Assembly: GCA_039586795.1 (NCBI GenBank)
Contig: JBDHJS010000001.1
Span: forward strand, 64,001 to 128,000
DNA from: Gemmatimonadota bacterium
GTDB taxonomy: Bacteria > Gemmatimonadota > Gemmatimonadetes > Palauibacterales > KS3-K002
Reading direction: 5' to 3'
Length of the DNA: 64,000 bases
The stretch's first letter is position 1. Every line of letters starts with the position of its first letter. The position numbers and the translations under genes are program-made. This document shows, piece after piece, positions 1 through 64,000 of the stretch. The notes beneath the pieces are model-generated. The model saw only the letters and a program-made list of their open reading frames with translations. It was not told the origin of the DNA and did no database searches.

Positions 1-692
1 TCGCATACGATCTCGAGCAAGCGGTTGTAGGTCAGCTTGTGAGGCCCGCCGATGTCATAGCGCGTCCCGGCGAGGTCCGAGCGTTCGGCGGCCTGTACGA
101 AGATGTTCGCCACATCCTCCACATCGACGGGCTGCAGCCTGTAAGTGCCGTCACCGATCACCGGAAGAACGGGCGCGTGGCGCACCAGCCGCACCAGGAG
201 CTGAGTGAATTCGCCTTCCGGCCCAACGATGACCGACGGGCGGAAGATCACTGACGGGATCGCGGAGCGCTGTACGGACTCCTCAGCCTCGTGCTTCGTT
301 CGCATGTATTCCGTGCCCTCTGAATCGGAGCCCAGGGCGCTCATGTGAACGAACTTTGAGACGCCTGCTCGCTCGGCTGCTTCGAGGATGCGCGCCGTAC
401 CTCTCGTGTGCACGGCCTCGAAGGTCACGTTGGGCGGTTTCTCCCTTATGATGCCCACCAGGTGAATGACCACGTCGCACCCGTCGATCGCGTCCGCGGA
501 CAACGCGCCAACGAGATCGCCCGTGACAAGCTCGACACCGAGCTCGCGAAGCTCTTCGCTGCCTGCCGGCGAGCGGACCAGCATGCGAACGCCATGGCCA
601 CGCTCCGCGAGACGCCGGACCACGTAACGGCCGACGAAGCCGGTCCCGCCGGTGAGGAATACCGTTAGCCGTCGATCCGCCGTGCCGTTCAT
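1..692 (-). CDS. NAD(P)-binding SDR / NDUFA9-like epimerase family protein (runs off window start)
   Basis: Not in ORF track. Read manually from ATG at 692: MNGTADRRLTVFLTGGTGFVGRYVVRRLAERGH, a Rossmann TGGTGFVG motif; later YMRTK (YxxxK). Frame open to position 1. Confidence 0.85.
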   Translation of the reverse strand, partial: MNGTADRRLTVFLTGGTGFVGRYVVRRLAERGHGVRMLVRSPAGSEELRELGVELVTGDLVGALSADAIDGCDVVIHLVGIIREKPPNVTFEAVHTRGTARILEAAERAGVSKFVHMSALGSDSEGTEYMRTKHEAEESVQRSAIPSVIFRPSVIVGPEGEFTQLLVRLVRHAPVLPVIGDGTYRLQPVDVEDVANIFVQAAERSDLAGTRYDIGGPHKLTYNRLLEIVC

Positions 693-699
693 ATTCGGG

Positions 700-1194
700 T
701 TATTTCCCCTTGGGCCGGGAAGGCGTTCGAAGCACCGTTGGTCGCCGAGGCCTCCGCAACCCGGATCGCCCCATCGCCCGACCGAGCACCTGACGCGCAT
801 TCTCGTAGGTCACTCGAGCCACCGCCTCCATCGGGTCCAGCCAGGCACACTCCCGGATCCCCTCGGCTAACTGCGGGCGCGCTTCTTCGTCCGGGTCGCC
901 GATCAACAAGAAGTAGTCGCAGAACTTATGCACCAACGCTTTGCTCGACCGAAAGTACCAGTCCGTAGTAGCAAGCTGATCGGCGATTTCCAGGCGTTCC
1001 AACCCGGTTTCCTCGCGACACTCGCGAAGCGCGGCGTCTCGATTCGTCTCACCGGCTTCGACGTGTCCCTTTGGAAAACCCCAGTTGCCGTAGCTGTCCT
1101 TTATCAACAGAAATTCGATGTCCCCAGCCGCCGTCTGCCGTTGAATGACACCACCAGCACTGAACTCGATCCGCACGGGCCGCAGACCCACCAT
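700..1194 (-). CDS. NUDIX hydrolase (Ap4A hydrolase-like)
   Basis: Nudix box GHVEAGETNRDAALRECREETGL preceded by WGFPK. Confidence 0.9.
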   Translation of the reverse strand: MVGLRPVRIEFSAGGVIQRQTAAGDIEFLLIKDSYGNWGFPKGHVEAGETNRDAALRECREETGLERLEIADQLATTDWYFRSSKALVHKFCDYFLLIGDPDEEARPQLAEGIRECAWLDPMEAVARVTYENARQVLGRAMGRSGLRRPRRPTVLRTPSRPKGK

Positions 1195-2013
1195 TCAGAC
1201 CTCCACGAAACTGGGCGCGGGAGCCCGCTGGAGGGCGCCGAGCTCGGCGGCGCGCTTGAAGAACTCCTGGAGCCCGGCGGCGAGCTCCGCGTTCCAACCG
1301 TATTCAAGGCTTCGCCAGTAATCGAGCAGTCCCTCTGTCGTCCAACCGAACCCGGCGGCCAGACGGCCGGCGAGCTCCGGCAAGCGCTCCATCGACCAGT
1401 CGCGCGACGCGTGCAGCGCACCGGTCAGTCGGGTCAGCTCCTCGTCGCGTTCGCGGCCCGTGGCGGTCTGCCAGAGCGCGAAGACGAAGGGGAGGCCCGT
1501 CCAATCCTGCCAGACGCTTCCCAGGTCGTGAGCGCTCAAGCCGTCTCTCGTTGACTGGCGATGCGCGATGTCGCCGATGAACAGCGCGCCGTCGGCGCCG
1601 GAGGCCAGAGGGTCTTCCGATTCCTGGTCGAACCAGGAGTACTCCGGACGGATGCCGACACGCTGCGTCAGTATTATCTTGAGCAACACCACCGAAGTGG
1701 CGGAGGATGTGGGTATCGCGATCCGCGAGTCATCGGTCAGTTGTTCGATCGGCACTCGGGTCAGGAACTGGATCGTCCGGACCGGCCCATTCGCCGAGAT
1801 CGATAGACCCGGCAACGCGCGGTAGCGGTCGGCGTGTCTGCCGTACTCTATGCTGGATGCCGGCGCGACATCGATCGCGCCGCGCTCCAGCAGGGCGTTC
1901 AATTGGCCGGGCACACCGTGGACCAGCTGGACGGACGGCGGCGGTCCGACCTCCAACAGCTGGCCGTGCACGGGATAGCAATTGCTGTAGTTTATGTGTC
2001 CTAGCCTGAGCAT
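1195..2013 (-). CDS. mqnA: Chorismate dehydratase, futalosine menaquinone pathway
   Basis: LRLGHINYSNCYP, SATS, LFIGD and DLGSVWQDWTGLPFVFALW motifs; start reset to ATG at 2013. Confidence 0.85.
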   Translation of the reverse strand: MLRLGHINYSNCYPVHGQLLEVGPPPSVQLVHGVPGQLNALLERGAIDVAPASSIEYGRHADRYRALPGLSISANGPVRTIQFLTRVPIEQLTDDSRIAIPTSSATSVVLLKIILTQRVGIRPEYSWFDQESEDPLASGADGALFIGDIAHRQSTRDGLSAHDLGSVWQDWTGLPFVFALWQTATGRERDEELTRLTGALHASRDWSMERLPELAGRLAAGFGWTTEGLLDYWRSLEYGWNAELAAGLQEFFKRAAELGALQRAPAPSFVEV

Positions 2014-2114
2014 AGTTGAGCAAGCTAAGTTGAGTCCGTGTTGGCGGGCAACGCCGATGGTGTGACGAGCCGGACAGCAGCCCGCACCGGAGAGAGGAGC
2101 CGATACCGTTGTCG

Positions 2115-3050
2115 ATGGCACACATACGTTGGTCGCAGCTCCGCATCGGGCTGTTTGTAACGGTGATCTCGATCGCATCGGCCATCGTCGTGTTCTTCAT
2201 CGACCGCTTCAGCGATATGCTCTCCGAGCCCTACACGCTGTATTTTCACACCCTCACCAACCAACCGCTAGCACGGCGGGCGCCCGTATGGCTGGCCGGG
2301 CAGCCGGTTGGACACGTTCAGAGCTTGAGGCTCTTCACGCCCGAGATAGGTCAACAAGACGTGTTGAGCGTCGAGATGGCCATCGACCAGAGCGCCATGC
2401 CTTTCATCACAGAAGGCGCCGGCGTACGGGTCACCAGCGCCGGCCTGCTGGGAGAGGCCATCGTGAACATCACGCCGGCCACGGAGCCGGGACCGCCGGT
2501 GCCGGAAGGATCGGTGCTTCCCGCCGCGTACTTCATCGACCCGCAAGAGGCAACCCACAAGTTCAGGGCGATCTCCGACTCGCTGAAGCCGGTTATCGAT
2601 CGGTGGGGCGAGGTGCTTCAACTGGCGCGGCACGGAGACGGTACCCTGAGCAGGTTGATGCGCCAACCGAGTGACCTACTGGACCTACACGCCAATCTGC
2701 AGGCCGCGGCCGTGACGCTCGACACGGTGGGCCGGGTGGCGGGTGGACTGGCGGGACTATTCAGCGAACCCGACGTGCGCGGCGCGCTCGACCAACTCGG
2801 TCCCCGTCTCGAGACGCTGATGAACCGTTGGAACGACCCGACCGGAAGCGTCGGTCAATTCAGCAGCGACACGACGCTCGCCACACACCTGGAGAGCATT
2901 CAGCGCACCGTGGCGCAGGTGAACGAGCGCCTGGAAACGGGAGACGGGACGCTGGGCCGATTCAAGTCCGATCGGGCCCTAGCCGAGGAGTTAGAGCGGA
3001 CACGGGAACTACTTCAAGCCCTGCGGCGGGACCTCTCCGGGGGAGGCTAA
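2115..3050 (+). CDS. MlaD/MCE family protein
   Basis: N-terminal TM, MCE motifs APVWLAGQPVGHV and GLLGE..VNITP, helical tail ending DGTLGRF. Confidence 0.85.
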   Translation: MAHIRWSQLRIGLFVTVISIASAIVVFFIDRFSDMLSEPYTLYFHTLTNQPLARRAPVWLAGQPVGHVQSLRLFTPEIGQQDVLSVEMAIDQSAMPFITEGAGVRVTSAGLLGEAIVNITPATEPGPPVPEGSVLPAAYFIDPQEATHKFRAISDSLKPVIDRWGEVLQLARHGDGTLSRLMRQPSDLLDLHANLQAAAVTLDTVGRVAGGLAGLFSEPDVRGALDQLGPRLETLMNRWNDPTGSVGQFSSDTTLATHLESIQRTVAQVNERLETGDGTLGRFKSDRALAEELERTRELLQALRRDLSGGG

Positions 3051-3051
3051 C

Positions 3052-3090
3052 AATCCCCGAACCTCGTAATCCCCGAACCCCCGAATCCCA
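3052..3090. repeat. Octamer tandem repeat (AATCCCCG-like x5)
   Basis: aatccccg aacctcgt aatccccg aacccccg aatccca between convergent genes. Confidence 0.8.
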
Positions 3091-3477
3091 TCACCTCCCC
3101 CGCCGACGCCCCCTCCTCGCCTTACCCAGATCCCCTCTCTTCGGCAGCGACCCATCAATGATGAACGTGATGTCGCCTTTGCCGTCTGAGGAGCGGGAGG
3201 TGACCACGATCTGATCGACCTGGCTCTTCGCATCGTCCACCGTCACCTCGAAGTTGACCTTCCCGTCGGCCGATGTGATTCGCGTCCGTACTTTGTCGCC
3301 GGGATCGCGCTCGGCACAGGTCGCCGGATTCCGAAACAGCGTCTTGGTGGACTGACGGTTACCCGCCGACAGCGTGCGGGAGATCTTGATCTGCCGCAGC
3401 CAGTCGGGCTGGTAGCTGATTTTGTACTTGGCACCGTGCTGATCGATGCCTTCTCCATCGCGATTATGCCGGGCCAT
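3091..3477 (-). CDS. Hypothetical basic protein
   Basis: 128-aa ORF with GGAG upstream and an Arg-rich C-terminus (KARRGRRRGR). Confidence 0.7.
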   Translation of the reverse strand: MARHNRDGEGIDQHGAKYKISYQPDWLRQIKISRTLSAGNRQSTKTLFRNPATCAERDPGDKVRTRITSADGKVNFEVTVDDAKSQVDQIVVTSRSSDGKGDITFIIDGSLPKRGDLGKARRGRRRGR

Positions 3478-3593
3478 GCGGTAAGGCTCCCCCCAGGATG
3501 CGGCGCGGCGGTGTCGCCAAGAATAAAGAAAGGGCCTTCAATTTTTGCGGAGAGTCGTCGCGCGTCAAGTCACCGCGGTCTGTTTCTTCAGCC

Positions 3594-4766
3594 TCATATG
3601 CGGAACGGAACCGGAACGAAGCAGAGCAAGAACACGATCGCCGTCGCCAGACCGACATAAGCTCTCTCTCGGTTCAGCCCCTCCCGCGCATCGAACAGCG
3701 GCGGATGCTGGATCTTGCCGCGACCGACCGCGAAGACCAGCGCCGCCCAGACCCACCATCCGGCCCAGAGGAAGCCCAGCGGAATCAGCGCCAGGAAGAA
3801 GGTCCAGGCCAGCGCCCGCTGTCGTTGGCCCACGACCGCGTAGAGGATGTGCCCACCGTCCAGTTGCGATATGGGGAGCAAGTTCAACGCCGTGACGAAC
3901 AGCCCCAGCCAGCCGGCGAAGGCGACGGGATGAAGCTCCAATACCTGGCCGGGCCCAGGGAAACCGAGCAGCGCACGGGTCATCGCGAGGAGAATCGGCG
4001 AGCCTCCCAGCCAGAAGACCTCCGTTCCCGCGAACCGTACCATCAAGAGACCGGGCAGCTCCGCCGTCACGTTGAGCACCCTACTGTGCGCCAGCCCCCA
4101 CCAGAGTACGGGTATCGACACGAGGAAGCTCATCAGTGGGCCGGCGACGCCGACATCGAGCAGTTGCCGACGGCTGAGGACCGGCGATCGCAATCGAATG
4201 AACGCGCCCAGGGTTCCGATCACAGAGATGTAGGGCGGAAACGGAATGAAGAACGGAGGGGTCACGCTGATCCGGTAGTGCCGCGCAGCGAAGTAGTGAC
4301 CGGCTTCGTGTAAGGCGAGGATACCTACCAGCGTGAGTCCGAACGGGAGGCCGGCCGGCAGCTGACCCAAATCGATGCCCACCGGAACCGGTATCCACCA
4401 ACCGCCGAACAGCGTCAGCGCGATGAACTCAACCGGTTGATGGCCCGACAACAGACTCCCGGCTATGACCGTACTGAACAACGTAGCGAGAAAGAGCAGG
4501 CTGTGCAGCCACCAGCGCTCGCGCCGCGGCGCCGCCTGGAAGAGCAGCATTTCGTACCCGAAGGCACCTTTCCGAAAGGCGTGCGAGCCTTGCCAATCGG
4601 CAAGCACTTCCCGAACCTCTGGCGAACGGGGGTCCAGGCCCGGCAAGAGAGTGCCAGAAACGATTCGACCCTTACGCACGGGCTCGACGCTATAGAAGGC
4701 GAGGATCCGGGCAAGCTCGGGTAGCACTTGACCCGCTGGTGTAGGGCTGTTAGTATGCGAAGTCAC
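3594..4766 (-). CDS. Site-2 protease (M50 intramembrane metalloprotease)
   Basis: HEAGH zinc motif, AGP motif, NLLPISQLDGGH, multiple TMs; start uncertain. Confidence 0.9.
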   Translation of the reverse strand: MTSHTNSPTPAGQVLPELARILAFYSVEPVRKGRIVSGTLLPGLDPRSPEVREVLADWQGSHAFRKGAFGYEMLLFQAAPRRERWWLHSLLFLATLFSTVIAGSLLSGHQPVEFIALTLFGGWWIPVPVGIDLGQLPAGLPFGLTLVGILALHEAGHYFAARHYRISVTPPFFIPFPPYISVIGTLGAFIRLRSPVLSRRQLLDVGVAGPLMSFLVSIPVLWWGLAHSRVLNVTAELPGLLMVRFAGTEVFWLGGSPILLAMTRALLGFPGPGQVLELHPVAFAGWLGLFVTALNLLPISQLDGGHILYAVVGQRQRALAWTFFLALIPLGFLWAGWWVWAALVFAVGRGKIQHPPLFDAREGLNRERAYVGLATAIVFLLCFVPVPFRI

Positions 4767-4976
4767 CGACCAGCACCCCGCGTCACTGCGCCGCGACCAA
4801 TTACTCCAGAAAACAACAGAAAGCAGCTTTCGAGTAGAGCACGTAAATCCGAGGAGTTCAATAAGTTAACCCTCTCCGCCTTTCACGTCTGGCGGTAGGT
4901 GATTCCAAGCCAGGGCCCCTATCAAAAAACGAACTCCCCAGCCTAGAAACTGAACGACCACCACACGAGAAGCATC

Positions 4977-6239
4977 ATGAGTAACTCCCTAGACATAGCC
5001 GAGCTTAAGGCCAAATCGGTACAAGACCTCCATGAGATGGCCGAGGAGCTCAACATCCAGAACTACTCCGGCCTGCGCAAGCAGGACCTGATCTTCCGCA
5101 TCGAACAGAACTTGCTCGACTCCGACGTGATCCTCCGCGCCGAAGGCGTGCTGGAGATTCTGCCGGAGGGCTACGGTTTCCTGCGCAGCCAGGACTGGAA
5201 CTATCTGTACGGTCCGGATGACATCTACGTGTCTCCATCACAGATCAAGCGATTCGATCTGCGGACCGGCGATACCGTATTGGGCCAAGTGCGGCCTCCC
5301 AAAGAGGGCGAGCGATACCTGGCGCTGCTCAAGGTGGAGGTCGTCAACGGTGAGGATCCGGAGAAGTCGAAGCATCGGATCAGCTTCGACAATCTGCGGC
5401 CCCGTTATCCGGAGGAGCGCATCACCCTGGAGCGCAAGAACGGCGACATCGCCAACCGGATCATCGATCTGGTCGCGCCCACCGGGAAGGGTCAGCGCGG
5501 CCTCATAACCTCGCCGCCGAAGGCCGGTAAGACAATCCTCCTGCAAAAGGTCGCCAATGCGATCACCGAAAACCACCCCGACGTTCACCTCATCGTTCTG
5601 CTCATCGACGAGCGTCCGGAAGAGGTGACGGACATGGAGGAGCACGTCGATGCTGAAGTGATCGCGTCGACGTTCGATGAGCCAGCCGATCGTCACACTC
5701 AGGTCGCCGAGATGGTGATCGAGAAGGCCAAGCGTCTCGTAGAGCACAAGCACGACGTTGTGATTCTGCTCGACTCGATCACTCGATTGGCTCGCGCCTA
5801 CAACGTCGTTGTGCCCCACTCGGGTAAGATCCTGTCCGGTGGTGTGGACGCCAACGCGCTTCACAAGCCGAAACGGTTCTTTGGCTCGGCGCGTAACCTG
5901 GAAGAGGGCGGCAGTCTGACGATCATCGCGACGGCGCTCATCGAGACCGGTTCCCGAATGGACGAGGTGATCTTCGAGGAATTCAAAGGCACCGGCAACA
6001 TGGAGATTGTCCTCGATCGACATATCGCCGACAAGCGCATCTTCCCCGCAATCGACATTAACCGATCCGGAACGCGCCGCGAAGAATTGCTGCTCGACGA
6101 GAAGACTCTCAACCGGATGTACCTGCTCAGAAACTTCCTCGCCGATATGCCGCCGGCGGAGTCGATCGAGTTCTTGATTCAGAGGATGAAGCGGGCGGAG
6201 AATAATGACGAGTTCTTGGATTCGATGCAGGAAGGGTGA
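4977..6239 (+). CDS. rho: Transcription termination factor Rho
   Basis: [17 protein letters not shown]-loop [25 protein letters not shown]. Confidence 0.99.
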
Positions 6240-6241
6240 TT

Positions 6242-6388
6242 GGGCGTAGGGGGTTGAGGGTAGAGAGTAGAGGGTAGGAGGCGGACGCGCAGCTGACAGT
6301 CAAAGAACAGAAACGGCCGGACGTGCTTGCCGCGCGCCGGCCGTCTTCTTTCCCCCTACTCCCTACCCTTCACCCCCTACGCCCTACG
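6242..6388. repeat. Inverted pair of heptamer (GTAGRGG-like) arrays
   Basis: Left arm gggc gtagggg gttgagg gtagaga gtagagg is a near reverse complement of right arm cccctac tccctac ccttcac cccctac gccc. Confidence 0.8.
6313..6351 (+). terminator. Intrinsic terminator downstream of rho
   Basis: Stem ACGGCCGG/CCGGCCGT followed by CTTCTTT. Confidence 0.6.
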
Positions 6389-6932
6389 CGTCACCACTCT
6401 CCCCAAGCAAATCTTCATACTCCGGATTAACCACCAGCCGTCCCGACTCACTCTCAACCACCTCCCTATCCCAGGGGAAGACAACAATGCCGTCCGTGGC
6501 AAGGGCGAAGTAATCGGGCTGGTAGCCGCCTTCGCGGACCAGAGACGTGGCGGTGCGCACCTCCGTGGGCCCGACGTCGCGTACGGCGGCGAGGGCGAGG
6601 CGCATCGTGTCGCCGCTGTCACAGATTTCATCGACGAGTAGCACATTGCGGCCCGCCAGTTGCGGCGGTGCGACGGACAACACCTCCGGGCGCTGAAGCG
6701 AGCCATCGTCGTCCTCGCGGCGGGTGATCTTTATGGCGTAGAACGGCTTCTGAAGCATGGCGGCAACGACAGCGCCGGGGATCACGCCGGCGGCGGCGAT
6801 CCCGACAACGACATCGGGCTCGAAATCGCGAGCCACGGTAATCCCGAGAACGCGGCAGAGCTCGCCGAACAACTCCCAAGAAAGCTCCAGAACGCCATCG
6901 CCGTGCAGGTCGGTGAAATCGAGTTCGGCCAC
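6384..6932 (-). CDS. Type I phosphoribosyltransferase
   Basis: PRPP-binding motif VLLVDEICDSGDT; C-terminal IVFPW. Confidence 0.9.
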   Translation of the reverse strand: MAELDFTDLHGDGVLELSWELFGELCRVLGITVARDFEPDVVVGIAAAGVIPGAVVAAMLQKPFYAIKITRREDDDGSLQRPEVLSVAPPQLAGRNVLLVDEICDSGDTMRLALAAVRDVGPTEVRTATSLVREGGYQPDYFALATDGIVVFPWDREVVESESGRLVVNPEYEDLLGESGDA

Positions 6933-7100
6933 GCTCGCTCCTATTGTTAGAATGAAGTCGAAGATTGCCGGTTTGTAAGAGGCCAGTCAACAGATACGAA
7001 ATACCCTCCCCCTGTTGGAGCGCTCGAGCATCCACTATTTTGCAGGTGTCTTCGGTGTCTCTTCGCGACACGATCTTGTAGGGGACGGGAGAGTGGTGTT

Positions 7101-9563
7101 GTGACCAAGATCGCCAGCGCTCGACGCGAGCGCATCCTGAATCGATTCCTTGAAGAAGAGCTGCGCGAGTCGTTCATCGACTATTCGATGAGCGTGATCG
7201 TGCAACGGGCGTTGCCAGACGCGCGCGATGGGCTTAAGCCGGTTCAACGGCGCATCCTCTACGCGATGCACGAGCTGGGGCTTGCGCCCGAGAAGGGCCA
7301 CAAGAAGTGCGCGACCGTCGTTGGTGACGTGCTGGGCAAGTACCACCCGCACGGCGATGCGGCGGTATACGAGACGTTAGTGCGGATGGCGCAGCCGTTC
7401 TCGATGCGCTACATGCCGGTCGACGGCCAGGGGAACTTTGGCTCGATCGACGGCGATCCGGCGGCCGCTTATCGCTATACCGAGGCGCGGTTGGCGCCGA
7501 TCGCCACCGACCTGCTCCGCGATCTCGAAAAAGACACCGTCTCCTTCAAGCCGAATTACGACGGGCGCCTCAAAGAGCCCGAAGTGTTGCCGGCGGGCTT
7601 TCCGCAGCTCCTGGTTTGCGGAACCGACGGGATCGCGGTTGGCATGGCGACAAAGATACCGCCGCACAACCTGGGCGAGATCGCCGAAGCGGCGGCGCAG
7701 ATCCTGGGGCGACCCAACACATCGATGAACAAGCTGCTCGAGATCGTGAAGGGTCCTGACTTCCCGACCGGCGCCTATATCTGGGGCCGCGAAGGGATCG
7801 AGGGTGCGTATCGGACGGGCCGCGGCCGAATCATCATGCGGGCCCGCGCTCACGTCGAGCAGGGCGCCTACGGCAAACCATCACTGGTGATCACGGAGCT
7901 GCCGTATCAGGTGAGCAAGCAGCGCGTGATCGAGAACATCGCTGACCTGGTCCGTAAAGGCACGCTGCAAGGCGTTACCGATCTGCGCGACGAAAGCGAT
8001 CGGGACGGCGTGCGAGTGGTGTTGGAGCTGAAGCGCGACGCACAACCGAGGAAGCTGTTGGAGAAGCTCTTCACCAAGACACAACTCCAGTACACCTACG
8101 GCGTGATCGCCCTCGCCCTGGTGAACGGTGTACCGACCCAGCTCAACTTGAAAGAAGCGCTAGAAGTCTGGATCGATCATCGTCTCGACGTAATCGTGCG
8201 CCGTTCCCGCTACAACCTGGCGAAAGCCGAGGAGCGCGCCCACATAGTCGCCGGTTTGTTGATCGCTCTCGATGACATCGACGAGGTCGTGCAGATCATC
8301 AAGTCGAGCCGCACGCCGGAGACGGCAGCGAAGAACCTGCGTTCGGCACTCAAAATCACAGCGCGTCAGGCGGCGGCCATTCTGGCGATGCGATTGAGCC
8401 AACTGACAAATCTGGAAAGCCGCAAGCTCAAGGAAGAGCTGGCGCAACTGGAGAAGCGGATCAAAACCCTGAAAGCGCTGCTGGCCGATGAGAAGAAACG
8501 TCGCGACCTGGTGCGCAGGGAGCTGTTGACGATCGCCGAGCGCTACGGCGACGCGCGGCGAACGGAGATACTGGAGGACGGCGGTCGTTTTCCACTGCCC
8601 AGCGGCGGCGCGGAGCAGGAAATGCACGTCTTCCTCACCCATCACGGGTACATCAAAGCGCTTCCGGCGCGGAGCGCCGACAACGACGGCGGCAGAGCCG
8701 CCGCGGAGAGCCTGGAAGCGGGTCGCAAGGATTTCGTGACCCGGCTGTGGCTCTGCAAATCGGATGAGCAACTTCTGGCGTTCACGCGCGATGGTAACGT
8801 GTACGCGTCGAAGATCGGCGATTTGCCGCAAGGTACGCGATCGTCTCGGGGCCAGAAGCTAGTGGACGTGCTGGATCTCGATGAGGAGATCGCCGCCGTC
8901 CACACGGTTCGTGATTTCGCCGCCGATCGTTACGCGGTGTTCGCGACGCGAAAGGGTCGGGTGAAACGGACGGCGCTTTCCGAGTACAAGAACATCCGGA
9001 GCGGCGGGATCATCGCCACCGGTCTAGAGAAGAAGGACGAAGTCTACGACGTCTGCATCGCCGGCGGCGGCGATCAGATCGTGATGGCCACCGTCAAAGG
9101 ACAGATGATCCGCTTCGAGGAATCAGCGATCCGGCCGATGGGTCGCTCAGCTTCTGGTGTGAAGGGGATCGAGCTGGCGAAAGGCGACAGCGTGGCGGCG
9201 ATCGTCGTCCCGCGACCCGGCTCCGCCACCATAGGCGCGACCGCCGGAGGCTACGCTCGCATACTCGGACACGACGAACCCCGCGTCCAGGCCCGGGGAG
9301 GCAAGGGCGTGTTGTTCCTGCCCTCCCGCATCAAATCCGGCCCAGTCATCGGCATGCTCGACCTCTTGCCCGACGACATCGTGGTTGCCATCACCGTCTC
9401 CGGCGACGTGATCGCCATCGACCATCACGGTGGTAATGGCGGCCAGCCCGGGAAGCCGGTGCTGCTGCCGCTGCGCGGTCGCAAACTGACCGGAATAGCC
9501 CGGGCGCCCATCTGGCGGTCGGCGCCGACTTCTGGCATCGTGCAGATGAGCCTGCAGATTTAG
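7101..9563 (+). CDS. Type IIA topoisomerase subunit A (GyrA/ParC family, ParC-like CTD)
   Basis: [24 protein letters not shown], catalytic AYRYTEARL, beta-pinwheel CTD; blade-1 GyrA-box absent. Confidence 0.95.
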
Positions 9564-9603
9564 ATCGGGCAACAAGCACGCGAACAGATCGGAGATCCAG
9601 CTG

Positions 9604-10392
9604 ATGAGGAGAGCTCCGCAGCTCCTGCTGACCTTTTGCGCCCTGGCCATGATAGGATGCGCCACACCGGAGCCCGAGGGGACCGCACTGGCCTGGCATG
9701 ATTCGGTGATGGTAGCGATGGGTGGCAAGAAGGCGTGGGAGCGAACCCGCTTCCTACAGTTCCGCTGGAACGTGATCAGAGATGGTCGAGTCGTTTCCCA
9801 ACGCATGCACTACTGGGACTTGTGGGACGGCCGCTATCGCCTGGAGACCACCTTCCAGACGGGCACGGGGCCGCAGCACGGCGGCGGCCAATCGCTAGTC
9901 GTCTATTTCGATGTGAACACCCGAGAGGGTCAGGCCTTCATAGGCGGAATGCAGTTCGGCGGAGCCATGGGCGACACGCTGGTGAAGCGGGCCCACGCCT
10001 GGTTCGTCAACGACAGCTTCTGGCTACTGATGCCCTACAAATGGAGGGACCCGGGTGTGCTTCCGGAGTACTTGGGTAACGAAACCAACGAGCACGGCGA
10101 CTGGGAAGTCGTACACCTTTCGTTCGATGAGGTCGGGCTGACACCGGGTGATCAGTACTGGGTCTACATCGACGCCGAATCGCCGCACCTGGTTCGCATG
10201 TGGCGGTACCATCTACAAGGACGCGATGACAAAGGCCCGTTCATTCGTTGGCAGAACTGGCAACAGTTCGGCGACATCCTGCTAGCGACACGGCGCGAGT
10301 CGGTGGACGGCGGTCTCGTGATCGAGTTTTCGGACATCAAGGCGGAACGCAGCGTGGATCCAAGCGTGTTCACGCCGCCGACAACCAACTGA
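9604..10392 (+). CDS. Hypothetical lipoprotein
   Basis: Lipobox-like AMIG-C; Trp-rich beta-strand body (AMGGKKAW, GLTPGDQYW). Confidence 0.75.
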   Translation: MRRAPQLLLTFCALAMIGCATPEPEGTALAWHDSVMVAMGGKKAWERTRFLQFRWNVIRDGRVVSQRMHYWDLWDGRYRLETTFQTGTGPQHGGGQSLVVYFDVNTREGQAFIGGMQFGGAMGDTLVKRAHAWFVNDSFWLLMPYKWRDPGVLPEYLGNETNEHGDWEVVHLSFDEVGLTPGDQYWVYIDAESPHLVRMWRYHLQGRDDKGPFIRWQNWQQFGDILLATRRESVDGGLVIEFSDIKAERSVDPSVFTPPTTN

Positions 10393-10399
10393 GGTACCG

Positions 10400-11353
10400 A
10401 TGCAGTATCGACCATTGGGCAGGTCAGGAATCAAGGTCAGCACGATATCGTTGGGTAGCTGGCTCACGTTCGGGCACAAGACGGACGAGTCGGCGACGGT
10501 GAAGTGCGTGCAGCGTGCGTTCGACCTGGGGATCAACCTGTTCGACACCGCCAACGTGTACGCCGCGGGCCGCGCCGAGGAAGTGCTGGGTGCGGCGCTG
10601 GCTCCGCTTCCCCGCCACGAGTACGTGCTCGCCACCAAGGCCTACTTCCCCGTCGGGCCCGGTCCGAACGATCGGGGGTTATCGCGCAAGCACATCTTCG
10701 AGCAGGTGCACATGAGCCTGAGGCGGCTCGGCACCGATTACGTCGACCTGTTCCAGTGCCACCGCTACGACGACGAGACGCCGCTGGACGAGACGCTCCG
10801 AGCCATCGACGACCTGATCACGCAAGGCGAGGTACTGTACGGTGGGGTGAGCATGTGGTCAGCGGAGAACATCGGCGCAGCCGTCAAACTGGGCAACGAC
10901 CTCGGGCTCCGCCGCCTGATCTCGGACCAGCCCCAATACCACATGTTTCAGCCCGAAATCGAAACAAACGGCGTACTGGACGTGTGCGCCCGTGAAGGAC
11001 TGGGCCTGATCGTTTACTCGCCACTGGCCAGAGGGTTACTGACCGGGAAGTACTCGTCGATCGCGGATGTACCTGACGACTCCCGCGCTGCTGACGAGAT
11101 CGGGAAGACGTTCATGGGCCCCTGGTTCAGCGACGATGGGCTCCGGAAAGTCGAACGACTCAAGAGTATTGCCGACGGAGCGGGCATCACGTTGACCGAG
11201 ATGGCCCTGGCCTGGTGCCTGCGACTGCCGGAGATCACATCGGCGATCATCGGCGCATCGAAGATCTCGCACGTTGAAGAGAACGCGGCCGCGTCAGGGA
11301 TAGTGTTGTCCGAGGACGTGCTGGCAGCGATCGACGACGTGCTGACCGGGTGA
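10400..11353 (+). CDS. Aldo/keto reductase (Kv-beta-like)
   Basis: YRPLGRSGIKVS, FDTANVY, LATK, YSPLARGLLTGKY. Confidence 0.95.
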   Translation: MQYRPLGRSGIKVSTISLGSWLTFGHKTDESATVKCVQRAFDLGINLFDTANVYAAGRAEEVLGAALAPLPRHEYVLATKAYFPVGPGPNDRGLSRKHIFEQVHMSLRRLGTDYVDLFQCHRYDDETPLDETLRAIDDLITQGEVLYGGVSMWSAENIGAAVKLGNDLGLRRLISDQPQYHMFQPEIETNGVLDVCAREGLGLIVYSPLARGLLTGKYSSIADVPDDSRAADEIGKTFMGPWFSDDGLRKVERLKSIADGAGITLTEMALAWCLRLPEITSAIIGASKISHVEENAAASGIVLSEDVLAAIDDVLTG

Positions 11354-11357
11354 CGGC

Positions 11358-11852
11358 TTACTCAGCTCCCCCAATCGAGGTTCCCTTACTCCTCTCAATC
11401 GACTGTAGGGCAAGGTACCCGTCCCCGTACTTCTGAATGTTCTCCACTTCGTTCGTGAACTGGTCGTGGTGGCGCTCCTCGTCGGCGACCATGTCCTCGA
11501 ATAGGCGCTTGGTTGCGGAGTCCGCGTTGGCGCCGCACTCGTTGGCCCACTCGTTGTATTCTCTGGCGCTCTGCGACTCCATCGCGGCGGCCTTCTCGAG
11601 CATCTTCTTCACATCGTGAGTTTTCTCTACTTCCTCGGAGGCCTTCATCTCCACTTCGCCACCCAGGAACAGGATGCGCTCCGCCGCCCTCTCGATGTGG
11701 ATCATCTCCTCGATCGCCGTCCGCCTGAACAGGCCGGCGATGAGATCGTATCCCTGATCGTCACAGTGGAAATGGAAGTACATATAGTAATGTACGGCTG
11801 ACAGCTCCTCGGCGACCGTCTTGTTAAGTAGCGCGATGCTCCCCTCATGCAT
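11358..11852 (-). CDS. bfr: Bacterioferritin
   Basis: Ferroxidase ligands EEL...EEMIH...DEERH, heme-ligand Met in EEM, ERILFLGG. Confidence 0.85.
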   Translation of the reverse strand: MHEGSIALLNKTVAEELSAVHYYMYFHFHCDDQGYDLIAGLFRRTAIEEMIHIERAAERILFLGGEVEMKASEEVEKTHDVKKMLEKAAAMESQSAREYNEWANECGANADSATKRLFEDMVADEERHHDQFTNEVENIQKYGDGYLALQSIERSKGTSIGGAE

Positions 11853-11883
11853 CTCGGGACTCCCTCCAATGAACCGGGGCTAT

Positions 11884-12204
11884 CTATCGGGGCACGAGTT
11901 CCACGAACACTTCCATGACCCCACCGCACACGGCGGGGCTAAATGACAGGTAGTCGTCTGTGAGATCTACGCGAACCAATTTGGGCGCGCCAGTGGCGAT
12001 CACTTCCTGCGCCGCGGCCAAAACCTCCGCTTCGCCGCAGCCGCCGCCGATCGTTCCGATCAGAGTGCCGTCCCCTCCGATGAGCATCTTGCTGCCGGTA
12101 TCCCGCGGTGTCGAACCTTTCACGCGGACGACTGTCGCCAGAGCGACGTTTCGGTCGGTTTCGGTCCCGGCTATGAGCGCTTCATAGATCTCGCGATCAT
12201 CCAT
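11884..12204 (-). CDS. XdhC/CoxI N-terminal domain protein
   Basis: ALATVVRVKGSTPR, GTIGGGCGE, VCGGVMEVFVE. Confidence 0.9.
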   Translation of the reverse strand: MDDREIYEALIAGTETDRNVALATVVRVKGSTPRDTGSKMLIGGDGTLIGTIGGGCGEAEVLAAAQEVIATGAPKLVRVDLTDDYLSFSPAVCGGVMEVFVELVPR

Positions 12205-12219
12205 GTATCAATAGACCCC

Positions 12220-13032
12220 TCAGAGCTTGCGTTTCACCTTCTCGATCACTCGTTCTTCCCGGCTAAGTTGTCCGCCGGAACCGCCGCGCCTTACGGCCAC
12301 TAGTTCAGCAGCGATGGCCAGCGCGATCTCTTCCGGCGTCTCAGCCGCGATGTCGAGACCGATCGGCGCGTGCACGCTCTCGAGGCGCGCCGGATCCACA
12401 CCGTCGCCGACCAGGGCCTCGAACGCCGCGCGGACCCGTCGGCGGCTGCCGATCATGCCCAGGTACGCGGGCTCCGCTTTCATCCGTAGCAGTTCGAGTA
12501 TGCAATCGTAGTCGTACTTGTGCCCGCGAGTCACCAGAACAACGTAGCTATTTTCGCTGACGCTCAGGTCGACGAACGGCTCGCCGAAATCGATGAGCAC
12601 GACTTTGGTCGCCTCGGGAAAGTGCTGTCGATCGGCATACTCAGGGCGATCATCGGCTACCGTCACCCGAAAACCGAGCAAAGCGCCGAGGCGACAGAGC
12701 GGCCGCGCGATGTGACCGGCGCCGATAATCAGTAGATCGGGGACGGCCAGCTGCGGCTCGACGTAGAGCTGCCAGGCGCCGCCTTCCATCTCGAGTTCGT
12801 GGAGTCCGCGCTCTCCGTTTGCCAGTGCATCACGGGCGAGGGCTGTCGCTCGCTCATCAGGCTCGGGCGCGCCAAGTCCGCCGTCAACGGACTGTGCGGT
12901 GACAAGGATTCGTCGGCCCACGGCGCCGGCAACTGGAGCGCTCACAACCGTGACCACGACCATCGGCTCACCCCCTTCCTGAGCCGCAAGCGCCCGGCGG
13001 GCCGCGTCTACGGCACTGACGTGTTCGCTCAC
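12220..13032 (-). CDS. xdhC: XdhC family Mo-cofactor chaperone (Rossmann domain)
   Basis: IIGAGHIA, VTRGHKYD, YLGMIGSRRR, PIGLDIAAETPEEIA. Confidence 0.9.
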   Translation of the reverse strand: MSEHVSAVDAARRALAAQEGGEPMVVVTVVSAPVAGAVGRRILVTAQSVDGGLGAPEPDERATALARDALANGERGLHELEMEGGAWQLYVEPQLAVPDLLIIGAGHIARPLCRLGALLGFRVTVADDRPEYADRQHFPEATKVVLIDFGEPFVDLSVSENSYVVLVTRGHKYDYDCILELLRMKAEPAYLGMIGSRRRVRAAFEALVGDGVDPARLESVHAPIGLDIAAETPEEIALAIAAELVAVRRGGSGGQLSREERVIEKVKRKL

Positions 13033-13616
13033 TAGCGATCCCTCACATAGCGGTCGTAGTCGTCGGGTGTGTCCACGTCGGCAAGTACACCTGGATCGTC
13101 GATCTCGACGCCCACCGATCGGTCCGCATGGCGGCGAACCACGGTCCGAGCGCCTTCCGGAAGATCCTCGTCGAGCAGCTCGCTGAACAGCGAGGCGTCG
13201 AAAATGACCGGGTGGCCGTGGCGTCCCTGATGGACGGGCCTGACGATGGGCGCGCCGCCTGTCTCAAATGCCTGGATCAACGCCGTCACGGTTGCGGGCC
13301 GGACAAGCGGGTGATCGACCGGGAGGACGACGGCAGCCGCGGCGGTCTCATCCACCGCTCTCAGCCCGGCACGCAAAGAGTCGATCTGCTGGGTGCCGGA
13401 GCCTCCGCCCCAGGTGGTATGTGCGGAGCCCTCAGGAACCAGTCCGGCAATCGCCGGCTCGTCCGGGTTGAGCACGACGACCACCTGCGCGCACCCTCCT
13501 TCGACCAGCGTGCGCACAGCGCGCTGCAAGAAAGTCTCGTTGTCTACAGGCAGCGATGCCTTCGGCCGGCCCATACGCTCCGAGCGGCCGCCGGTCAGGA
13601 TGATACCGACGATCAT
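13032..13616 (-). CDS. mocA: Molybdenum cofactor cytidylyltransferase (MocA/YgfJ-like)
   Basis: ILTGGRSERMGRPK, PVDHP, GHPVIF, DVDTPDDY; cotranscribed with xdhC. Confidence 0.8.
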   Translation of the reverse strand: MIVGIILTGGRSERMGRPKASLPVDNETFLQRAVRTLVEGGCAQVVVVLNPDEPAIAGLVPEGSAHTTWGGGSGTQQIDSLRAGLRAVDETAAAAVVLPVDHPLVRPATVTALIQAFETGGAPIVRPVHQGRHGHPVIFDASLFSELLDEDLPEGARTVVRRHADRSVGVEIDDPGVLADVDTPDDYDRYVRDR

Positions 13617-13664
13617 ACGTTGAAGATGAGACGCTGGGGGTGCAGCGTCAAAAGCCGAGACCCG

Positions 13665-14495
13665 TCACTCGAGAGGTAGTTCGAAAGATGGCGCTCCCTC
13701 GGTGGGATCGGCGCTCAGAGGACCCGGGTCGCACATGCGTACGAGGGGCACGACGCGGTCGGGATCGGTTCCACCTGACAAACCGAAGAGTAGGATCGTC
13801 CGTGGAACCCATTTGTCGCTCCCGTGGATGCCCAGTCGGATTTCTCCCGCGTCGTCCTGGGCTTCCTTCTTGGTGAACGGGCGATCGACGGGTACCTCGT
13901 AGATATTCGCCGTGTTGATCTCCAGGTCAGCTTGAGGCGTGTCACTGATCGTTTGATGAACGGCGGGACCATCTGGCGTGACGACGCGTAGCCAGATCGG
14001 GTCGTCCGTCCCCGCATAAGGCGCAGCATACGTGACGACGACGAGCAGTAGCTTTTCGATGGGCGTATTAGCGTCGCCCTTGGAAACGTATCGGATATGA
14101 CCCGAGCTAACCCCTTCTCGCGGGTCGAGACTCAACGTGAAAGTCGGGCTCATGTCCAGCGCTAGCGGGATGGTCTTCTTCTCCCGCGACCAACCCCAGA
14201 CCATGATCAAGTCGGGCCGCCAAAGGTCCGTCGACGTGGTCACCAGCCTGACGTAGAGTTCACCGGGGTCGACCTGATCGTCGGCCAGCTCCGTCTTCGG
14301 CATATCTCTGAGCGAGTGCATCGTGTAGATCGATTGCCCCCGCTTCAGCTCGCCTACGGTCGTAGGCGCGAAGAGCGGGCAGTTGACCCGGTCGGCGCCC
14401 CGCTGATTGACGACGAGCCAGGGTCGGGCACCGGTTCCGCTGAAACGCTCATTGGCGGTGCGGATAGCGACGGATAGAGAGGCGAACGCGCCCAT
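13665..14495 (-). CDS. Hypothetical protein with two PLAT/LH2-like repeats
   Basis: Internal duplication: VAIRTANERFSGTGARPWLVV...DLWRP and VVVTYAAPYAGTDDPIWLRV...DKWVP. Confidence 0.6.
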   Translation of the reverse strand: MGAFASLSVAIRTANERFSGTGARPWLVVNQRGADRVNCPLFAPTTVGELKRGQSIYTMHSLRDMPKTELADDQVDPGELYVRLVTTSTDLWRPDLIMVWGWSREKKTIPLALDMSPTFTLSLDPREGVSSGHIRYVSKGDANTPIEKLLLVVVTYAAPYAGTDDPIWLRVVTPDGPAVHQTISDTPQADLEINTANIYEVPVDRPFTKKEAQDDAGEIRLGIHGSDKWVPRTILLFGLSGGTDPDRVVPLVRMCDPGPLSADPTEGAPSFELPLE

Positions 14496-14731
14496 TCTGG
14501 TCCCCTTTCAGAGATACAAGCCGACGCGACAGAGCAAGTCGCTGTACGGCACTGAGCCGTCAGGATCAGGGGACGACATTGCGGGCAAGAGACGGCGTCG
14601 ATCGGCCCGCCAGGGATGGGCCCCAATAGTGGGATGTTGCCTTGGCCGAGGCCTCACGAGAGCGACGCAACGTCGGTCCGGCCTCAACCTGTCTGCCCGC
14701 GATGTAGCAAATATAGAGCGCCAGCGTCTGT

Positions 14732-14754
14732 GGCGACACAACTGGTGTGTCGCC
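14732..14754. terminator. Hairpin downstream of the FNR gene
   Basis: GGCGACACA-actgg-TGTGTCGCC perfect stem; no strong U-tract. Confidence 0.4.
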
Positions 14755-14773
14755 GGAATCTTGACCAAACCGG

Positions 14774-16171
14774 TCAGCGGCCGAGCGCCGTCAGCATCTC
14801 CTCGACCGAGGCGATCTTGACCCGCGGGCGGCCCTGCTGGGCGCCGTTCGCGTCTTCCAGGTCCTTTATCCGCTGCCAATCCTGCCAGGTCACGAGATCG
14901 GGCTGCGCCTGACGGACGAAGCTCTCCGTGGCCGCCGGATCTGCGTTCGCCGGCTCGAGGACCCTACCCTTCGCCACGTCCTCCAGCATGCACTCGACGG
15001 TCTCTACGGCGCATGCCTTGTTCGTGCCGATCACGCCGGACGGCCCGCGCTTGATCCAGCCGGCGACATAGAGGCCCGGCACGGGTTCGCCGGTCTCGGT
15101 GTCGGTGACACGGCCGTTCTGGTTGGGGATCACACCCCAACTATCATGGAAGGGCACATCGGGCACGGCGACACCGCGGTAGCCGACCGAACGAAAGACG
15201 ATATCGACATCGATCTCCTCGGTTTCGTCGGTCGCCCTTGGCCTCAGCGAACCGTCGTCGCTCTTGTACAACTCGTTCTTGACGATCTTCATGTTGCCGA
15301 CGCCGCCCGCTCCGTCGTCGTGGAGCTCGACGGGCGAGACGAGGAAGCGCATGTGGAGCTTCTTGGGCTTTCCGGCGGCCTCGGCGCCGACGAAAGCGTT
15401 GAGGATGTCGATCTTCTTCAGATCTTCCTTGGACGCGGACTCGAACTGCTCGGCGCTTAACGCATCGAGCTCGATCTCGTCCGCCACGACTTCGAGGTCG
15501 GCTCCGGCGAGCTCGCCCAGCTCCTTGAGCTCGGGATTGGTGAACTTGGCCTGGAGCGGTCCCCGGCGACCGAGGATATAGACTTCTTTTATGTTCGAGT
15601 TGGCGAGCGCCTCTAGGGCATGGTCGGCGATGTCCGTGGTCACCAGCTCGTCCCGGGTCCGACACAGAATGCGGGCAACATCGGCGGCGACGTTGCCGAC
15701 GCCAACGACGGCAGCCTTCTCAACCGACAGATCGAATTCGTAATCCTTGTAGTCAGGGTGGCCGTTGTACCAGGCGACGAACTCGGTCGCGGGGTGACTA
15801 CGATGGAGATCCTCGCCCGGGATCCCCATCAAGCGATCGGTTTGGGCGCCGGTGGTGAAGCAGACCTCGTGGTAGTGGCTCTGGAGATCGGCGACCGTGA
15901 TGTCTTTGCCGACGTCGACGTTTCCGAAGAACCGGAACCCCGGGTTCGCGGCGATCTTCTCGTAGACCCGCGTGACGTTCTTAATCTTCTCGTGGTCGGG
16001 GGCCACGCCGAACCGGACCAGCCCGAATGGGACCGGTAGACGGTCATACATGTCGACCTGAACCGAGACATCCTGTTGCTTGAAGAGCTTCTCGGCGGCG
16101 TAGAAGCCGGCGGGTCCGGAGCCGACGATCGCCACACGTATAGGTTGAGACTCGCTGCCCAGCTGGGTCAT
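14774..16171 (-). CDS. Ferredoxin/adrenodoxin-NADP+ reductase (FprA-like)
   Basis: VGSGPAGFY, FGLVRFGVAPDH, GVGNVAADVAR, GWIKRGPSGVIGTN; start at ATG 16171 after AGGAGG. Confidence 0.92.
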   Translation of the reverse strand: MTQLGSESQPIRVAIVGSGPAGFYAAEKLFKQQDVSVQVDMYDRLPVPFGLVRFGVAPDHEKIKNVTRVYEKIAANPGFRFFGNVDVGKDITVADLQSHYHEVCFTTGAQTDRLMGIPGEDLHRSHPATEFVAWYNGHPDYKDYEFDLSVEKAAVVGVGNVAADVARILCRTRDELVTTDIADHALEALANSNIKEVYILGRRGPLQAKFTNPELKELGELAGADLEVVADEIELDALSAEQFESASKEDLKKIDILNAFVGAEAAGKPKKLHMRFLVSPVELHDDGAGGVGNMKIVKNELYKSDDGSLRPRATDETEEIDVDIVFRSVGYRGVAVPDVPFHDSWGVIPNQNGRVTDTETGEPVPGLYVAGWIKRGPSGVIGTNKACAVETVECMLEDVAKGRVLEPANADPAATESFVRQAQPDLVTWQDWQRIKDLEDANGAQQGRPRVKIASVEEMLTALGR

Positions 16172-16336
16172 CCGATGCGCCTCCTGAGGGCTGAAAAGGG
16201 ACTTGTCGCCGCGAGGATCGGCGCCGAAATGATAAGCTACGAGGGGCCAGCGGGCGACCCCGTTGCCGCCAGCCCGGCCCTTCCCTAGCATTCCTTCGCC
16301 CTACCACCATCACCCAGCGAACCGGAGGCCCGCACC

Positions 16337-17716
16337 ATGATCCGCACGAAACGGCTGCTTCTTCCTATCGCCATCGGTGTAATGCTCGTACTCGGCACCA
16401 CGCCAGCTGCGCTGTCGGGACAGGAACGCCCCCTGGGCACGCTCCGCGACCAGGCGCGGATCGAGCAAAGTTGGCTCGAGCTGCGACTCGAGCGCGTGCT
16501 GCCCCGCTTGATGCGCGAGTACGACGTCGACATGTGGATCATCCCGATGCGGGAGTACAACGAGGATCCGGTCTTCGTCGGCCTCGTGTCGCCCACTACG
16601 TTCGCGGCGCGGCGCCGCACGATCTACGCGTTCTGCGATCGAGGAGTTGAAGAAGGCATCGATCGCATCGCCGTCGGCGGTAGCTCCCAAGGCGGCCTGT
16701 ACCGCGTGGTTCGCGATCCAAATGCAGCGACCGGCGCCGCCGCGGGCCAGAATCGCCAGGCCGAGCCCTGGGGCCCGGATCAGTGGAACCTGCTTCCGCC
16801 GATCATCGAGGCCTGCGACCCGGACAGGATCGCCGTGAATATCTCGCACACGTTCGCCTTCTCGGATGGTCTGTCGGCGGGCGAATGGGAGCAGATGTCG
16901 GCCGCGATACCCGAGATGTACAAGGATCGAGTCGTACGAAGCGAGCAGCTCGCCCTCGACTACATCTCGGAGCGACTACCCGAGATGCTGCCGATCTACA
17001 TCGAGATGATGGAGATCGCCCACGAGATCATCGCGACGGCGTTCTCGAATGAGGTGATTACACCCGGCGTCACTCGAACCCAGGATGTGGTCTGGTGGAT
17101 GCGTCAGCGTCTGAACGACTTGGGGCTGGGCACATGGTTCCAGCCATCGGTCGATGTGCAACGCCGCGGTGGATTGGGCGACGACGCAGGGAACCCAGTC
17201 ATCATCCACGGCGACGTCCTGCATTGTGATTTTGGCGTCACGGCGCTGGGACTCAACACCGACACGCAGCACATGGGCTACGTGTTGCGGCCGGGTGAAT
17301 CAGATGCACCCGCCGGTTTATATGCCGCGCTGGCCAACAGCAATCGAATGCAGGACATCACGATGGACGAGCTGGAGCCGGGGCGAACGGGGAACGAGGT
17401 ATTGGAGCGGTCGCTACGGCGGATGAGAGACGAAGGCATTGATGGAACGCTCTACAGCCATCCGGTGGGCGATCACGGGCATGGTGCCGGTCCGCTGGTC
17501 GGGTTGTGGGACCGGCAGGACGGCGTGCCGGGTCGCGGCGATGTGCCGGTGAAGGTGAACACGTGGTATTCCATCGAGCTGCAGTCGGGGACGCCGGTGC
17601 CGGAGTGGGATGATCAGGTGGTGCGGATGGCTTTGGAGGAGGACGCGTATATCGATGGTGAGGGGAAGCGGCATTGGGTTTTGTCGCGGCAGGAGAGGTT
17701 TCATCTGGTGAAGTAG
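16337..17716 (+). CDS. Secreted M24 (Xaa-Pro) metallopeptidase
   Basis: Signal peptide; metal ligands HCDFG, TDTQH, SHPVGDHGH, SIE, LEED. Confidence 0.88.
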   Translation: MIRTKRLLLPIAIGVMLVLGTTPAALSGQERPLGTLRDQARIEQSWLELRLERVLPRLMREYDVDMWIIPMREYNEDPVFVGLVSPTTFAARRRTIYAFCDRGVEEGIDRIAVGGSSQGGLYRVVRDPNAATGAAAGQNRQAEPWGPDQWNLLPPIIEACDPDRIAVNISHTFAFSDGLSAGEWEQMSAAIPEMYKDRVVRSEQLALDYISERLPEMLPIYIEMMEIAHEIIATAFSNEVITPGVTRTQDVVWWMRQRLNDLGLGTWFQPSVDVQRRGGLGDDAGNPVIIHGDVLHCDFGVTALGLNTDTQHMGYVLRPGESDAPAGLYAALANSNRMQDITMDELEPGRTGNEVLERSLRRMRDEGIDGTLYSHPVGDHGHGAGPLVGLWDRQDGVPGRGDVPVKVNTWYSIELQSGTPVPEWDDQVVRMALEEDAYIDGEGKRHWVLSRQERFHLVK

Positions 17717-17791
17717 AGTGGGAATTGTCGAAGAGGATTCAACGATTCACTCATTCTGGATTGGAGTTTGGAGTGGCATGAGGGGTGAGCT

Positions 17792-18916
17792 GTGAGGCGC
17801 AGAGCGGTCTGGGCGGGCGTCGGTACTGCTGCGTTGGTGCTGGTTTATTTCCTGGCGTGGCCGGTGCCGATCGATCCGGTGGAGTGGGAGGCGCCGGTGA
17901 ACCCGGGGTATACAGGCGCGTTTGAGGTTAACGAGAGGTTGGCGCAGGTCGAGACGTTCTCGATTGGGGATAATGTTGGGCCGGAGGCGGTGGCGGTCGA
18001 TGGTGAAGGACGTGTTTACGTCTCGACGAAAGACGGGTGGATCGTGCGGTTGCAGTCGGATGGGTCAGCGGCGGAGAACTGGGCGAATACCGACGGCCGA
18101 CCGCTGGGGATGGAGTTTGACGCCGCCGGCAACCTGATCGTCGCCGACGCCCATCACGGTTTGCTTTCGGTCGCGCCAGACGGAAGCGTCAGCTTGCTGG
18201 TGATGGAGGCCGACGGGATACCGATCCGTTTCGCCAACGATCTGGACGTCGCGCCCGACGGCCGGATCTACTTCACGGACTCGTCCACCAAGTTTGCGCC
18301 CATCGATTGGGAAGGAACCACAGCGGCGGCGTTACTCGAGCTGATGGAACATGGCGGCAATGGACGCCTGCTGGTCTACGACCCCGAGATCGGGAGCGCC
18401 ACGGCGGTGATCGACGGCCTCAGTTACGCCAATGGAGTCGCGGTCGCTCACGATGGATCGTTCGTGCTGGTGAACGACATGGGGAGTTACAGAGTGCTTC
18501 GCGTCTGGCTCAGAGGACCCTACACGGGATCCAGCGAACCACTCATCGAGGAGCTGCCCGGTTTCCCGGACAACCTGTCCCGTGGCCTGGACGGCCGGTA
18601 CTGGGTGGCGTTCATCTCGCCGCGCAATTCGCTTGTCGACGCGCTCTCTGACAATCCATTCCTTCGCAAAGTGGTGCAGCGACTCCCCGCGTTCCTTCGA
18701 CCCGCCGCGACCCACTACGGTCATATCATCGCCGTGGATCATAGCGGTCGAGTGATAGAAGACCTGCAAGACCCGAGGGGAGCGCTACCGATGATCAGCG
18801 GCGTGCGCGAGACCGAAGACTTCCTTTGGTTGGGGAATGTGGAGTCACCGGTGGTGGGACGGATCAATAAGACGCAGGTTCAATGCTGCAAAGCAGCTCT
18901 CACGGACCACGAGTAG
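17792..18916 (+). CDS. Strictosidine synthase-like / SMP-30 beta-propeller
   Basis: GPE, GRPLG, FANDLD, YFTDSS, ANGV, LPGFPDN; N-terminal anchor. Confidence 0.9.
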   Translation: MRRRAVWAGVGTAALVLVYFLAWPVPIDPVEWEAPVNPGYTGAFEVNERLAQVETFSIGDNVGPEAVAVDGEGRVYVSTKDGWIVRLQSDGSAAENWANTDGRPLGMEFDAAGNLIVADAHHGLLSVAPDGSVSLLVMEADGIPIRFANDLDVAPDGRIYFTDSSTKFAPIDWEGTTAAALLELMEHGGNGRLLVYDPEIGSATAVIDGLSYANGVAVAHDGSFVLVNDMGSYRVLRVWLRGPYTGSSEPLIEELPGFPDNLSRGLDGRYWVAFISPRNSLVDALSDNPFLRKVVQRLPAFLRPAATHYGHIIAVDHSGRVIEDLQDPRGALPMISGVRETEDFLWLGNVESPVVGRINKTQVQCCKAALTDHE

Positions 18917-18948
18917 CCTACGAAAACAAACCGCTAGGAGAACGACCG

Positions 18949-20043
18949 ATGCCCGGAATCACACGACGCTCCTTTTTCAGGAATAGCATCCTAGCTGGCG
19001 CCGGCGCCGCCGTCTGGCAGAGACTCACCCCATCCGCCCAGGCGAGCGCGCCCGCCCCGACGTTTGGCCGAAAGTCAGCCACCACGCCGATGGTCGTCAC
19101 AAGCCATCCGAACGACACCGGGCGCCGGGCGCTGGAGATCGCCTGGGAGATCCTTGCGGATGGTGGTACTGCGCTGGATGCGGTCGAGAAGGCGACGAAC
19201 CACATCGAGTTGGACCCGAACGACTGGAGCGTAGGGTATGGTGGCCTTCCCAACGAGCGCGGTGTGGTACAACTCGACGCTTCGATCATGGACGGCAAAA
19301 CATACAGCGCCGGATCGGTCGCATCTCTGGAGAACATCGTGCATCCATCATCGGTGGCGCGACTGGTTATGGAGCGCACCGACCACGTGATGTTGGTGGG
19401 CCCCGGCGCTCTCGAGTTCGCCACGTCCTGGGGCTTCGAGGAGCAAGAGCTGCTCACAGAACGGGCGCGGGAGCGTTGGCTGCAGTGGCGTGAAGAACAC
19501 AGCGAGCGGGACGACTACGGTCCGCCCGACCATGTCAAGACGGGCAGCGACGAGCGCGGAGCTTCCCTCCCCGGTAGCGATCCCGAGACGTATGGGACGG
19601 TTAACGTGCTGGCGGTCGACAACAACGGTGATGTCGCCGGGATCACGAGCACCAGCGGTTTGTCGTGGAAGATCCACGGCCGTATCGGCGATTCGCCAAT
19701 CATCGGCGCCGGTCTCTATGTGGACAACGATGTCGGCGCCGCCGGCGCCACCGGTCGCGGCGAAGACGTGATCAAGGCCTGCTCGTCGTACTACATCGTC
19801 ATGCGGATGCGTGAGGGTCGGTCACCGCAGGAGGCGTGCGAAGACGCGCTCCACTACATCGCCGACCGCTACCGGTCGGTGGGGCTGGACTACCTCCCGG
19901 GCGAGAAGTTCGTGGCAATGAACCGGGACGGCGAGGTAGGCTGCGCCCAGACGTTCGGGCGGAATGCCCCGAGGATGACGGTGGCAGGCGGATCCGGGAT
20001 CGAGGTTTATTCCGGGGAGACGGTCTTCAGCCGGGAAGACTGA
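18949..20043 (+). CDS. Tat-exported Ntn-hydrolase (glycosylasparaginase / isoaspartyl peptidase family)
   Basis: Tat motif TRRSFF; SVGYGG, LDASIMDG, GTVN nucleophile, GRIGDSPIIGAG; ATG 18949 after AGGAG. Confidence 0.9.
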   Translation: MPGITRRSFFRNSILAGAGAAVWQRLTPSAQASAPAPTFGRKSATTPMVVTSHPNDTGRRALEIAWEILADGGTALDAVEKATNHIELDPNDWSVGYGGLPNERGVVQLDASIMDGKTYSAGSVASLENIVHPSSVARLVMERTDHVMLVGPGALEFATSWGFEEQELLTERARERWLQWREEHSERDDYGPPDHVKTGSDERGASLPGSDPETYGTVNVLAVDNNGDVAGITSTSGLSWKIHGRIGDSPIIGAGLYVDNDVGAAGATGRGEDVIKACSSYYIVMRMREGRSPQEACEDALHYIADRYRSVGLDYLPGEKFVAMNRDGEVGCAQTFGRNAPRMTVAGGSGIEVYSGETVFSRED

Positions 20044-20196
20044 TGATTCGGGGATTCGCTCAGCCAATCGCCGAAGCCGCGAATCTGGTGACCCCCGAAT
20101 CGCTCCAATCCCTCCGAGTAGACGTGGCGGGCCGTATATAGTTATATTTAGATATAGGCATTATAAATGACAGTAACCCATAGAGAGATAAACACT

Positions 20197-20415
20197 TTGC
20201 CTACATACGATTACGTTTGCCTTGAGTGTGGCCGGCAGTTCGACGTGAGGGCCTCGATTTCCGCCTACTCGGCCGGTCTTTCGCCCCACTGCCCGGACTG
20301 TGGATCGGACAACGCGGATCGGAGGTTCTCCTCAGTGAACGTGCTCACGGGGTCGCAGGAGTCGGCAGGCTCGCCGCCGAATTGCGGTCCATCGGGCTTC
20401 AGTTGAGTGAACTGA
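20197..20415 (+). CDS. FmdB-family zinc-ribbon protein, probable selenoprotein (Sec at 20404-20406; ends at 20406 if not recoded)
   Basis: TTG start MPTYDYVCLEC...CPDC; C-terminus CGPSGFS-TGA-VN-TGA with a SECIS-like hairpin downstream. Confidence 0.8.
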
Positions 20416-20417
20416 AG

Positions 20418-20434
20418 CCGCCCAGGTTGGGCGG
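20418..20434 (+). promoter_or_regulatory. Putative bacterial SECIS element
   Basis: CCGCCC-AGGTT-GGGCGG, 17 nt, starting 11 nt after the in-frame TGA. Confidence 0.7.
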
Positions 20435-20441
20435 AGATCGA

Positions 20442-20479
20442 GCATGTCACGGGTCAGCCCTGTGGCTGGCCCGTCGTGC
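20442..20479 (+). terminator. Second hairpin after the FmdB gene (terminator or stabiliser)
   Basis: gcatg-tc-acgggtcagcc ctgt ggctggcccgt-cgtgc; no U-tract. Confidence 0.35.
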
Positions 20480-20685
20480 ATCTGCGATGCGGCGCCGGGG
20501 TAGTTGGATCTCAGCCTCGTGTGAGGTATCCTATTAGCATCATCAGTCGCGCTGACCGAGCTGTTCCGTAGCCCATCACCGAGGTGGGCGGCTTGGGAAA
20601 GAGCAGCCGCCGCTCCAGACTCCGAACTCAAAGGCGAGCAGACCAAGGTGCGGGCAAGCGCACGAGTGGCCGTCGGAGGTTCAGA

Positions 20686-21057
20686 ATGCCGATAGAGACG
20701 CGGATCGACTCAGCCGCGGGCTTGAGGACGCACATAGTCAGCGGAGAGATGGACTTTGACGCTCTCTCTTCCACGCTCGAGGGCGTCTATTCGGACCCGG
20801 ACTTTCTTCCCGACCTCAACGTGTTGTGGGATCTTCGAGACGCGATCCTGACGGTGTTTTCTTCCGGGGACGTCAGCCGAGTTGTTGACGTGGTGAAGGG
20901 GAACTGGACGGGGGCCCGGGCGGCGCTTGTGGTTGGGCGCGACGCCGACTTTGGAATGGCACGAATGTACGAGCTGCAGCACGATACATCGTCATCGGGC
21001 GAAGTGCGTGTGTTCCGAGATTTCGAAGAGGCGACGGCATGGGTAATGGAGAAGTAG
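20686..21057 (+). CDS. Small SpoIIAA/STAS-like hypothetical protein, copy 1
   Basis: ATG 20686 after GGAGG; VLWDLRDA, AALVV...FGMARMY, VRVFRDFEEATAW. Confidence 0.7.
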   Translation: MPIETRIDSAAGLRTHIVSGEMDFDALSSTLEGVYSDPDFLPDLNVLWDLRDAILTVFSSGDVSRVVDVVKGNWTGARAALVVGRDADFGMARMYELQHDTSSSGEVRVFRDFEEATAWVMEK

Positions 21058-21183
21058 CTCGGATGCGCAGTTTCCGTCTTCTTGCACTCGTTCCAGTATC
21101 GCTATTCCTGTTCGGCGTGCCAGCGATCTTCTCCAAACAACAGCTCAACCGCTCACGCACCACTCAGATGCAAGGATCGACGA

Positions 21184-21245
21184 TTGGCGTACGATGAGAA
21201 GCTAGCTCAACGGATCCGGGACGTTCTCGGTGACCGGAGGCCTGA
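21184..21245 (+). pseudogene. Truncated TfoX/Sxy N-terminal fragment
   Basis: TTG-AYDEKLAQRIRDVLGDRRP resembles the TfoX_N start; the expected KKMFGG does not follow. Confidence 0.55.
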
Positions 21246-21364
21246 TCTACAGAGTACGGCCAGTCAAACGTCGAGCGAGCGACGAACGTCACCCACGAGA
21301 TGGCAAACGCGAGGCCGAGGTAAAGCCAAACCTGTTTGGAGATACGGTCTTCCTCTTTGATCAT
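21246..21364 (-). pseudogene. Truncated membrane-protein fragment (CPBP/CAAX protease-like N-terminus)
   Basis: MIKEEDRISKQVWLYLGLAFAISW gives one TM, then the frame runs antisense into the TfoX fragment. Confidence 0.4.
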
Positions 21365-21533
21365 CGCTCGTACGTGAAAACGGACGACTGGCGTTCCCGC
21401 CGCTCGAATCTCCCTGCTGCTTGACGCTAAGCTCAAGCTCGGCTTACGATTATGGGTTAATATGACCTGCCGGCGCCATCCATAGGACGCCGATCGGTTG
21501 ACTCGAAAGCCCCAGGATACGAGCGGAAGCACT

Positions 21534-21920
21534 GTGCCGTTCAGTTACGAGATTGACAGGGGCCGCGACTTCGTCTCGATAGTCGCAAGCGGCAAGATCA
21601 CGACCGAAGAAGCGTTGGCGACTTTCGACGCGATCGTCGGTGAACCCGGCTTTCATCCCGGAATGAAGATCCTGAGCGATCACCGGGACCTGGAGACGGT
21701 AGTACCGATAGCGTTCATAAAGGCGTGGATCAGCCGTATCGAGGAGGCCGGCAAGCTGTTTCGGGGGACGCGGGCGGCGCTGGTCGAGTCGGGGACCGTG
21801 AGATACGGAATGGCGCGCATGGCATCGATTCTCACAGAGCCGACGGCGATCGAGATGCGCGTGTTTCGCGACGTCGAGGAAGCCCGGAACTGGCTCGAGT
21901 CACCGGCGGTCTTGTTATAA
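21534..21920 (+). CDS. Small SpoIIAA/STAS-like hypothetical protein, copy 2
   Basis: ILSDHRDL, AALVE...YGMARM, MRVFRDVEEARNW; paralogous to 20686-21057. Confidence 0.7.
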   Translation: MPFSYEIDRGRDFVSIVASGKITTEEALATFDAIVGEPGFHPGMKILSDHRDLETVVPIAFIKAWISRIEEAGKLFRGTRAALVESGTVRYGMARMASILTEPTAIEMRVFRDVEEARNWLESPAVLL

Positions 21921-21931
21921 GAGGCATCGAT

Positions 21932-22426
21932 TTGATCGAGGCTATAGAACTTACGGTAAACGGAGATACCCGCGAGCTTGGCGTCCCGAGTCATTACACG
22001 CTCCTCGAGACGCTGCGCTATGTGCTGGGGTACACCGGATCCAAACAAGGCTGTGACAAGGGCGACTGCGGAGCCTGCACGGTACTGCTGGACGGAGTAC
22101 CCACCCTCTCCTGCATACTCCCAGTCCAGGAAGCGATCGGAAGAGAGATCACAACGATCGAGGGACTAGCAGAAGCCGACGGGCTTCACCCGCTTCAGGA
22201 TTTCTTTGATGTCACAGGCGGTGCGCAGTGCGGGTTCTGTACGTCTGGAATCATCATGTCGGCGGCGGCCTTGTTGTCGGAGAACGACGATCCAACGCGA
22301 GATGAGATTCGGGCGGCGCTGTCCGGGAATCTGTGTCGCTGCACGGGTTACACGAAGATCTTCGAGGCCATCGAGCTAGCCGCGCGCTCGCTACGTGAGA
22401 GCGCGGCGGAGAGTGTGGAATCGTGA
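21932..22426 (+). CDS. hcrC: 2x[2Fe-2S] subunit of a xanthine-oxidase-family enzyme (HcrC-like)
   Basis: GCDKGDCGACT, QCGFC, NLCRCTGY; TTG start after AAGAGG. Confidence 0.85.
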   Translation: MIEAIELTVNGDTRELGVPSHYTLLETLRYVLGYTGSKQGCDKGDCGACTVLLDGVPTLSCILPVQEAIGREITTIEGLAEADGLHPLQDFFDVTGGAQCGFCTSGIIMSAAALLSENDDPTRDEIRAALSGNLCRCTGYTKIFEAIELAARSLRESAAESVES

Positions 22427-24855
22427 AGCTTGAGGACTTCCGTGAGAGGCAAGCGGCGGCCGCGCTGAGCGAGGAAGAAATCCGCGCAGCCGTCGAGCGC
22501 GAGTTCCAGGTGATCGGGCGTCGACTGCGCCGAACCGATGGCATCGCCAAGTCCACGGGACGAGCAGTCTACACTGACGACATCACACTCCCTGGGATGC
22601 TGCACGGCAAGATCCTGCGCAGCCCTCACGCACACGCCCGTATCATGTCCATCGACGTATCGAGAGCCCTGCAGCTCGAGGGCGTGCACGCGGTGATCAC
22701 CGGCAGCGACATGCCAGAACTTTACGGGATCATTCCGTGGTCACGGGACGAATACGCGCTGTGCGTAGACGTGGTGCGTTACATCGGCGACGGGGTGGCG
22801 GCGGTAGCGGCCATCGACGAAGAGACGGCGAACGCGGCGCTCGACCTAATCGAAGTGGAGTACGAGGTCCTTCCCCACTTTCTGGATCCGAAAGAAGCGC
22901 TAACGAACGCGGATACGCCGATCCACGAGCCGAAGAAGCCGGGCGAGAACGGGAACATCTCGAAGCGTGTGCAGCTGGAGTTCGGCAGCGTCGATGCGAA
23001 GATGGCGGCGTCGGATGTAGTGGTCAAAGACGATTACTTCTTCGAAGGAACGACGCACACGGCGATCGAACCGCACTGCGCCATCGGCTATTGCGACGCA
23101 GGCGGCAAACTGACGGTTTGGTCGGCCACTCAGGTACCGCACTACCTGCACCGCGAGCTGGCGCGAGTGCTCGATCTGGATGTCGCCAAGGTCAGGGTCG
23201 TGCAGCCACCCATCGGTGGGGCGTTCGGCGGCAAATCGGAGCCGTTCGACCTGGAGTTCTGCGTAGCGAAGCTGGCGATGATCACCGGCCGCCCGGTGAA
23301 GATCCTTTATACTCGCGAGGAGGTATTCTACGCTCACCGCGGTCGGCACCCGATGTTCATGCGTTACGAGACCGGGGCCGACGCCAACGGACGAATCAAG
23401 GCCGTGCACGCGCGGACGATTCTGGACGGTGGCGCCTACTCCTCGTTCGGCCTGGTCACGACGTACTACTCGGGACAGTTGATCACGGCGCCGTACGCGA
23501 TGGAGTCGTACCGATTCGACTCGATCCGAGTTTACACGAACAAGCCGTGCTGCGGGCCGAAGCGAGGGCACGGGTCGGTGCAGCCGCGGTTCGCGATCGA
23601 GGTCCAGCTGGACAAGATCGCCGAACAGCTCGAGATGGATCCGATCGAACTTCGTCGTCGCAACATCATCGGCTCGGGCTCGCGGACCGTGAACGAGTTT
23701 CGCATCACGTCCAACGGCTTCGCGGAGTGTCTGGCCGAAGTCGAGAAAGCATCGGACTGGAAGAACAAGCACCGACGTTTGCCTTACGGCCGCGGCGTAG
23801 GCGTCGCCGGCTCGTGCTACATCTCCGGAACCAACTATCCGATCTACCCCAACGAAATGCCGCAGTCTGCAGTCCAGCTGCAGGTCGACCGGTCGGGGAG
23901 GGTCGCTGTGTTCAGTGGCGCATCCGAGATCGGCCAGGGCTCCGACTCGATGCTCGCCTACATCGTGTCAGAGGAACTGGGTGTTCCCCTCGACTACGTT
24001 CGAATACTGTCGGCGGACACCGATCTGACGCCCGTGGATCTGGGCGCCTACTCGTCGCGGGTCACGTTCATGAACGGCAACGCTTGCATCGACGCGGCCC
24101 GCAAGATCAAGACGCAAGTACAGCAAGCGGTTGCCGATCAATGGCTCTGCAAGCCCAAGCATGTGATGCTGGTGGGCGGCTGGGCGTTCTACGGCCTGGA
24201 CACCGAGACAAAGATGCCGATCTCGGAGGCGTTCAACCTGGCCGAGGCGAAATACGGCGCCCTGGGCGCTACCGGGTCCTATAACACGCCGAAGGATATC
24301 CACGGCGAGTATCGGGGCGGGACGATCGGCTCGTCGCCGGCGTACTCCTTCACGGCCCACGTGGCCGAAGTGGAGGTCGATCCGGAGACCGGATTCGTCG
24401 AGGTGCAGAAGATCTGGATCGCCCACGATTGCGGCCGGGCGCTGAACCCGGTGCTGGTGGAAGGCCAGATGGAAGGCTCGGCCTACATGGGCTTTGCCGA
24501 GGCGATCATGGAGGCGCATGTCTTCAAGGAGACGGGTCTGCACAACGCGCCTTCGCTGCTCGACTACAAGATCCCGACCAGCCTGGACACACCCGAGATG
24601 CGCTCGCTCATCGTCGAGTCGATCGATCCAGAGGGCCCCTACGGGGCAAAGGAAGCAGGGGAAGGCCCGCTGCATCCGTCCATACCGGCTATCGCGAACG
24701 CGATCTACGATGCGGTGGGCGTGCGCATGGACCGCATGCCGTTCGCACCGCCAGCCGTCTGGAAGGCGATACGAGCACGCGCCGAACGGGAGCGCTCAGG
24801 TGGTTTGACGCCGTGGAAGAGAGACGACGCGTCTCTCGCAGCGGCGGGAGATTAG
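22423..24855 (+). CDS. hcrA: Molybdopterin-binding subunit (4-hydroxybenzoyl-CoA reductase alpha-like)
   Basis: GGAFGGK, RGHG, EIGQGS, YSSRVT, GAKEAGE; GTGA overlap with the upstream gene. Confidence 0.8.
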   Translation: MKLEDFRERQAAAALSEEEIRAAVEREFQVIGRRLRRTDGIAKSTGRAVYTDDITLPGMLHGKILRSPHAHARIMSIDVSRALQLEGVHAVITGSDMPELYGIIPWSRDEYALCVDVVRYIGDGVAAVAAIDEETANAALDLIEVEYEVLPHFLDPKEALTNADTPIHEPKKPGENGNISKRVQLEFGSVDAKMAASDVVVKDDYFFEGTTHTAIEPHCAIGYCDAGGKLTVWSATQVPHYLHRELARVLDLDVAKVRVVQPPIGGAFGGKSEPFDLEFCVAKLAMITGRPVKILYTREEVFYAHRGRHPMFMRYETGADANGRIKAVHARTILDGGAYSSFGLVTTYYSGQLITAPYAMESYRFDSIRVYTNKPCCGPKRGHGSVQPRFAIEVQLDKIAEQLEMDPIELRRRNIIGSGSRTVNEFRITSNGFAECLAEVEKASDWKNKHRRLPYGRGVGVAGSCYISGTNYPIYPNEMPQSAVQLQVDRSGRVAVFSGASEIGQGSDSMLAYIVSEELGVPLDYVRILSADTDLTPVDLGAYSSRVTFMNGNACIDAARKIKTQVQQAVADQWLCKPKHVMLVGGWAFYGLDTETKMPISEAFNLAEAKYGALGATGSYNTPKDIHGEYRGGTIGSSPAYSFTAHVAEVEVDPETGFVEVQKIWIAHDCGRALNPVLVEGQMEGSAYMGFAEAIMEAHVFKETGLHNAPSLLDYKIPTSLDTPEMRSLIVESIDPEGPYGAKEAGEGPLHPSIPAIANAIYDAVGVRMDRMPFAPPAVWKAIRARAERERSGGLTPWKRDDASLAAAGD

Positions 24856-24859
24856 CATC

Positions 24860-25864
24860 GTGCTCAGGCTCCACCCTTATCACTACCATCGCCCGGCCAC
24901 CCTGAAGGAGGCCCTGGGTCTGCTGAAGCAGCACACCGGCGATGTGATGGCGATCGCGGGTGGCACGGACCTGGTCCCCAACATGAAGCACAGGCTCTTC
25001 ACGCCCAGCCACCTTGTCGCGTTGAAAGACCTCGCGGAGCTTCAGGGGATCGAAGAGCGGGACGGTGAACTGGTCATTGGCGCCGCGGAGAGCCTGACCA
25101 GCGTGGCGACGCATCCGCTGGTGAAGAAGCACCTCCCCGCGCTGGCGGATGCCGCCGCCGCCATAGCCCATCCGATGATTCGCAATCAGGGCACGATCGG
25201 CGGCAACATCTGCCTGGACACGCGGTGCACGTACTACAACCAGACGCATTTCTGGCGAAAGGCGCTGGGATACTGCCTGAAGAAGGACGGCGACGTCTGC
25301 CACGTGGTGAAGGGTGGCACCAAGTGCGTCGCCGCGCACTCGGCGGACACACCGCCGATCCTCATGGCGTTGGGCGCATCGATCGACATCGCCTCGGCGG
25401 ATCGGGAGCGGAAGTTGCCGCTGGAAAGTTTCTTTGTCGCTGATGGTATTTGGAACAAAATGATGGCGCAGTACGAGCTAGTGACTCGCGTTCGCGTACC
25501 TCTCCCGCCGCCAGGGCAGCGTGCGGTCTATGTGAAGGTTCGGGAGCGCAATGCAGTGGACTTCCCGCTACTCAGCATCGGGTTGGCGGTCGAACTGGAC
25601 GAGACCGACTCGTTGGCGCAGAGAATCTCGCTGGTAGTCGCCGCGCTTGGCGCCAAGCCTCGGGTCATCGGCGGCCTCGACAAGATCACGGACGGAAAGA
25701 AGCTCACGTCTGATGTGATCGAGGAGATCGCACAACAGGCGTTCCGTCAGTGCAATCCCCTCGAGAATATCATCGTCGAGCTGGAGTGGCGGCGCGCTAT
25801 GGTTCCGGTCTATGTGCGCCGCGCTTTCAAGCAGCTGCTCGCTCAGCCGCGGGCCGTCGCGTAG
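24860..25864 (+). CDS. hcrB: FAD subunit with extra [4Fe-4S] insert (HcrB-like)
   Basis: AGGTDL, IRNQGTIGGN, Cys insert CLDTRCTYYNQ..WR...YCLKKDGDVCH...KC. Confidence 0.85.
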   Translation: MLRLHPYHYHRPATLKEALGLLKQHTGDVMAIAGGTDLVPNMKHRLFTPSHLVALKDLAELQGIEERDGELVIGAAESLTSVATHPLVKKHLPALADAAAAIAHPMIRNQGTIGGNICLDTRCTYYNQTHFWRKALGYCLKKDGDVCHVVKGGTKCVAAHSADTPPILMALGASIDIASADRERKLPLESFFVADGIWNKMMAQYELVTRVRVPLPPPGQRAVYVKVRERNAVDFPLLSIGLAVELDETDSLAQRISLVVAALGAKPRVIGGLDKITDGKKLTSDVIEEIAQQAFRQCNPLENIIVELEWRRAMVPVYVRRAFKQLLAQPRAVA

Positions 25865-26854
25865 CTAGCCCCCGACGACGGACTCCGCGAAGATCTCGAC
25901 CGGCTCGACTATCGCATCCATCGGACTGAACTTCCATACTAGCACTTCGTCATCGCGTTCGTGCGCGTTCGACGTGATGATCCGACCCGGCATCCTCAGC
26001 CGGAAATGGATCTCCGTGCTGCCCGCAACGTTCAGACCGTCCAGCTTGTCATCGATGAAGTCGCCAAGCCTGTCCGCCTCGTCATCGTAGATCTCGGCGA
26101 GCATGGCCCTGAGGAATTCTTCATCAGCGTCCGGGTAGCTGCGGCGCACGATGCGGGTCGCCTGCCTGGCTGTCCGGTCGACAACCTGCTCGAGCATCCG
26201 ATCCTCCTCCTCGCCGCTGAGCTCGAATAGGCCCTGGTCGATAGCGGCCCACGCCTGCCCTCTAGCAGTACCTATGATCTCAGCGACGGCCTCATCCGAG
26301 AGATCCGGGTATTCCGTCACGACTCGCGCTTCGACGAGGCTCATCATGTATTCGACGAGAGCATCGAGGGCGTTCTCCCATTCGAAGCTCTCTCGATAGG
26401 TGAATGACGTCGCGTCGCCGACACGGCCTGTCTCGACCTTTACCGTGTTCCAGAAGTGAACTTCGCCCAGCCTGACGTACCCGACTTTCGTGTCTACGTT
26501 GGCCCTGGTGGCGCCGGCAAAGTGCATGCTACGAGTGACATCTTCCCAGCCGGACAGGTTCCTGACACGAGTCTGGCGTGTGAACACCTCGGTGGTGTCC
26601 GTGCCGTCCACTTCGATCTCGTGGGCCCAACCGCGCTGGCCCGTGACGACACCCGTGACTTCTTGAAACTCGCCGATCGAGATTTCGAATCCCGGGCTGT
26701 CGGCATCTGAAACAACCATCTTCTCGCTGCGAACACCACTGCCATCGGCATTCAGGGTGGTCTCTACCGTGTACTCGATGCAGCCGCCCAAGCCGAAGGC
26801 CGCAAACGCCAACCCGGCAAGACCGACACGTTTTCCGCTCTTTATCCACTTCAT
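25865..26854 (-). CDS. Hypothetical lipoprotein (LppM-like start motif)
   Basis: Lipobox LGG-C then ETTLNADGSG; C-terminal MPGRIITSNA...LVW. Confidence 0.7.
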   Translation of the reverse strand: MKWIKSGKRVGLAGLAFAAFGLGGCIEYTVETTLNADGSGVRSEKMVVSDADSPGFEISIGEFQEVTGVVTGQRGWAHEIEVDGTDTTEVFTRQTRVRNLSGWEDVTRSMHFAGATRANVDTKVGYVRLGEVHFWNTVKVETGRVGDATSFTYRESFEWENALDALVEYMMSLVEARVVTEYPDLSDEAVAEIIGTARGQAWAAIDQGLFELSGEEEDRMLEQVVDRTARQATRIVRRSYPDADEEFLRAMLAEIYDDEADRLGDFIDDKLDGLNVAGSTEIHFRLRMPGRIITSNAHERDDEVLVWKFSPMDAIVEPVEIFAESVVGG

Positions 26855-26892
26855 GGTCCTCACCTCTCTATGACCAGTACACTCTCGACGTC

Positions 26893-27675
26893 TCACGACC
26901 GGACGCTTGCATCAGATAGCGCAAGCAGTCGAGCCACGGGAATCTGCAACTCTGGATCGAGCGCCAGGGCGTCCAGCAGACGAACCAACTCTGCCACCTG
27001 CACACCATCCGCACCGCGCAGCTCATCCAGTGCTGTACTCCGGCCGGCAAGCGCCCAGAAAGGGGCACCTGCGAGCAGGCTTTCCAGCCTGGCAGCATCG
27101 ACGATGGTCGTGCTGGGAGGCAACCGCTCCAGCATGCTAATCAGTTCAGCGACGCTCACGCTTTCGCGCCGGGAAAGCGTACGCTCCCACGCTCTTCGCC
27201 CCACCAACCCGGTCGCCACGGACGATGTTGTGACCTCCAGGCTGGCGAGCCGCTGCTCGTGCTCGGCAATTCGTTGCACGAGGAGCTCTTCGCGTCCACG
27301 CAGCTCGCCCAGCTCACCGAGCAAGAAGCCAGTGGCGACAAGGAGCAGCACGGAAGCGGCGGCGAGGGACGGTGCCAACCAGCGCGATGATCCCCAGCCT
27401 CGCGGGCGCGTGATATGTCGTGCCTCCTGAATCGCGATCTCGGCCTGAACCGAATCCCACATCGACGCTACATAGACATCGGGCACCTCCACCTCGAGAT
27501 CCTCTAGAGACGGCAAGGCGAGGTGTTCGTGCATGCGCAGAATCGCGTCGCACTCGACGCAGGCCTCGGCGTGAAGCTGAAGCTGGGCCATGCCGTCCTC
27601 GCCAAGTCTTCCCTGTTTGAGCGAGTCCAGCTGGTCCTGGAAAACCTCACAGTCGATGTTCTTCTTCACGTTCAA
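26893..27675 (-). CDS. Zinc-binding (ZAS) anti-sigma factor
   Basis: HAEACVEC motif plus one TM; overlaps the ECF sigma stop. Confidence 0.8.
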   Translation of the reverse strand: MNVKKNIDCEVFQDQLDSLKQGRLGEDGMAQLQLHAEACVECDAILRMHEHLALPSLEDLEVEVPDVYVASMWDSVQAEIAIQEARHITRPRGWGSSRWLAPSLAAASVLLLVATGFLLGELGELRGREELLVQRIAEHEQRLASLEVTTSSVATGLVGRRAWERTLSRRESVSVAELISMLERLPPSTTIVDAARLESLLAGAPFWALAGRSTALDELRGADGVQVAELVRLLDALALDPELQIPVARLLALSDASVRS

Positions 27676-28235
27676 TTCTCCGTGCTGCTGAGCGCCGCGG
27701 CCAGCCGCTTGCGCGCGAAATGTAGCGTTGCCCTGAGCGTGCCATTCTTGATTCCGAGCTCGCGCGCCACGTCCTTCTGCTCTCTCTGCTCCATATCAAC
27801 CCTCACGAAAACCTGGCGCTGGCTCTCGCTCAACTCGTCGAGCGCGACCAACAGGCGCTGGTGGAACTCGCGACGCTCGAGCTCCTCTTCTGGCCCAATA
27901 TCTACGGAGGCGATCTCAAGTATGCCCATTTGCTCGTCATCGTTGGGGGTCATTTCGCGTTTGACCCAAGCTTTGCGCAGGTGACTGAGACAGCCGTTCC
28001 GGTGGACGGTGAGGAGCCAGCCGCGGAAGGAGCGATCCGGGTCGTAGCTGTCGATCCGGCTGTGGACCCTGACCCACGTTTCCTGTGTCAGGTCGCGTGC
28101 CCACTCCCAATCCGCGGTGTAGCGGTAGGCGACGGCGATCAGCGTCCGGGTCAGCGACTCGACCAGGGTCCGAAATGCCCGCTGATCTCCGCCCTTCACG
28201 GCTACCGCGAGTGCTCTCAGCTGCTTCTCGTCCAA
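27672..28235 (-). CDS. ECF RNA polymerase sigma factor
   Basis: GDQRAF, DLTQE, FRGWL, region-4 HTH; TTG start after GGAGG. Confidence 0.92.
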   Translation of the reverse strand: MDEKQLRALAVAVKGGDQRAFRTLVESLTRTLIAVAYRYTADWEWARDLTQETWVRVHSRIDSYDPDRSFRGWLLTVHRNGCLSHLRKAWVKREMTPNDDEQMGILEIASVDIGPEEELERREFHQRLLVALDELSESQRQVFVRVDMEQREQKDVARELGIKNGTLRATLHFARKRLAAALSSTEN

Positions 28236-28390
28236 GCGCGATTTCCTCCGTCGTATTCGCGCCAATGCGCTTCCTCTTGGTATACGCAACAACCACAAGA
28301 TGTGCTTATGGGAAAGAATCGGAAATCGTGATTGGAAATAGGAACTGTTATCGGGATTCGCGAGACCGGGATCCTGAACTGGGGAATAAA

Positions 28391-28426
28391 AGACGCCGCC
28401 GGCCTTCCCTCAGCCCGGCGGCGTCT
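28391..28426. terminator. Intrinsic terminator between the two ECF cassettes
   Basis: 12-bp stem AGACGCCGCCGG/CCGGCGGCGTCT, with T-rich tails on both strands. Confidence 0.75.
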
Positions 28427-28444
28427 CTTCTTGTTGATTCCCGA

Positions 28445-29431
28445 CTAAGGTTCGCGGGTGCGTATTCCGAAGGCGCCGCCGAAGAAGTTCTCAGGGACCT
28501 TTCCGGTCACGGTTCGCGACCGTTTCTGCCGGTAGATCTGGAACGTGACCTCTTCATCTTCCTCGTAGGAACGGAGGATGCGCATCGCGTGACTAGGGCT
28601 CTGTACCGCGCGGCCGTCGATCGCCTGAATCACGTCGCCGGCAATGAGGCCCAACTCACTGTCTTCGGGAGCGCTGAGGACCAGCAGGCCTTCGTCTGTG
28701 CCAAAGTACTCGCCGAGATCCGGATTGAGCTCGACAAGCTCTAATCCCGGGACGCGCTCGCCGATGGCGATGGCGAAATTGCGGGGCGCCTGGATCTGAA
28801 CCTCGGGAAGTTCGCGCAGGCGGTATGACAGCGTGCGGAACCGATCGCTCATCGAGTCGTTGAATTCGCTGGTCCAGCCGATGGCGTAACCCTCAAAATC
28901 ACCAACGACCAACTCCGCGGTGTGCTCGTCCCCGTCACGCCGGTACTTGACGGTAACCGTGTCGCCCATCTCCAGCTCCCGGGCAAGCGCCGATAGCCGC
29001 TGTCCCGGACCGGAGAGCTCCTGACCCGGAGCGCCTTCCAGGTCGTAGTCCTCGAATCCCTCGAGCACGCTGTTGCCGTCGAGCTCGATGATGATATCGC
29101 CGGCGCGAATGCCTGCCTTGTCGGCGGGGCCATCCTCGCTCACGTCATCGATCAACGCGCCGTAACGGTCGGTCTCCGGGTTGGCTTCGGTGTGGATGTA
29201 GACGCCCAGCCGAGCCCGCTGCCCGAAGTAGAAGACGTTGCGCCCGGCATCGCCCAGGCGGGGAGCGACATAAACGCCGCCCACGTTGACGCGGGGGCAA
29301 ACGCAGTCCTGATCTCTGTCTTCATCCTGCGCTTGCGCCGGCACCGACGTCGCCGTGGCTATCAGCGCTCCCACGAGTAGAAACTGTACCCACCTCATCT
29401 CGTTCTGCCTCCTGTCATGTATGCGCTTCAT
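28445..29431 (-). CDS. Exported tandem PDZ-domain protein
   Basis: Signal peptide AQA-Q; RLGV...GPADKAGIRAGDII and GLIAGDVIQAIDG. Confidence 0.85.
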   Translation of the reverse strand: MKRIHDRRQNEMRWVQFLLVGALIATATSVPAQAQDEDRDQDCVCPRVNVGGVYVAPRLGDAGRNVFYFGQRARLGVYIHTEANPETDRYGALIDDVSEDGPADKAGIRAGDIIIELDGNSVLEGFEDYDLEGAPGQELSGPGQRLSALARELEMGDTVTVKYRRDGDEHTAELVVGDFEGYAIGWTSEFNDSMSDRFRTLSYRLRELPEVQIQAPRNFAIAIGERVPGLELVELNPDLGEYFGTDEGLLVLSAPEDSELGLIAGDVIQAIDGRAVQSPSHAMRILRSYEEDEEVTFQIYRQKRSRTVTGKVPENFFGGAFGIRTREP

Positions 29432-29457
29432 ACTTGACCCTGTGTTCGTCTCTCGGC

Positions 29458-30129
29458 CTATCGCCAGACCGAAGTGGATGTTTGAACCGGTGTGTCCACC
29501 GGTCGCGCTTCACCTAACTGGATGCCGACAAGGGTCTCAAGCGTCGCAGTGCGCTCGTTCCACAGATTGACAAGGACGCGGCGGTCAACGCCGAGCTGGC
29601 GGCTTTCATGGATCATGCCGTCGAGAATCAGGATCCGATCCTCGAGCGCGGAAACGGCGATCGCCGTCGGCGCGTCGTAGACGCGGTACTGCGTCGGGTA
29701 CGTTTGGAGAAGTGTTTCAAGCTCACGCGAGCGGTTGATGTACAGCTCGAGGTCGGGAGTCGCTTCGGCCACCCGGCCCTCCTCAACCGGGGCAACGGTT
29801 CCGTCCACGACGGGACCCGGTGTAATCGGTTCGCCGCCACGCAGCAAGATGAAGCCGGTCAACGCGGCTGCTGCAGCGAGCCCAACCGTTCCGGCGCCCC
29901 ACCAGCGACGCTTTCGCCGCTGGCTCACATCGGCGGCAACGTTCGTCCACAAGTCTCGCGGCGGCGTGAACGCGGGTAGCGCCTTCAGTTCCGCCCTGAC
30001 TCTGAAGAGGCGCTCCAGTTCGCGCCGGCAATCCTCGCACGACTCCAGATGCGTCTGAGCATGCGCCGACCCCTCACCATCTCTCTCGGCCAGCAGTTCG
30101 TGCATCTCCAGATGTCGCAAGTTTACCAT
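29458..30129 (-). CDS. Zinc-binding (ZAS) anti-sigma factor
   Basis: HLESCEDC motif plus one TM; TGATG coupling to the sigma gene. Confidence 0.8.
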   Translation of the reverse strand: MVNLRHLEMHELLAERDGEGSAHAQTHLESCEDCRRELERLFRVRAELKALPAFTPPRDLWTNVAADVSQRRKRRWWGAGTVGLAAAAALTGFILLRGGEPITPGPVVDGTVAPVEEGRVAEATPDLELYINRSRELETLLQTYPTQYRVYDAPTAIAVSALEDRILILDGMIHESRQLGVDRRVLVNLWNERTATLETLVGIQLGEARPVDTPVQTSTSVWR

Positions 30130-30665
30130 CAGTCCAACCACTCCCGCAGACGTTTGTGCGCTCTCGATAGCTGTGACTTCGAGAAGCTGGCTGTCTTGCC
30201 CATCATCTCGCCAATCTCTTCGTGCGTGTAGCCTTCCACGTCATGCAGCCAGAGCACCGAACGGGTCACCGGAGTCAAACGCCCCAGGGCGGCCTCCAGA
30301 TCGATCGGTCCCGTCGGCTCCGGTGGATTCGTGCCGATCAATTCCAAGCTAATCACCTCGCCAGAGACCGTGCGTCGCGAACGGTTCCGTTCGCGACGCA
30401 GCAGCATGAGCGCCTTGCTGACCGCCACCTGGCGGATCCAGCCCCAGAGGGAGCCGTCACCGCGATAGCGCCTGATGGACCGACACACCTCGACAAACGT
30501 GTCCTGCAGCACATCTTCCGCATCCTCTTCGTTGCCACAGATTCGGCGCCCCAGGTTGTAGACCTGGGTTCGATAGGCGCGGTAGACGCTCTCCAGGGCC
30601 TCGAGGTCCCCAGCCCGGGCGCGCGCCACCAGGGCATCGGCCAGCACTAAAGCATCGCTGCTCAT
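30129..30665 (-). CDS. ECF RNA polymerase sigma factor
   Basis: AEDVLQDTF, LHDVEGYTHEEIG, SKSQLSRA. Confidence 0.93.
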   Translation of the reverse strand: MSSDALVLADALVARARAGDLEALESVYRAYRTQVYNLGRRICGNEEDAEDVLQDTFVEVCRSIRRYRGDGSLWGWIRQVAVSKALMLLRRERNRSRRTVSGEVISLELIGTNPPEPTGPIDLEAALGRLTPVTRSVLWLHDVEGYTHEEIGEMMGKTASFSKSQLSRAHKRLREWLD

Positions 30666-30772
30666 TCCACCCTGTATAGATGCGTGAAGGGCCCAAACCG
30701 TCGCCCCTATATAGGTGAAGTTTCGCCCTATGTCCCGAGCACCTAGTTTTTAGGGGTCCCAAGCCCTGACCG

Positions 30773-30906
30773 GGGGGATTCCGGGTTTCGTGGGTTACAA
30801 GGCTCGGGGATTCGGGGGGAATCGGGGATTGCTTCGCAGGCGGTCCAGGTTTCCCCGGATAATCCCAGAATCTCGTAAGCCCCTAATCCCAGAATCCCCG
30901 AATCTT
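30773..30906. repeat. Inverted arrays of CGGGGATT / AATCCCCG octamers
   Basis: Left arm has several cggggatt-like units; right arm aatcccag aatctcgt aagcccct aatcccag aatccccg. Confidence 0.75.
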
Positions 30907-30957
30907 CAGGGCGTGTGACCTTCGCGACCGTTCATCCCCCGACGGGAGGGCCGTCAA

Positions 30958-32874
30958 ATGGGTCTCGACGCCAAAGCCGAGCGCGAGCCGGAAGCCATCC
31001 GGGAATTCACCCGCAGCATGCTGAAGGATCTTCGCGCGCTGGAGCGGATCATCGACGAGGGGATGATCGAGTCCGGCGTGCGACGAATCGGCATGGAGCA
31101 GGAGATGTTCCTCGTGGACAGCGGATACCGGCCGGCCCCGGTCGCATTGGAGGTCTTGGCCAGGTTGGGCGAGGGCGGAGCGTATACGACCGAGCTGGCG
31201 CGGTTCAACCTGGAGGTGAACCTGGCGCCGCTGGACCTGCAGGCCGACTGTTTCTCACAAATGGAGAACGAGCTCTCGCGGCACGTGGAGGAAGTGCGTG
31301 AGGCGGCGCGCAAGGAGGGCGCCGAGATCTTATTGACGGGAATTCTTCCCAGTCTGGCCAAGTCCGATCTCAGCCTCGAGAACATCACGCCCAAGGATCG
31401 CTACTACGCCCTGAACGAGTCGATGACGCGCCTGCGGGGCGGGCCGATGCAGCTACAGATCCTGGGGATTGATGAGGTGAACATCGAACACGACTCGGTG
31501 ATGTTGGAGGCATGTAACACCAGTTGTCAGGTCCATTTGCAGGTCGCGGCGGACGAGTTCGCCCGTTTTCACAATGCCGCCCAGGCGGTACTCGGCCCGG
31601 TGTTGGCAGCCTGCACCAACTCTCCGCTGTTGTTCGGTCGTCGGCTGTGGTACGAGACGCGCATCGCGCTTTTTCAGCAGTCGGTGGATACGCGGAGCGC
31701 GCTGTCGCACCTTCGCGACCAGACTCCCCGGGTCCGATTCGGCGATGCCTGGGTGAAGGATTCGGTATTGGAGCTCTTTCAGGAGGATATCGTCCGCTTC
31801 CGAGCATTGATGCCGATGGTTCCGGACAAAGACCCGTTGGCCGAATTGGACGAGGGCCGAATCCCCGAACTGTCGGCACTACAGTTGCATAACAGCACGG
31901 TGTACCGCTGGAACCGTCCCTGCTACGGGCTGTCGAACGGGACGCCGCATCTGCGCATCGAGTGTCGGGCGATTCCGGCCGGCCCAACAATCGCTGATGA
32001 GGTGGCGAATGCCGCGCTCTGGATCGGAGCGGTTATCGGTATCGTCAACGAGTTCGGCGATGTGACCGAATACCTGGAGTTCGATGACGCTAAGGCGAAT
32101 TTCCTAGCCGCCGCGCGTCGCGGCCTGAACGCCGTCCTCACCTGGACGAACGATGATTCCGTGGATGCGACGGAACTGGTCATCGAGCGGCTGATTCCCA
32201 TCGCCCGGGCCGGCCTGGAAGAAGTCGGCGTGAGCGGTGGAGACATAGAAAAGTATCTGGGAGTAGTACGTGACCGAGTCGATTCGGGCGGCACCGGAGC
32301 GCAGTGGATGCTACGATCGCTGCAGAACATGAAGGACGTGGGGACGCGCCCGGAGCGGCTGGCGGCGCTGGCCGGCGCCATAGCCGAACGACAATACAGC
32401 GGGAAGCTAGGGCACGAATGGAAGCCAGCCGAGCTGGCCGAAGCCGGAGGCTGGCGTAGAAATTACCTGCGGGTCGATCAGTACATGACAACCGAACTGT
32501 TTACGGTTCACGAGGATGAGTTGATCGACCTGGTTGCGTTCGTGATGGACAAGAAGAACATACGCCACGTTCTCGTGGAGGATGACGATCACCAGATCGT
32601 TGGTCTGGTATCGTATCGATCGTTGATCAGGCTACTGACGCGGGGACAGATCGGCGAACCGGGGATCACCGTTCCCGTGAAGGACGTCATGGTCAAGGAT
32701 CCGATCACGATATCGCCAGAGACGCCGACCACGGAGGCGATCGAGCTGATGCACAAGCATCGCTGCTCGGTTCTGCCGGTCGTGAAGGGTGGCAAGTTGG
32801 TTGGCACCGTCGGCGAGCGCGATTTCATGCCTATAGCCCGCCATTTCCTGGAAGAGAAATTGAGGGAAGAGTGA
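30958..32874 (+). CDS. Glutamate-cysteine ligase family 2 (GCS2) carboxylate-amine ligase with C-terminal CBS pair
   Basis: IGMEQE, TELARFNLE, SCQVHLQ, YRWNR, LRIECR; CBS pair from RVDQYMT. Confidence 0.85.
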   Translation: MGLDAKAEREPEAIREFTRSMLKDLRALERIIDEGMIESGVRRIGMEQEMFLVDSGYRPAPVALEVLARLGEGGAYTTELARFNLEVNLAPLDLQADCFSQMENELSRHVEEVREAARKEGAEILLTGILPSLAKSDLSLENITPKDRYYALNESMTRLRGGPMQLQILGIDEVNIEHDSVMLEACNTSCQVHLQVAADEFARFHNAAQAVLGPVLAACTNSPLLFGRRLWYETRIALFQQSVDTRSALSHLRDQTPRVRFGDAWVKDSVLELFQEDIVRFRALMPMVPDKDPLAELDEGRIPELSALQLHNSTVYRWNRPCYGLSNGTPHLRIECRAIPAGPTIADEVANAALWIGAVIGIVNEFGDVTEYLEFDDAKANFLAAARRGLNAVLTWTNDDSVDATELVIERLIPIARAGLEEVGVSGGDIEKYLGVVRDRVDSGGTGAQWMLRSLQNMKDVGTRPERLAALAGAIAERQYSGKLGHEWKPAELAEAGGWRRNYLRVDQYMTTELFTVHEDELIDLVAFVMDKKNIRHVLVEDDDHQIVGLVSYRSLIRLLTRGQIGEPGITVPVKDVMVKDPITISPETPTTEAIELMHKHRCSVLPVVKGGKLVGTVGERDFMPIARHFLEEKLREE

Positions 32875-34043
32875 CGTTAGAGCCGGCTCAATCGGGCGGT
32901 GCGGCGTTGGAGGAAAGCGAGGAGCAGAAGCGCGTATTAGGTGTCGTGGTCGGTGACCAGCCCGGTCCGACCCTTGTTTGCATAGGCGGTGTCCACGGAA
33001 ACGAACCGGAGGGTATCGCCGCATTGGAGCGCGTCTTCGAATCGTTGTCAGAGCATCCTCAGCAGCTGCACGGTGAATTCGTAGGATTGGCAGGCAACCT
33101 TCCGGCGCTGTCTAAAGGACTTCGCTACATCGATGTGGACCTGAACCGCCGCTTCCTTTATGGGAAGGCGAATACAGATGCGGCGGACCCAACGAGCGAA
33201 GATCGACAGCGCAACGAGCTGGCCCGCGAGTTGGAGTCCATCTTCTGCAGGGCAACAGATGGCGTGTTCGTCATAGACCTGCACACAACATCTGGTAACA
33301 GCGTGCCGTTCGTCGTGATGGGAGACACGCTGGCCAATCGTTCATTCGCCTGGAACTTCCCTATCCCTTTCACACTAGGACTCGAAGAGCATCTGGACGG
33401 CACACTGAGCGAATATCTAACCATCCTGGGGCACACGTCGTTGACGATCGAGGCCGGCCAACAGAACTCTTCCGCCGCGGTGGACAACGCCGAGGCGGCG
33501 ATCTGGCTCGGCCTGGCCGCGGCAGGTCTGATTCAAGAGCATAACGCCCCGCGTGTGCGTCGTTCGCGCGAGATACTGGCGCGCACGGCAAGCTCTCTAC
33601 CACGGGTGATGGAGGTATACTACCGGCAGCCTATCCTCCCGGATGACGATTTCAGAATGGAGCCGGGCTTCGACAACTTCGATAGGATCGCGCCGGGGCG
33701 ACTCCTGGCCCGCAATCGAAGCGGTGAGATCCGCTCGCGCTGGTACGGACGCTTACTGATGCCGCTGTATCAGCAACAGGGTAGCGATGGCTTCTTCGTC
33801 GTCCGCGAGCTTCGCACCGAGTGGCTGGCGCTCTCAGCCGTGCTCCGGCGTCTCCACATTGATGCGATCGTTCACTGGCTACCCGGTGTGACGCGCCACC
33901 CGACAAGACCTGAAACTCTGGTCGTGGACCGTCGGGTTGCCCGCTGGTATTCGGTGGAGGTGTTGCACCTACTCGGCTTCCGTCGCAGGCGCTCGATTGG
34001 AGGTGTTCTGATGGTCAGCCGCCGGAGGCGGGGAGGAAACTGA
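32871..34043 (+). CDS. Succinylglutamate desuccinylase / aspartoacylase (M14) family
   Basis: HGNE, DLNR, DLH, IEAGQ; GTGA overlap with the ligase. Confidence 0.88.
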   Translation: MTLEPAQSGGAALEESEEQKRVLGVVVGDQPGPTLVCIGGVHGNEPEGIAALERVFESLSEHPQQLHGEFVGLAGNLPALSKGLRYIDVDLNRRFLYGKANTDAADPTSEDRQRNELARELESIFCRATDGVFVIDLHTTSGNSVPFVVMGDTLANRSFAWNFPIPFTLGLEEHLDGTLSEYLTILGHTSLTIEAGQQNSSAAVDNAEAAIWLGLAAAGLIQEHNAPRVRRSREILARTASSLPRVMEVYYRQPILPDDDFRMEPGFDNFDRIAPGRLLARNRSGEIRSRWYGRLLMPLYQQQGSDGFFVVRELRTEWLALSAVLRRLHIDAIVHWLPGVTRHPTRPETLVVDRRVARWYSVEVLHLLGFRRRRSIGGVLMVSRRRRGGN

Positions 34044-34116
34044 ACCCGGAGGCCGCCTGATTATTCCTGATGTAGCGGCAGGCTGTCATCAGGCAGACGA
34101 CGCTCCGGGTCGCAGA

Positions 34117-37100
34117 TTAGAAGCCGGGCGAGAAGCCGAACTGCCAGAACCAACCTTTGCTGGGCCGGCTGAGCGGGCGCACGAAGTCGACCTCCAACAG
34201 CAAGACGCCGAACAGGTTGATTCGGGAGGCGATGCCGACGGAAGCGATAGGGCTCCAGGGGTCGATGTTCCCGCCGATCCTCGCTGCCGCGGACTGGCTC
34301 CACCACGCCGCACCGACGTCGAAGAAGAAAGCCATGGTGAACGGCGGCAGACTGCCCGGAGCACGCCAACCGAAAACTTGCGGGATCGGCATGCGCAGCT
34401 CGAAGTTCGCCATCAGCATCCTGCTGCCGAACAACTGATCGTATACCGGGCAACCGGCATTGTTATTCGGGTCAAAGAAGCTGTCGTTCCCCTGGAGCTG
34501 ATCGGCGCACTCGCGACTGGAGAAGCTACCAGGGTCGTAACCCCGGAGTAGCTGCTGGTAGCCGATGAACAATGGGGTGAGCCTGAAGTCCTCCCCGTCT
34601 TTGCCGAAGCGGCCGAACTGGAGCAAACGCCCGGCGAAAGTGATGTTGCGGAACGGCATGAAGTAGCGGCGGTAGTCAAACAGGGTACCGATGTAATTCA
34701 ACGACCCACCGGTGGGCGCTACCTCGACGCGGTAGCGCTGTCCAAGCACGGGCCCCGTGAAGCCGAAGATGGTATTGTCGTAGACCATCGCCGCCGTACC
34801 CGACGCCAGGTTCAGGGCCGGCTGGTTGCAGAACGGATCAGTTGGATCATCGCTACAAGACGGAAAATCCTGTCTCTCATCACCGATCTGCTGGCCGCTG
34901 GCCGTGAACGTGCGAGTTCTGATCTCCGTCTCGAACGAGATGTTGCGAGCCCTGGCGGTGAACTCGATCCGCTGCGCGCGGCTGAGTGGATACGTAACCA
35001 GAGCTTGTATTTCGCGGCTGGTCTGCCGGAAACGCAGCTCCTGTTCTACGAGGTTACCGTTGTCGTCGATGCCGACGGCGAAATTCTGCGTCACGATCGG
35101 AAATTGAGATACGGCGGCCCCCCAATTCCAACGGGACTTGCGGTTCTCGTAGCTAACCAGCGCCGCGATGTCCTTGATGCTGCCGTTGACCTGGAGCATG
35201 GTGGCCAGGTTGTGCTCACCGAGAATGTCGCTCCAGAACAGGGAGGTACCGCCGCCAACGAACGTGCCGTAGCGATCGCTCCCGACAGCTACGTTGGGTG
35301 GCGCGATGTAGTCCAGCGAAAGACCAGCCTTGTAAGGTGCCGACTCGAAATCGTACGCCGTCCTCGGCAACCCGAGGTCAGGGTTGTTGACCAGGGCCAT
35401 CACATCACCCACAGCCCGATCGGCGGGCGGAAGAACCGCCGGGCTGATGGCGCTGATCGGACGAGCTATCGGCTCCCCTGCGAGGACCTCCTCAGACTCG
35501 ATGGAATAGAGGGAGTACTGATTGCCCTCGAAGGCGCTGAATACCATGCGCTGCCCGTTCGCGGATAGCGTGATGGCTGGACTCAGGTCGGTTATACCGC
35601 TGACACCCGTCGTGAGGTGGGTGATCTGGCGAATCTCGCCGCTGTCAAGCCAGACTCTGTATACGTTGCTGATACCGTTCTGGTCCGACAGAAAGAAAAC
35701 GCTCTCACCGTCAGCCGCCCACTGGGGATTGATGTTCTTCGCACCATCGAAGCCCGGGACGTGGGTGACGGTACCGGTCTCAATATCGAGCAGGCCGAGT
35801 TCGTAGGCCCCCCACTCCAGTCGTTCCATGTTCGTGGAAAAACGGTCCGTGACGAAGACGACGTAACGTCCGTCAGGGGACCAGACGGGCTGGAGGTCAG
35901 CGTAGGGATCTTCTGTGAGCCGCGTGACCTCACGGGTCTCAACGTCGATGTAGAAGAGGTCCATCAGGCCACCGACGCTGGCCGAGAAGACGATCTTACT
36001 GCCATCGGCAGAAAACGTGGGGTTGAAGATCTCACCTACTTCGTCCACGCGATGCTCGACAATGGTCTTGCCGCGTTCGGTGTCTATCACGGTCAGGCTT
36101 GGAACGCCTCTTACGACACCGGCAAAGACGAATTCCCTGCTATTCGGATGGAAACTGCCCGCCGAGTTGATGAATTGAAGACTCTCGTAGTGCGGGTCTG
36201 ACGCGGTCTTGACGAGCTTCTTTCCAATCTCGCCGGTCTCGGCATCGGCCGAGAACATCTCGATATGGAAGTAGTCCTTCTCCGTGAGAAAGACGAGATT
36301 GGAACCATCGGGACTGATCGCCGGCGCTACGTTGTAGAAACCGCTTCCCTGCTGCTTCGAGATGAGCATGCGCCCATAGTCGAGCGGACCGCCGGTCTCG
36401 GACAGAACATCTTGATAAGCTTCGTCGATCGCCGCCTGCCAGTCGGCGATCAGCTGATCCGGCGCAATCTCGAGCACCGTAGCAAGGGCGTGCCCCGGAT
36501 CGCCGGTCATCGATGCCGCCTTGAGGATTTCTCCGACCGCAGGGTCACCCCAGCGACCGCCGACGTAGGCCCAGAAGGCGTGTCCGTACCGATAGGGATT
36601 GTAAACCGGGTTATAGAGCTGGGCGTAGGACGGCAGCTTAGCGCGGCGAGCCGCGTCGTGCATCCACATGGCGGTCAGCGTGTACTCTGGACCGAGGGAC
36701 AGGTACTCGGCCATCCCCTCGATGAACCAGAGGGGCATAGCGAGGGCGATCGGAAAACCACCGCCGACCGCGGAGCGCGAGGCCGTCGTGATGTCGAACT
36801 GGAAGGCGTGAACGAGCTCGTGGCCGAGCACGTGGTCGGTCTCTTTGAGCGAGCCGGCCATCGGCAAGACGACACGTCGTTTGAACGCCTCGGTCACACC
36901 CCCGGTGCCTTCATCGATAGCTCCCATGAGAGCCGTCGTCTGCTCGAAATCGGGGTGGTCCGCATACAGAATGATTATCTGGCGGCCGCTGAGCTCGTGA
37001 TTGAAGATCCGACTGAGGCGGGCATACCAGCGCTCCGCCATGCGTCCCGCTTCCTCAACGGCTTCACGCGCCTCAGGGTAGTAGTGGATATCGAAATGTT

Positions 37101-37251
37101 CGGTCTTCAGTACCTGGAAATCGAAGTTCTCGTACTGGACCTTGTTGCGACCGAAGTACTGAGCTTCGGCCGGCTGCGGCAGTAGTGTTGACCCGAGCGT
37201 CGCTGATACCAGAATTCCACCCGCTACCACTCGGGCACGATCAAGTCGCAT
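34117..37251 (-). CDS. Omp85/BamA-family outer-membrane protein with N-terminal zinc peptidase and TolB-like propeller
   Basis: Signal peptide AEA-Q; HELVH plus WFIEGMAEY; PD40-like repeats (PVWSPDG); barrel with LRGY and terminal Phe. Confidence 0.85.
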   Translation of the reverse strand: MRLDRARVVAGGILVSATLGSTLLPQPAEAQYFGRNKVQYENFDFQVLKTEHFDIHYYPEAREAVEEAGRMAERWYARLSRIFNHELSGRQIIILYADHPDFEQTTALMGAIDEGTGGVTEAFKRRVVLPMAGSLKETDHVLGHELVHAFQFDITTASRSAVGGGFPIALAMPLWFIEGMAEYLSLGPEYTLTAMWMHDAARRAKLPSYAQLYNPVYNPYRYGHAFWAYVGGRWGDPAVGEILKAASMTGDPGHALATVLEIAPDQLIADWQAAIDEAYQDVLSETGGPLDYGRMLISKQQGSGFYNVAPAISPDGSNLVFLTEKDYFHIEMFSADAETGEIGKKLVKTASDPHYESLQFINSAGSFHPNSREFVFAGVVRGVPSLTVIDTERGKTIVEHRVDEVGEIFNPTFSADGSKIVFSASVGGLMDLFYIDVETREVTRLTEDPYADLQPVWSPDGRYVVFVTDRFSTNMERLEWGAYELGLLDIETGTVTHVPGFDGAKNINPQWAADGESVFFLSDQNGISNVYRVWLDSGEIRQITHLTTGVSGITDLSPAITLSANGQRMVFSAFEGNQYSLYSIESEEVLAGEPIARPISAISPAVLPPADRAVGDVMALVNNPDLGLPRTAYDFESAPYKAGLSLDYIAPPNVAVGSDRYGTFVGGGTSLFWSDILGEHNLATMLQVNGSIKDIAALVSYENRKSRWNWGAAVSQFPIVTQNFAVGIDDNGNLVEQELRFRQTSREIQALVTYPLSRAQRIEFTARARNISFETEIRTRTFTASGQQIGDERQDFPSCSDDPTDPFCNQPALNLASGTAAMVYDNTIFGFTGPVLGQRYRVEVAPTGGSLNYIGTLFDYRRYFMPFRNITFAGRLLQFGRFGKDGEDFRLTPLFIGYQQLLRGYDPGSFSSRECADQLQGNDSFFDPNNNAGCPVYDQLFGSRMLMANFELRMPIPQVFGWRAPGSLPPFTMAFFFDVGAAWWSQSAAARIGGNIDPWSPIASVGIASRINLFGVLLLEVDFVRPLSRPSKGWFWQFGFSPGF

Positions 37252-37750
37252 CTGTACCTCCGTAGTGCCTGATCACACCAAAACCGACGCCAGGCACCGT
37301 TTTTAGGCGGTTCACTCCGGTGAGGCACGATTGCCGCTGGCGGCCCGATTGCAGGTGCTTGAACAAGCGCTAGGGACTGAAGATACGCTTGGTAGGCGAC
37401 CTGCGCGACCCGTGAGAGAGCGGAAATCGGCATCGCCGAATGGCCCAGCGGAGTGCGTAATCGTCGGTATATGTTAGAACGCCTCAGCGACCCCATAGTT
37501 CCGTTTTGGAGGGCGATTGCCGCCCCGGCGGCCCCCAGCTAGAATCCTCTCTTACCGGGACGATCCAATTCCGTAAATGCGAGCTGATTTCACATATAGG
37601 ACAGCAGGTTGATGCGATTTGTTAAGACGCGGCTCGCTGAGAGTGTGGACACGACATCCGAGCGCCGGGGACGACAGCCGCAAGAGGCGTCAGGTCGCCA
37701 TGCCTAAGGTCAGGCGACATATGTCCGGGCGACTCATCGCTGGCGAGCCC

Positions 37751-38830
37751 ATGACACCGTTGGCCGAGCCGGTACTGACATCGCACCCGATGACGCTGGC
37801 CGAGGCGCTAAGACCGTTCTTTTTCCGGTTCTGTTTGGCGATCGCCTATTTCCTCGTCGTGTTCCTGATCGGCATGACCGGCTACATGATCATCGAGCGG
37901 TGGGCATGGCATGACGCGCTGTATATGGCGGTGACCACCGTAACGTCGGTCGGCTACATGGAGGTGTACGCGCTATCCGAAGTAGGCCGGACCTTCACGA
38001 TGGGGCTCATATTCCTGGGCGTCTCTGGGCTCGGGGTCTGGTGGGCCTTAACAACCGCGCTGATCGTGGAACTCGACCTCGGTGGCGTTCTGCGGAGACG
38101 TCGAATCATGAAGAACATCGAACAGCTATCCGAGCACTTCATCGTCTGCGGCGCCGGTCGCATGGGGCGTGTGGTGATCGGTGAAATGGTGGCCGCCGGC
38201 CGTTCATTCGTGGTCATAGAAAACCAGCCGGCCCGCATCGCGCAGGTGCAAGAGAGCTATCCGAACTTGCTGGTCATCGAAGCCGATGCGACCCGCGAGC
38301 AGACATTGCTCAGCGCCGGCGTCGAACGCGCCAGCGGACTGGCGACTTGTCTGGCGGATGATGCCGACAACCTGCTGGTGTGTCTCACAGCGCGAGAATT
38401 GAACGACGTGATCCCAACGGTCGCGCGCGCCTACAACGAGGAATCGGTGGAGAAGCTCCGCCGAGCCGGCGCCGACCATGTCATCTCGCCCAACCAGACA
38501 GGAGGCGTCCGCATGGCCTTCACGCTGCTGAGGCCAGCGGTGATCAGCTTCCTGGATGCGGCGATAACCGATGCAGGAATCGAAATGCGGCTCGAACAGG
38601 CGTCGATCCCAGCGAGCTCGCACCTGGTCGGTCAGACACTGGCCGAGGCTCAGATTCCACAGCAGACAGGACTGATCGTCCTCGCTCTGCGCCGAGGCAT
38701 CGCCGGACCGCCGCTGTACAACCCAGGTCCCGAGACGCACCTCGAGGCGGGTGATGTGATGATACTCATCGGCGCATCGGATCAGGTTGAGCGACTCCGG
38801 AACTATGCGGAAGTCGAGGTGACTCTGTAG
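37751..38830 (+). CDS. 2-TM potassium channel with TrkA/RCK domains
   Basis: Pore TVTSVGYM, HFIVCGAGRMG, TrkA_C; start uncertain (37751 or 37790). Confidence 0.88.
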   Translation: MTPLAEPVLTSHPMTLAEALRPFFFRFCLAIAYFLVVFLIGMTGYMIIERWAWHDALYMAVTTVTSVGYMEVYALSEVGRTFTMGLIFLGVSGLGVWWALTTALIVELDLGGVLRRRRIMKNIEQLSEHFIVCGAGRMGRVVIGEMVAAGRSFVVIENQPARIAQVQESYPNLLVIEADATREQTLLSAGVERASGLATCLADDADNLLVCLTARELNDVIPTVARAYNEESVEKLRRAGADHVISPNQTGGVRMAFTLLRPAVISFLDAAITDAGIEMRLEQASIPASSHLVGQTLAEAQIPQQTGLIVLALRRGIAGPPLYNPGPETHLEAGDVMILIGASDQVERLRNYAEVEVTL

Positions 38831-38832
38831 TG

Positions 38833-38868
38833 AAGAAAGAAGCTCGGCGATTCCCACCGCCGAGCTTC
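38833..38868 (-). terminator. Intrinsic terminator after gyrB
   Basis: GAAGCTCGGCG/CGCCGAGCTTC stem followed by TTTCTT on the minus strand. Confidence 0.7.
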
Positions 38869-38896
38869 CAATCAGCCCATCCGATAGACGTCGTGC

Positions 38897-41314
<2,418 letters not shown>

Positions 41315-41318
<4 letters not shown>

Positions 41319-42445
41319 GCTCGTGATACCCGTCCGGCCGCAACCCGGTATTCGGTCAAGCCGTCGCCCATGAGAGCGAACTCGTTGGGCTTCGGCGACG
41401 TCACCAAGACCTGACCCCATTCTTCCGCCGCGAGTAGATCCACCACCCGCTCCGATCGCAGTGGGTCGAGCTCGGCGAAAACATCATCGAGCATGACGAT
41501 CGGTTTTCTCCCGCGAGTCGCACGCAGGGTATCGGCTTCCACCATCCGCAACGCGACCGCGGCCGTGCGTTGTTGCCCCGCAGAGCCGAAACTGCGGAGT
41601 TGTACTGGCTCGGCGCTGCCGTCAACCCAAAAACTTAGATCGTCTCTGTGCGGTCCGGCGAGCGTCAAACCGCGTCTTCGCTCTCGGTCGACCAGGCGCT
41701 CTAGCTCGAGACGGAACGAATCCGCCCACCGATCTCGAGATGGTGGACTACCATCATCGTCAGGTCTCGGAAGGGACGGTGCATACTCCAGCTTCGCTGC
41801 CTGGCCACCGGATACCGCTTCGTAGTAGCGGGCGAAGCCCGCCTGTTGGGCCGCGACCCATCGCGCACGGGCCTCGACGATCGCGCTCCCCTCTTCGACC
41901 AACCCCCTGTTCCAGGCCGCCAGCTCCTCTGCGTTCGCTCCGTCGCGCAGGAGCCCATTGCGCTGCGAGAGGATATGCCGGTAGCGCTGCAAGGCCGCTA
42001 GGTAGCCCGGCTCAACCAGCGAAAGCGTGATGTTAAGGAAACGCCGTCGCGCACCGGGGCCACCAGCCACGATCTCCACATCGCTGGCAGTGAAGACGAT
42101 TGCGCCGACCTTCCCGATGGCTTCGCCCACGCGAGCCGGCTCCCGAGCGTCCAGCGTGACCTTCTTACGGCGACCTTCACGTGTGTATGCGGCCGCCACC
42201 TCCACCTCGCCACCACCCCCCATGAGATGCCCTACCACACGAAAGTGCTCGCCGCCGAAAGTGACCAACTGGTCGTCGCGAGCGCCTCGGAATGAGCGGA
42301 ATATCTCGAGGTAGTAGACAGCCTCCAGCAGGTTTGTCTTGCCCTGACCGTTGTCACCGATCAGCGCCGCGCCGCGCTCCGGAAACTCCACGGTCTCGTC
42401 ATCGAAATTCCGGAAATGCCGGAGCCTGATCCGCTGGAGAAACAC
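41315..42445 (-). CDS. recF: DNA replication/repair protein RecF
   Basis: GDNGQGKTN, GPHRDD, GSAGQQR, LDDVFAELD. Confidence 0.97.
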
Positions 42446-42553
42446 GCCTAAAAATAACCCGAAAGGGGGCGATTCTCAAGGCCGAACGGCGACTGTAAGA
42501 TATTGTCGTACAATGAGTTACGTTGCACGGGGCTCAGGGTCGCGGCGAATCGC

Positions 42554-43012
42554 TCACTGGCATCTGAACGGCTCGATGTCGCAGTCCACGACGGTGACCG
42601 GCACGATCTCGGCCTCCGTTCTTTGGCCGATCAGGTTCTCGGCGAAACCGCGGATCTGAACGGACGAGCCGCTGATCAGGGTGGGCAGCTGGACGACGAA
42701 TTGTTCCTGCACGAACTCTTCCGGCGGCTCGTAGACCCTTCGTCCTGTCGCTACGGTATCGACGACGGGGTTCACGCTGATCATGATGAACTCCACCGCC
42801 TGAATCAGACCGAGGGCTTCGATCTCGATGACGGCGGAGGAATCGGAGAACAGGACGGCGTTGGACAGAGGGGAGCGCACGCTAACCTCGGTGGGCGGCA
42901 CCGGAATATCGAGACCGGTGGGTCGCTCCCGTGAGTCGTCACAACCCGCTCCCAGGCTGAAGCTGGCGGCGATGACAGTGCAGGCGACCATCTGCTTCAC
43001 GGTAAACTCCAT
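42554..43012 (-). CDS. Hypothetical lipoprotein
   Basis: Lipobox-like LGAG-C; beta-rich body. Confidence 0.65.
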   Translation of the reverse strand: MEFTVKQMVACTVIAASFSLGAGCDDSRERPTGLDIPVPPTEVSVRSPLSNAVLFSDSSAVIEIEALGLIQAVEFIMISVNPVVDTVATGRRVYEPPEEFVQEQFVVQLPTLISGSSVQIRGFAENLIGQRTEAEIVPVTVVDCDIEPFRCQ

Positions 43013-43020
43013 AGGTGCAA

Positions 43021-43821
43021 CTAGAACAGATCCCGCCAGGAAGGGCGAGGAGCCTCGAGCGTTTCACCGTGCTCGAGTCGGTCGAGCAGGCCATCCAGGA
43101 TCAGTCTCATCTTCTCCATCGAGCGGGAGTAACCTGCCCGGGCCAGCACAACCGAAGCCGCGAGCACAGCGGGCGCCGCAACCGCGGCGACGATTGGCAG
43201 CCCTGCTGCAAGGACCAGCGTCGTGCCGACTCCTCCAGCGGTGCTGACGCCAGCGGCGAATCCAAGACCCCAGAACCACCCCGACCTTTCGCTTCCGAGG
43301 TCGGCGACCAGGGTCACCCGACACTCCTCTTCGCCCAGCGGTACGACCCGGACCTCGACGGCGCTGGAGTTCTTCGCCAGTTGGTACCCCCGCCCCTTGA
43401 TGTCCATGGAGCGAACCAACGACGCAAGGACGCCGGATTCCGGCTCCCAAAGCGAGCCAGTCTTGAGTCGTCGGACCAACCGCAGGCTCTCGTTGGCTCT
43501 GAAATGGTCTTCGAGCAATGTGAGCGTGTCGTCAGCAGATCTCGGCACGAGTCGACTGGAGCTAACCAGGGCCGGCCCACAGAGGCGCGAAGCCCAACCA
43601 CGCTCCCTGAGCAACGCCTCCGTGTTGGCGTCCGCAAGGTGCTCGGCTAGAGCCTGTCGTACGTTACTCTCCGATAAGCCGACCTCACCGCCAATGCGGA
43701 CGACATCGTCCTCGGTGAGATCGAGCGCATCGCTTCCGTAGGCGGCTTCGAGCTCAGCCGCCCTACGTATGACAACCTCTAGGTCCTGTCGGTTCAGCCG
43801 TGAAGGAGTGAGCTCGTTCAT
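43021..43821 (-). CDS. Hypothetical membrane protein
   Basis: N-terminal helical domain and two C-terminal TMs; in operon after the SPFH gene. Confidence 0.75.
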   Translation of the reverse strand: MNELTPSRLNRQDLEVVIRRAAELEAAYGSDALDLTEDDVVRIGGEVGLSESNVRQALAEHLADANTEALLRERGWASRLCGPALVSSSRLVPRSADDTLTLLEDHFRANESLRLVRRLKTGSLWEPESGVLASLVRSMDIKGRGYQLAKNSSAVEVRVVPLGEEECRVTLVADLGSERSGWFWGLGFAAGVSTAGGVGTTLVLAAGLPIVAAVAAPAVLAASVVLARAGYSRSMEKMRLILDGLLDRLEHGETLEAPRPSWRDLF

Positions 43822-43832
43822 GTGCGAAACCG

Positions 43833-44723
43833 CTACTCCTCCTTCTTCTTCTTCTTTTCGGCCTCGACTGTCTCACCCGCCGCTAGCATCCCCGGCAGAT
43901 CGTTTGCCGATGGCAGCTCGGGCACTTCCTCCTCTTCCCCGACCTCTTCATCATCCAGTGCGGACTCGGCTGCTTTGTCCACAGCGCGCATGAGCGGCCG
44001 GAAGAGCTCCATGGGGATCGGGAACAGGGTGGTCGAGTTGTTCTCGGCGGCTATTTCCGATACGGTCTGGAGGAAGCGAAGCTGCAGAGAAGCCGGATCA
44101 CCACTCATGATCTTTGCCGCCTGCACGAGTTTCCTCGACGCCTGGAACTCGCCCATCGCGTTGACGACCTTGGCGCGTCGCTCGCGCTCGGCCTCAGCCT
44201 GCCTGGCCATGGCACGCTTCATCTCCTGCGGTAGATCGATGTCCTTGACTTCGACGGCCGTGACCTCGATGCCCCACATATCGGTTTGCTCATCGATGAT
44301 CGTGCGCAGCATATCGTTGTACTTCTCCCGCTCGGCGAGCAGGTCATCGAGCTCGGCCTGGCCGATAACGGACCTCAGCGTTGTCTGGGCCAGCTGCGAC
44401 GTGGCGAACAGAAAGTCTTCGACCTCGACAATCGCCTTAACCGGGACGTTGACCCGGAAGTAGAGCACCGCATTCACCTTCACTGACACGTTGTCACGGG
44501 TGATGACATCCTGGGGAGGGATGTCCATGGCAACGATTCGCAGGCTGACCCGCTGCATCCGCTCGATACCAAACGGAACGAGAAAGATCAGGCCCGGCCC
44601 ACGAGCGCTGCGAAGTCGGCCGAGACGAAAGACGACGCCTCGTTCGTATTCCCAGAGTATTCTCAAACTGGTGGCGAGCGCTGTCGCACCCGCAACCGCC
44701 AGTCCCGCCAGTAGAACCTCCAC
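43833..44723 (-). CDS. SPFH/slipin (stomatin-like) protein
   Basis: [35 protein letters not shown]. Confidence 0.95.
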
Positions 44724-44932
44724 GGTGTTACCCCTCGGTTCAGATTCCCGAATGCCATGGCTGGCCTGGCCCGACGCCGGCCGGCCAGAGGCGTCAAACC
44801 GATGCCCAACCGGCCGGAACCGGGCGTCGGTGAACGCCTCAAACAGGTGCTATTTGCAGGCTAAAGTTAGCGGCTACGGAGAAGGTGCGCGAGCAGCGGC
44901 GGGGGGCTCGACAGGGTTGAGCAATAATGCGA

Positions 44933-44965
44933 ATCCCCCGGTTCTCGACCGAGAGTCCGGGGGAT
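44933..44965 (-). terminator. Hairpin after the cytochrome c gene
   Basis: ATCCCCCGG...CCGGGGGAT stem. Confidence 0.5.
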
Positions 44966-44989
44966 CTACACCTAGCAGGAAGCTACTTC

Positions 44990-45436
44990 TTAGCCCTTCA
45001 GCGTCAGAACGTAGGCCGCTACCGCCCTAGCCTGGTCGTCTGTGATGCCGCTGCCGCCCTTGGGAGGCATCGGTGTCCCGGTGGAGGACGCGCTGGTATC
45101 TACACCGTTCATCACCGTCTGGACGATGCCCTCGAAGGAGCCGTCGCTGTGGAGCCACTCTTCGTCAGCGAGGTTGGCGCCGAGGTTCGCCACGCCCTCG
45201 CCCATGGCGCCGTGGCACGTGTAGCAGAGACCGGCGCCGGCGTAGATGTCCTTGCCCTGGTTCACCATTTCCATCGTGACGCCCTCAGGCAGGTCCACCT
45301 GCTGCTGCGCTTCGCTCGGGCTCGCTGCCGCGGGCGTCTCCGTCTCACCGGAGGCCGCCTGCTGGCTCTCGCCGCCACCGCAGCCAACCATGGCCACCAG
45401 CCCCAGGGCCGCGCCCAATGCCATCAACCTGCTCAT
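44990..45436 (-). CDS. Lipoprotein monoheme cytochrome c
   Basis: MVG-C lipobox, CYTCH heme motif, distal MPPKGG. Confidence 0.92.
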   Translation of the reverse strand: MSRLMALGAALGLVAMVGCGGGESQQAASGETETPAAASPSEAQQQVDLPEGVTMEMVNQGKDIYAGAGLCYTCHGAMGEGVANLGANLADEEWLHSDGSFEGIVQTVMNGVDTSASSTGTPMPPKGGSGITDDQARAVAAYVLTLKG

Positions 45437-45593
45437 GTTGCCCTCCATTTGGGTTGTAACTGCCGCTCGCTCTTGCCGATAGGTGGTCGGTTCTCTCCAT
45501 AGCCCTCACGGGGCCCACGACCGCAGCGAGCCTGCATCTGAACTCGTTTGGTTGAGATTACGGGGCCGATAATACCCGAGGCATGGGGGCGCG

Positions 45594-46295
45594 TCAAGGC
45601 GAACCGACGCTACGATCCTCACGCTGCCGTCCACATTCCGGGCAGAAGACCCAGGTCGGATCGAGCATGGCGCCGCAGCCCACGCACGTGCCGGGAACGA
45701 CTCGGGCACCACAATACGGACAGTAGGATGAGCCGCCGGGAACCACGGCCGAACAGACAGGGCAGTTCACTGGCTCAGCCGTTTCATCCGGCAGGTGCTC
45801 GACCTCTTCGGGATCGGTCTCGTCCGGCTCGAGCTCGCCGATGCTAGATCCGCTGTCCGCGCCGGCACTCGCGTCCAGCGAGCCCTCGGCCGCTTCGGTC
45901 GTCGCCTCCACTAGCTCGACACGTTCTCTCACCTCGGGTGGCGCGTATCGTATGTGACCGGGCGGCGGAATAAGCGCCGGGTTGAGCGACACGCGCGCAT
46001 CGGAGAACGCACGGTAGCGTCGAATTTCAGGCAGCTTTGCTTCCAGCCCGACGCGCAGCTCCTCTTGCATAGCGCCGTCACCGTCCAGATACCCGCGCTC
46101 TCCAGAGAGCAGACGTGTGAGGGCGGCTTCATAGTCATCGTTGGAGCGGAGTCCAGCCGCGTCGCGGACCCGGCGGTACGGGATGAGCTGATCGCACAGT
46201 TCTGCTACGCTGAGTGGATCGGTAAGCGCGGTCTGTCGGTCACTCCGCATGATCTCTACGAATTCAACATACAGGCGATCAAGGTCATCCATCAC
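45594..46295 (-). CDS. Double zinc ribbon domain protein
   Basis: CPVC, CPYC, CVGC and CPEC at the C-terminus after an acidic linker. Confidence 0.8.
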   Translation of the reverse strand: MMDDLDRLYVEFVEIMRSDRQTALTDPLSVAELCDQLIPYRRVRDAAGLRSNDDYEAALTRLLSGERGYLDGDGAMQEELRVGLEAKLPEIRRYRAFSDARVSLNPALIPPPGHIRYAPPEVRERVELVEATTEAAEGSLDASAGADSGSSIGELEPDETDPEEVEHLPDETAEPVNCPVCSAVVPGGSSYCPYCGARVVPGTCVGCGAMLDPTWVFCPECGRQREDRSVGSP

Positions 46296-46353
46296 GCCAC
46301 CTCAGAGTAGGCGGTCGTAGCGTAGCGGCTTCCACAGACCACTCGTCACTGCC

Positions 46354-47445
46354 TCAAGGTCGCTCGAACACGTAGGCACTGTCCTCGTGTCGATTGCCGC
46401 TTGCGTCGCAGACGGCGAAGTTTCTTCCGGACCAGATGGCGGCCGCGCCGTAGTCGCCGTTCTTATTGACCGCATAGAAGTTGACGTTGAAGTTAGGTTT
46501 CCCGTCATCGTTCAGAAGCCGCTTTTCAGTCGTGTAATGCACTATGCGCTCCAGAGCTTCCAAGCAGGCGTCTTTGGGATGCTTACCGCGTCTCATCTCC
46601 TCCACGACCAACATCGATCCGCACGACTTTATCACAGCCTCGCCCCGGCCTGTCGAGCCTACGGCGCCGACATCGTTATCGACGTAGAGACCTGCCCCGA
46701 TTATCGGGCTATCCCCAACGCGACCCGGTACCTTGAAAGCAAGCCCGGAGGTTGTCGTCACTCCTGAGATGTCTCCGTTAGCATCCACGGCGCAGCAATT
46801 GATCGTACCGTAGTGCCTGCTCCCTTCCCAAGCATCAATGAGCCCGAACTCGGTCCACCCCTCCTCCGACTGGTCGGCTGTAAGATAGTCATCGTCGAGA
46901 TTGAGGCTGGCGCGCCAGCTCAGCCACTCGCGTCGAGCGCGGTCGGTAAGCAGGTCTTCCTCTGTGAAACCGTACTCTCGGGCAAATCGCGCGGCGCCTG
47001 CGCCAACAAGAAGCACGTGATCCGTGTACTTCATCACCGCCATGGCAATCTGAGCTGGATGCATGAAGCCCTCCAGCGAAGCCACCGCGCCGGCGCCCCG
47101 TGTGGGTCCGTGCATGACCGAAGAATCGAGCTGTACCACGCCTAACGCGTTGGGCAGGCCTCCATAGCCGACGGTCGTGTCTTCCGGATCCGCCTCGACC
47201 AATGCGACACCCGAGACCACGGCGTCGAGCGTATCGCCTCCGTCGCGCAGAATCTCCATCGCGCGCTCGGTGGCCGGGAGTCCATTGCGGCTGGAGATAA
47301 CCACGGGTCTCCCCTGGCCAGCCGTCGGCGTGGGTCGTGGCGCGTCCGCCTTGGCGGGCCTGGCACCGATGAGGTCCGCACCGAGGGCGCCCAGTCCGGC
47401 GAGCGCTCCGGCCTTCACGAAATCACGACGCGTACGTTCAGCCAT
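46354..47445 (-). CDS. Second Tat-exported Ntn-hydrolase (glycosylasparaginase family)
   Basis: TRRDFVK Tat motif; VGYGGLPN, GTIN, GRVGDSPIIGAG. Confidence 0.9.
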   Translation of the reverse strand: MAERTRRDFVKAGALAGLGALGADLIGARPAKADAPRPTPTAGQGRPVVISSRNGLPATERAMEILRDGGDTLDAVVSGVALVEADPEDTTVGYGGLPNALGVVQLDSSVMHGPTRGAGAVASLEGFMHPAQIAMAVMKYTDHVLLVGAGAARFAREYGFTEEDLLTDRARREWLSWRASLNLDDDYLTADQSEEGWTEFGLIDAWEGSRHYGTINCCAVDANGDISGVTTTSGLAFKVPGRVGDSPIIGAGLYVDNDVGAVGSTGRGEAVIKSCGSMLVVEEMRRGKHPKDACLEALERIVHYTTEKRLLNDDGKPNFNVNFYAVNKNGDYGAAAIWSGRNFAVCDASGNRHEDSAYVFERP

Positions 47446-47517
47446 GTCTCCAATGCCTCCGAATACCGCAGTGGTTGTGTACGAGCTCGGGCGGACGGAT
47501 CACCCGTGGGAGGTGGG

Positions 47518-48846
47518 TCAGGTTGGCCCGGGACCGTCCGCCGTTCTCACCAGGCGAACCGACCTGACGCGACGCTCATCAACGCGATCGACGACGAGCC
47601 TGGCGCCTGGCACCTGTACGGCATCGCCGTGCTTGGGGACGTGTCCCAGCTCGCCGAGAATGAAGCCGCCGAGTGTGTCATATTCCTCTTCCGGCAGCTC
47701 GAGACCGAATTGTTCGTTCACCTCGTCCAGCGGAACGCCGCCGTCGATCAACGGCTCACCGCGTGGTGTGGTGCTGAACATGGGCCGCGCGACATCATGT
47801 TCGTCATAGATCTCGCCGACGATCTCTTCGATCAGATCTTCAAGTGTCACGAGGCCATCTGTGCCGCCGAACTCGTCGACGACGATAGCCATGTGAATCT
47901 TGAGCCGTAGGAACTCAGCGAGCAGATCGTCAACCGGCTTCGAATCGGGTACGAAGTAGGGTTCCCGCATGATCCGTGTAGCGTCGAAATCGGCCACATC
48001 ACCGGACGCAGCAAGCTGCAACAGATCTTTCACCAGCGCGACTCCGACGACGCTATCCAGACTTTCTTCGTAGACCGGCAGACGTGAGAAGCCGGATCGG
48101 TTCATGGTGGCGATCAACTCGTCGAACCCAACATCAGACGGAACCGCCACGATGTCGGGGCGCGGAGTCATCACTTCTCGCGCGATCGTCCGGGTCAAAT
48201 CGAACACGCCGGAGATCATCTCTTTTTCCTCGACATCGACGACACCGTGCTCCTCGCTGCGGCGGACGAGCATGACGATCTCTTCCGGCTTGTGCACCAT
48301 CTCGGCCTCGGAAGGGAGCCGAACGCCGAGGAATTTCAGCAAGCCGTTGGCGGATTCGTTGATCCACCAGATGAGCGGACTCAGCAGTCGGGTGAACCAG
48401 ATCAGCGGGCTAGCCAGCCATCGCGCGACTTGTTCGGGGTGGAAGATGGCGAGGGCCTTGGGCGCCACTTCTCCGAGCACGACGTGCAGGTAGGTGATGA
48501 TCGTGAAGGCGATGATTATCGCGACGCTGTGTCGAGCGATGAAGTTGAACGGCGCCGACAGCCCGCCGAACGCGGCCTCGAGAATACTCGCGATCGCGAC
48601 CTCACCTATCCAACCGAGGCCGAGAGAGGCGAGGGTGATTCCGATCTGACAAGCAGACAGGTAGAGGTTGAGGTCGCCTTGTGCTTTGCGGACGATGCGG
48701 GCGCGGCGGTCACCCTTTGCTTCGAGAGTGGCTAGCCGCGAGTCTTTTGCGCCGACGAGTGCGAACTCGGCTGCAACGAAGAAGCCGTTGGCGGCAACAA
48801 GGAATGCGACCGCCAACAGCCTCCAAACGACCTCAAGAGTGGTCAT
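47518..48846 (-). CDS. Hemolysin-family / CNNM-CBS-CorC transporter
   Basis: NGFFVAAEFA, GEVAPK, FSRLPVY, VDEFGG..G..TLED..EEIVGEI. Confidence 0.93.
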   Translation of the reverse strand: MTTLEVVWRLLAVAFLVAANGFFVAAEFALVGAKDSRLATLEAKGDRRARIVRKAQGDLNLYLSACQIGITLASLGLGWIGEVAIASILEAAFGGLSAPFNFIARHSVAIIIAFTIITYLHVVLGEVAPKALAIFHPEQVARWLASPLIWFTRLLSPLIWWINESANGLLKFLGVRLPSEAEMVHKPEEIVMLVRRSEEHGVVDVEEKEMISGVFDLTRTIAREVMTPRPDIVAVPSDVGFDELIATMNRSGFSRLPVYEESLDSVVGVALVKDLLQLAASGDVADFDATRIMREPYFVPDSKPVDDLLAEFLRLKIHMAIVVDEFGGTDGLVTLEDLIEEIVGEIYDEHDVARPMFSTTPRGEPLIDGGVPLDEVNEQFGLELPEEEYDTLGGFILGELGHVPKHGDAVQVPGARLVVDRVDERRVRSVRLVRTADGPGPT

Positions 48847-48916
48847 CTAGATTTCGTGATACGTGCCAAGAAGAGGTGCCCCTCCTGCAGTCGCAGGAGC
48901 GCGACTGTCCACAGCG

Positions 48917-49192
48917 CTAACTGGTTTCGCTACCAGCTGTCGACGCGTTCCCGTAGGAGATGACCGGCTTACAGTAGGCACGGCCCAAGGCGTCAAGTTG
49001 GGCCAGCTGTTCCTCGGAAACTCCTGAATAGCGGCTGGCCAGGTAATCCATCGTCTCTTTGAACCAGGCGTCTTGCTGTTCTTCCGTGGCTTTCAGCACG
49101 CCACAATGCCTGATCTGGCTGAGCAATTCATTACGCGCTTTGTCGAACAGGGTAAGCTCTTCTTTAACCTCCTGTTTCCTACGTTTGCCCAC
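48917..49192 (-). CDS. Hypothetical protein
   Basis: 91 aa; GGAGG RBS before the GTG start; collinear with the downstream gene. Confidence 0.7.
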   Translation of the reverse strand: MGKRRKQEVKEELTLFDKARNELLSQIRHCGVLKATEEQQDAWFKETMDYLASRYSGVSEEQLAQLDALGRAYCKPVISYGNASTAGSETS

Positions 49193-49220
49193 GCTCCCTC
49201 CTCTATCTACAATTAAGCAC

Positions 49221-49254
49221 CGCTACCCGGGGCCTAACGCTACTCGGGGCCTAG
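49221..49254. repeat. 17-bp tandem direct repeat in a divergent promoter region
   Basis: CGCTACCCGGGGCCTAA / CGCTACTCGGGGCCTAG. Confidence 0.7.
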
Positions 49255-49322
49255 TAGCGAGCCCTCATTAGTGGACGGCTACCGATTTTACGACTGCATA
49301 ATTATACGAGCCCTCTCACGAC

Positions 49323-50930
49323 ATGCAATCGGCCAATCTGAGCGACGACAGCATACTCGATCCGATCCGGCTCGAGGTCTACCGCTCGCTTCTCCTGGCA
49401 ATCGCCGAGGAGATGGGTGCGGCGCTCCGTCGGAGCTCGTATTCACCGAACATAAAAGAGCGCCGCGACTACAGTTGCGCGATCTGCGACACCCGAGCGC
49501 GACCCGTGGCGCAGGGCGATCATATGCCGGTTCATCTGGGAGCGATCCCCCAGAGCGTAGAGGCCGGAATCAGCGGACGGGCGCTTTCGGACGGGGATGT
49601 GGTGCTGCTCAACGATCCGTTTCACGGCGGTACGCACCTGCCGGACCTGACGGCGGTACGCGGCGTCTGGGTGGAAGGCTGGGAGGGGCCGATCGCATAC
49701 GTTGCGTCTCGGGCCCACCACGCCGACGTGGGCGGCGCGGCGCCCGGTTCGATGCCCCTTTCCCGTGAGGTCTACCAGGAGGGGCTTCGGATTCCGCCGG
49801 TGCTTCTGCTGCGCGGAGGAGAGATCGAGCAAGACGTCTGGCGCCTTCTGCTGGCCAACGTACGAACGCCCGAGGAGCGTGAGGGCGACCTGCACGCTCA
49901 GTTGGCCGCTCTGGACGTGGGAGTACGGCGTCTACAGGAACTGGCGGCGCGAAGGGGTGCAAGGGAACTGAACGCCGCGTTCGAAGCCCTGACATCGTAC
50001 GCGGACCGGCTCGTCCGGGCGGTGATCGACCAGATCCCGGATGGCGAGTATCGCGCCGAAGATTTCATGGACAACGACGGCACCGACTCGGAACCGGTGA
50101 AGATCGCCGTTCGGGTGACGGTCCGGGGCCAAGAGATGGACGTCGACTTCGGCGACTCTTCCTCCCAATGTGCGGGCAACATCAACGCCGTAGCAGCAAT
50201 CACGGAGTCGGCCGTGCGATACGTTCTGCGCTGCGTGGCGGAGGCCGTACTGGGCACGCCCTTGCCGGCAGGAGGTGGCGCGATGCCCGCGGTCAGAATC
50301 GAGATGCCGGCCGGAAGCGTGGTGAACGCGCGGCCACCCGCCGCGGTGGCCGCGGGGAACGTGGAGACGTCGCAGCGAATCGTCGATGTGGTGTTCAGAG
50401 CCCTCGGCCTGGCGCTTCCCGAACTCGTTCCGGCCTGCTCCAGCGGCACGATGAACAACTTCACCGTTGGCGGCGTTGCCAGCGACGGAAAGTCGTACGC
50501 GTATTATGAAACCGTTGCCGGTGGCATGGGTGCCAACCGCGAACACGATGGGTTGTCGGGCGTCCATACCCACATGACGAACTCGCTGAACACGCCAGTT
50601 GAAGCGCTGGAGCATGCGATCCCCGTTCGCGTGCGCCACTACTCGCTGCGCCACGGTACAGGAGGTGCAGGTCTGCGCCGAGGGGGAGACGGCCTGCGCC
50701 GCGACATCGAACTCTTGAATGCAGCAAGCGTCACCGTACTGTCGGAGCGGCGTCGTTTCGCACCGTGCGGAGCGTCCGGCGGTTCACCCGGCGCCGCGGG
50801 CGAAAACTGGCTGAGACATGCTGGCAGCTGGAAGAAGTTGACAGGGAAATTTTCCGTCGAGGCGAGCGCCGGTGACGTAATCAGCATCCGAACTCCAGGA
50901 GGAGGAGGTTGGGGAAGCGACGGGTCCTGA
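49323..50930 (+). CDS. Hydantoinase B / 5-oxoprolinase family subunit
   Basis: SPNIKERRD, PVHLG, NDPFHGGTHLPD, HHADVGG, TPGGGGWG. Confidence 0.93.
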   Translation: MQSANLSDDSILDPIRLEVYRSLLLAIAEEMGAALRRSSYSPNIKERRDYSCAICDTRARPVAQGDHMPVHLGAIPQSVEAGISGRALSDGDVVLLNDPFHGGTHLPDLTAVRGVWVEGWEGPIAYVASRAHHADVGGAAPGSMPLSREVYQEGLRIPPVLLLRGGEIEQDVWRLLLANVRTPEEREGDLHAQLAALDVGVRRLQELAARRGARELNAAFEALTSYADRLVRAVIDQIPDGEYRAEDFMDNDGTDSEPVKIAVRVTVRGQEMDVDFGDSSSQCAGNINAVAAITESAVRYVLRCVAEAVLGTPLPAGGGAMPAVRIEMPAGSVVNARPPAAVAAGNVETSQRIVDVVFRALGLALPELVPACSSGTMNNFTVGGVASDGKSYAYYETVAGGMGANREHDGLSGVHTHMTNSLNTPVEALEHAIPVRVRHYSLRHGTGGAGLRRGGDGLRRDIELLNAASVTVLSERRRFAPCGASGGSPGAAGENWLRHAGSWKKLTGKFSVEASAGDVISIRTPGGGGWGSDGS

Positions 50931-50956
50931 AGGCTCGCGGCCCGAGCCGCGGGACC

Positions 50957-51727
50957 ATGACGACGCGGGAGGTTGTACCGCGAGAGATTCAGGTCGGGAG
51001 TCATCGGCTTCACTACTGCGATGCCGGCATGGGTGCGCCTCTCATAATGATACACGGCCTGGGCGCCTCGTCGCGCTGGTGGTTCCCGCTCTTCCCGCAG
51101 CTGACGGCCTCTAACTTCCGAGCTCTAACGCCCGATCTGCCGGGATTCGGCCGCTCACCCGGCACGGCCCTCAATATCGAGCACGCGGCGCGGGCGATCA
51201 TAGCGTTTGCGGACAAGCTGGAGCTGGGCCAGTTCTTCCTCAGCGGGCATTCGATGGGCGGCGCGGTGGCGGCTCAGCTGGCCGCCAATCACCCGGGGCG
51301 CGTGCGGCGGTTGATACTCGTGGACAGCGCCGGCGTGCCTGGCACGGGACCACTCACAATGCTCGGCCGCCTCATCCAGCCCTGGACGTGGTGTCCGCTC
51401 TGGTTCTACTCGACGTTACTGGGGGACGCGGCGCGGGCGGGTCCGAGGTCGATGATGCGCGGTGCGGGAGAGCTGCGACACCATGACATTCGGCCTGCGT
51501 TACGGCGCGTGCGTGCACCGACGCTCATCATCTGGGGTCGCAAAGATACGTTGACGCCGCTCGAACACGGCCGGGCGATGCTATCCGAGCTCAAAGATGG
51601 GCGCCTCGAAATAGTCGACGGTGTGCGTCACCTGCCTATGGTAAGCGACGCTGGAACGACGGCGCGGCTAGTGGTGGACTTTCTTATGGAGGATCTGCGG
51701 CAGCGGAAACTCGAACGCGCCGACTAG
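50957..51727 (+). CDS. Alpha/beta hydrolase
   Basis: HG, DLPGFG, GHSMGG nucleophile, WG..D, His near the C-terminus. Confidence 0.92.
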   Translation: MTTREVVPREIQVGSHRLHYCDAGMGAPLIMIHGLGASSRWWFPLFPQLTASNFRALTPDLPGFGRSPGTALNIEHAARAIIAFADKLELGQFFLSGHSMGGAVAAQLAANHPGRVRRLILVDSAGVPGTGPLTMLGRLIQPWTWCPLWFYSTLLGDAARAGPRSMMRGAGELRHHDIRPALRRVRAPTLIIWGRKDTLTPLEHGRAMLSELKDGRLEIVDGVRHLPMVSDAGTTARLVVDFLMEDLRQRKLERAD

Positions 51728-52527
51728 TTCGACCCTTCTGATGCGCCTCCGAGCATGGCCACTGTGAGTTTTTCACCGATCGTGTAGTCGGTCATCTCCA
51801 GTGTCACCGTTCCTACCTTGAGCTTTGTCACCAACTTCACCAGCATGCGGTGCTCGTCATCGGTAACGTAGACTTCGGCCTCACCGCCCTCTGAGAAGAT
51901 GCCTTTCGCCTTGATGATCGGGCGCACGACGATCGTCTCGAACTCGCCTCCGGGCACCTTCACCTTCTCGCGGCGCAACACCTGTAGAACCACAGGGTTG
52001 CGGTCGTAGCGAAAATAGTTGTTCCATTCATACTGTTCGCCGACCTCAAGGGGCACGGAACGCACGAAGTAGACGAACGAGCCGTCATCCAGGGCGCCTG
52101 GAGGTATGGAGTCGCTCTCACCGGTACTCTGGGTGTAGAGTCTGTTTTCCAGATCGAACTCGTACTCGCGCTGGCGTTCGTAGCTTCCTTGCTTGCTGTC
52201 CTGTCGGTAGCGGCGACTGGCCAACAGGCTGACGTCGAGCCATGACTCCTGCACATCACGCAGCTTGTAGAACGGCACCGATCCCTGGATCTCCGACCGC
52301 AGGTGATAGGTTGGGAATCCGGCGACCGTGTCGATCCCTGCTACTTCCATCACGGCTTCGCCAACCTTCAGCGGGCCGAACTTCACCCGGTAGTCAAAGC
52401 GTTCACCCACTCCGAACGGTACGGAAGCTATCTCGGGCACCGCCGTATCGGACGAGGTTGTATCCTCCTGTGCCACTGCGGACAGCGCGGCAAAAAGGAT
52501 CAGGAATCCGGCGAACAATCTCATCAT
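51724..52527 (-). CDS. DUF3108 domain exported protein
   Basis: Signal peptide; PFGVGERFDY, VKVPGGEF, VYVTDD. Confidence 0.75.
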   Translation of the reverse strand: MMRLFAGFLILFAALSAVAQEDTTSSDTAVPEIASVPFGVGERFDYRVKFGPLKVGEAVMEVAGIDTVAGFPTYHLRSEIQGSVPFYKLRDVQESWLDVSLLASRRYRQDSKQGSYERQREYEFDLENRLYTQSTGESDSIPPGALDDGSFVYFVRSVPLEVGEQYEWNNYFRYDRNPVVLQVLRREKVKVPGGEFETIVVRPIIKAKGIFSEGGEAEVYVTDDEHRMLVKLVTKLKVGTVTLEMTDYTIGEKLTVAMLGGASEGSN

Positions 52528-53243
52528 CCCCTCAACATGCTCACGTACATCCGAGCGGCCCTCCACACGGATTGCCGGCTTCGCCGCATATGTCGGTCGT
52601 AGCGCAGCTGTGAGGGAGTCTCTTCAACACGTTTGGTATGTGGCGCGACCGCGGCCAACAACTCCAAGCTGGCCGCCCAACCGTCGCGACGTATCACCGG
52701 CTCGGTATCGCTGTCCTTCAGCGTGCGCTTGAGCAAGCCAACGCGGTAGGCGCGAAGACCCGAGATCGGATCGCTCACCTGTTCCGGAATGCCATATCGG
52801 CGCTCCAACCACGGTAGACCTCTGCGCAGCCACCGAACGGTCCACGGTACCTTCACACCGTTTGGCGGCTGAGCGGCGACTACCAGGTCGGCTCCGCCCT
52901 CGATGCGCTTGACGAGGGTCGGTATCGCCGAGGGCTCATCCGTGAAATCAGCCTGCAGCGTGACTGCCACGTCGCGCCGCGGGTAGGCACAGCGCCGAAC
53001 GACATCGCGAAGGAGCTTCTCGAGAGAGTGGCCATGGCCCTGGCGCGTTTCGTTACGCAGGATCTCGACCGGGAGGACCTGGGCATACGGCTCAACGACC
53101 TCGTAGGTACGATCGGTTGAACCGTCGTCCAGGAAGAGAATGAGGTAGTCGCGGCCGAACTCCGCCATCACCTGTCGGATCTTCCAGAGCAGGACTCCGG
53201 CCGTGCGCTCTTCGTTGTGCGCTGGTATGCAGATATAGATCAC
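52524..53243 (-). CDS. Family 2 glycosyltransferase
   Basis: IPAHNEE, DDGSTDRT; QAD at the DxD position. Confidence 0.88.
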   Translation of the reverse strand: MIYICIPAHNEERTAGVLLWKIRQVMAEFGRDYLILFLDDGSTDRTYEVVEPYAQVLPVEILRNETRQGHGHSLEKLLRDVVRRCAYPRRDVAVTLQADFTDEPSAIPTLVKRIEGGADLVVAAQPPNGVKVPWTVRWLRRGLPWLERRYGIPEQVSDPISGLRAYRVGLLKRTLKDSDTEPVIRRDGWAASLELLAAVAPHTKRVEETPSQLRYDRHMRRSRQSVWRAARMYVSMLRG

Positions 53244-53298
53244 TGCTGGATAACGTCTCTATTGTATCGCGCCCGCGGCCCCATGACCGCGCGCTCGG

Positions 53299-54195
53299 TT
53301 ACTTGCTCTTCTCTCTACTTCTATTACCTGCCACAGCCGGCTCTGTTCCCGGCGGCACTGTCTTCCACCGTTTATGATGCCAAAAATACTGTTCTGGGTA
53401 AAGCCGGGCCCTCCGCTCCACCTCGGCGACCCACCTGGCGGTAAGCTCCGCGACCCTGTCTTTCATGCTGCCGCGAGCCGGTGGCTCGATCCTGACCAAC
53501 CAGGAGTTGTACTCACGCGGCCCGATCCGATGAGTTCCGCCGGCCATGAATGGTGCGCCGGTGCGCACGGCCAGCAGAGCCGGCCCGCGGGCGGTAGAAG
53601 CGGGGCGGCCGAAGAAGGGAACAAAGACGCCGCCGGTTCTTGCGTCCTGATCCGCAACGAAGGCGACGACGCGGCCAGCGGCCAGGCTGCGTGTCATCGG
53701 GGCCAACCCGTCTCGGCGGTCAATCAATCCCATGCCGTTGCGGTTGCGCGTCTTCATGATGAATCGGTTGAGGCGCGGATTACCGAGTTCCTGCATCACG
53801 GCGTCCACAGGCATGCCAAGCGTGGCCAGACTGGAGCCGGCCAGCTCCCAATTACCGAAGTGGCCGCTTACCACAATCAGCCCCTTCCCTTCTTTGAACG
53901 CGGCCTTCGCGTCGTCAGCGCCTTCGAATATCACGACCCGTCGCTCGACCTCGGCGGGCCAACGCCGCGTCACATAGGGAACGGATAGCCACTCGCGGCC
54001 CACGTGCTCATACGCCGATCGAGCCGTTTGTCGTACCCATCTGTCGTCGCGGTCGGGATAGGCGCGGGAGATTTGCTCTTCGACGACGGAGCTTCGCCAG
54101 CCCAAGCGATAAGCAAGTCGCCCCGCCCAGCTGCCAACTGCTTCGCCGACTCCCGGCGGCGTGCGCCCGAGCACCTCGTAGGCGAGGCGTGCCAA
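53299..54195 (-). CDS. Lipid A late acyltransferase (LpxL/HtrB family)
   Basis: HFGNWE, FVADQ, PFFGRPA, PEQYFWHHKRWK. Confidence 0.9.
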   Translation of the reverse strand: MARLAYEVLGRTPPGVGEAVGSWAGRLAYRLGWRSSVVEEQISRAYPDRDDRWVRQTARSAYEHVGREWLSVPYVTRRWPAEVERRVVIFEGADDAKAAFKEGKGLIVVSGHFGNWELAGSSLATLGMPVDAVMQELGNPRLNRFIMKTRNRNGMGLIDRRDGLAPMTRSLAAGRVVAFVADQDARTGGVFVPFFGRPASTARGPALLAVRTGAPFMAGGTHRIGPREYNSWLVRIEPPARGSMKDRVAELTARWVAEVERRARLYPEQYFWHHKRWKTVPPGTEPAVAGNRSREKSK

Positions 54196-54224
54196 GCCGT
54201 ACTCAAACGCTTTGCGGACGGTAC

Positions 54225-56066
54225 TCAGGGCACCTTCACCTCACCGCGAGCCGAAACATGGTCCGCCTCGCTGAACTGCAGTTCATAAAGACGTCGATAG
54301 ACACCGCGCCGCTCCAGCAATTCGTCGTGCTTCCCCGACTCGACGATCGCTCCGTTATCGAGAACGATGATCTGATGAGCGCCGCGGATCGTCGACAGGC
54401 GGTGAGCGACCACGATGACCGTGCGGTTGGCGAGCAGTCGGTCTATGGCGCCCTGCACGAGCCGCTCGGACTCGGTGTCGAGCGATGACGTGGCCTCGTC
54501 AAAGATGAGGAGAGGAGGGTCGCGAAGTATCGCGCGAGCGATGGCTATGCGTTGCCGTTGGCCGCCGGAAAGGCGAACCCCGCGATCGCCCAATACGGTA
54601 TCATATCCGTCGGGAAGTCGCTCGATGAATTCGTGGGCGTTGGCGGCGCGCGCCGCGTCCTCGATCTCTTTCTGTTCATATCGATCGGGTGCGCCGTAGG
54701 CGATGTTCGCGCGAACGGTGTCGTGGAAGATCACCGTCTCTTGCGACACGACCCCCAGCAAATCGCGTAACGAATCGAGGTGAACCTGGGAGATGTCAGC
54801 GCCATCGATCGTGATGCGTCCGCTCTGCGGCTCGTAGAAGCGGGGCAACAGGTCGACCACCGTACTCTTACCGGCGCCGGACGGGCCGACCAACGCCACG
54901 ACCTCCCCGCGCTTGACCCGGAAGTCCACGCCGTCGAGAACGGTCTCGTGACCGTCGTAGGAGAAGTGGACGTCCTCGTAGGCCACCTGATCGTCAAACC
55001 CGGGTAGTCGCGTATCGCCGCTCGCGTAGGACTCGGCGGGGGCATCGAGGATCTCGAAGAACCGTTCGGAAGCCGCCAACGAGGACTGCGCTCTGGCCGG
55101 AAACGTCGTCAGGGCCTTGATAGGCGACTGCACGCGCAAGGACACCGTAAGGAAAGTGATGAACGCCTCGGCACTCATATCACCGCTGAAGACGAATTGA
55201 GCGCCCACCCAGACGATGATCAACGTTACCACGCTGCCCAGAACCTCCGAGAGCGGAGTACTGAGCAAGCGAATTCGCTCGGTGCGGACGTAGTTCTTGA
55301 AGAACGAATGGTTGGTGTCCGCAAAGCGGCTACTTTCATATCCCTCTGCGCCGTATGCTTTGACCAAGCGCGCGCCTGTCGTCGTCTCTTGCAGCAAGGA
55401 CGTCAACTCGCCCTGAGCGTCGTACGCCTTGCGGAAACCGCGGCGCAGGCGACCGAGCATCGGCTTCAAGAAGCCGAGGAAGAGGGGCGCGACCACCAGC
55501 GCGAGCAGGGTCAGCTTCCATGAGATGAGCAGAAGCACGCTAGCGAAGGCGATGAGCGACACAGTGTGCTTGAGCAGGTCGGCCGCGGTATACGTGATGA
55601 TGTCTTTGGTAGCCTGGGTGTCAGAGAAGACACGCGCCACGAGCTGCCCCGCCTTGCTACGATCGAAGAAGCCCATGGGCAACTTCTGAATGTGCCCGTA
55701 CAGCTGATTGCGCATGTCGCGGACCACGCCCTCGCGCACCTTCATCCCAAGCACCTCGGATGTGTAGAAGAAGGCGTTCTTGAGGAGCAGTCCGACCATC
55801 ACGATGATGACTACATTGCGGAGCGACTCTGACGGGTCTTCTGCTTCGAGGAACGGACCCACGGTGGCGGCCAGCACCTTCTCCACGAGGCTCTCAGCGC
55901 CTCCAACGACCAGCGCCGCTTCGCCGAACAGCGAGCGCAGGAAGGGTATGAGAAGGACCATCGTGAAGCCATCGAGCAGCGAGCCCAGAGTCATCGCCAG
56001 GAGGCTTGCGACGAAGAGCAGGCGATAGGGTACGAGGTACCGAACGAGTCGAGCGAAGAGGCTCAC
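54225..56066 (-). CDS. msbA: MsbA-like ABC transporter (fused permease/ATPase)
   Basis: GPSGAGKS, LSGGQRQR, DEATSSLD; adjacent to the lpxL-like gene. Confidence 0.8.
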   Translation of the reverse strand: MSLFARLVRYLVPYRLLFVASLLAMTLGSLLDGFTMVLLIPFLRSLFGEAALVVGGAESLVEKVLAATVGPFLEAEDPSESLRNVVIIVMVGLLLKNAFFYTSEVLGMKVREGVVRDMRNQLYGHIQKLPMGFFDRSKAGQLVARVFSDTQATKDIITYTAADLLKHTVSLIAFASVLLLISWKLTLLALVVAPLFLGFLKPMLGRLRRGFRKAYDAQGELTSLLQETTTGARLVKAYGAEGYESSRFADTNHSFFKNYVRTERIRLLSTPLSEVLGSVVTLIIVWVGAQFVFSGDMSAEAFITFLTVSLRVQSPIKALTTFPARAQSSLAASERFFEILDAPAESYASGDTRLPGFDDQVAYEDVHFSYDGHETVLDGVDFRVKRGEVVALVGPSGAGKSTVVDLLPRFYEPQSGRITIDGADISQVHLDSLRDLLGVVSQETVIFHDTVRANIAYGAPDRYEQKEIEDAARAANAHEFIERLPDGYDTVLGDRGVRLSGGQRQRIAIARAILRDPPLLIFDEATSSLDTESERLVQGAIDRLLANRTVIVVAHRLSTIRGAHQIIVLDNGAIVESGKHDELLERRGVYRRLYELQFSEADHVSARGEVKVP

Positions 56067-57646
56067 GGCGTCTTCCCACGCGGCTTGAGGAGTGCCACCG
56101 GCAGGATCATCTCTTCAGGGCTGATGCCGCCGTGGAGAAAACTGTCCCTGTACCGAGACTGATACTCTCTCAGTTTCGTCGGATAGACGAAGAAGTAGTC
56201 CTCACGTGCGATGAGGTAGTTCGCCCTCATACCTCCCCGCGGCAACCGGGCCACCTCGCCTTCGGCCACTGTGAACACGGTTCGCGGATCTTCCGCGCGA
56301 AGGTCGTCACCGTATTTGTGGCGCAAGCTGGCCGTGGCATCACGCTTGGCGTACACAGTTGTCGGCCGCTGGCAGTGGACGGAACCGTGATCAGTGGTCA
56401 ACAGAACGCGAACACCGCGGGAGTGGATGATGCGCAGCGCGCTGCGCAGGGCCGAGCCTTCGTACCAGGCCAGAGTGAGACGGCGAAGCGCTTCAGCGTC
56501 TTTTGCCATCTCGAAAATGATCTGCGATTCGCCTCTACCGTGAGTAAGCAGGTCCACGAAGTTGAAGACGAGCGCGACAGCTCGAGGCTCATCGAGAGCA
56601 GAGGGCAAACGACGAAGCATCGCCTCGCCGTCGCTGCCGGTATGAATCTTTTCATAGTGAGTCGTGATCGAGCTATCCGTCAAACGCGCAATATGGTTGG
56701 CGAACAACTCGTGCTCGAACGAATTAAGCCCCATCTCCTCGTACTTGTCGGGCCAACCGGGTTTGAGTTGCGTGAGATCGTCGGGGAAGATCCCACCGAA
56801 GATCGCGTTACGAGCGTACGGCGTGGCGGTGGGCAGAATCGCGAAGTAGAGATCCGACTCGACCTCGAAGTCTTCTTCGATGATCGTTCGCAAAGTGCGC
56901 CACTGGTCCAGGCGGAGGCAGTCGACGACGATCAAGACCGCCGGCTCGGACCGAGCCAGGAGCGGCAGGAAGAACTGGGGTACGATATCGACGGACATCG
57001 ACGGGCGGTCTTCCTGGTCGCGGGCGACCCAGTCGCTGTAGTTCTCGATGACGAAGTCGGCGAATTCGCGCCGCGCATCGTCCTCCAGTGTGCGGAGCGA
57101 ATCGAGCAGTCCGCGCTCTTCCGCGGCGCTTAGCGCGAGCTCCCAGTCCACCAGATCCGAGTAGAGGTCCGTCCAGTCACGCCAGTTTTCGGCCGAATCG
57201 ATATTCGACCGCAAGTCCGAGTAGGCGCGAACGAAATCGCGCGCCATCTGTTCGTGGCGAAGACCCGGGCCCTCCAAGATTCGGGCGACAACAGACGCAA
57301 CCTGACGCGGGCTAGTCGGCTTGACGATGTAGTCGTCGGCGCGGCGAGCTATTGCCTCCTGGAGCGTCGCCTCCTCTTCGCTCTTGGTGACCATCACCAC
57401 GGGGACGCGGGCATCCGTAGTCCGAATCTCCCGGAGCATGTCAGTTCCGGTGCGGCCGGGCATCTCCTGATCGAGCAGGATGAGGTCGTAGCTCTGCCGG
57501 CGCAGCTGGCTCAGCGCATCGTCGCCATTGGGCAGCGTATCGACCTCGTAGCCACGCTGTTCGAGGACAAGGCGATGTGGTAGGAGGAGTTCGACTTCGT
57601 CATCCACCCACAAGATCCGCCCTTTTGGCGGTTTGATATCTCCCAT
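56063..57646 (-). CDS. PorX-like response regulator (REC plus PglZ/alkaline-phosphatase domain)
   Basis: ILWVDDE, LLDQEMPG, MVTKSEEE; DCLR, LPTATPYARNAIF, TDHG, HGGISPEEM. Confidence 0.88.
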   Translation of the reverse strand: MGDIKPPKGRILWVDDEVELLLPHRLVLEQRGYEVDTLPNGDDALSQLRRQSYDLILLDQEMPGRTGTDMLREIRTTDARVPVVMVTKSEEEATLQEAIARRADDYIVKPTSPRQVASVVARILEGPGLRHEQMARDFVRAYSDLRSNIDSAENWRDWTDLYSDLVDWELALSAAEERGLLDSLRTLEDDARREFADFVIENYSDWVARDQEDRPSMSVDIVPQFFLPLLARSEPAVLIVVDCLRLDQWRTLRTIIEEDFEVESDLYFAILPTATPYARNAIFGGIFPDDLTQLKPGWPDKYEEMGLNSFEHELFANHIARLTDSSITTHYEKIHTGSDGEAMLRRLPSALDEPRAVALVFNFVDLLTHGRGESQIIFEMAKDAEALRRLTLAWYEGSALRSALRIIHSRGVRVLLTTDHGSVHCQRPTTVYAKRDATASLRHKYGDDLRAEDPRTVFTVAEGEVARLPRGGMRANYLIAREDYFFVYPTKLREYQSRYRDSFLHGGISPEEMILPVALLKPRGKTP

Positions 57647-58326
57647 CAAAGCTTCCAGGTGTAGCTGAACCAGGTCGCGACGGCTCTGTTCGCACGCATC
57701 GCGGGCTCGAACACCCACTGACGCGCCTCCCGGATCAAGTCAGCGTTGTAGTTGCCGTCCGGGGTCGCAGGGTCGAGGCGCACGCTATCGACGGCGCCCG
57801 CCTGGTTGATGAACACCCAGACGGTAACTTCCCGACCGCGAACCGAGGCCGGGCGGCTGAGCGGAGCCATGATCACACCGCGGGGTACCGGCGGAATGAG
57901 GCGGCGAAGCCCGGACATGGCGTTCCCCGCATCACCTCCACCTTCGCCGCCCGGCAAGCCCTCTCCCGTTTCCGGCCCTTCGCGGTTCCCTTCACCGGGA
58001 TCGGGAACTTCGATCTCGCTGAACGCCAGGACCGGCTCCTCGAGCTGTTGCTCGATGGGGACGGGCTCGATGACCGGTGATTCGGGCCGTGGTGGGATCT
58101 CGATTTCCACCGGTGGCCTAAGCACCATCGCTCGCATCCCGCCACCTCCCGGAGCGGCTCGAGGATCACCACTGGCCGGCCCGGCTGCCGCGTAGGGCGT
58201 CAGCCGTTCGGCTTCGTTAATGAAGATGATGAATAGGCACAGATGGAAAAGCAGGGAGACCAGCAGGCCTATTCGCCAGGTTCTTCTCTCCTGGCGGAAT
58301 CGCTGCTCAACCTGCTCAACAGCCAT
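57646..58326 (-). CDS. TonB-like energy transducer
   Basis: TM with SLLFH, Pro/Glu-rich linker, C-terminal WVFEPA. Confidence 0.7.
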   Translation of the reverse strand: MAVEQVEQRFRQERRTWRIGLLVSLLFHLCLFIIFINEAERLTPYAAAGPASGDPRAAPGGGGMRAMVLRPPVEIEIPPRPESPVIEPVPIEQQLEEPVLAFSEIEVPDPGEGNREGPETGEGLPGGEGGGDAGNAMSGLRRLIPPVPRGVIMAPLSRPASVRGREVTVWVFINQAGAVDSVRLDPATPDGNYNADLIREARQWVFEPAMRANRAVATWFSYTWKL

Positions 58327-58366
58327 ACGCTCCAGCTCTCTCGGCTTCTAGTGACAAGATCCCGGC

Positions 58367-59551
58367 TCACCCGCCGCCTCCCTGGGTGAACTCAGCGATC
58401 TGAACTCTTCGTCCTTCACGGTCCAAAATCCACATCTCATCTTCGCCCGTGGGTATGACGTCGCTGGCAAATTTCACATCGCGAGCCACACCCAGAACAC
58501 GCGGCTCTGTGCCGCTGATGTCGACGACAGCAACGCCTTCCGGCCCGGCAGCGACGAATAGGCGATCGCCATCAAGATCGGCCGTATAGGCAAAACGCAC
58601 TCCAGTATACTCTAATACCACGCGAGGCAGCGTCGGATCCGTGGCGTCGAGTACCAGGACACCGCTCGAACCGAGGGCCACGGCGAGACGGCTTCCGTCG
58701 GCGCGTACGCTGCGGCCGCCGGCTGGCAGCTGCAGCTCGCCAAGCCTCTCGAAGCTGTTGTTGTAGGCAGCAAGCTTGTCCTCGAACAACATCCACGTGA
58801 CACGGCCGTACCGCGCGTACGTCATGTCTGTAATGAAATTGATATTCTCGATCCCGGCTAGCTCACGGGTCGCGATGGACCTTCCGTCCCTCCGCAGCTG
58901 AAGCAGGCGCAGCGAATCGAGTCCGGCGACGGCCAGTCGGTCATCGAAAGCCTCCAGGGTGCCGCCCCCTGTTTCATCGATGATCTCGCCCTGGACGCTG
59001 TCTCCACGAAGCGGGAACGATATGAGGTTCGCGTAGGTGCTGACGACGAGCACGTCGAGGCCCGACACGACCGCGATGTCTTCTATACCGCGCACCCCGC
59101 TGCCGCGTGCGAGGATCGATCCGTCTCGGTAGACAACGCGAGCGCCACCGACCCCGCTCACAGCTGCACCGCCCGGGAAGTAGGCGATGCGCTCGGGCGT
59201 TATGTCGAGGGGCACGTTCTGATATGTGTAGTCGAGGTTTGGCCCGGCGGCCATCTTGCGCTCGTTCTTGGAATCGACTTCTGATCCGATTACAAAACCG
59301 ACGAGCGCACCGACCGCTCCGCCGAGCATCGCCATACAAGTCTTGCTGTCGCAGAAGTTGCCCTTGTCTTCGTCGTCAGCCGCTAGATAGGCGGGAACAG
59401 CGACCACGACAAAGCCGAGCACGGCGTAGATGTACTTCTTGGTGCCTTTGTATTCTTGGGCCGGCACCGGTCGCGGCGCCACGACAAGGATTGCCATTGC
59501 CAGGAGCAGGGCACGCCAACCTACTACCCGGCGATTTGACGAGATGCGCAC
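58367..59551 (-). CDS. Exported beta-propeller (LVIVD-like) protein with a glycine-zipper segment
   Basis: Signal peptide; GGAVGALVGFVIG; repeats GVLVLDATDP and GVAVVDIS..P. Confidence 0.65.
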   Translation of the reverse strand: MRISSNRRVVGWRALLLAMAILVVAPRPVPAQEYKGTKKYIYAVLGFVVVAVPAYLAADDEDKGNFCDSKTCMAMLGGAVGALVGFVIGSEVDSKNERKMAAGPNLDYTYQNVPLDITPERIAYFPGGAAVSGVGGARVVYRDGSILARGSGVRGIEDIAVVSGLDVLVVSTYANLISFPLRGDSVQGEIIDETGGGTLEAFDDRLAVAGLDSLRLLQLRRDGRSIATRELAGIENINFITDMTYARYGRVTWMLFEDKLAAYNNSFERLGELQLPAGGRSVRADGSRLAVALGSSGVLVLDATDPTLPRVVLEYTGVRFAYTADLDGDRLFVAAGPEGVAVVDISGTEPRVLGVARDVKFASDVIPTGEDEMWILDREGRRVQIAEFTQGGGG

Positions 59552-59555
59552 CAAA

Positions 59556-61754
59556 TCAGTCCTCCTTGATGACGTAGAAGGTGCGCGACTGCCTCGCCAT
59601 CTGTTCGGCCAGCTTGTCCCAAACCCTGAGTCGGATCTCGTACTCACCGGGCGGGACATCCCGTGGATCGAGCGATAGGTACTCCGTGACTCGATCCCGA
59701 CCATCCATCTTGATCTCGCGGCTGAACCGCAGTTCAACGCGGTCGTCGCCAACGATGCTGAAGCCCCAAGAATCGGCCAGGCCGCCGATGAGGGTAGCCA
59801 GTCCGCCGCTACGGTTTATCCGTTTGACTCGAACTTGAATCGAGACGTCGATCGAGGCGAAACCTTCGGCGTCCTCTTCGAGCCCGTAAACCTCGTAGTA
59901 GAGGTGAATCGGATCGCCCGTTACGTACCCGACACCAGCATTCGCGGCAATGTCATAATCGAAGCGCTGGATCGGCTCATTGGTCAGCGGTCGAACAAAG
60001 TCCGCCAGCAGGATATCGCTCACAGCCAGAGAATCGAGCGGGAAGCTCGATATGGTGAACGTCTCGCGGGCGGCAGCGGCGCGCCAAGTCAGCGCGTCAC
60101 GAGTCTCTACCGCCGCCACCATTACGCCGCTGGGCGGCAGCAGCAGCCGCCAACTCCTGTACTCGTTGATCTCACCCGATTCTGAGTAAGCCACCATCTC
60201 GTCGAGTACCCGCTCTACCACCTTTTCGCCATCGGCGTTCAGCAAGAACATCCCCGTCTCGAACTCGCCCTCTTCCAGGTCGAGATCGCGTGACAACTCC
60301 ACGAGGGGGAGCGCGGCGTGGATCTCTACGGCCACCTCGGCCGGATCCTCGGCGCGGAATCGAGCGATCTGAACTGGCAGGTCGAGCAGTTCCGGAATCG
60401 ACGGAATGTTATCGTACTTCGCCGGTTGCATGTAGCGGATGTCATCCGCAACGAACTTGTAGTCGTCAGCGAAGTTCGCGGTTCGATATCCCGGCATCTG
60501 GCGAAAGATGAAGACCGGTCCATCTATGCCGTAGCTCCACAGGATAGACCGACGGCCAACCGTGTAGTCGTTGCCGAAGTTGGTGGTTTGAGCGGAGAAC
60601 GATGCGACTTCCGCCGGTGGTCCGTATCGCAGGAAGATGATACCGCGATCGGTCTGCCAACCCCGCTTGCCGTTCTCCGGCTCAGCGAACCGCAGATCCG
60701 CGTAGGCGAGGCGCGATAGGTGTTCGACACGTCGCTCGTTGGCTTCCGTCAAATAGAGCGGGTCGGACAGCTGCCAGAATCTCGAATTGAACTCGTCACG
60801 CTCCTCCGGCGTCAACGCCTCATACTCTTGCGCGTCACGACGCCTCATCACCTCGGCGAGATTCTCGACTTCGCGCCGTTCATCCTCGGTGAGTCGATCC
60901 AGGCAATTGTCGAACGCCTCCGCCGCGGCTTCCTCGCGTCCCAAGATGTGCAGACCCAGACCGATATAGAGGTAAGGCGCTGGCCGTTCAGGGTTCTCCG
61001 CAGTCAGCTGCCGCGCGATCGCCATGAACTCGCCCATGCGGTACTCGTCGATCAACTGCCCCATCAGACGGATCGACGCGGACACATGGCCCGGATTGTA
61101 GCGAATAGCCGCTCGGTAGTGCTCGATCATCTCCTCCTTGGGCACTATGCCCGATTCAATCTCGGAGGACATGTTCAAGTACTCGTTGACGTATCGCGGA
61201 CGTCGCTGATCGATGGGCGAGCCGACGGTCGTCTGGGGCGGACCCCTCAGAAGCGGAGCCAGGCGCCGGTTCTTGAGGACCTCGTACTCCATCTCCTTCA
61301 GGTAGCCAAGATTGAAGTGGACATCGGCCAGCACTTCTGGATCGCCCACCTTCTGCGCTTCCGAGAGCGCACGTCCGAAGAGCCGGCCGGCGTCAATCTT
61401 CATGTGCTGCTTCAATCTCAGCTGGGCCAACTCCAGGATGTAACGCGGATCGGATGGACTGATGCGCAACGCCTTTTCGAGGGCGTCCTCCGCCTTCAGG
61501 CGGTCAACGAAGTCGGTTTCGACGGCACTCGCCCGCTGCGTGTAGAGACGGCCTAGATGGTAGTAGGCATCGGCGAGGTTGGGATAGACGTCAAGCGCCT
61601 TCTCAAATGCTTCGAAAGCGAGCAGCGTGTCGCCCGCCGCAACGTGGGCTAGCCCCTCTTGCAAATAGCGGCGCGCCGTATCCTCCTGCGCATACGCCGC
61701 CTGAGCGAACACGACCACAAGGGCCGATAGCAGAGCTGAAAAGGAGTGCTTCAC
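59556..61754 (-). CDS. TPR plus GWxTD domain exported protein
   Basis: Signal peptide AYA-Q, TPR-like helices, GWQTDRGIIFLRYGPP. Confidence 0.88.
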   Translation of the reverse strand: MKHSFSALLSALVVVFAQAAYAQEDTARRYLQEGLAHVAAGDTLLAFEAFEKALDVYPNLADAYYHLGRLYTQRASAVETDFVDRLKAEDALEKALRISPSDPRYILELAQLRLKQHMKIDAGRLFGRALSEAQKVGDPEVLADVHFNLGYLKEMEYEVLKNRRLAPLLRGPPQTTVGSPIDQRRPRYVNEYLNMSSEIESGIVPKEEMIEHYRAAIRYNPGHVSASIRLMGQLIDEYRMGEFMAIARQLTAENPERPAPYLYIGLGLHILGREEAAAEAFDNCLDRLTEDERREVENLAEVMRRRDAQEYEALTPEERDEFNSRFWQLSDPLYLTEANERRVEHLSRLAYADLRFAEPENGKRGWQTDRGIIFLRYGPPAEVASFSAQTTNFGNDYTVGRRSILWSYGIDGPVFIFRQMPGYRTANFADDYKFVADDIRYMQPAKYDNIPSIPELLDLPVQIARFRAEDPAEVAVEIHAALPLVELSRDLDLEEGEFETGMFLLNADGEKVVERVLDEMVAYSESGEINEYRSWRLLLPPSGVMVAAVETRDALTWRAAAARETFTISSFPLDSLAVSDILLADFVRPLTNEPIQRFDYDIAANAGVGYVTGDPIHLYYEVYGLEEDAEGFASIDVSIQVRVKRINRSGGLATLIGGLADSWGFSIVGDDRVELRFSREIKMDGRDRVTEYLSLDPRDVPPGEYEIRLRVWDKLAEQMARQSRTFYVIKED

Positions 61755-62055
61755 GGCTGAGGCCCTTCCTTGAGTGCTTTCGAGAACCCGCGCATTTCTA
61801 AGTTACGGGCACGGATTGGCGAGGAAAAGGGGCGGCCCCGGCTCGTGCCACCTAAAGCTCTATAAGACAACATCTTGTGGGATCCGATCTCTGCCCGGTT
61901 TCACCGCGGCATCCTCCCTCAAAACGGGCAGCCGGTGCCCTTGCCCGACCCCCGGACGTCAGCCAACTTAGCCGCACTGGAAAGCCAACAAGCTCGGGCC
62001 CTCTTCTGGTCCGTACGACCGGAAGGCGGCGGTTGATTCCAAGCGGAGAGTGATA

Positions 62056-62166
62056 ATGGGTTTAGAAGGAGCGATACTCGTACCGATCCTGATCCTTAGC
62101 AGTGCGGCTATCATCTATTTCGGGCTGAACCACGTGCGCCAGCGCAAGCTGGAGGACGGCGAGTAG
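62056..62166 (+). CDS. Small single-TM protein (36 aa)
   Basis: GGAGAG RBS; MGLEGAILVPILILSSAAIIYFGLNHVRQRKLEDGE; absent from the ORF track. Confidence 0.6.
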   Translation: MGLEGAILVPILILSSAAIIYFGLNHVRQRKLEDGE

Positions 62167-62200
62167 CTCGTAGCGATCCGACATTGGGGAGAATCAGTCA

Positions 62201-63388
62201 ATGAGCGATCTGTTCGAACGGCTGCAGTCAGAGCTCCAGGTTATGCAGGAGCAGGGAGTGTACAAGCAGCTGATCCACCTTGACTCGCCGCAGGCAGCGG
62301 TGGTGAAGATCGCAGAGACCGGCGGAGAAGTCATCAATCTCTGTTCAAACAACTACCTGGGGTTGTGCAACACCCCGGAAGTCGTGGCGGCTGGTCGTGC
62401 CGCCTACGAGGAGTATGGCGCCGGGACGTCCTCTGTTCGTTTCATCTGTGGCACGTTCACGGTCCACCGGAAGTTGGAGGAGAAGATCGCCGAGTTTCTA
62501 GCAGTGGACTCTGCGCTTACCTACGTGTCGTGCTGGAATGCCAACACAGGGCTAACTCCAACCTTCCTAGAAGAACAAGACGCGCTGATCTCGGATGAGC
62601 TCAATCACGCATCGATCATCGACGGCGTTCGGATGACGAAGGCGATTCGGAGGATCTACAAGCACTCCGACATGGCGGATCTCGAGCAAGCGTTGAAGGA
62701 TACGCAGGATGCACGTCATCGATTCATCATCACGGATGGCGTGTTCTCGATGGAAGGCGACATCTGCAAGCTTCCCGACATCATGCAGCTGGCTGAGAAG
62801 TATGACGCAACGGTCGCAGTGGATGACTCACATGCGACCGGCGTTCTCGGCGAAACCGGAAGAGGAACACCGGAGCACTACGGTCTGCACGGCCAGGTTC
62901 CCGTTATCACGAGCACATTGGGCAAGGCGTTGGGTGGAGCCGCAGGAGGTTTCACCGCCGGCCCGGACGAGTTCACCGACTACCTGACCCAACGATCACG
63001 CCCAATGCTGTTTTCGAACGCGCTGCCACCAGCCACCGCGGCCCATTCGCTTGCTGCGATCGAGCATCTGGACAGCCATCCGGAACTCGTCCAGAAGCTG
63101 CGACAAAACACGCAGTATTTCAGGGAGAAGCTGTTGGAGTCGGGCTTCAAACCGATCGACGGGGACACACCGATCGTTCCAATCATCGTCGGCGAGACGG
63201 CGGAAGCGATTCGTATGAGTAAGATGTTGTTGGATGAGGGCGTATTCGTCATCGGCTTCGGTTTTCCAGTTGTTCCCCACGGCACGGCACGTATACGCTG
63301 TCAGGTTTCAGCCGCACACGAGACGGAACACCTCGACGCGGTGCTGGACGCGATGAAGAAGGTCGGCGGCAAGTTGGGAATCGTATAG
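62201..63388 (+). CDS. kbl: Glycine C-acetyltransferase (2-amino-3-ketobutyrate CoA ligase)
   Basis: CSNNYLGL, SVRFICGT, SDELNHASIIDG, PLP lysine in TLGKALGG. Confidence 0.9.
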   Translation: MSDLFERLQSELQVMQEQGVYKQLIHLDSPQAAVVKIAETGGEVINLCSNNYLGLCNTPEVVAAGRAAYEEYGAGTSSVRFICGTFTVHRKLEEKIAEFLAVDSALTYVSCWNANTGLTPTFLEEQDALISDELNHASIIDGVRMTKAIRRIYKHSDMADLEQALKDTQDARHRFIITDGVFSMEGDICKLPDIMQLAEKYDATVAVDDSHATGVLGETGRGTPEHYGLHGQVPVITSTLGKALGGAAGGFTAGPDEFTDYLTQRSRPMLFSNALPPATAAHSLAAIEHLDSHPELVQKLRQNTQYFREKLLESGFKPIDGDTPIVPIIVGETAEAIRMSKMLLDEGVFVIGFGFPVVPHGTARIRCQVSAAHETEHLDAVLDAMKKVGGKLGIV

Positions 63389-63428
63389 GCAAGCTGTTCG
63401 ATATAGACGTCTCGAACCCTATGAGATC

Positions 63429-64000
63429 ATGGCACTGATTGCTCCGAGCATTCTGAGCGCTGACTTCACTCGACTCGGTGAGCATATCGCGGAGGCCGAA
63501 GCGGGCGGCGCCGATTGGATTCACGTCGACGTGATGGACGGTCACTTCGTTCCGAACATCACCATCGGGCCGCTGATCGCAAGCGCCGCGCGACGCGCCA
63601 CCGAACTCCCCCTCGATGTTCACCTGATGATCGAGGAACCCGATCGCTACCTGGAGGACTTCGTGAAGGCGGGCGCCAACTGGCTGACCGTGCATCAGGA
63701 AGCGTGTCCGCACCTCCATCGAACGGTCCAGAAGATTCGCGAGCTCGGCGCCAGACCGGGTGTCTCGATAAACCCGGCGACGCCGGTCGAGACACTCGTG
63801 GACATTCTCCCCTTTGTCGACCTGGTTCTGATCATGACCGTGAACCCCGGCTTCGGAGGCCAGCGTTTCATCCCCGAATGTCTGAGCAAGTTGGTCCGCC
63901 TCAGCGGCATACTCGACCAGCTTCAGCGACATAATGTGGAAGTCGAGGTTGATGGAGGCATCGATCCGAAGACGGCACCGGCCGTCGTCTCAGCCGGAGC
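63429..64000 (+). CDS. rpe: Ribulose-phosphate 3-epimerase (runs off window end)
   Basis: Manual translation: MALIAPSILSADF, HVDVMDGHFVPN, DVHLM, MTVNPGFGGQ, EVDGGI. Confidence 0.97.
   Translation, partial: MALIAPSILSADFTRLGEHIAEAEAGGADWIHVDVMDGHFVPNITIGPLIASAARRATELPLDVHLMIEEPDRYLEDFVKAGANWLTVHQEACPHLHRTVQKIRELGARPGVSINPATPVETLVDILPFVDLVLIMTVNPGFGGQRFIPECLSKLVRLSGILDQLQRHNVEVEVDGGIDPKTAPAVVSAG

Follow-up and report, generated by a model that had tools for sequence, protein, structure and literature searches.

The locus and its zinc-ribbon protein

The window, by which we mean the whole stretch of 64,000 nucleotides that was analysed, carries a short gene for a small zinc-ribbon protein. The reading frame from the TTG codon at 20197 ends with NCGPSGFS, followed by TGA (20404-06), GTG, AAC and a second TGA (20413-15). 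A preliminary description of this DNA had reported this end of the frame and a 17-nt hairpin 11 nt after the first TGA, and the same coordinates were found on re-reading. The features of the locus are as follows.

20119 to 20148, forward strand: sigma-70-like promoter (TAGACG, 18 nt, TATATT), the sole site in 20040-20700 (shuffles gave a mean of 0.1)
20137 to 20154, no strand: AT-rich imperfect 18-bp palindrome covering the -10 box, a predicted ArsR/SmtB-family operator
20197 to 20415, forward strand: coding sequence of a predicted 72-residue selenoprotein, TTG start; the alternative start is the upstream ATG at 20167
20218 to 20301, forward strand: CxxC-x20-CxxC zinc ribbon (C8, C11, C32, C35), from TIGR02605, PF09723 and the structure model
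20383 to 20385, forward strand: tail Cys63, predicted partner of Sec, invariant in 31/31 aligned orthologues
20395 to 20419, forward strand: competing 10-bp hairpin, not conserved, which takes in both UGAs and the first 2 bases of the SECIS
20404 to 20406, forward strand: UGA, the predicted Sec70 codon; TGA is the first stop in 120/120 testable relatives
20413 to 20415, forward strand: predicted true stop codon, TGA here and TAA or TAG at the same column in 54/120 relatives
20418 to 20434, forward strand: predicted bacterial SECIS, entirely in the 3' UTR (CCGCCC-AGGTT-GGGCGG, 11 nt after the first TGA)
20442 to 20479, forward strand: strong second hairpin (-27.8 kcal/mol; region z -4.85; no U-run after it)

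Neither the palindrome nor the competing hairpin figured in the preliminary description. Orthologues carry ATG, GTG or TTG at the column of the TTG start. The protein scored 52.4 bits against TIGR02605 (FmdB zinc ribbon, cut-off 31.3) and 51 bits against PF09723 (cut-off 34.4). With both curated cut-offs passed, it is by sequence a zinc ribbon of the FmdB family, and zinc binding is predicted. The four ribbon cysteines are invariant in 31/31 aligned orthologues and are all encoded by TGC or TGT in the window gene. An AlphaFold model of the 69-residue form (mean pLDDT 68) placed a beta-ribbon in residues 1-43 and left the tail unstructured. Such a tail in a model of the truncated protein would fit a mobile arm. 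Foldseek and a PDB sequence search with the window protein gave no match at E 0.001. No match to it was obtained in plasmid records, where P0225 had 12 partial zinc-ribbon matches, and viral contigs gave zero matches. Four RNA runs with small word shares yielded no contig over 20202-20579, which is uninformative on expression.

Selenocysteine machinery of the genome

The selenocysteine proposal of the preliminary description depended on selA, selB, selD and tRNA-Sec, and all four are present: the three genes scored above cut-off and tRNA-Sec reached 75.8 bits. Reading of TGA as Trp was ruled out, as TGA ends 1732/3727 ORFs and the single TCA-anticodon tRNA called by ARAGORN is tRNA-Sec. Among the orthologue genomes tested, selA was found in 28/30, as compared with 320/401 across the phylum (a tally that includes, here only, the unpublished genome G209). 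This co-occurrence adds little because the phylum-wide rate is already so high. One orthologue genome that is 76% complete (G022) has tRNA-Sec, and another that is 95% complete (G182) has selB only.

In the genome's own SelD gene, 10 nt separate an in-frame TGA from a 7-bp stem whose loop is GGC. Three further genes, one PrdB-like and two AhpD/CMD-like (C20:91946, forward; C58:7287 and C59:49817, reverse), have TGA at the redox position, with 6-bp stems 11-13 nt downstream and G in the loop; from their sequences they are likely selenoproteins. A glutaredoxin-like gene (C106:28589-28777, reverse) reads TPT-TGA-PYC, a UxxC arrangement, and is likely another unannotated one. A genome-wide Sec screen returned 13 rows, three of which were checked as control genes. 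The window candidate was absent from these rows, probably due to the codon-position GC filter.

Conservation of the recoding signature

To collect Gemmatimonadota loci, sets of 61 and 401 genomes and the genome collection were searched at the protein level. Exclusion of 16 duplicates and a single KKS-type paralogue left 50 loci: 46 Sec-form loci and four with Cys-rich tails, one of them frameshifted. The 46 Sec forms end C-x-x-x-x-[FYL]-[STGR]-TGA. Their second in-frame stop lies at +3 in 44 (TGA 29, TAG 11, TAA 4) and at +2 in two, and 42/46 passed a strict hairpin test. Metagenomic loci were sought with a pattern of protein only, ending GF[ST], which contained no stop codon or hairpin. There were at least 120 matches, of which 80 were taken and 79 were distinct. 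Three of the 79 did not end GF[ST], being one chance match and two apparent frameshifts. In the remaining 76 the first stop was TGA without exception (76/76). Two of these were cut by contig ends, and the others had the second stop at +3 in 59, at +2 in 14 and at +4 in one.

Thus, 120 testable relatives (46 Gemmatimonadota and 74 metagenomic) were found by protein sequence alone. They form 115 clusters at 90% identity and 39 at 60%, and span 38-75% GC; kin are not independent, but the pattern is kept across the deep clusters. The first stop was TGA in all 120, never TAA or TAG, and the second was TGA in 66, TAA in 31 and TAG in 23, at +3 in 103, at +2 in 16 and at +4 in one. Among loci below 50% GC, the first stop was TGA in 20/20 and the second was TAA in 16/20. 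The distance from the last Cys to the TGA is 7 or 8 codons in 117/120. Codon +1 encodes Ala in 95/120 and Gly in 20/120, with all four synonymous codons of each in use, as coding sequence would show.

By the strict test, a G-loop hairpin starting 9-15 nt after the TGA was present in 99/120 relatives (shuffles: mean 3.4, maximum 9), and 21/120 failed at this position. The same test further downstream, as a control, was passed by 9/120. The 99 hairpins use 49 different 5' stem arms, and in 79 of them the 8 nt that come next contain at most two T. The loop G falls 19-24 nt after the TGA in 115/120. RNAalifold on a MAFFT alignment found only 3 pairs. Counts on the named structure gave 93.5% paired, the stem being nearly invariant with little covariation within Gemmatimonadota. 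As pair counts from the best-hairpin finder are partly circular, the strict test with shuffles was used instead.

Controls were drawn from the same family. KKS paralogues end with TGA in 22/23, but have a stop at +2 or +3 in 0/23. The three Cys-tail sisters that could be read past the stop had no stop at these positions either. TGA alone is thus weak evidence in this phylum, while its combination with the second stop and the hairpin is not. In long, TGA-ended and loosely filtered ORFs of the own genome, a stop at +3 occurred in 46/1489 and such a hairpin in 29/1489. Therefore, the case for Sec rests on conservation, and this is very strong.

By sequence, the relatives carry the signature of a Sec that stands one to three residues before the protein end, with the SECIS past the stop. 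The machinery and the 120/120 signature support the proposal that the first TGA is recoded as Sec, and conservation of the tail Cys and of the second stop likewise supports a predicted product end of C-x6-U-V-N. The preliminary description had also held that the second TGA is probably the true stop, which agrees with the TAA and TAG codons of the relatives, and that gene callers truncate the tail. Database proteins do end at the UGA column, in 119/119 and 112/113 cases (231/232).

Hairpins at the 3' end

The predicted SECIS folds into a 7-bp stem with a GGU loop. Taken alone, its stability is only mildly above that of shuffles (z -1.95, 12/200). With the U of the UGA numbered 1, the hairpin spans positions 15-31, with G23 (20426) and U24 (20427, T) in the loop. 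In the available part of PMC8659212, the upper stem-loop of the E. coli fdhF SECIS agrees in length (17 nt), in position (15-31, at 11 nt from the UGA) and in G23 and U24. Unlike it, the window hairpin lies outside the coding sequence and has no bulged U17, as the preliminary description had recognised; position 17 is a paired G. The missing bulge is no argument against Sec and is normal for this organism, because the SelD, PrdB-like and two AhpD/CMD-like hairpins also lack it.

The competing hairpin at 20395-20419 holds the UGA at its stem end and loop. Its energy is -15.2 kcal/mol in the window, whereas the median in the 120 relatives is -4.8 and only 12/120 reach -8. This window-specific structure should melt once a ribosome stands at the UGA. 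No terminator call and no Rfam match were obtained for the second hairpin at 20442-20479, which is probably the 3' end structure of the transcript.

Tail types in the wider family

Among 50% representatives, 147 short proteins were obtained with a profile search. Their tails are Cys-rich in 74, F[STG]-ending in 23, KKS in 12 and other in 38. F[ST]-ending forms are also named from Anaerolineales and Leptolinea. A Cys homologue at the exact column (GF[ST]C) was found neither among the representatives nor among database proteins or sampled metagenomic loci, and the Cys counterparts of the Sec tail are poly-Cys tails. Among the Cys-tail representatives, 17/74 end with Cys-x6-Cys plus 0-2 residues, in tails of low complexity. 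When 79 ribbon cores were compared over 54 columns, three Cys-tail forms fell within the Gemmatimonadota Sec forms with support of 95/89, in a tree whose bootstrap had not settled and which is too weak for a claim of origin. One genome holds both the Sec form L066 and the Cys-tail form L081. The nesting and this co-existence suggest, from sequence, that tails have been exchanged.

The Cys-tail sisters (L081, L083, L092 and L096) end with CPPxCxC and then TGA, and have a different upstream motif in common, CGACTAGGTT. Three of the four keep TGA-GC as in the Sec forms, and L096 is frameshifted near codon 27. A second FmdB subfamily (C22:45309-45479 and L015-L037) ends FFAKTAKKS without the Sec signature, and has a conserved downstream gene in family f1.

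Promoter palindrome and its predicted repressor

TTGACA or TGGACA followed by TATATT occurs upstream of most orthologues, and in the Gemmatimonadota Sec forms an AT-rich palindrome overlaps these boxes. When a matrix was built from zinc-ribbon promoters without the window site, the window palindrome ranked first in the 4.68-Mb genome. The second rank was a site before an ArsR/SmtB gene on contig C68, which heads an operon of TolC, adaptor, RND, small-protein and YgaP-like genes (C68:150777-157330, in part L098). A third match, inside a coding gene, was dropped. Homologues of the C68 ArsR were found in 24/30 genomes, at 29 loci. A matrix from these 29 ArsR promoters alone gave TATAGCAATATTGCTATA and that from the zinc-ribbon promoters gave CATAGCAATATTGCTATG; the two are the same palindrome.

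With the ArsR-only matrix, the window palindrome scored 15.4 bits, second of 3727 genes. A score of at least 10 bits was reached by 36/46 Sec-form promoters, 0/4 Cys-tail promoters, 0/23 KKS promoters and 3/3727 upstream regions of the own genome, leaving 10/46 Sec-form promoters below that value. The three own regions belong to the ArsR operon, the window gene and a cupin gene with a glutaredoxin-disulfide reductase fusion behind it (11.0 bits). In genus g66, no ArsR match was obtained at E 1e-12 in five genomes, four of which keep the palindrome. The ArsR homologues precede TolC/RND or outer-membrane efflux, 4Fe-4S/NrfD, DUF302 or DsrE genes (11 scanned).

An ORF divergent from the C68 ArsR gene (C68:157459-157869) has no NCBIfam match, and its N-terminus presumably resembles RemA/DUF370.

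Helix alpha-5 and the end of helix alpha-1 carry the cysteines of the C68 ArsR, and Asn occupies the position of the SqrR/BigR alpha-2 Cys. Its score against NF040642 was 52.9 bits, for a cut-off of 155. The SqrR/BigR persulfide sensors have their Cys pair in helices alpha-2 and alpha-5, according to the available part of PMC10509353. The C68 ArsR is not a canonical persulfide sensor because it lacks the alpha-2 Cys. Judging from its cysteine pattern, it is possibly an undescribed thiol-sensor subgroup. The repressor with its operator and operon is conserved in relatives.

Neighbours in other lineages

Within Gemmatimonadota, no conserved neighbour of the gene was found. Many of the sampled metagenomic loci sit on short contigs, and most are without a redox neighbour. 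In 7/76, the gene directly downstream is of the CsoR family, with two Cys but no His. All seven of these (7/7) keep both Cys and have no His four residues before the second. The x-C-x-C pattern is a fingerprint of persulfide-sensing CstR clusters in the available text of 10.1101/2021.07.25.453692. The CsoR neighbours resemble CstR in this fingerprint and in a G/C-tract operator (same source, available part), and persulfide sensing by them is putative. A TATAC-N5-TATAG site is found upstream in 12/79 sampled loci. The other recurrent neighbours are thioredoxin (5), OsmC (6), thioredoxin-reductase-like (3), DUF302 (3), DUF523 (3) and ArsR (3).

In a further lineage (loci L103, L107, L108, L115, L118, L120, L123, L129, L135, L159, L162 and L168), a short ORF that bears Cys and has a WxGCGG-like end precedes the Sec-form gene. 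In several of these loci ArsR lies upstream and DUF302 downstream.

Comparison with known selenoproteins

The FmdB-family selenoproteins described from GOS reads by Zhang and Gladyshev in 2008 carry Sec in the first zinc knuckle, at residue 8, residue 11 or both (PMC2398784, available part), and are listed as U/CxxU or UxxU in the available parts of PMC9312934 and PMC13188914. The statement in the preliminary description that FmdB proteins occur in predicted selenoproteomes therefore stands as a family precedent and fails as one for a tail Sec, the Sec of PMC2398784 (available part) being that of the first knuckle. The GOS proteins share with the window protein the TIGR02605 domain and a UGA followed by a G-loop SECIS. 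On the other hand, two GOS sequences have U8/U11 and a GWY core (PMC2398784, available part), whereas the window protein has four intact ribbon Cys, a predicted Sec third from the C-terminus and the SECIS past the stop.

UXX-star families 1 and 2 (NF041114 and NF041211) also have Sec third from the end, going by their name (U-X-X-stop), but they and related fusions are glutaredoxin-like. Neither model matched the window protein or 8 extended relatives, and NF041211 had matches only elsewhere in the genome. The selenoprotein form of SaoC and KCU-star likewise have a C-terminal Sec that shows as a double stop, and a 7-bp GGU-loop SECIS past the coding end; they differ in ending Cys-Sec, in having an exact Cys counterpart and in being unrelated proteins (10.1101/2022.07.06.499078, available part). 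The same source, in that part, shows that double-stop reasoning has been used in print for SaoC.

A 2026 inventory of 119 selenoprotein families (PMC13188914) and PMC9312934, in their available parts, contain FmdB only as the first-knuckle form. The terms 'FmdB' and 'zinc ribbon' do not occur in the available BSepDB text and one supplement (PMC13326102), and the available main text of deep-Sep (PMC12013277) has none. NCBIfam release 20 held no selenoprotein model for the extended window protein or the 8 relatives, and our literature searches found no description of a tail-Sec FmdB zinc ribbon. The 'FmdB' of PMC11227280 is unrelated, being formylmethanofuran dehydrogenase. By sequence, the tail-Sec FmdB appears to be a different subfamily from the published FmdB selenoproteins, not found in the catalogues examined. 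Searches for Cys/TGA pairs would miss it, given that the Sec has just two residues behind it and that no exact Cys form was found. Its recoding would follow the usual bacterial mechanism.

Discussion

We propose, with a probability of roughly 55%, that the gene encodes a 72-residue selenoprotein that is derepressed through ArsR and uses a Cys/Sec redox arm against reactive-sulfur or thiol stress. The parts of this proposal differ in strength. Reading of the first UGA as Sec is highly probable given the conserved signature. Control by ArsR through the palindrome is probable, with binding deduced from the shared matrix. The role of the tail as a redox arm for reactive sulfur is an even call.

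The proposed course of events is as follows. SelB would bind the hairpin just past the stop and insert Sec at the first UGA, and the ribosome would add Val-Asn before stopping. When selenium is lacking, the product would end at Ser69 with a single tail Cys. The thiol-bearing ArsR/SmtB repressor of contig C68 would bind the palindrome over the -10 box, and its release would switch the gene on; the same ArsR would also control its own RND-efflux/YgaP operon. The tail may take up sulfane sulfur or reduce S-S bonds; the resulting Cys63-Sec70 bridge could be reset by thioredoxin systems, while the zinc ribbon may serve as a scaffold or docking surface. The SqrR/BigR and CstR regulons are similar in their thiol-bearing repressors, autoregulatory AT-rich or G/C-tract operators and sulfur or thiol neighbours. 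They differ in that the Gemmatimonadota ArsR has no alpha-2 Cys and that no rhodanese, persulfide dioxygenase or SQR was among the neighbours scanned.

The main rival to the redox arm is metal(loid) binding. Here Sec is inserted and the Cys/Sec tail is a ligand for As(III), Hg, Cu or Cd, buffering the ion or handing it to efflux. A review proposes metal ligation by Sec in UXX-star proteins (PMC13188914, available part), and the poly-Cys tails that replace the Sec tail in 74/147 would fit metal binding equally well. Many metal sensors belong to the ArsR/SmtB and CsoR families, but the CsoR neighbours lack the Cu-binding His. Although the C68 ArsR carries Cys in alpha-5 and stands first in an operon for RND efflux, 105 neighbours and 11 ArsR-downstream genes scanned included 0 genes for arsenic, mercury or copper resistance, and the recurrent neighbours are thiol-redox and sulfur genes. 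We regard this rival as somewhat unlikely.

It is also conceivable that Sec is inserted, that the palindrome is no ArsR operator and that the protein does something unrelated, for example helping to mature a nearby molybdoenzyme. A cluster of putative xanthine-dehydrogenase type is found in the window about 2 kb downstream, yet the gene neighbourhood is not conserved. The motif lies across the -10 box and is rich in AT; however, scores of at least 10 bits in only 3/3727 own upstream regions show that it is no generic promoter. This role is improbable.

A much smaller chance still is given to the first TGA as a real stop, with the second as a backup, the hairpin as a terminator or 3' stabiliser, and a protein ending in GFS. 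All but one of 232 database forms end there, the GF[ST] end is conserved, perhaps as a binding motif, an exact Cys homologue was not found and tandem stops do exist. Nevertheless, the first stop is TGA in 120/120 while the second follows host usage, Ala or Gly is conserved between the two, 79/99 hairpins have few T after them, and the loop G is held at 19-24 nt in 115/120. Insertion of Sec at both UGAs (UxxU), to which a strong hairpin at 20442-79 and a frame open past 20500 might point and which the preliminary description had already called less likely, can be set aside, as the second stop is TAA or TAG in 54/120, the sequence past it is not conserved and the second hairpin begins 26 nt after the second TGA.

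The preferred reading, a selenoprotein with a Cys/Sec redox arm, can be widened tentatively, and with less confidence than the reading itself. Unannotated selenoproteins of about 70 residues may be widespread, their Cys/Sec-armed zinc ribbon acting as a sink or carrier of sulfane sulfur with interchangeable tails. They would have been wired independently into thiol regulons in at least three lineages, namely with ArsR in Gemmatimonadota, with CstR-like CsoR in Anaerolineae-type loci and in another ArsR-DUF302 operon elsewhere. If true, this would provide a testable function for the FmdB zinc-ribbon family and tie selenium supply to reactive-sulfur defence. The finding would add a broadly distributed selenoprotein subfamily that is truncated in nearly all database copies examined. 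With the operator and neighbour evidence, the function of these 'putative regulatory' zinc ribbons can for the first time be put to a concrete test.

Two short ORFs downstream of the gene, at 20686-21057 and 21498-21920, look alike; the first matched nothing, and the second matched the SpoIIAA-like family PF11964.
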